Shown here: piece after piece, positions 1 to 64,000 of the stretch
Position numbering within the stretch: position 1 is the stretch's first letter
How the letters are laid out: each line of letters begins with the position of its first letter
From: Hormiphora californensis
Taxonomy: Eukaryota > Animalia > Ctenophora
Reading direction: 5' to 3'
DNA: 64,000 nt
Assembly (NCBI GenBank): GCA_020137815.1
Contig: CM035351.1
Coordinates: forward strand, 8,680,001 to 8,744,000
Program-made: the position numbers and the translations under genes
Notes under the pieces: generated by a model
What the model was told of the DNA's origin: nothing
Database searches by the model: none
The model's input: the letters and a program-made list of their open reading frames with translations, nothing else

Positions 1-377
1 GAGCTGTTCTGTTTAAAGATCAAATACCAAACAACATGTAATGGAGATAAGTTGCATTCTAAATTATTATCCTTCACACATTGAGTGCGTGTTTATATGA
101 GTATACTCTAATTTTGATTCAACATGCACAGAAATACTTGAAATTGTATTACGGTGCATAATTATGTGTATGAAGTTGAAGAGTCGGAGGGGAGTCAGAC
201 AGGCGAACCGACAGTATACTGGAATTTGATATACTCTGGCCTTCGGGAGGGAGGGAGGGAAAGAGCGAGAGATTTTATTTGGGAATCCATAGCAACAAAC
301 CTCTCCCGCTCTCACCGTTGGTTTTCCACCATTCTTTCTTGTACGTCTCCAGTCTCTGTGTGCTTCGAACGGCATAG

Positions 378-451
<74 letters not shown>

Positions 452-1021
452 CCTTTAGGTGTCAAGAAGAATCAGTCAGTGTTGCTCATGAGTCGCCATA
501 TATGATAATGTGCATAAATTGTGTGATCCAGTGTATTTCAGTTGAAAAGTGCTTTGTACAAGGCGAGAAGAAAAGTAGGGGCACAGAAAGACGGAAAAGG
601 GAGAAACGCTGAGAGAATTGTTTTTGTTGGTAGAGAGAGAGGGGGGAAGAGAGAGAGAAAGAAGAAGCCTCTCAGCGGTGTATGTGCGAGACACAGAAGC
701 AAGAGGAAGAGAGAGAGAGAATAGAGACATATATAATAAATATATGCACAAACTCACACACACACAGTGGTACACACAGCAGTACAGCTAACCGACATAA
801 AGTTGAACAAATTACTTCAATTACTGCACAGGTTGTGTCAGTTCCTTTGTCATGGTCCAGCAATCACTGCGTGTGTGTGTGATTGTTGGGTTGTTTCATC
901 ATGTTTGGTTGGTAATCAATGCAGGAGAGAGGTAATCTAATACAGCTGGATTGGCGCCAACAGTCAACACCCCCCCCCCCCCCCCCCCCACTGCGGTAGA
1001 TCCCCTCCCCGAAGATGTGTT

Positions 1022-1118
1022 GTGTGGCTCACATTATGTTTCATATTCTGTGGCTCACTCTGCATTATGTTTCATATTCTGTGGCTCACTCTGCATTATG
1101 TTTCATATTCTGTGGCTC
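1022..1118. repeat. ~30-bp tandem repeat, ~3 copies
   Basis: tgtggctcactctgcattatgtttcatattc is repeated. Confidence 0.8.
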
Positions 1119-2270
1119 TTTGACGGTTCGGTAGATCTAGTATTATAGAGGGGTCGCCCCGGGTACACATAGCACACAATATGTCATATTGATTAGTGGT
1201 AACGAAATAAGGGGAACTGCCAACTGGTGAACCCGGATATGTCTACTGTTTGAACGTGAACATCTGAAGTAAAGGGAAAACCATGCGACAATATAACCGC
1301 AGCACACCCCGTGCCTGAACAAAGTTTAACCTCGGATGAAAAATGTCCCCTAAGCAGGCGCGGGGGAGGTGCAACAGCACAACCCTAAGCGGACTTCACT
1401 AGGGTACAACAACAACTAGGGTCTTCAGATAGGTATTTGGAGTGGAAAAATGTAATAAAACACCCCATTTTTTCGAGAAACTTTTTCTCTACATAGATTT
1501 TAAGATTGGTCGTTTTGACTGCCAAAAAGGCATTCAAAACCATGCTGTGAGCAAGAGCAGTATGTTGAGATAAGATGGAAAGTTGGGTGATATACTGACG
1601 GCAGTTATAGCCAATCAAATAATGAAACTATATCTGCACATCAATGTGTAGAATATTTCATCCATAGTGAATCGATCCTCACAGCATTAGTCATTGCGTC
1701 ATTCCTTGTTTGTTTGTTATGAGACGTCATAGGAACCTGATATTATAGATTTCTAATACTATACGTCACAACATTTTAATAGGATCAGTTTCATGATATT
1801 CCTTTTCCCCATTATGTGTGACGTCACGGGGAGAGAGATGAGAGTGAGAGTGAGGAGAGAAGAGAGAGAGAGAGAGAGTGAGAGAGAGTGCAGGTGTAGA
1901 GATGAAATGACGTAACGGTAGCACCTCATGGAGCTGACCTTCTTTGTATTATATGCACTGTCTAATTTTACTGTCTCAAAAGTAGTGCATTAGGACAGTA
2001 CTACTACTTAACTCTCCAAACTTCACGTATAGATGAGCATGCTCAGAAGCGAGAGTGACAGAATCGAGAGCGAGCAGAATCGAGTGGAGGCGAGGGGCTG
2101 CGTCGAGAGCACCTGGCAGAGGAGCCTCAGATACCGGAGCTCACGATGCTCAGACTCCCGTCGTCCGTCCTCGCTCGCTGCGGTCGCCCGTCTCTAGCTC
2201 CATGCCCTCCTGCCTCGCTGCGTCTCTCTCCTCTCTACGATCATCATCTACTCCAGCCTACTCTCTCATA

Positions 2271-2342
<72 letters not shown>

Positions 2343-2376
2343 TCTCTCTCCCCTCTCTGACAGTTCACCCCTGCAG

Positions 2377-2749
2377 GTACCAAGGCCCCGAGGTGGATTG
2401 TTGGAGTTTGGGTGTGGTACTCTACACCCTGCTATGTGGAACCATGCCTTTCGATGACTCTGATATGAAACACTTGGTGGAGTGTATAACCAGTGCCTCC
2501 TATCCTACTCCTAGGGGTCTAACCAAATGTAAGTCATCAAATGCTTGTCATCACTCATCCTGCATGACTGTACGGAGAGGGCAGTCTTTTGTGAATATGA
2601 CTATCTTCGCGCCCAGATTTAGCCCGGTCTGGAGAGGGGAGTGATACAATCGTATACTGTGTTTGTCATTTAGACAAATTGGATTTTGGAATAGTTTTTT
2701 ACAATTGGAGACTGTGTATTTAGATGTCTGTGTGGTTTGTAGGATGGGT

Positions 2750-2780
<31 letters not shown>

Positions 2781-5664
2781 ACCACAGAACGCACGCAGCC
2801 TGAATGTGTGTGTTAACTTAGTTATATATGTAACGTCAGTAATCAACACCTATTTCCAAAAGCCATCACACTGTACACACTCAACTGGTACTGTATATAG
2901 GTAGCTGGACAACTTCAAACACAATTAACTGGTGGCTGGCTTGTGTTGTGTGTGTGTGTGCACATAAAATAGAGACAACAGGAAAGAAGAATTTTCTTGA
3001 TTTTATTGCCGGCCCCATATCACTGCATAAAATCACCCCCTCCCATTTTCGAATTATTCAAATATCACTGTGCCTCCCACGATCATAATATAACATTCAT
3101 GACGCACTAACTATTGCCCGCCGCGTGAGCTGTAAAAAGATCGACAGTCTGCTCAGCAGCTCTACTGCTCATGGTACCTTGTTCTCGCAGTAACGCGCGG
3201 ACACCCTTAACACGCGCAGAGTCAGAGGTAGTTGTGCGCGTCTTTTCTCACGCCCTCTATTTTCAGCTGCCCAAGACGTCCTGTGCCGACTGCTCCGGGC
3301 AAATCCCCGGAAAAGGGCGACAATTGAGAACATCAGAACACATCCCTGGATCAATGATGGGTACTCCAAACCGCCCTTGCAGCAGCCCATCTCAAACATC
3401 AACCAGAAGGATCGGAGACGGCTGAGCAGCAAAATATCCTGTTTATCAGAGGCACCACTCCGCGGTCTAACTCCACGGCCACGATCTAACTCTCGCACAC
3501 CATCAGTCTCTTCCGCTACCTCTCGAAACAAAAAGAGCAGCTCAGCCCATCCTAGTGACAGGGAGAGTGAAGCGTTAAAGAATGCTAAGCGGAAGCTAGT
3601 CTTGGAACCATCATCCCCAGCTGCTGCCAGCAGCGGACCCCGCTCTCCTCTCTCTATGAAAACTGTAAAGGAGGAAGCACCCCCTGAGCGTCCCAAATCA
3701 GCCTCTGCAATGCTCTCTAAGATCCCCTCGAAACCGCCCCGACCTAGCAAATCCAAGGTTGAAACGATGATCGGCGAAGAGTTCCATGAGAGATCTAAGA
3801 GTGACGTCACGCCTCCCTCGACAGCGGGGGGAGGGGATTTGAAGAAGTGTAGTAGCTATGACAACAAGGGGAGTCCTCAGGGGACACCGGAACCCAAACT
3901 TCTCACTCCTGATAGGAGAACACTGTCAGAGAATATGTCGCTGGCTAAATTCGCTACCTCCGAATATGTTGAACCTCCCAAAATCAAGGATGCCGGTGAG
4001 TTTCCCTTCCTAACCCCCACAAATCTCACTCTCACCTATTCACATCTCCCTCCCGCTATGTTCCAATAACCACCCCATGTTCCACTAACCACTATCCCTC
4101 TCTCCATGACCCACTATCCCTCTCTCCATGACCCACTCTCCCTCTCTCTCCATGACCCACTAACCACTCTCCCTCTCTCCAGGTGCAATTACTATGGTGG
4201 ACAGTGAGGCGGCTATGTTTGATGGTTTTGGTGGCAGTACCCGGTGTATTGAGAGTGTCAGTAGCGGTATAACGGAGCTCACCCAGTCCCTGGCTGACAT
4301 GGCTGTCCCTGAGGAGATAGCAACTAAACCACCAGTGGGAGGGGGTGTTACCCCGACCCCTGATGACAACTCATCCCGTGCAACTCCCACCAACCCCACC
4401 CCGGCACCACCACCCAAGAAGAAGGTGGAGAGCAAGTTGTCAACCCCTCGGACACCTCTCAGAGGAGAGAACTGTACCGGTGCAGCCCGATTCCAAGGCT
4501 GCAATCAACAAGAGCGGGCTAGGTGCAAAACGTCCCCTGAACCGACCCACAAATCCTGGTGCAGGCACAACGAGCCAAATCAATGGCCACCCGAGACAGA
4601 CCAACCTCTGTGAAAACCCGTGGTCCAACAACCCCTAGCTCTGCTGGAAGTGGAACAGGCTCACTGCGATCACGTCGCAACTCGGACATAGTGTCAGTAT
4701 CAAATCTGTCAGTAAGGAGCGAGGCGGACCTCTCCAGATCGGGTGCCTCGCGGGGGTCCCTCAGGAAGCCTGGCACCTCGCCTGCCAAGAGGACCGCCAA
4801 TGTGAAGAGCAAAGTGGACTGTCACCGAACACCACGTACCAACTCTGCGGAGAATAACATCAACAACAGTAAGGTATCGAACACAACGACAGATAAAAAG
4901 TCAGGTGTTCGATCTCAGATTTCATCGCTGGTCACTAAGAAAACCACTCGATCGTCAGCATCTGATTCCACAGCATCCGCCCCGACAACACCCCGAACAC
5001 AACGGTCCGTCCGTCCAAACCCTTCTGCACCACCGGTAGGTTTTCAATAAATTACAATATATTTGCCCTGTACCACTGCACCTATATAAAGTGGCAGTTC
5101 TAACAATGTTGTTGAGTGTGTGTGTGTGTGTTTTGTGTGTGGGCAAGTTGCATGACGTCATTCCTGAACCTATAGAGAGTGCGAAAGTAAAAACCCGAAA
5201 TAAAGCAACTGCATGCACTAATATTAAAGGAAGGTAAGTTTTTTGTGAGCGTTGATTTTAGTGTACACTTCCTTTGGAGATTAGAATAATGTGTGGGACT
5301 TTGTTGAGTAACTCCTTATTGCTCAACAAGTGGGACTGGAGGATGGGATTGGCAAATTACGTAAAACTATCAAATTGCAGCAGGTCACTAAGTCTGTATA
5401 CTGTTTTCGCTGTCCATTCCAGCTGATCTGTTATTTGATTTCTGTGTGTGAGAGTTGAGTGCAGCACAATCATGACTCAAAACCCCCTCTCTCTCCCCCC
5501 TAACACCCCCTTCTTTCCCCCAGAAAAGCCATGAAGAACCCGTGACGCCCTCCCGGTTGCCAAGGTACCGAGGCGGCTCCATCTCTACCACAACACCGCA
5601 CCGATCCCGCTCGAACACGGAGCCATTCCGGCCACCTGACCTCCATGCCCAGCCATTTCGGTGA
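2377..5664 (+). CDS. NUAK/AMPK-related (CAMKL) Ser/Thr kinase, 5'-partial; exons 2377-2528, 3267-3995, 4183-5035, 5524-5664
   Basis: Spliced translation gives kinase subdomains IX-XI ([26 protein letters not shown]...[22 protein letters not shown]), typical of NUAK, then a long S/T/P/K-rich tail. GT-AG junctions are in phase. Two apparent +1 frameshifts near 4460 and 4565. No N-lobe exons found in 1-2376. Confidence 0.85.
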
Positions 5665-6352
5665 AGAGAAATAGGGAGGGAGATAGAGAGACATTATTAT
5701 AGTGGCAACATGTGACACAATTATACAATTGTGTTAGAACTTTGGGTGTTTTATAATGTGTGTGAATTTCACGTGTAACAAGCACGTGTACAGTGTGTTT
5801 TGGGATGTACACAATAAGTAAGCGCAACAATAGTGAAAGAGGAAGAGAAGTAAAGCCATGTTTATATCAGTGGTGATAGGACTGTCTGGCGTCGCGACCC
5901 CATCTGAGCGCACTGGGGTATGGCGCCGCCATACAGGGATAGGATGAGAGTGAGAGAGTGATTTTCGAGCGTTACCCCCCGAGAAGCACCACTAAATATG
6001 CACTCTCATCCTTTTTGTAGTTCCCCCTAGATGTATGGCCAATCCGAATTATACGATTTGTAAGTTAACAGTACTATCTCTTTATCAGCTTATAATAACC
6101 ACGCACCATCCTAAATCATTATTGACTTTAAATGGTGAAATGAATCGCTTTCTTTTAAAACATTTTGTTGGGAGTTTCGTACAAGCATGGCAATAAATGC
6201 TCTAACTTAGGTTGTAAAACAATTTCCCACGGTCAAATAGCACCTCCCCTGACATTTTACAAGATAGAACCGTCATCCTTGTCGCGTTGGAAGTTTCTCT
6301 TGAGTTCATTCTAACGCTTCAATATCTCTTTCTTGCCAGGGGATGGAACTTA

Positions 6353-7814
6353 CACGGCGTGCCCGAGGGTAGTTTAACATTTGTTTGAGTGCACACCTCC
6401 AATTCCGGTTGTAACTGGTCGGGAAGACCTCCCTGAAGGTTGTGGCGGTGCGGGAAAAATAGGGTAGACCTGCTGCGGCTTCAGAAAATTGAGAAAAAGA
6501 TAGCTATCTTTTTTTTCACTTTGAAAATAAGACGTTTTTTATTAAAAGATCCTTGATCAGTGAGGTACGGTTGTCCCCTACCTATCTTTTGACGTAGAAT
6601 CGAATGCCGTTGAAGTCAAATCTCTAAAATGTTGGCAAAATGGAGAAAATCACGTTTTTAGGTGTTTTTTGGTGAAAAAAGCGTTCAAACTGGTAGTAGA
6701 TGATGGGATAGAGTCCTAAAAATATCATAAATCGATTTTTTGGGTCTTTTTCGTTCTAGGAACAGAGTTTCATGAAAACCTGGTACAACGCCTATTCTCC
6801 GTTTGCTTTCAAAGAAGGTGAATATTGCTCTAATTTAGCCAATTTTGAAGAAAAGGCGTCCAAAATGATACCAGTTGACAGGATAGAGTCCCAAAAACGT
6901 GAAAATCATCAATTTTAGGCATTTTATACCCTAGAAACAAATGGACATGGTGGTCGAATGATATTTTTTATCTCGGTAGGCCTCTGAAGTATGTGGAAAT
7001 AGCCACAATGTAGAGATTGTGGTAAATTAATGTGAATAAACGTTTACCAAACCCACTTTAGCACCTGCTAAGTTGAAGAGTGGCTCTTGCATAATCCAGA
7101 AGCCCACTAAAGTGGGTTTGGTAAACGTTTATTCACATTAATTTACCACAATCTCTACATTGTGGCTATTTCCACATACTTCAGAGGCCTACCGAGATAA
7201 AAATATCATTCGACCACCATGTCCATTTGTTTCTAGGGTATAAAATGCCTAAAATTGATGATTTTCACGTTTTTGGGACTCTATCCTGTCAACTGGTATC
7301 ATTTTGGACGCCTTTTCTTCAAAATTGGCTAAATTAGAGCAATATTCACCTTCTTTGAAAGCAAACGGAGAATAGGCGTTGTACCAGGTTTTCATGAAAC
7401 TCTGTTCCTAGAACGAAAAAGACCCAAAAAATCGATTTATGATATTTTTGGGACTCTATCCCATCATCTACTACCAGTTTGAACGCTTTTTTCACCAAAA
7501 AACACCTAAAAACGTGATTTTCTCCATTTTGCCAACATTTTAGAGATTTGACTTCAACGGCATTCGATTCTACGTCAAAAGATAGGTGGGGGACAACCGT
7601 ATCTCACTGATCAAGGATCTTTTAATAAAAAACGTCTTATTTTCAAAGTGAAAAAAAAGATAGCTATCTTTTTCTCAATTTTCTGAAGCCGCAGCAGGTC
7701 TACCCTATTTTTCCCGCACCGCCACGACCTTCAGGGAGGTCTTCCCGACCAGTTACAACCGGAATTGGAAGTGTGCACTCAAACAAATGTTAAACTACCC
7801 TCGGGCACGCCGTG
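6353..7814. mobile_element. Non-autonomous fold-back DNA transposon, Chapaev/CMC-like
   Basis: Near-perfect inverted arms 6353-7061 and 7107-7814 around a 45-bp spacer. Termini CACGGCGT...ACGCCGTG. 4-bp TSD CTTA at 6349-6352 and 7815-7818. Confidence 0.9.
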
Positions 7815-8467
7815 CTTAGACTGTGAGAAATTTTGAAATGCCAGGCGAGGGCAACATAGTATGAACTAGTTGTTGCTTGAGTTCTCCTTTAGGATCTTTT
7901 TTGGGGATGGTGCTATCATTGAACTAAAATTATGATTCATTCACGAAAAGCTCTTCTAGTAAACCACAAGGGTTTTGATTGTACTGTTCATGTAGTTTGA
8001 ACAGTACAGTGTTTAAAATATTATGACACAAGATTTGAGTTATGTAGAAATGAATGGCGATATCGTGTGTGTGACACTATTTGTACCGTGTATGATTTGT
8101 ACATTTTACCCCCTTCCACGTAAATTATCCGCCTTTACATCTTTTTAATAACTTTGAAGAAATGGGAACATGGACTCGTGGTGCTCCGTCATACCGGCCG
8201 GCCGCACAGCCCCTGTTTTGCTCTAAACCATGAGCAGCCAATCAGTCCTCTACATTTCTTCAAGGTTATTGTTTAATCAAAAACAACGGGTTAACAAAAT
8301 GAAACAATTAACACACCGATCTACGGTAATACATTTGGTGGTGGTCAACTGCAGTACTGACCGAACAAATCTGAGCACTCAGTCACTATACGGCTGTCAG
8401 AGCATTGGCCTGACAACTACACGGGGCCGGAAAGGCTGCACAGGGTGTAAAATGTCCAGGATAAGTT

Positions 8468-11400
8468 CTAGGATGCTACTTCAGCATTTCCAGTCCTAGT
8501 TGTAGCAGTAGGAGAGCTGCTGGCGGTGAATAGGTTCTGTCCTCGATCTATCATCCGGGAAAAGTTGGTTGTGGTCTTGTGGGACATCTTCTTCAGCCCA
8601 ATTAGCCCCTGTTCTGCCTGGCAATGGGAGTTTGTGTCAGTACAAGTTGAAGTACAAGCTGCCTGGCGGGGCCAGAGAGTGTAACTGTACAAACCAGTTT
8701 TGGACTGGCATCTGTCCATCCACACTCTGGGTAGAGGTTGTTGAGTAAGGGGTGGACCCTCAACAAGGTATGGGTGAACGGATTGTCCCCTCATGCACTA
8801 GCTGGTGTGCTTACCTGTTTCCTGAGTTTCTCTGCATTGCTTGCCACACCTTTGGCGGTCAGTATTTTGGGCCGGGGAGATCCAGCAGCTTTCCTCTGTG
8901 GGAAGGGGGATGTGACAGTGGTGGGAGTCATGGCCTGGTTAGGGAAGGATCCGACACGAAGTTTAGGAATCCTCATTTCTGCTTCTCCAACCTGTAGGAG
9001 GGTGAATGGGGGAGTGTTACACTGTGCTTTCACTACCACTTTCACTCTAGAATATCTTAGAAGGATCGGGCCCTGATTAGATAGGCCATCGGGCTCTATA
9101 CAGATAGATACTACCTAGGTTTAGGTCTCACTCTCAGTAACAGAGAACTAATTACCGTGGCAGTGACAATATCTCCGACAGACTTAGAGAGGGCATCTCG
9201 GGTCCTGGTGACGGTTCCAGTTACACCCGTGCTCACTGATCTTGTCACTTGTCTCGCCTAGAAAAGAAGAGAAAATACTCCTAGAATTTAGAACGTTTGG
9301 GTTTAGATGAAATATCAGCACAGCACAAAGGGTCACGTTCTTTCTCCCCTTCCACAACGAGCCAGTAAAGCAAAAAAAGCTGCTTTTGATTTTCACAGCA
9401 CAGCTCTCTCTCTCTCCCCTCACATAACAATACCTCGTTAGCAAGGAGCATGCCGATGATGTTTGTGGTGGTTCGGGGTCTCTCAAACCGGAGTGAGAGG
9501 TGAGCCACACAGTTGAATACAGCCACCACTGCCACACTGTCGATATAGGGTGCTATAAACATACTGAAAATGTTCTCATCTATCGAATCTCCCCTCCAGG
9601 CACCTGGATACAATGAGGTTTTAAAGGTTTGGTAGCAAGTAGCTACTGAAGAACTGAATCAGAATGAGTACGGAGATCAAATTGCCAAGTCATAGAACTC
9701 CTATTAGTAGGTCTGTCTGAGGGCGGTGCTGGACTCAGAGCATACATGAGAGGACTCTCGGGCTGTGATAAAGACAGGAAAATTTTTTACAATTTTCACA
9801 GTAGATCTCAGTACCTCTTCTGATGGTGGTAATGATTTGATCATTGAGAACTGCCGCTACAATCACATCAGCACTACCCCTCACTCTCTTGATCTTGATG
9901 TCTGCCTTCTTAACAACACCTGCCGTACCCCTGCAGAGCAATAGAAACTGATCTCAGAAATCTAAATCTAGGAATTGGGAGTTTTTAGGAATAGCTGACA
10001 GAGGAGGGAGACTCAAATCGGGGCCAAACACACAGGAATGCTAATTGCTAAAAAACAATGTAGCCATGTAGGCAGGTACCTGCTGACGTGTACACTGCCA
10101 TGTACGAATCCCTGAACCTTTCTTATCTTGATGAGTGCCGTTGTTTTCCCAGAATTGGGGTCTCTCAGTTCCCAGACATCTCGGGATTTGGTGGTCTCCA
10201 ACCTCCAGAGGAATCCAACAACTCGGCTACACTCACTGGTTCGGCCTTCATCTGGGTCACTCGACACTGAAACATATTACATCCCATCATTTAACTGTCT
10301 GGCAGCGCAAGACCCCATTTTGATTGGACTCAGATCGGGTTGGCGACGCTAGAAGTAGACAGAAAGAAACGTGCGAGAGAAACATTTTCATCTATCGGAA
10401 CATAAGTCAGAAACTGTCAAACACGGCAGTGAACTTACAGAATCGTGGGTCGTCCAAGGTTATGCCATACGATCCTGTTTCGGTGTCGTAAAATGTGCTA
10501 AACACAGTTTCCCCAGTAGCATTAATGATCTTTAGCCCTCGCTCTTCCTCTGAGACACCGCTGACGTCACAGAACAACATTTCACGACGGACCGTCCGTA
10601 GATCCTCCTCCATAACCGTCAACTGGGGGGATTTGATATAAATTGGTAAGAATAATTATATGCTCACGGAAAAGTCAGCAATACACAATGGACGATAAAG
10701 AAGCGGTGTCTACTTGTACTACCACTGGTAGTTACTGTAGCAGCTGCAGTGGACAAGTAATTGTTGTACCTGTACACAGCGTTGCCGTTTAGGAACTTCA
10801 GGAACCCAATCAAGAGCTACATCCCTCGATATTGGTCGATCTGAGACCCCTAACATGTGGGAACTGGTAGCATAACTAACACCACTCTCCGAGGCAGGGC
10901 AATTTGAAGATAGGACGGGGCTGAGGGGTGGTGAGGGTAGGATAGAGAGACGAGATGGCTTGTGGACGGTTGAGTACACGGGGGAGGATGCCCGATCATA
11001 CACCCTATCCTCTGCAGCACCTGTCTCGACTATCAGTGAGGTTGCTGTACCCCCAACATCAGAACCTCCACCTGATACTGCGGAACCTCCACCTGACGCT
11101 TCTTTTAATTCTGTACAGACAGGGGAGGGGGAAACAACTAGACTCTCCCCAGACTCAGTTACAGCACTCTCAGTTTCCTCATTCTCCTTGACAACTGCTG
11201 ATGATGCCTCTTCTTCTTGACCAGCACTACAACATTCTTCAGCCGGATACTTACAGATCCTCACGCACTCTCCCCTCTCTAATCCACCACTACCACCATC
11301 AACTCCATCCCCATCCTCGCTAAATGTCCTCAGGTCGTCAGCAGCCGCTGTAAACTCAAGGTTCATACTCAGTTTGTTACTCTCAGGTTCTCTGCAAGCA

Positions 11401-11483
11401 AGTGTATAATGGGCGGGACAATCCCAGGTGTGGTTGATCTATCACGGAAAGGTGGACTGTGGAGAGAAGTGATAGGCACACAT
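8468..11483 (-). CDS. Protein with disordered N-terminus and LURP-one-related/Tubby-C (scramblase-like) domain; exons approx 11483-11446(?), 11391-10770, 10622-10439, 10348-10080, 9930-9815, 9603-9434, 9257-9156, 8991-8815, 8617-8468
   Basis: In-phase GT-AG joins link several short ORFs. Motifs GLKIINATGETVFST and IFSMFIAPYIDSVAVVAVFNCV resemble the start and C-terminal strand-helix of the LOR/Tubby-C barrel. Exon 10348-10080 needs indel correction near 10265-10292. First and last exons are less certain. Confidence 0.65.
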
Positions 11484-12004
11484 ATCTTGTGTCTGGATCT
11501 CTCTCTCTCTCACTGTCTTCATCTCTCTCTCACTGTCTCTCACTATCCCTGTCTGCGTGTGTAGGTGTAAACAAACCAAACTCGACTGGCTAAGGTATTG
11601 AGAACATTCATACATACATGGTATATTTACAAATAAAAACAAAGAAGTTTAGTTCAACAGTTTACACATGTTTCAATACAAAATTGTATTTCATCAGAAA
11701 GCACTATAGTAGAGCACTATCCGAGGCAAGGACAATCAGCTATACATGGTATATTTACAGTGCTATCGTATACAACAACAGACAGATCTTCAAACATACT
11801 TCAAACACTTAAATTTCAAAAGTTCTCAAATGGTTCCGCACTGAACAGTGAACCTAAATTAAATAAACCGGAATAAACGTATTTTTAGTGCAACTGCAAT
11901 GCAGGTCCTGCATACTTCAAGTCCCTAATGCACCCCCTCCCGGCCCAAGTCTATCCTGCTACACTAAAACAGTCCTACTCCTGCTACCCTAAAACAGTGT
12001 CCTG

Positions 12005-30623
<18,619 letters not shown>

Positions 30624-31458
30624 TCATTAACTAGTTGTAATAATTTAATTAGTTGTGATAATAATTAACTAGTTGTAATAATTTAATTAGGATGGGTAAC
30701 CCAATATTATAAGAGGGAACCAACCAAACTTGGGTCGGTGAGCTCTTATCTTGAAAATTACAGTTTGCTTTGCCTTTAGGACCATACAGTGTGATTTCGT
30801 ATTGCTTGCTATGGAACTAATGCCTTGTTTACATGTCACGTTTGGTCTATAATGCTGGGAACATGATACAGTCGGGCCCCGATTTATCGGGAGAATAAAC
30901 TTCCCCGATATAAGAATTTAAGTTTTTCACCTCGGTATGATAGATCAAACATGACAATGCGCCTATATATGCTGACTGTTGATGGCATTGCTGATAAAAA
31001 GGAGTAATGGTAAAGTGGTCCCCCCTCAATTTGCTACTTTTTTATATAAGTTATAATGCTTCGAACAACGTCATCAAGCGTAGTGCTCTACCTGTGCAAC
31101 GCCCACCATTGCTATAATTCATGACTATTATAAGTACCATGCCCCCATTGTCTACCTCCATGCCGTACGTGGTAGTCCCACACTATATATTAGTCTGCTA
31201 CAATGACGCCACCACGTCTACCAACAACTAAGCTCCCTTTCTTCCGGTGGCGAGGTTAGTGGCTACGGTAAAACAAAGTAAGGGACAGAACAACAATACC
31301 AGAGACAGGCAGAGGGATGAAAGAGACGTGTGAGGTACAATGGACACACAACCTTTACAGACCGCTCCGACAATAGTCCTGACGTTAACACAAAAGATGA
31401 GGGGCCTATAATAAAGACAACCTGAGAAACGCTCCCAGCTTAGTCTACAGTTTTCAAT

Positions 31459-34400
31459 ATGAATTGTGTGTTGGTGTTGAGTTTGCTTGTAGCGGCCTCT
31501 ACCGCTCAAGAAGGCCTAGTTAACGTGGCTGTGGATGGTGTTGCCTCCGCAACCAGTTTCGGATGGGGTGGAATTGCCAATCGTGCAATTGATAACAATA
31601 CCAACCAGAGATACAATGGGTTAGTTTCTCACTTCTTATCTTCAATATTATTATATGTCAAAGAAAAAATAGAGACAAAATAACAGTGCATACTTATTAT
31701 GTAATATGATTGATGGCAGCAAAATATAACTGGTCCCTGCATTTTACAGGAAATCATGTTACCACTCCCAAAACAAGGGAACCAACAAGCTGACTGTTGA
31801 ACTGAGGGATGTCGCCTTTGGAGCTGAGTACAAGGTGGACAGTGTGAAACTATACAACAGGATCGATTGTTGCAGCAGCCGAATTAATGGGGTAAGAAGA
31901 ACATGCTAATGCTGCAAGCTGTAGTTATATATCCCAGCGTGAAAGCATTTAGTTTACAATTTATCCCTAATTTATAACAAGAGAACATGCCGTAATGTCC
32001 AAGTTTAACCACTCAGATTCATTTTGGGCTATTACAGCATTTATGTAGCTAACTGAGGACACATTATGTCAGTCAAATATAGACATAATAGAAACACACA
32101 TAGAGATGCAGATGATAAATACAAAGACGACTAATTTCCTGCTTTTTAGGCAATTATTTATGTTGGTCAAGAGAAGTGTGGTACTATCACGTATGACAAG
32201 TCTACCACCGTCTACGAGTTTGCCTGCAATGGTGCTGTTGGTACGTCTGTCACTGTGGAGCTGACTGGAGATTATCTTCAAATATGCGAACTGCAAGTCC
32301 TAGGTTAGTGCAAACAGGCATCCTCACAATCTTCCTCCTCAACTCTCACTGTACTTGGAAAACTTCATCAAATCATGCATATAATAATATATCATTAGAA
32401 ATACACAACGAAATAATACAACTGTATCATTAGAAGTTGTATAATACCCTACATCATCTCATAGTGAAAGAGAGCGATATGCCGGAGATGAAGAAGTTGG
32501 AGAATGTCGCTGCCTCTGGTTACGCTTCTGCCTCTACCGTGGGCTGGGGTGGTCTCCCCTCCCGACTTATCGATGGAAATGTGGGACCTTACTGGAGCAG
32601 GTTCGTAATAGAAGGAGAAACACAATCGGTTGGGCTAGTAAGAAGGGCCAAGTGTGGGATTATAGAGACGATTCACATAAACATTGTTTCAACGGAATAA
32701 TACAGCTGTATTTAGGACGCAACACACGTTTCATGGAATCTCTGACGGGAAACATTGTTTCGATTGTTTAGTGCTTTGAAACATAATTTTGGTTTGTTTA
32801 ACTAAATCTCCCGTTTCAGTAAGTCGTGTTATCACTCTGCGAATGCTAACAATAACGAGGTTCAAATCCAGCTGGCTGGATACGAAACAGGGGCCAAGTA
32901 CAATGTCGAAGCAGTTGTAATTTACAACCGGGGTGATTCTTGTTGTGATCAGCGAATTAACCAGGTATGTTCCCATTGATCTACCGAACCCTCACAGAGT
33001 GAGAGCGCACAGTGTGGGCTACACAATGTTCCTAGAGGTTAACTCTGTCGACAAATCAATTGATATCTTATAACGAGTGCTTTGCCAACAGGCTACCGTC
33101 TACGCTGGAGACAAACAGTGCGGTCAGATCAAGTTTGTCGAGGGGAAGACCAAGTACATAATGAATTGTGAAGGTGCCGAGGCTAGCAGTGTAACCCTCA
33201 AACATAGCGGACAATACATCAACATTTGTGAAGTTGAGGTCCTTAGTAAGTTACCATGGCAACCACAATTCCTTTACAATAGAGAGGGACAATAGGATAT
33301 ATGGTAAACAGTGCTTACTAAAGAGTCTATAACAGCTCTTCTATTTTGTAGTTGAGGAGGGAACAGGACCAGAAATTCCCAAACTGGTCAATGTAGCTGT
33401 AAATGGAACTGCTACTGCTAGCTCTGTTGGGTGGAACGGTGTACCCTCCAGACTTATCGATGGAAATGTTGGTCCTTACTGGAGCAGGTAACTAATCATA
33501 TCATCTAGAAACTTCACCTAGAATCATCATCACTTAGTCGCGACTAATCGAATCTATACTAGTGTTGCTGACACAATTCACTTTCATCACAGTATTACTC
33601 ACCATCCCCCTCTCCTACAGCCAGAGTTGTTATCACTCAAAGAATACTGGACAAAACGAAGTTTCCATTGCCCTGCCTGGGTGGGAGGCTGATGTGAAAT
33701 ACCCCATAACTGCAATTAACGTGTACAATCGAGCTGACAGCTGCTGTGATCAGAGGATTAACCAGGTATAATAAGTGGTTTTTACAGAGGTTTTAATGTC
33801 TTGATCAGCTTTGAAACAGGAGGGATTTTAATCGCACTTTATGTCGCTAGGCAACGCTTTACGTGGATGATACACAGTGTGGACAGATCAAGTTCGGCGA
33901 GGGAACTACCAAGTACTCATTTGACTGTAAGGGAGTTGAGGGAAGCAAGGTCACTTTGAAGCACAAGCGGACAATACATTAACATCTGCGAAATGGAAGT
34001 CCTTGGTAAGTTACCATGGCAACCGAGGGCTCTTGGCAACAGGTGGTAGGATATTTTTCATGGCGTGATTATGTAAGGAATCGATCCTTTTTACAAAGTA
34101 TATTTAACTCTATCCCATTCCCGTTCAGTTCTCGAGAAAGATTTGCCTAAGAATATTCCCGAAGTTCACAACGTTGCTATTGGCCGACCTACTGCTCAGA
34201 GTTCTACCGGGTGGGGTGGTGTAGCCTCCCGAGCTGTCGATGGAGACACTAACTCTGTATGGGGCGGGTGAGTCCATTTTACCAAGAGTGTGTTATAGAA
34301 TTGAACAAAGAGAGGGAACTAGAGAAAATTAAAGTCGGGATCGTTCTCATAGTACTCAACTCAACAAGCATTTAATCTCTTTCTCCCCCCACCAGAAAAT

Positions 34401-34861
34401 CCTGCACCCATTCGGCTAAGAACAAGAACAACTTTTGGTCGGTTGAACTCGCTCAGGAGGAGTATGTGAGGGATGTTATCATTTACAACCGACTGGACTG
34501 CTGTTCTGAGAGGATCGATGGTGCCAAGGTATGAGAATTAACCGCTAAAGTACAGATGTAGCGATACTTTGTATTGTTCATGGCGTGATCCTTTTACAAA
34601 AAATAACCATCTCCCATGAGAGTTGGATCTAAAAATTATCTTACTATGATCAACCGTACCCAGGTTTGGATTGGACTTGGCGAGGATTGGACCCATTGTG
34701 GAACTATCAACTCTAACGGAGCCGCTGTGATCTCCACCCCTTGTAATGCCCAGGGAGACAAGATCAAAGTGACGAATGACAACAACTACCTGACTCTGTG
34801 TGAGGTACAGGTTATCACCTACGAGGAGGAGAACCCATCTGAAGAGATGGACGAAGAGTAA
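31459..34861 (+). CDS. Secreted F-type lectin (fucolectin) with 4 tandem domains, 12 exons (3 per domain)
   Basis: Signal peptide. Each repeat has NVA..G.A..SS.GW...RAIDGN, SCxH, YNRxD(S)CC..R and LxxCEvqV. One extra base near 33966 frameshifts domain 3 relative to its paralogous exon. Confidence 0.93.
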
Positions 34862-35984
34862 AGAGTGAAGTTAGAGTGAATTGTTTCAATGTAAAATCAT
34901 GTATAGTGTGAGTTATTTCTTCTCTGAAAGCAATTCAATTGTTCACGTGCATCGACAAAAAGAGAGACGCACACACAAAGCATTAAAGAAAAACAATCAT
35001 AGAAACGGTGTTACACAGCTCACAATGCATGTGACAATGTATTCTCTCTCTCTCTCTCACACACACAGATATTATACTGCTGTTATACACAGACTAATGT
35101 GAGATAATACAGAGCCTCATTATCCAAGGAACACACATGATAATCGGCTGGCTACCAACCATGATGAGCGAGTAGTGAGTGTGGTACTTGTTTACAATTA
35201 TATGTTACAAACTTTTAGACAAGGAAGTAACCCGCTTGATCTTTCACACTACGAAGTGGGGTTTTTAAGTATACGGCCGTCTAGCTAAGGCACGAAGATA
35301 TAGAATTCGGAGATCGCCTATATTGTGTACATGACAAACAAGACCCAGGTTAATGATAAGTTGATGACGTACAGAGCTTTATGAAGTGACCATATTATTC
35401 AAGTGAAATTTATTGAGTGAAACCCCCATCAGAAATTCGCGAGGATAAACCTGCATTCACTAGGAGGATTCGTGTAGCTTTTATCATAGCCCTAGATGCT
35501 TCACGTAGTAGGAGCGGTTAGATCAGCACGTTATTCCTGTTATCTTACTATCTTCTTCTGCTCGCTGCTCGGGGACAGCGATGGGTCCACGGCCCAGCAA
35601 GTCCCTGGGTGTCCGGGGCCAGGGGCGACAGCCCCGGCGGGGGTGTAGGGGGCGAAGTTTTCTGCGTTGGTCTGCTATTAGAGTGATTGTGGGACAGTTT
35701 GATATTTCCAGTTTTCCCCGAGACAGTTGTAGCGGATACCTTAATGTTGTTCGGACCTGTGCTATTGACCAATTTCCACGTCGTAATGATGCTGTAGCGT
35801 TGTCGGCGCCATTGAAGCCTGAACTTCAGAGCCTAACGGAAGTGATTTTCAGCTTTTTCAGTACTTTCAGTTGACACACGAGGCTGGTGACTTTAGACCT
35901 GAGAAACAGGTCCATCTAACGAGGCCGTAGGCGCATCAGCCATCACGCATAGCGGGACTGTAGCTACAGAATTACAAATCCGTA

Positions 35985-36487
35985 AAATGTCAAGGCCTAA
36001 CCCCAACCCAAACCGCAACCCTAACCCTAACCCTACTTTAGCCCTAACCCTAAAAAACCGGGCGCCGTTACGATCTGGGTGTTTGGAGGCCTGTTTAAAG
36101 TCGAATTTTTTATTTAAGCGACAGGCCGCCGCGCATTCAAAGAGGTCGCGCGGCGTCGTATTTGCGCGTGATATTCGAGATCGAGTTCCTGTAAAGTCGG
36201 ATTTTTTGAAACTGTCACCCCCCTGGGTATTTTCAAATTTCGTAAATGACCATAAATCCGGTTCCTGACGAGATAGAGACTTGAAATTTGGAGGTTACGA
36301 AGATCTTGCTAAGTTCTTCCGAACCTCCAAATTTCAAGTCTCTATCTTATCAGGAACCGGAGATATGGCAAATTTTGTTATTTCAGGGGGGTGACAGTTT
36401 CAAAAAATCCGACTTTACTACAGGCTGTAGTGGGAGACACTAGCGTGGTACGCGCAAAAAAATGCGCGCCACATACCTAAAATAACG
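35985..36487. mobile_element. Composite non-autonomous repeat: (CCCTAA)-like block, GC-rich block, 230-bp fold-back MITE (36191-36418), terminal block
   Basis: TIR GTAAAGTCGGATTTTTTGAAACTGTCACCCCC and its reverse complement. The blocks recur at 44329-45200. Confidence 0.7.
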
Positions 36488-36802
36488 GACTGAAGTTGCA
36501 GCCCTTCGGCCCTGCTCGCTGGGCTCTGCAGTATTCATCCCACTCGATAAATATAGAACCGGGGCCTGCTTACGGGAGTTTTAAACCGCCACACCCCCTG
36601 ACTATGGCTGACACTCCTGACTCCTAGCCCTGGCCCCCGCCGGCCGCCCGGAAGCGCCGAGCCGGAGGCCCAGCGCCGTCCCTGTTTAAAATCCCCCTTG
36701 TTTGCGTTACAAGTCATAGCCCCACCCTGAAAAGATAGTGAATTTAAAAATAGGGACAGAATGACTATAATTGAAGGAAGCAATCGATTGAGGAATGAGG
36801 AT

Positions 36803-36846
36803 GAGTTTCAAACTTTTCAACACTACTTTAAACAAATTAATTTGAG
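36803..36846 (+). other. Genomic copy of a spliced-leader (SL) exon at the 5' end of a retrocopy
   Basis: GAGTTTCAAACTTTTCAACACTACTTTAAACAAATTAATTTGAG matches, from memory, the Pleurobrachia/Hormiphora SL. It is followed by TTTCAG rather than a GT donor, so it is not an SL RNA gene. Confidence 0.75.
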
Positions 36847-36890
36847 TTTCAGCAAATGTCTATGTAAGAGCCCAGGAGGGCAGCAAGAAA

Positions 36891-37869
36891 ATGACAAGCT
36901 CCGACGATGAAATGGATATACGGATCTACCTGCGGGAAACAGACGTTGAAGAGGAAGATATTCGATACTGTCAAGAACAAACGGTGGAGTGGGTAAGAGA
37001 GATATTAACCCTAACCGGTGGGTTCGGTGAAGTTGACCCACGCCTAGTGCAGTACGGACAACATGCAGAGGACGTATGGAATGATCTGAAAGTTCCCTCC
37101 AGGAACAAACTCAATGCTCTGAACAAGCCAGTGCTTTTAGACCTTGTGGAGGAGGCATGCCGTATTCTTATGGAACATACCTTCCCAGTTACAGAACAGT
37201 TGTTAACAGTGGGTTACGAAACCTTGAAGATAAACCAGCTGGAGAAGGAGCTCAAGAAGGAGCTCACGAAGCGAAGAGCTAATAAAAACCCAGAGAGATC
37301 TGGTAGCTGCACAGGAGGAGCTGCTAAAAATGCAGAGACAGTTACTCGAAAAGAGAGAAACTGAAATCACCGCTGTTCAGACAACGGCACAGCAGGAACT
37401 GAAGAGTTTTGCATCTGTTCTGGAGAAAGAATGTGCCACTGCCCTGGCTCCAAAGAAGATACAGTCGGCAATCGTTGCAGCTTCGGAGGACCGTGGGTGT
37501 AACATCATCATCCATGGCCTGGAAGAGAGTGCTGAGCTTGAAACTCAACTAAAGTCTCTTTTTACTGAGCTTGAAGAGGCTCCGAAAATGAAATCTGTGG
37601 AGCGCTTGGGAAAGCAGGCCTCATTTGCAAGACCTGTGAAAGTTGTGCTGAGGAGCAGAGAAGCTCAAATATCGATCCTGTCAAAGAAATGCCTGTTAAA
37701 AGGGACTGATAAGTTCGAAAAAGTTTTTATTTCTCCCGATAGAACTGAGGAAGAACGGAAAGAACGGAAGCAGCTGGTAGTTGAGCTGAGGGAGAAAATA
37801 AAGCGGTCCCCTGGAACCCACCACATAATCCGTGGAAAGAGGGTGGTAGAAGCACCAAGGGACGCTTGA
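36891..37869 (+). CDS. LINE ORF1-like protein (coiled coil + RRM + C-terminal domain), ~325 aa with one frameshift near 37270
   Basis: Motifs EDRGCNIIIHGLEE, VERLGK...RPVKVVL and KVFISPDRTEEERKERKQL are typical of ORF1p RRM/CTD. Heptad-rich ELIKTQRDLVAAQEELLKMQRQLLE follows once the frame is corrected. Confidence 0.8.
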
Positions 37870-38075
37870 ACATTCATACAAACTAGTTCTGAACTCTAAT
37901 CTAATGATCTAGTAGAGTAAAACCGCTTTTGAAAGCAGGAAGATATCCGTAAAGTTGTTTCTTTTATTAGTGTTATCTTACCAATGTATGCTATAAAGCG
38001 GTATATTAAATGTTAATTGATGATGATTGATGATGATGATGATGAATGGTAACACAAAACTATTGAGTGGGATAT

Positions 38076-38423
38076 GTGAACCATAATAAAGTTCAAGAGC
38101 TCCCGCCTCCCAATAGTGCACCACATCCAGAAGAGACCACATCCAAGAGAGCACCACATCCGGAAGAGACCACTCCAAGAGTGTACCACATCCAAGAGAG
38201 CTCCCGATCCACTATCCAGAAGATACCACGTGCAGAGGATACCATGTACAGAAGATATCCGCGGTGTTGTATTTGTGCATGTAATATCTTCTGTGTGTGG
38301 TATCCCCTGTCATGTGGGTGGTCTGAGACCACTGGTCTCTACTGGATGGGGTGTTCTCCAGGTCCTGGTGCGCTCTAGGACCTGGTGCGCTCTTGGACGC
38401 TCTTGAACTTTGTTATGGTTCAC
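38076..38423. mobile_element. MITE with 25-bp TIRs and internal ACCACATCCAAGAGAG-type tandem repeats
   Basis: GTGAACCATAATAAAGTTCAAGAGC / GCTCTTGAACTTTGTTATGGTTCAC, flanked by TAT on both sides. Confidence 0.75.
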
Positions 38424-38722
38424 TATCAAGTGCATAATTTACAACATTGTGAATAATTTATTTGTGATGTCCAGAGGCGGCTCTGGCAGGTGGTGATGCC
38501 ATGACTCATTATATTTTTGGATATCTTGGTTAACTTGGAATCATATTTTAAAATTGTTCCAGCAAGAGCCTCCGATCATGTAGGCTTCTATAATTGTGGG
38601 AGTCTTTTGAACTTATTTTGTTTTACGGATCGCTATTCCACTCAGGTGGACCTTGAAGACAGAATTGTACCTTTTATTGTTGCATTAAACCCCTTTTCTA
38701 AATACCTAAAATACCCTCTTAC

Positions 38723-40323
38723 CGGTGGATCCACAACTGCTAAGTTCAGCTGAAGGATACCACGTGAAGGATGTATCGGAACAGGAAATGGAGGAAGATC
38801 CAGATCCGTAACGCAAAGGGTAGTCTTCATCGCATTCTATTGTTATGGTGCTCCCACCTTTTTGGGCTGACCATGATGTTACCACAGCATTGGTATCCAC
38901 GGTCACGGCATCACACAGTCCTGTGAAAATATAAAACTAGTTTGTTATACCAGGACCTCCCCGGTATCACCCAGAATACTGTTTTGAGAAGAGAGGTGCA
39001 CTCTAGTTCTATTAGACAATTTAAGGTTACAGTTTACACACTTGACAACCAAGCAGCATGACATAACAACCCACGTAACATTATTATGATAACAACCCAT
39101 GTAACTCTATGCCAGACAATTATCGGAAAAACCCTCTCAGCCTACCTGCTCGATAGGCATCTGATGCGTCGTCATAACTGGTAAACTGAATTTCCAACAG
39201 AGTCACATTCCATCGATTTATACAGGAATCAGTGCCTTCATTGAGCATAGAGTAGTTAGCCATGAGAAGTCCGTTACATGTTAATGTAAAGGTCATGTTC
39301 GACATGTCTATTGTCCAAAGTTTATCATCCACCACAGGGGGAGTTACAGGGAAGTCCCTGCTTCCACAGTGAGAAATGTAGTATTCGTACGGGTCATTGA
39401 ATTTGATCTAAAATGAGTTAAATTTTAATTGTGAAACTATTTTAAGTGACATAAAATAGAAGATCTATACTAATGCTAAAAGTAGAAAGGTATTTTTTCC
39501 CTGCCCGGGTGGATGCCGAAGGGCATCCACCCGGATGATCGTTTTAGCACGTGTGCTAAAAAGATCATAAAGGGTTTAGAAATCTCGGATTTGAAATAGT
39601 AACTCGAGCGTGGTCAAAATCGCGTGTGTCACGGTAGCAGCATAGTAACTGCTCCTTCATAAAATCAAATAACTGTTTTGATGAAATATGATGTCAGGAC
39701 GCTTATTTTTCAAAGCTGTGCGCGGCGCTCACAACACTGTTGCTGAAGGGGTGAGGGTAGAGTGAAACACTGTGTAAATACAGGACGCATGCATCTCACA
39801 TTGTGACCAAGCCTTGATATTGTGATACTGATAGTGTGATACTGATCCTGTCGACGGAGGGCAGGGAAACACCGCATTATGAATACAAAATGCAATAATT
39901 CTTGTTACCTGTACTTGGCCAATATATCCTTGAAAGTAATCAAAGTAAATATAGATACGGTCGCCACTGTTGTAGGTTGAATTTGTCTTGATAGCAATAG
40001 GACCGGACTCAGGGAAGAGCCAATCGATGTCCGTTCCCCTGGTTATATCCTGCCATCCGTCACCAGAACCATCTGTAAAGTATTTGGTAATGAAATTACC
40101 CCTCCGCGTTATAATAGCTCATATCATGCAATATTAGAGGGTGACTTCGTAACCAACTGTAAAGAGTTGTGTTTTGAAAACCAGCGAAAATCAGATTGAT
40201 TATTATCACGTAAAGGAGCGAATTTTTCCGTATTCTACAAATTTCTCATTACACGTAATTTAGTTATCCCTTACCGCATGCAGCCACGTAAAGGAAGACC
40301 AAGGCATAGAACCTCAGATTCAT
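38723..40323 (-). CDS. Secreted protein: signal peptide, beta-rich domain of the same family as 18254-20957, sushi/CCP-like module; exons 40323-40275, 40072-39909, 39407-39146, 38920-38723; last exon uncertain (~38587-38541)
   Basis: MNLRFYALVFLYVAAC; GWQDITRGTDIDW...KLWTIDM...TCNG...SCINRW...IQFTSYDDASDAYR; then a C-C-C-W-C sushi-like pattern. GT-AG junctions are in phase. Confidence 0.82.
39492..39906 (+). mobile_element. Helentron-associated (HINE/DINE-1-like) non-autonomous element in an intron
   Basis: T-run start, subterminal inverted repeats TTTCCCTGCCC (39496) / GGGCAGGGAAA (39859), 5' hairpin CCGGGTGGATGCC-GAAG-GGCATCCACCCGG, short 3' stem GCATT/AATGC, ends CTTGTT. Confidence 0.65.
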
Positions 40324-40938
40324 GGTTTATTTCACTCGATTTCACTCACAAAACATATATTATCGGCTAAGGAAATAAAAACAGGTTAAAACTAGCTAGG
40401 TCGTTTAAAAAGAAACGAAGGTGGCCAAAATTTATAGAACAATGTACGGTAACAAAAGAACTGTGCTGTGGAATGACAGTTCATTGTTCGTTTGCAAGCT
40501 TTTGTGATGTAAATAACTCCATCTTAGCTGTTAGATAACTTGACTCTTTATGCAGACGAGGGCCAGAGATGATATAATAGAGATAATATGAAATTCATAT
40601 TATGAATAGGGAAATGTAAACAAACATCTCACGCCCGCAAATAGACACACACCCAAACAATATGGATTGTAAAACATACTTTATGTATCATGTAAGGCAC
40701 CTAGTGTCACCCCCCCCCCCCCCCCCGGAAACGTAAGAGCTGATCTTTCTGGGAAACGTGTCGACAATTCTTGATCTCAGCATGATAGAGATAGCGGTCA
40801 GTCGTTACCTAGGAGGTAGAGTTCCTACATGATCTAAATTGTGCAAACATGTCAGGGAGAGAATCCCCCGAAATTTAAACTTGATTTACCCGCTGGGTGT
40901 TATATATGTATACGAACTCCTTGTTTGTAGAGATCGAG

Positions 40939-41829
40939 ATGTCTGGATCGGCTAAGAATCTGAGTAAAAGTTCCAAGGATTTGGTTCACGCGGCTGCCGA
41001 GATGTTTTCTCCTGCTGATGTCCAAGTGAGTTTTACTATTTTTGTTTAAATGCTTCTCTAAGCGTTGAGGTAATGTTTAAGGATTGAAGTGATATTTCTT
41101 CATGCACCTCCGGTGCATACACTTCTCTTGGCCCAAGAGAAGAAGAAGATTTAATATTAACATCCCTAGGTTGAAGAATTTTTTGAGCAGACCAATCGCC
41201 CTATTTATGTTGACTCTGTGCTTCTAAACTCGGTTGCATATTGCTGCATCAGGTTTACTTCCAAGGGGATTTGGGGTATAAAGCTGCAGTTATCTAATGA
41301 AACGACAGAGGGGATGAGAAATGTATGGAACTGTTTTAGGCCAAATTCTCTTCCCCCGATTGAGCACATGGCATTTGTTGCACGAGCTTCCCTCGGACAA
41401 CAATACATCTACTTCATTGCTCAATTCGGGAGGGATGACTATATACCGACCGAAGAAGAGAGGAGAGATGAAAGCTCAAACTTCAAGGCGGTTATAGTCG
41501 AGAGAAATCTGCGTCACGCAGCCCTTTGTCTGCTCACCAACAAGGACCAGACGGAAGTTTGGGTTAAACAGCCCGCACTGGTTGATATGGAGGGCAACAT
41601 TGTTTGTGGGTTGAATATGCTTGATGGTCCCAAAATTCTCGCACACCCGGGGGCAAGGCTAGTAGCTGACGAACACGACAGCAGTATCTGGACAGAAATG
41701 ACCAATCCCCTAACTCTTCCTGAACTGCACGAGATGATGTTTGCTACCTCAAACGTCGGCAAGACATACCAAATGGTGGCAAATGATTGCCAAACCTTTG
41801 CCAAGAGCATGTTTGAGCTGGCATCGTAG
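40939..41829 (+). CDS. Permuted papain-fold (PPPDE/DeSI or LRAT-like NlpC/P60) thiol enzyme; exons 40939-41025, 41170-41829
   Basis: His in IEHMAFV precedes the C-terminal TYQMVANDCQTFA, which resembles the Y-x-x-x-x-N-N-C-x-x-F-A catalytic motif. Confidence 0.7.
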
Positions 41830-42169
41830 AGAAATAAGAAGCAGGACCTTTAGCATATTACATATGTTTTACATTTAAACAGAAAAAAAAGAAATGTGAT
41901 AAAAATTTTATAAATTAGATAGGCAGATTTATAATTTTCTATGTTTTGTACTACATATTTTCTTTGGGGCCTGGGCTGAAATTTAAAATGTTTTGTATTG
42001 TACAGTCAAACCTCGATTTACCGAAACCTCGATTTACCGGACAGGTAAATTTCCCAAATTGGGATATTAATGGCATTGGGAGAGTAATGTTATCCACTAA
42101 ATACCGTTTGCCTCGATTCATTACCAGGCTAACTGCAGCAGTGGTGCTCACATTGACCGCATGCACAAT

Positions 42170-42796
42170 TTGGTGACATTGACACCTAGTGCGTGCGAGA
42201 TCGAGCTCGCACATAGGTGTCCGCTCCGCCCCCTAAAAAAGGGTCGTGTCTTTCAAGCCAAATTGCACGTGATCCACTGGACCGATTTGCATCCGGTTTG
42301 TCGCAAAAGACTACAAATTGGTCCTAGTTTACTGGAAAATACCCGAGAAGTTTGTCTGTCAACAGGAAGTGGGTCAAAATTGACACTGAAGTCAAATCTA
42401 TAATCTGGCTTCCGAGCCTTTTTGCACCACTCCCAGACGGTGTAGAATAAATCTGAGGGTATCAGAAGATAGGTTGAACTCTTGTGAGTGCTGGAAAATA
42501 CCCGGCATTAATAGCTGATGCTAATTGCATCAACATATCTCCCAATATCTTCTAAATCGCATGGGCGTAGTGCAGAAAGTCTCGGAGGCCAGATTGTGGG
42601 TTTGACTTCGGTGTCGGTTTTGGCCCACTTCCTGTTGGCAGACGGGCTTCTCGGGTGTTTTCCAGTGTATTGGGATCATTTGTGGTCTTTTGCGACGGGC
42701 CGGATGCAGATCCCTTGAAAGAAGCGACCCTTTTTGAGGCGGAGCGGACACCTGTGTGAGCTCGATCTTGGTCGCGCACGGTGTCTATGTCACCAA
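42170..42796. mobile_element. Mutator-like (MULE) MITE
   Basis: Long imperfect TIRs TTGGTGACA...TGTCACCAA. 9-bp TSD ATGCACAAT at 42161-42169 and 42797-42805. Confidence 0.85.
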
Positions 42797-43039
42797 ATGC
42801 ACAATATGTCTTATAGACGTTGTAGGACGTAGACCGCGTCGTAGGCAACGTTTTATGCGGGTGCCGAGTGGCCAATAATCAATATATGGCGGAGCACCCT
42901 TCCCCTGACGAGTCCGGAAAATCGAGCTTTTACTGTTTATTTTAGATTTATAATTCACATGACGTAGTAATCAATGTACCCTGTCTTATTTTTGTACACG
43001 TTCAATTATACCGTATTATCGATATAATGTACAACAATG

Positions 43040-43439
43040 ATAGATAATGCCCAATGTGTCCCTGATAAGCTTAGAATTGGCCCATTTTCACTGAAAAAGT
43101 TTCCCGAAAATTTCGAAAAAAGTCATTTTTTGAAGTTTGCGATGCATTTTATTTCCATTTTATTTAAAAGTCCACTTTTAAAGTTGCTTGCGGAGGCCCG
43201 TACACATGGTTACCACTTCGTGACATACTTCCCGGAAGTCTCATTGCACTCTGATCGTTTCTCGTTTCCTGTTGCTCTCGTTCTCTCAGTACAAACACCA
43301 CATTTTGTCACCTGTTTCTTCCTTTAACATTCAACAATCACTCACAGCCCTCCTCCTACTCCCCAGTGGTCTCTACACAGCTTAGATAATGCCCAATGTG
43401 TCCCTGATAAGCTTAGAATTGGCCCATTTTCACTGAAAA
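43040..43439. repeat. ~57-bp direct repeat pair (43040 and 43383)
   Basis: tagataatgcccaatgtgtccctgataagcttagaattggcccattttcactgaaaa occurs twice. Confidence 0.85.
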
Positions 43440-43872
43440 GGTACCCGCAAAATCACACCCGCCCACCCCCCAGCCACCCTCCCTAAATAGAGGCGTTTAC
43501 TAAACAGCCCACTACAGCGACAATCCTTGTGTTTTGGTGCACTAAGTCGCTTATCGCGTGTAACAATTATCAATGATCTTATCTATGTTATCCGACTTGT
43601 CTTCTAGAACATTTCATACTCTACATTTGTACTGTCCTATGCCTTATTTGTGTTTGATTGTCTTTAATCTTAATCTCTACTGAAAATGGACACACTTCAC
43701 ATCTCATCACCAATACGTCACGGTACCCATCACATCCATCAAGGTCGTAAGTTTGTCAGTCCGTTGTTATGTACAGTTGTATCCAAATTATGATCGTAGC
43801 CATTGAGAGATTCTATTCTTATTCTTAGTTAGTATCTTTAGCTAGCGCTGTTGACAGACCGTACTCACAATG

Positions 43873-44112
43873 GAAAACGTTACCTTGATCCAGACCAAGT
43901 CCAAGACTTGCTACCTTGTTCCAAAACATCTCAAGACTACCACAAAGGCAAAACGTTACCTTGTTCCAGACAAAACAAACTCAAGACACTCAAAGGCAAA
44001 TCGTTACCTTGTTCCAGACTAAACTAAACTCAAGACACTCTCAACGGCAAAACGTTACCCTGTTCCAGACTAAACTAAACTCAAGACACTCTCAAAGGCA
44101 AAACGTTACCTT
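43873..44112. repeat. ~50-bp minisatellite
   Basis: caaaacgttaccttgttccagactaaactaaactcaagacactc units, ~5 copies. Confidence 0.8.
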
Positions 44113-44328
44113 AGGAATTGATTTAGGCCAGGAGTAGTGTGATACCCCTGTCGACGTCGTGCGGCTCACGCCGCTCGGCGTCGCCAGTGGTTGACCACGG
44201 TCTTCCTGGAGCGTCTGAAGTAACATGCTCTGCATAAACTGATTGGTGGGTGGCCGTGGCCTTGCTACGGCGGAGTGGTGGACGTGCTGGGGCGCCTAAT
44301 AAGCGTGCTCGGTGCGGCCGCCGCTAAT

Positions 44329-45201
44329 GTCCATTTTTTTTCAACTGTTCACCCCCCAAAGTCGTGCGCGGAATTGTTTTGCGCGTTTATCACATGTTAA
44401 CGTGTAGCGCGCGCAGCGTAAATTAAAATATCGCACGCGCAAGAGTTGAGGGGTGAACAGTTGAATAAAAATGGACTTTAAAGTCGGATTTTTTGAAGTT
44501 GTCACCCCAAAATGACCGCGCATGTGAAATTTATCAATTTTGACGCGCACACCACACGTTAACATGTGATGTGACGCGCAAAAACATTCCGCGCACGAAA
44601 AGGGGGGTGACAACTTCAAAAAATCCGACTTTACTTTCGGGCAGGTCACTCGCCAGACGCAGCAAGTACAAACAAACAAACAAACCTAAAATAACAGGTG
44701 TGTGGCGCGCATTTTTTTGCGCGTACCACGCTAGTGTCTCCCACTACTGGCAATCTTAAGACTTGAACCCGAAAGCGTTGGAAAGATAATTTTAAGACCT
44801 TTCCAACGCAACCAAAATCAATTCTTTATCTAATCAGGAACCGGAGATATGAGCGAAAAGGTTTCTCGAATTGTCACGCGCAAATACAACGCCGCGCGAC
44901 TTCTTTGAATGCGCGGCGGCCTGTCGCTTAAATTAAAAATTCAACTTTACAGGTGCACGCTGCCAAAAAAGTTGATTCACTAAAATGGCTCTAACCGCCA
45001 AACCATTCAACCGTTTTGGCTGATTCAAAGTTTATATGGTAGGGAATGTCAAGGCCTAACCCCAACCCAAACCCCAACCCTAACCCTAACCCTACTTTAG
45101 CCCTAACCCTAAAAAACCGTTTGTCAGCACTCCCAAAACACCCAGATTTTAACGCTGCCCTAAAAAACCGTTTGTCAGCACTCACGAAACACCCAGATTT
45201 T
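44329..45201. mobile_element. Cluster of small fold-back modules related to 35985-36487
   Basis: Adjacent hairpin units at 44329-44477 and 44479-44634. Inverted copies of blocks from 36095-36180 and 36428-36478. Direct copy of the CCCTAA block at 45045-45119. Confidence 0.7.
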
Positions 45202-46034
45202 ATTGATTAGGATCGCCTCCGTGACTTTCGTCTGACTGGCGGGTCCAAGCAGTTGCCAATGTCAAAACTTCCTAAATCAGGGGGTTCTCCCATTGTGTTG
45301 GTTGGTTAGTGGTGGCTGCAAGTGCTTCGTTAGGGTAGATATTGGGCGATTTCGCTGCCATCTGTGCTATATTTTTCTTTCCATCTTTAAATTTATCCAT
45401 ATAAGTTAACTTTGTTAGGTCGAGTTTTGTTCTTCTCTCTGTCAGGCAGCCACAAGGATGAGAGATGCGAGAATAACAAAAACTCCTGACTATCAACATG
45501 AGGCTAATAAAACGTTTGAATGTACACTATCACCCAACTGTCTGGTTAACTACGGTGAGGGGTAGTTGGTGGGTGGTTGGTTTGTGTGGGTGTAACTTGG
45601 TAACTGGTACTTCAGGTATGTCGGCACTCATATAATAACACACGTGACTAGGGCTCTCTTTCTGTCGGTTTTTTCACCTATTCGCCTAGTTACTCGTCTG
45701 TTCTCCCTCCTCTATTATTAAGTTGGCTAGTAGTGGGTATGTTTTTTAGCAGTTTAGTGTTTTTTTTTTATGTGTTTTTAACCAGAGCTGAGTTACTATC
45801 TGACTCTTCCTAGGGCATTCACTCTTTATTTGGACCTGTCTCACATTTAGACGCTTCGGTGGTCCCTCAAGGGACATGATGTATCTTACTCTGACCTTGT
45901 TCTCGCCGGTGTCTCTCCTCGGAAGTACGACGCTTTGATATTTCCTCCTGAGAAAGAGATCTTTCCCCTACCCCACTGCCCATGCCAAAACTTCCTGGTC
46001 CTATGAGCTAACACCCTGTTCTACTACCACCATT

Positions 46035-46710
46035 ACGGTGGATGGGTTCAGTTGGAAGTGCACCACTTGTGGACGTACTGTGTCCTGGTACGGAAACACC
46101 AGCATCCGCGAAAGAAGTCCGATGCCTTCAGCAAGTTTATCGGCCTCCTGAACCAGTTCACAAACCCTGAAGAACATCACTGCTCTGCCATGCATCATAC
46201 CTTTCTCGATAGAGGCACGTCCTACAGACTTCTACTACAGATACGGAGGGCAGAAATGCACGATGAATGACCCTCTACTGCTGGGATGAGATCGGAGGAC
46301 TGGGAAGATTTGTTCAAATTGACGAGAGCAAGCCCAGCATGACACCAAAGTACAGCCGAGGCCGAATCGTGGTGACCTGGTCTTTGGAGGTGTCGACCAA
46401 GGACAGGAGAAGCATTTTTCGTGATCTGCCAGGAAACAAGAGAGACGAGGCACCCCTTACTTCCATCATCAAAAGCTACATCCGTCCGGTTCATAACATC
46501 TCTGACTGCTGGGCCGCTACAGAAACCTCAACCAGCACGGATACACACATCATACCGTGACCATTCCACAAACTTGTGTGCCCTACTCTGGAGGCGCAAA
46601 CCACGCATTGAGGACTCTGGACCACCTAAGAATCATACAACGTTTGCGGGTTGGGAGGAAATCGCTCTGAGAGGGACCTTACAAATGGATAGTACTGAAA
46701 AGCCTGGCTG
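46035..46710 (+). pseudogene. Decayed Merlin / IS1595 (ISXO2-like) DDE transposase
   Basis: DGFSWKCTTC zinc ribbon, GGLGRFVQIDES, KYSRGR, (W)VFGG and ISDCWA motifs are spread across shifted frames. Confidence 0.8.
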
Positions 46711-47559
46711 AAGAGCAAAGGAGTCACACTGTAATGATATGAGCCGTCTTTTTCTGAGTTCTTGCCTGGCCTCCTATATTACAGGACATGTGTGTGTGTT
46801 TAACTTTAATCACTGTATTTTTATTCTAATTACATAATTCTGTATTAAATCTGTTGTACATTGTTTTCACTATATATCCATATCAATCAGTTATAACACT
46901 GTACTTCAAATGATAGAACCTCGTCTCTTCCGTTTCAACGTAAGTTTGGAGCAGGCTTTCTGGAGTTCTCGCTCACAACATGTCCAAAATTCAGCAATTT
47001 TATAGTACCGTTTTCTTCTCATGTTTCCTGTTCAGTTTCTCGAAATTGTCTCTTTCTGAGACCTTGTAAAGCGAGCACATTGGCTTACTCTTCATGAAAA
47101 GGCTCTTCTTGACGTTGCTCCTTGACATGCTTCACGTAGGTTTGTTGATTCAAACTGTGTGTGATTGAGAAATATAGTATCAGAGGAGTGTTACATAACC
47201 ACCTGGTAAGTGAAAATTTAGTAGTATTGTTATGGCACCATACCTGTTTTATTGAATCGCACTTTTCAAATGCATTAACGAGTTTTCGTAGTCCCAGTTG
47301 GAGATGTTCATCAAGATTCAGAGGTAAGGAAGTATTTATGTTTCGGTTCGGCAATGAACCGGTACCATACCACTCAGGCGAATATACATCGTTTAGTGTT
47401 TTAGGTGTAAGCTAAATCATAATCAGGGTGACAAAACAGGAGACACTGGAAGATAGCTAAATGGTTGGGAGTTGTGGCGGTGCATAGTTAGTTTTGAAGT
47501 AGAAACGGTCTTGTATTTATATATCAGTATCAGGTATTCAAGTGCGTTATCGTGTGATA

Positions 47560-48295
47560 TTTATTACGTCATTGTCTAATAATTACCAGTTAGTAACTGT
47601 TACATGTAATGATTAGTTATGATATGTGACAGTGTGATCATATTATTACGCGGAGTGGGAGTGTCTATAATTACCAGTTAGTAACTGTTACAATGATTAG
47701 TATGGTGATAGGTTATGATATGTGACAGTGTGATCATATTATTACGCGGTGAGTGGTATTGTCTAATAATACAGTTAGTAACTGTTACAATGTAATGATA
47801 GGTAGTATATGTGACAGTGTGATCATATTATTACGCGGAGTGGTATTGTCTAATAATTACCAGTTAGTAACTGTTACAATGATTAGGTATGGTGATAGGT
47901 ATGATATGTGACGTGTGATCATATTATTACGCGGAGTGGGTATTGTCAATAATTACCAGTAGAACTGTTACAATGTATGATTAGGTATGATATGTGACAG
48001 TGTGATCATATTATTACGCGGAGTGGTATTGTTCTAATAATACCAGTTAGTAACTGTTACAATGATTAGGTATGGTGATAGGTATGACTTTGTGACAGTG
48101 TGATCATATTATATAGCGGAGTGGTATTGTCTAATAATTACAGTTAGTACTGTTACAATGATTAGGTATGGTACGTGACAGTGTGATCATATTATTACGC
48201 CGGAGGGTGTGTATTGTCTAATAATTACCAGTTAGTGACTGTTATGATTAGCTATGGTACGTGACAGTGTGATATTATTCGTGAAGTGGTATTGT
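47560..48295. repeat. ~90-bp AT-rich tandem satellite, ~8 copies
   Basis: gtgacagtgtgatcatattattacgcggagtggtattgtctaataattaccagttagtaactgttacaatg units. Confidence 0.9.
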
Positions 48296-48467
48296 TAACA
48301 TATAACCATGATTTTCAATGACCAGGTATTTAAATTGTTGCGTGATAGTATCCATTTTTATTACTTGCAGGAGTTGTACTTCTAAAACACATGGTTTGTT
48401 AAACTTAGATAATCTAATTCTATAAATTTACATATATATTCACAACACTCTACATCAATTCCCCGCT

Positions 48468-49287
48468 CACTCTCGCCTCTCGGACCCGTCGTGCAGTCTG
48501 GGGCTCTTCGGGATGTTTTGACATTCCTTTTGGTGAGTAGGATTGTGTGTTGCGTCCTCGTTGAGAAGATATCGATGAAGCTTGCGAGGCTCGATCAAAG
48601 CTGCCTCAGCAATCTGTTTTGTATCGTAGAATGCTCTCAGGTTGATGCCGGTCCGCGACAGAGCCTCTGTTGTGCTGGAATTGGTAGACCTCTGTTGGTT
48701 CCAGACAAGATTGTATCTGGTCAGTGCCTTCCCCGCGATGCTATTGGCCCCGAATGAAGACCCAGGCTGGGCAGAAACAGGTCCAGTAGGAGGGGGTCCA
48801 GCGGGAGGTCCGATGGGCGGGGCAGAGGGTCCGGGAGGTCCGATAGGCGGGGCAGGTGGTCCAGCAGGTCCAGCGGGGTCCGATGGGCGGGGCAGAGGGT
48901 CAGCTGGGGGTCCGATAGCGGGGCAGGTGGTCCAGAGGTCCAGCGGAGGTCCGATGGGCGGGCAGAGGGGTCCAGCGGGAGGTCCGATAGGCGGGGAGGT
49001 GGTCCAGCAGGTCCAGCGGGAGGTCCGATGGGCGGGGCAGAGGGTCCAGCGGGAGGTCCGGTAGGCGGGCAGGGGGTCAGCAGGTCCGGCATGGGTCCGT
49101 TAGGTGCAGCAGCGGGTACAGTAGGAGGTGTAGGTCCAGCCAGGGGGTCCGGTAGGAGTGACTGAGTGGGTAGCACAGGGTGTGCAGAGAGTACTGCAGG
49201 ATGACTGTCCCGTCGGTTTAAAGGTGAGGTTGTCCAGGAGGGTCTGTGGGCAGAGAGTGCATTCGCCGAAGGTAGAAGAAGACTCAT
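48468..49287 (-). CDS. Possible proline/glycine-rich repetitive protein (GPPAGPSAPPI repeats), frameshifted
   Basis: ATG at 49287, GC-rich repeat at 48780-49080, then a stop-free unique frame (GANSIAGKALTRYNLVWNQQ...HDGSERRE*) after a frame change. No recognisable domain. Confidence 0.35.
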
Positions 49288-49999
49288 GATGTTGTTTGTA
49301 AAGGATTGGGATAATTATAGTTCACGCACATGGTTAATTTATAGTATAGAGTCACTAGGGATCGCCTCACCGTTTTAGCGTGTTCTATTGATGATGTGGT
49401 TATATGAGACGTGGGTATGCGAGACATGACTAGGACTGATCGTGGCAGGTCATATCGCCGATTAAGCAGATGCAGCCGATTAGCGATCGCTGGCCGATTA
49501 AGCAGATCCATGGCCGATTAAAGCAGATCACATGGCCGATTATGGCCGGAGAGAAAAAGAGAGAGAGAGGAGAGAGAGAGAGAGATAGGGTGAGAGAGGG
49601 GGAGAGAAGTAAGTAGAGTGATTGGAGATAGAGGTAGAGATAGAGATAAGAGTTGAGGTAGAGAAGGGTGGCGGCTCTGTCAGGGAGATGCAGAGCCCAC
49701 CCGAGGGCAGGCAAAAAGACGCGCCTAACTAAAGGCCAGACGAGCGCACATGCGACGACGAGCGAGAACTGACCCTAGCCGGGACGAGAGAGACTACGCA
49801 GACGATGCGCGGCGAGGTGAGACGTAAGACCGGCGGAATAAGAAGAGAGCAAAGCGAGCGAGTGAGACGGTCAAGATGGAGGAGAGAAGAGGAGGAGGGG
49901 AAGGAGGCAGGAGAGAGACAGGGAGAGAAAAGAGAGAGAGAGAGAGAGAGAGAGAAGAGAGAGAGAGATAAGACCACGAAGAGAGACGAGAGAAAGACG

Positions 50000-50038
<39 letters not shown>

Positions 50039-50124
50039 CCACCTTTTTTCGGGTTGTAGCCACAATATCAAATTTTTCTATCACTGCGTATTTACGGCAT
50101 TCTAGTTTGGTAGGAATTACCAAT

Positions 50125-50502
50125 GATTGCGTATTCGCTCTGCATTCGCTCTGCATTCGCTCTGCATTCATCTGTATTCAATGCGTATTCACCCTGTATT
50201 CACTCGTAAACAGTTCTGGTAGGATATCAAGATTGCGTATTCGCTCTGCATTCACTGCGTATTCACTCTGTATTATGCGTATTCATCTGTATTCACTGTA
50301 AACAGTTCTGGTAGGATATCCCCATGATTGCGTATCATGCGTATTCACTTGATTCACTGCGTATTACTCTGAACCACTCTGCATTCACTCTGCATTCACT
50401 CTGCATTCGCTCTGCATTCACTCTGCATTCACTCTGATTCACTCTGCATTCACTCTGATTCGCTCTGCATTCACTCTGCATTCGCTCTGTATTCACTGCG
50501 TA
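50125..50502. repeat. 11-bp tandem repeat (CTCTGCATTCA/G)
   Basis: Seen directly. Confidence 0.9.
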
Positions 50503-51350
50503 AACACTATCGATTTAAGGATATGGAGGATGCGGGTAGTACCTCCATTTCATCGTCCCTTTTTTTTGTGTCCTCCCTTTTTTATTCCATTTTCTCCCCG
50601 TGCCAACATTTCATTGTCCCTGATGACAGATAGTGTTCAGCTCATATCTGGCAGGCCAATGCTCTGACCACAGTTCTCGCACGCTCCTTATTTGAGAGAA
50701 ACGAGAATGGGTCAGGCCAATGCTCTGACAGGCTCATATAGTCTACTTACCATTTCATTGAGTCGCCTGACACTGCGCTAAAGTATGAACAGTTCAACCA
50801 TTTCAGGAGGATCCTCAGTTTGAGAAGGGATATCCTTCAAATGTGGAGTACCGCTCATTCCTTGATCCACCTACAAAACACGGGAGAAAGAAATTAGAAG
50901 TCGCTCTGGGAATGCCAGCTGAAGCAATGAACTAGTGCAGAGCTATGTGACTGATATGGGATATTAAAAACAGACGAATAGTGAAAAAATATATTCTGGC
51001 ATGTTCTTTTTTGAACTGTGGTTGCTCAAAGCTCAATAGTTTGGTGATTTAATGATTCATCTATGTGTACGTGTGCTTCTGTAAGGGAAATATTGTCTAG
51101 CTGCAGAGTCTGTGTCGTGATAGAAGTATTATATTATCGACCCCCTTCCCCCACTATATGATTATTATGACACATGGTTATCACGGGTGGGGATCTTTCT
51201 AGCTCATTCTATCCACCCCCCCCCTTCACTATTATATCCATCACTCCATCTTCTCTCTCTTAGTCTACCTCTTTATCACTCTCTCTCCATACAACAATAC
51301 ACATATAATCACTCCGACCCTCCATTTCTCACACCTGCTGGATCACCACC

Positions 51351-52369
51351 ATGTTGTCTGCGGATCAGCTCGCCTGTCTGGCCACCAACACCACTATAGT
51401 GGATGAACTACCCCGAATGTCCCCCTGGCTCCTCCTTCTTGCCAGCGCCCACGCCCTACTTGGCATGGAAGCGGTTATTGCCAATTGGACCGTGTTCAGC
51501 TTCTACTCCTCCAAAGCGAAGCATCTTGTCCCGTACATGTACCTAGTGATGTCTGGTTGTGACATATAGTTACCGGGGTAACGGCACTCCTGAATGCCAC
51601 CATCTTTGTATCCTTGGTTCTGATGAAGGACATCACAATGGATCGGTTACCGAGTGTCATTGTCATCCTCAGTGCCATCCACTGCTGTCTCATCATGATG
51701 ACAGCAAGGGTATCCGTTGCCTATAACATCCTCCTGGCAGTGGTTAGAACCAGAGCTCTGGCGTTTCCCTTTTCCCGGCAACCCATGTGGCTTCTAGTGG
51801 TGCTCACCCTGGTAGTCCCAGTGGGTCTCTCGCCCCTAATCGGCCTCCAAGTCAACTACTTCCTGGTTAATGCCCAATACAGTCTGCTCCTGTTCACTCC
51901 CTACCTAGGTGCAAAATGGCTAGGATTTATTGGACTGCAACTCAATATTCTGATCCCGTTTGTACTTCCCAGCATTGTCGCCCTGATCTGCCTTGGAGTA
52001 CAGTCGTGGACTTTGGTAAAAAGTCGTAGAGCAGTTAGGGCACATGGTACTGATAATCAGCGAGAGATAACGAAGACTATCGTCCTGCTTACTCTCCTCT
52101 TCTTTATTTGCAACACCACTTTTGCAGTGAGTTTCTATGTTGATACCTTCACCTTCTTCGTGACTTGTCTCCCGCCACATCTGAGGCTCATTTTGGGCGT
52201 CTTCTTCACCGGCACGCTCTCCATTCTAAACGCAGCGATAAACCCGGTCATTCTGGTGGTCAGAGGCACGAAATTACGGGAGTTTGCTTTTGGTCGAGGA
52301 GGAGGAAGCGGCCGAGGACTTCATAGAATGTTAACTCCAACTCGCTCACAAAGTTATACAAGTTGTTAA
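51351..52369 (+). CDS. Intronless class A orphan GPCR with one frameshift near 51567
   Basis: TM1 AVIAN, TM2 MSGCD, TM3 LAVVRT, TM5 PFVLP, TM6 LFFICN, TM7 AAINPVIL. The two ORFs join across gacatatagttacc. Confidence 0.85.
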
Positions 52370-53054
52370 ATCCCAAATGGTTGATTTGATGTGTGAGTGT
52401 GGGTAAAATATTATGTTACGTATGAATCATGTTTTATCTCCAAAGATGATAATTATAATGCAATACATGTGTTTTTCATCGACTTGCCCAAAATTCATTG
52501 AAATAATGACTAGTTCCATCGTTCAATGAATGGTGAACCGTCACTATTTAACAACAACGTGCCACTGGAATTATATTAGTCAGCTGTCAGATGATTTTTC
52601 TTTAGGGGACGGAAACAAAACTCAAAGGGAACTGATGCACATGCCAAGAAACTGCTTTTATCGTATATTTTAGCTTGATAGGCCAAATATTCGCTGTCCT
52701 CAGGTGCAGTGTGCACAAAATCGAAGAAAAATTTCAAAATCGAAGAAAAATCGGAAAAAAAATGAAAGTTTGAAAAGACTCATATCAGTCCAACTATTAT
52801 TCGACGTTACACGCGATGAAAGTACCAAGTGCGCTGCGGATTGGCCTACGCGCGTGAAGAGAAGCACGCGAGAGAGAGAGAGAGAGCGAGATTCTTATAT
52901 CTTCTATATCTCTCATCTATCTATCTCTCTCCCTCTCTTCTCTAGCTATACTCTCTTCTCTCTCTCTATATCTCTCTATATAGACTTATATCTCTCTCTT
53001 TCGCTCTCTCTCCTCTCTCTCTCTCTCATATCTCTCTCTATCCTGTCTATCTCT

Positions 53055-53088
<34 letters not shown>

Positions 53089-53559
53089 TCTCTCCTCTAT
53101 TAATCATAGTGTATTCTCTATGTCTATCGTTCTTTCTCTCTATTCACTCTCTCTCTATCTCCCCCTAATATAGCATCTTACGTCTCACTATGGGTAGCCG
53201 TTGTTTGCACACGAAAAGACTGTTATCACAAACACTCTCTACTCCCACAAATGCGTTTCAAACTTTCTCCCCTGCGATATCCCTACCTCTCTTCAACTCT
53301 CTCTCCAACTCTCTCTCTTTTTTCGCTCTTTCTCTATCTCACTCTCTCTCTTTCTTACTCTACCCCCTCTCTCTCTCCCTCTCTTGAACTGAAAACTCTA
53401 CCCCTCTCTCGCTCTCAACTCTCTATTGCTATCGCTCTCTCTTTCTACCCCCTCTATCTCTCCATCCCTCTCTCTCCTCCGGTTTCATCGTCACGCAGAC
53501 ATAGCGTCTGGCAGCTCATATAGTTTCTCACGGCCTCCCCGCCATCACATGACCCCCTC

Positions 53560-53606
53560 ATCCAATCAGGACTGACCATTGATCGTCACGTGACTGCCAC
53601 GTGGCA
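53560..53606. promoter_or_regulatory. CCAAT box and two palindromic E-boxes upstream of the TGF-beta gene
   Basis: CCAATCAG, GTCACGTGAC and GCCACGTGGC lie within ~110 bp of ATG 53669. Confidence 0.35.
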
Positions 53607-53668
53607 CCCACCGGCGCCTCCATGTCTGGTCAGATTTTGATCTCGCTCGAAACTATAACACCATCGCT

Positions 53669-58208
<4,540 letters not shown>

Positions 58209-59011
58209 GAGAGTGACGGTTGTTTGACGACATATGTAGCAGATGTAGGGATCTTGAGATCAGAGACAGATTCTTCTTTGACTTTTATATCAGAGACAGT
58301 AGAGGGTAAAGATCAGAGACAGTAAATCGAGTAAAGATCAGAGACAGTGAATCAAGTAAAGATATCAAGTCTGCACCGCAGATGAGAGCTTTGTCACAAA
58401 GTTTGTGGGACAAGCGTGCAGGACACGATTTCAAAGAGTTGTTTGTGGAACGCGCAGTAGCATCAAACTGGGGTTCTGCGCGCAACCGTGGGAAAATCAG
58501 AGAAATTGCATCGAACAGCTGTGAACATCATCAATTTCGCCGATATCTATCCAGGACCTTGCCAATTGATATGGGCGTATTTCCGGTGCTTATCAATTAT
58601 TGTTGCTACAAAGTAAATAAACTTGTATAACAAAGTTAACGAAAATGTTCAATAAACTGTACATTAAAGTGTGCTTCAAGGGATGCCAACTTATCGTGGA
58701 GTTAAATTGAAATATTACTCCCTCTCTTCGATATTAAAGTATGAAAACTACTGAACTGAAGACAGTAGTTAGTGTAAACATGCGATACATCTACTCGATA
58801 TACAAATACATTATCCATTTCCAATATATCCGTGTCTTTACATTTTTACTCGCACAGCAACATAAAAGAACCTAAAATCCATCAAATTACCGCTCAATAA
58901 GCGCCTGAAATATGTTTTCCCAAAAAACAATATGACTGTTACATCTGTCTACAGAGTAAAAAGAAATTAAAATCCTTCACTAATAATAATAACACCCAAT
59001 AGTTTGACCAA

Positions 59012-61668
59012 TTAAAAAGGTGACCACCCTGTCATAGTACTATCATAATTAAATAGAGTCAACATTCTCTGACACTGTGATTCCACTAGTTTAGCGTGTT
59101 CAGGCTTCATCACCTTCTTCCATGCATTCACTACTTCTGCTGTGTTTCGAATCACCTGGGGAGAAAACATGTGAGGAGTTAAGAATTAAGGGAGGTGTTG
59201 TTTTGTTCAAACCCTTTTCATTGTAGGACAGGGTCGAGAAAGACAAGGGAGGTACCTTAATGGTTAACCTAGGTGTATGATAAATTTTAGTTAACGCTTT
59301 AGAGAAATAAAGAAAGGAGCACATTTTACCCACCTCATATGATCCCTCTACAACAGTACCACTGCTGCTGGTCCTAATGTATTCCCGTATTTCATCTGTC
59401 ATCTGCAGACCCACCCACTCATACAACTGCTCAACAACATCCAGAGGGTCGGCTGCCAGCTGAAATAGAATGGAGATCAGACAAAGGTTATTTTTTACAA
59501 TTCGATATTAGGGAAACAAGAGAGATAAAATGTATCCCCGGTGCTATGATGTATAACTATACATGGTGGTGGTATAATACTCACATCTTCATATTTGACG
59601 ACCCGGTAGCGTCCATCAAAGAAAGGTGATAAGCCCACCCTGGCACTCAACACGAAACTCTCACACAACTGCCGGGATACATTCAGTATCTCCTCGTCTT
59701 TGAAGGAGGCCGTCTTTTCCACCGTGTTACCCGTTTTTAGATCTCCAAACGTGCTCTGGGCGGGAGACACATGTTTTATAATAGAAAGGGGGAGGGGGTC
59801 AAATGGGGAGGTGCTGGAAAGTTGTATTCTCTGTACAACAGCTAAATTAGAAACGATTGAAATGCAATTATTTGTGTTTAACAACTAACTTACCATTCGT
59901 GATTGTATAATGGGTCGTGGGTCTCGGACCAGATGAATGATTTTGAAATTTTTACACCCCAGATCCTCCAGTTGAGCCAGTTGGGAGAGGTCGTACAATC
60001 GGATAACTTTAGCTGTAATTAACTTGACATTTCTACACCACTCCTCCGCATGTTCTGAGAGATGACAAACACAATTAATTATTTTTAATGTAACTAAAGA
60101 GATTGGCTTGCCCCTAGTGAGATCTAGATTCAAACAAGATTTCACTGGCCTAAATTATGTAGTCAGAGGATATGATCACGAGAACTGTATGAATTGCGAG
60201 ATCTGAACCGAACAACATGTCACTTAGACTTACTCAAATCCTCAGGAGGTTTATGTTTCAGTGCATACTTCAGGGCTCCATCTGCCTTCCTATAAGCAGG
60301 TAACACCTTTCCCTCCTTATCCAGGTACCCCTGCATCTTCTGGATACTCTTACTCCAGGAGGGGATGGCTCCCATAGAGGGGTACCGGACACCCTTGAAC
60401 TGGCACTGACACTCATTAGCCAGCACTTCCACCTTTACATTCACCCAATCTGCCCGGGATAGCTTCCCTACACTCTCCCATACCTTCTCGTCCTGGGTGG
60501 GAGTAAAGAGGAATGATATCGAGAATAGGTGACAATGGTACAAAGGAGTAAAGAGGAATGATATCGAGAATAGGTGACAATGGTACAAAGGAATAAAGAG
60601 GAATGATATCGAGAATAGGTGACAATGGTACAAAGGAGTAAAGAGGAATGATATCGAGAATAGGTGACAATGGTACAAAGGAGTAATAAGGAATGAGATT
60701 AAAATACTGATAGGAATAATATTCATGTTCTAGCTCATTGGGCTGAGTCATATTTGAAAGTGTAAAAGAGGGAGTTGGAGAATAGTGCTTTAAAACCATG
60801 ATGTGATAAAAGTGGCGTATTTTGTGCACCTGATGTGAATCTTCTTCCATGAGGCGCGAGTTCTACAGTGTGCCACTGAGGGTGAACAGATCTTGTAAAA
60901 ATTTAACATGTATTGACTGTGATCGCCGATAGTATCGGGGAATAAAAAAGTGGAATTTAACGTCTGTTTACCAAACGTGACCAATACCTCGCGAGACACC
61001 CTAAAAAAGTGTCCCGCTAGGCCTACTAATCCCCCTACTAATATATTATCTAGTGTCTCGTTACCTTTTTAAAAGCCCTCTCATCGAGAGGTTCAAAGAA
61101 ATCAAGGACCTCTACATTCTCCGTAAAGAAGCTCTCCAACCAGGTGCTACCAGATCTGGCGGCAGCCAATATCACCACAAAGGGGACTGTCTGGTTGGAC
61201 GTGCCTGGCTTTCGTATATGCTGAAGAGAGGAAACAGAGGTTAACAAGATCCTAAACAACTCAATCGCAAATACAAGATTCAAGCTGTTGGAGTTGGTTC
61301 TATCTACGAATCCAGCTATGATTAGAGGTTAGATAGATCTTGAGTAATACCTTTTGACAGGGTTTTGAAGGTGGTGCCATGAGTATAAACAGAACACAAA
61401 CACATGCTGTCACAGGGAATATCCACCACACTGAAAACCTCATGGCTCAGTCTATAATTGGTCAGGTTAATTGGGCCATAGCATGACTGTAATTGGAGTT
61501 GTTTGTTAATTGGTATCATGAGGGAGGGGGTCAATATGCACAGTTTCAAACACGTTATGATTCTAAAAAGGGTACAGTTATCAAACTGAAACATAAATAG
61601 GACAAAAATAAATAATAAACTCGCAATTGTCATCACTCTCAAAAACTATAGTGAACACAACAAGCATG
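59012..61668 (-). CDS. Golgi carbohydrate sulfotransferase (CHST1/3/4/5/6-like); 5' exons approximate
   Basis: 5'-PSB motif VILAAARSGSTW...FFEPL, 3'-PB motif KIIHLVRDPRPIIQSR, then VVKYEDLAADP...LYEWVGL and AWKK. Hydrophobic N-terminal segment near 61580-61660. Some junction phases are unresolved. Confidence 0.88.
60500..60697. repeat. 45-bp intronic minisatellite, ~4 copies
   Basis: ggagtaaagaggaatgatatcgagaataggtgacaatggtacaaa units. Confidence 0.9.
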
Positions 61669-61955
61669 TACGGGCGTCGGGCGGCCAATATGACGGAGGA
61701 TCACTTCTTGATTTACTTTCTACTCTAGAGCACAGTGTACTAAGTGAAGTAAATCTATGTTAAAAAACAAGAAGCGTGTAGACCTTTACCAAGAATGGGG
61801 CATGTACATAACAAAAGACGTTTGTGTGTAACAGGTAGTTGAGTAGCTAAATACAATTCAAGAGATATAAGTAGCTTCAGAACGATCAAGAGATGTTGGC
61901 GTGATGATGGCACTATAGGAAAATAGAGAGCGAGACACATAGGTAGGGGAAAAAA

Positions 61956-62037
<82 letters not shown>

Positions 62038-62185
62038 AAGAAACGACTTTAGAAGCAGGAAACGGTCCCATGTGATGAGCTTTCTCTGACATAGTTTGTA
62101 CAAATAGGTTGCTCTATCTCTCTCTCTCACACTCTCTCTCTCACTCTCTCTCTCACTCCCTCTCTCTCTCCCCCTCTCTCTCTTC

Positions 62186-64000
<1,815 letters not shown>

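Follow-up and report, generated by a model that had tools for sequence, protein, structure and literature searches.

A LINE ORF1 element family of ctenophores headed by the host spliced leader, probably retrotransposed from trans-spliced RNA and possibly dependent on the leader for its 5' end

The unit at positions 36803-38045 of the window, by which we mean the whole 64-kb stretch of Hormiphora californensis DNA analysed here, represents a young copy of a LINE-ORF1 element which is present in several copies and carries the spliced leader (SL) of its host at the 5' end. From the sequences of the unit and its relatives we propose, with good confidence, that the family has been retrotransposed repeatedly from trans-spliced RNA and that a partner LINE acted as the copier. 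We also put forward, as a tentative reading, that the family might constitute a promoter-less ctenophore lineage, which would use the host SL as its 5' end, would be re-trans-spliced and would switch between leader types of the host.

The organisation of the unit is summarised in Table 1 and agrees with the layout given in a preliminary description of this DNA, namely a 44-nt leader, a short UTR, an intronless ORF1-like gene, a 3' UTR and a (GAT)n tail. The encoded ORF1p comprises a helical N-terminal part, a coiled coil, an RRM and a C-terminal domain, and in the window copy the gene has to be read in two frames. The GATGA duplication at the two ends of the unit is ambiguous, with a possible length of 0-5 bp and the first two leader bases inside the overlap; as it matches the tail repeat, it is an expected product of target-primed reverse transcription. 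Judging from its sequence, the conserved end of the 3' UTR is likely the region recognised by the reverse transcriptase (RT). A stem in the 3' UTR folded no better than shuffled sequences (z -0.9 and -0.8) in the two sequences compared, between which no covariation was seen. The preliminary description had also stated that the unit lacks an RT and an endonuclease, and this stands, as a tblastn search with a full LINE ORF2 as query found no similarity to either anywhere in the 64-kb window. Between ORF1 and the tail of the unit there is no ORF2 and no coding room for an RT or a restriction-like endonuclease. A MITE-like inverted-repeat element at 38071-38427, with arms of about 100 nt that are 72% alike and a high depth, starts 25 nt past the tail.

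Table 1. Features of the leader-capped unit, with positions given as those of the window.
Feature	Position	Strand	Remarks
Possible 5' target-site duplication, GATGA	36800..36804	+	same 5-mer at 38041-38045
Spliced-leader exon sequence (leader A)	36803..36846	+	no GT donor after it
5' UTR, 44 nt	36847..36890	+	TTTCAG hexamer at 36847-36852
Upstream ORF of 3 codons, inside the 5' UTR	36856-36867	+	
LINE ORF1p gene	36891..37869	+	ATG 36891, stop 37869; frameshifted in the window copy
7-nt insertion within a short tandem duplication, source of the frameshift	about 37256..37262	+	
3' UTR, 149 nt	37870..38018	+	last ~100 nt conserved with L001
(GAT)n tandem tail, (GAT)3-T-(GAT)5-GA	38019..38045	+	possible 3' target-site duplication in the last 5 nt

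The reading of the unit had been staked beforehand on the leader being the ctenophore SL, and its 44 nt are indeed identical, at 44 of 44 positions, to the H. californensis leader as printed in the available part of PMC8527503. According to the same text, 718 copies of the leader are present in the Hormiphora genome and the leader is found on 56% of the Iso-Seq reads. No other 14-mer of the leader occurs in the window. An SL RNA gene would show a GT donor and an intron with an Sm site right after the exon; the leader is instead followed by TTTCAG in the window and by TTTTAG in L002, a family member found in a metagenome, and the window sequence is therefore not an intact SL RNA gene. Variants of the ctenophore SL were reportedly described by Derelle et al. 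in 2010. An Rfam search gave no match above chance, and a relic of a second leader within TTTCAG was considered and rejected, as the similarity extends over only 5 nt. In viral and prokaryote contigs, neither the leader nor a family member was found. Contigs of run X18, which we guess to be RNA, bear the leader and leave the element body uncovered, which is no evidence of silence.

Both the predicted fold and sequence similarity indicate that the gene is a LINE ORF1, as had been suggested from the open reading frame. When an AlphaFold model of the relative P0003 (mean pLDDT 78) was used in Foldseek, ranks 1-9 were all human L1 ORF1p (E 6e-5 to 6e-4), and its best match in VIA was the central domain of ORF1p (Z 11.9, rmsd 2.2, 88 aligned residues), compared with 9.1 for the best RRM that is not an ORF1. 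The family profile also matched, at 98.9% in hhalign, ORF1 of L004, a complete APE-RT LINE with a PHD-ORF1, an endonuclease and an RT. The RRM-CTD part of the family shares 38% identity with ORF1 of L004, and the PHD finger is absent from the family. We take ORF2 of L004 to be CR1-like by its motifs, and short tandem 3' tails occur in elements of the L2 group as well. ORF1 of the family probably belongs to the CR1/L2 group, the element itself having no RT by which its clade could be fixed. Pfam returned only coiled-coil noise for ORF1, and a sequence search of the PDB gave no meaningful match. With the C-terminal half as query, 25 relatives were found, all of those with a named source being from Pleurobrachia bachei; similarly, the nearest Atlas clusters are mostly from Ctenophora where the phylum is known. 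A metagenome scan yielded nine loci out of 80 candidate stretches, that is, two family members (L001 and L002) and seven distant matches, and in five of these seven an endonuclease-like ORF starts at the end of ORF1. In P0016, an unrelated N-terminal part is joined to the C-terminus of ORF1, as expected of a 5'-truncated copy.

The element had been expected to be multicopy, and several lines of read data agree with this. In three DNA-labelled runs, X1 and X3 from one sample and X5 from a second, contigs cover the whole element body. Three contigs of X1 with 0-1 mismatches have a depth of 260-303 compared with 52-93 for the flank contigs, i.e. up to several times the flank, and near-identical contigs of X3 have a depth of 1109-1371 compared with 232-787, whereby depth does not equal copy number in either run. 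At a single position, up to 11 (X1), 23 (X3) and 18 (X5) contigs carry another base, and as this exceeds two alleles, there must be several close copies plus more distant ones. One X1 contig starts at 36845, but this start was not accepted as a second kind of 5' end, because a variant located 30 nt downstream would break the contig likewise. A frameshift had been noted near 37270; it is present, but its site is slightly upstream, in a 7-nt insertion at about 37256-37262. The insertion is absent from the listed contigs of X1, X3 and X5 and also from L001 and L002, so that the frameshift either is found in the window copy alone or results from an assembly error, the reading frame being intact at this site in the other close copies. 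The dN/dS comparison that had been suggested for ORF1 was run between the window, L001 and L002 by codon counting and gave values of about 0.16-0.18, with dS at 1.5-2.1 and thus near saturation (window versus L001, 0.155 over 316 codons; window versus L002, 0.184 over 231 codons; L001 versus L002, 0.168 over 239 codons). By this measure, ORF1 is under purifying selection.

If the RNA had been trans-spliced and then reverse transcribed to full length, relatives should start with the leader after unrelated flanks, and this is what was observed. In L002, 42 of the 44 leader bases are present and all 42 are identical, and after the hexamer a related UTR follows (46 nt compared with 44 nt in the window, 35 identities). 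In ORF1, on the other hand, about 66% of the synonymous sites differ between the two copies (pS 0.66), and their upstream flanks match at 10 of 50 positions, the flank of L002 being AT-rich and unrelated. That the leader is unchanged despite the diverged ORF1 and UTR suggests that it has either been refreshed from the host or is under extreme constraint. Traces of a leader are also found in proteins. The N-terminus of P. bachei P0025 consists of 7 unrelated residues followed by 15 residues of translated leader A and UTR start, and the leader match has a score of 72 compared with 35 for the best of 30 shuffle sets. At the leader position of P. bachei P0019 and of P0173/P0182 from ENA, which were counted once, the peptide FQTFINYNVKLFIE is found. 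This peptide resembles leader A at its beginning and in its approximate length and would allow an identical end, and on this basis it probably represents a second Pleurobrachia spliced leader, which we refer to as leader B. When unrelated proteins were searched for leader B, nothing but the query came back, and with one candidate the search is uninformative.

The position of P0019 in the ORF1 tree bears on how the two leaders are distributed. It groups with the window in one clade (95/95), and the translation of its UTR resembles that of the window's UTR, yet it carries leader B. Mapped onto the tree, leaders A and B require two changes, and a single change suffices in 0% and 2% of 200 bootstrap trees; in an AU test, one single-change tree was not rejected (p 0.083). 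A further AU test, in which P0019 and P0173 were grouped alone (p 2e-7), imposes too strict a constraint and was discounted as support. All five members with a readable junction (the window, L002, P0025, P0019 and P0173) have a leader-like sequence, although these cases are partly selected, as the window was chosen for its leader and extensions of proteins need an open frame. The distant relative P0068 has an extension of 45 residues without a leader-like peptide. Overall, the ORF1 tree contains at least six well-supported clades, with several divergent subfamilies within P. bachei alone.

With regard to the ORF1-only state, the preliminary description is supported by the window unit and by L001, where the 3' UTR seen in the window unit (78% over 98 nt) comes directly after an intact ORF1 of 340 aa and is followed by a GAT tail; the short form is thus present in two subfamilies that are dS 1.5 apart. 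It may not hold for the whole family, since in L002 the same frame is open for 35 codons past the ORF1 stop, up to the end of the contig (L002:1151-1258). Only the first few bases after the stop are common to L002 and L001, and the conserved 3' UTR is absent from the remaining 108 nt. In a post hoc test, 2% of shuffles contained an ATG-started frame like that of L002, and 16% contained an open frame of any kind. L002 could represent a member with two ORFs, leader-capped and with the start of an ORF2, or a copy that has lost its end. The downstream peptide of L002 had no usable match in the Atlas, and no fused ORF1-ORF2 protein was found among 7990 longer candidates, which is a weak test. With EukProt dropped and up to 15 members listed per cluster, 33 of the 38 family proteins of at least 300 aa among the members listed lie on contigs of at most 1.65 kb (median 1.31 kb); this tally fits an ORF1-only form weakly, such assemblies being short anyway. 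When the 3' UTR was compared with the nine metagenome loci, only L001 matched, and no partner LINE was found among them.

The remainder of the window contains a number of further repeats and genes. Two related copies of a repeat that contains CCTAAC telomere-like units as well as internal inverted repeats, and whose depth is very high, are located at 35990-36560 and 44476-45119. Four tandem units of about 690 nt at 18363-20957 are 98-99% identical over 300 nt and each has an open frame of 160-187 aa, the first unit being without a Pfam match. Two fold-back-like elements with near-perfect inverted repeats lie at 6353-7814 (arms of 616 nt at 99%) and 12411-13764 (arms of 416 nt at 97%). On the minus strand, a kinase exon (29210-29668) and an RCC1-like exon (14558-15079) are probably parts of one NEK-type gene (14558-29668), and an intronless ORF for a membrane protein of 328 aa is nested between them on the plus strand (25888-26874). 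GC-rich tandem repeats at 48467-49314 contain long proline/glycine-rich open frames on both strands.

Based on these observations, we propose the following life cycle. The RNA of the element would be SL-trans-spliced just before the 5' UTR, and ORF1p would be made from it. The RT of a CR1/L2-type LINE would recognise the conserved 3' UTR and the (GAT)n tail, and the short RNA would be copied to full length, leader included, by target-primed reverse transcription. In the next step, a host read-through transcript of the new copy would be re-trans-spliced at the leader's own terminal AG, whereby the old leader would be swapped for a fresh one (A or B) and the same RNA would be regenerated. The junction at the last base of the leader, the unrelated flanks, the fresh leader and the probable swap point to trans-splicing followed by full-length copying. 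Template switching onto the SL RNA was rejected as the main route, as the junction coincides with the final base of the leader in the two DNA examples and, apparently, in the proteins as well.

That the whole cycle operates, with leader-capped copies acting as parents without a promoter of their own, seems possible to us, but we would not rely on it. It had been suggested that the integrated leader and the TTTCAG behind it would allow repeated trans-splicing and so restore the 5' end. This works only via the GAG with which the leader itself ends; splicing at TTTCAG would delete 6 nt, and the same 5' end would not be restored. A GAG acceptor is normally weaker than CAG and is usually outcompeted by it. 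With a weak GAG and TTTCAG 6 nt downstream, one would expect the hexamer to erode, which counts against the cycle; it is kept in both the window and L002. In favour of the cycle, the lineage is old and branched and ORF1p would package the capped, translated RNA, so that capped copies able to act as parents should have a selective advantage.

Leader-capped retrocopies might instead be dead ends, derived from masters whose promoter is located in an outron ending at an AG just before the 5' UTR; such masters would spread by unspliced RNA or by DNA duplication, while most of their RNA would receive leader A or B. Fresh leaders, the swap between A and B and the kept hexamer could then be explained without special splicing, and the extension of P0068 would be the non-leader sequence expected. 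Furthermore, about 30% of TE Iso-Seq reads in Hydra bear an SL, according to the available part of PMC12220107, and ordinary TE transcripts are thus trans-spliced. Nevertheless, we regard such masters as rather unlikely, since none of the five members with a readable junction bears an outron, since at least six ORF1 clades and a dS of 1.5-2 between three members mean that the masters would need renewal, and since the translated RNA, which ORF1p would package, would lose the promoter through trans-splicing. In Ascaris, the SL exon has an internal promoter role, and one might also speculate that the integrated leader serves as an internal promoter or start-site element similar to the head of a SINE, with no re-splicing and rare swaps. 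The unchanged leader in L002 and the kept hexamer would be accounted for, and a promoter role has been proposed for the retroposed DinoSL (PMC6050394, in the part available); two different leaders at one junction would by itself be left unexplained, and we consider a promoter role improbable as the whole explanation.

Fresh leaders and swaps between A and B would likewise result if the element, like NeSL, CRE and SLACS, targeted the exon/intron boundary of SL RNA genes, in which case the leader would be target DNA. A GTAA 3 nt past the tail, and an Sm-like word (38455) with a hairpin beyond the element at 38071-38427, could be remnants of such a target, although both were noted post hoc and are each at about the 2% chance level. 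Folding of the segment past the tail was not better than that of shuffled sequences (z -0.8 and -1.7) and left the Sm-like word base-paired, and the GATGA duplication lies outside the leader. In addition, the upstream flanks of the window and L002 are unrelated (10 of 50 matches), and so are the residues that precede the leader in P0019 and P0025. In X1, the depth of the bins 36656-36762 (upstream) and 38475-38581 (downstream) is close to that of single-copy sequence, and an X5 contig spans 38397-38621 without a break. Taken together, insertion into SL RNA genes appears quite improbable. We give least weight to the idea of ordinary processed retrocopies of a domesticated host ORF1-like gene, which is very improbable even though ORF1 is under purifying selection and SL-bearing retrogenes are common in dinoflagellates, as stated in the available part of PMC6050394: the tails of the window unit and L001 are (GAT)n and not poly(A), several copies are present in one genome, P. 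bachei has divergent subfamilies, and the protein has an ORF1p fold.

LINE derivatives that encode only ORF1 are known from several clades, namely HAL1 (L1 clade), Ag-Sponge (CR1 clade) and HeT-A (Jockey clade) (PMC5786205, PMC5753468, both in the parts available). Like these, the multicopy element described here codes for ORF1p alone and has a 3' end of LINE type, and it would need the RT of a partner. Judged by the clade of the ORF1 relatives found, Ag-Sponge is the nearest known element in these sources. Whereas HAL1, Ag-Sponge and HeT-A have 5' and 3' parts from a parent LINE according to these texts, the window element has the host SL as its 5' end, which is apparently renewed. It resembles the SL-tagged retrogenes of dinoflagellates in that an intronless genomic copy starts with the SL and would be recycled through RNA; as described in the available part of PMC6050394, those retrogenes carry host genes as cargo and relic leaders in tandem stacks, whereas here a transposon protein under selection is carried and each of the two DNA examples has one leader only. 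The ORF1p fold, the (GAT)n tail and the several subfamilies argue against an ordinary host gene as its parent. In Schistosoma mansoni, 6 of 32 SL-containing gene models are transposable or retrotransposable elements, and the authors suggested that such elements may be trans-spliced and then retro-transcribed (PMC5832876, part available). As in Hydra (PMC12220107) and S. mansoni, the RNA of the element would use the SL machinery of the host; neither a defined family with the SL as genomic 5' end nor an ORF1-only element is described in the available parts of these two reports. The element further resembles SINEs, including SINEU, in having a head derived from a small RNA and a LINE-type tail, and is unlike SINEs, as presented in the available part of PMC5786205, in being protein-coding and in having its junction exactly at the end of the SL exon, where splicing would place it.

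NeSL-1, CRE, SLACS and CZAR are autonomous RLE-type LINEs inserted in SL gene arrays, and in these, too, LINE sequence adjoins SL sequence. The window unit differs from them in having neither RT nor RLE, unrelated flanks and no conserved SL intron after it. A description of a leader-capped ORF1-only family of ctenophores was not found among the open-access papers searched, and the available parts of PMC7986045, PMC3795323, PMC12460157 and PMC2566580 contain nothing on such a family.

The RNA of a LINE must carry its own means of transcription, either an internal promoter or a ribozyme that acts on host read-through. Trans-splicing should destroy the means located at the 5' end, and a persistent leader-capped lineage, if true, would be a further solution to this problem. 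Such a lineage would also make it testable whether an integrated SL acts as an acceptor or as a promoter, which is open for the dinoflagellate retrogenes in the available part of PMC6050394. If our reading is true, part of the 718 leader copies in the Hormiphora genome would be retro-insertions and not SL RNA genes. For annotation, this means that the genomic leader copies of ctenophores, which are taken as leader loci in the available part of PMC8527503, may include many retro-insertions.
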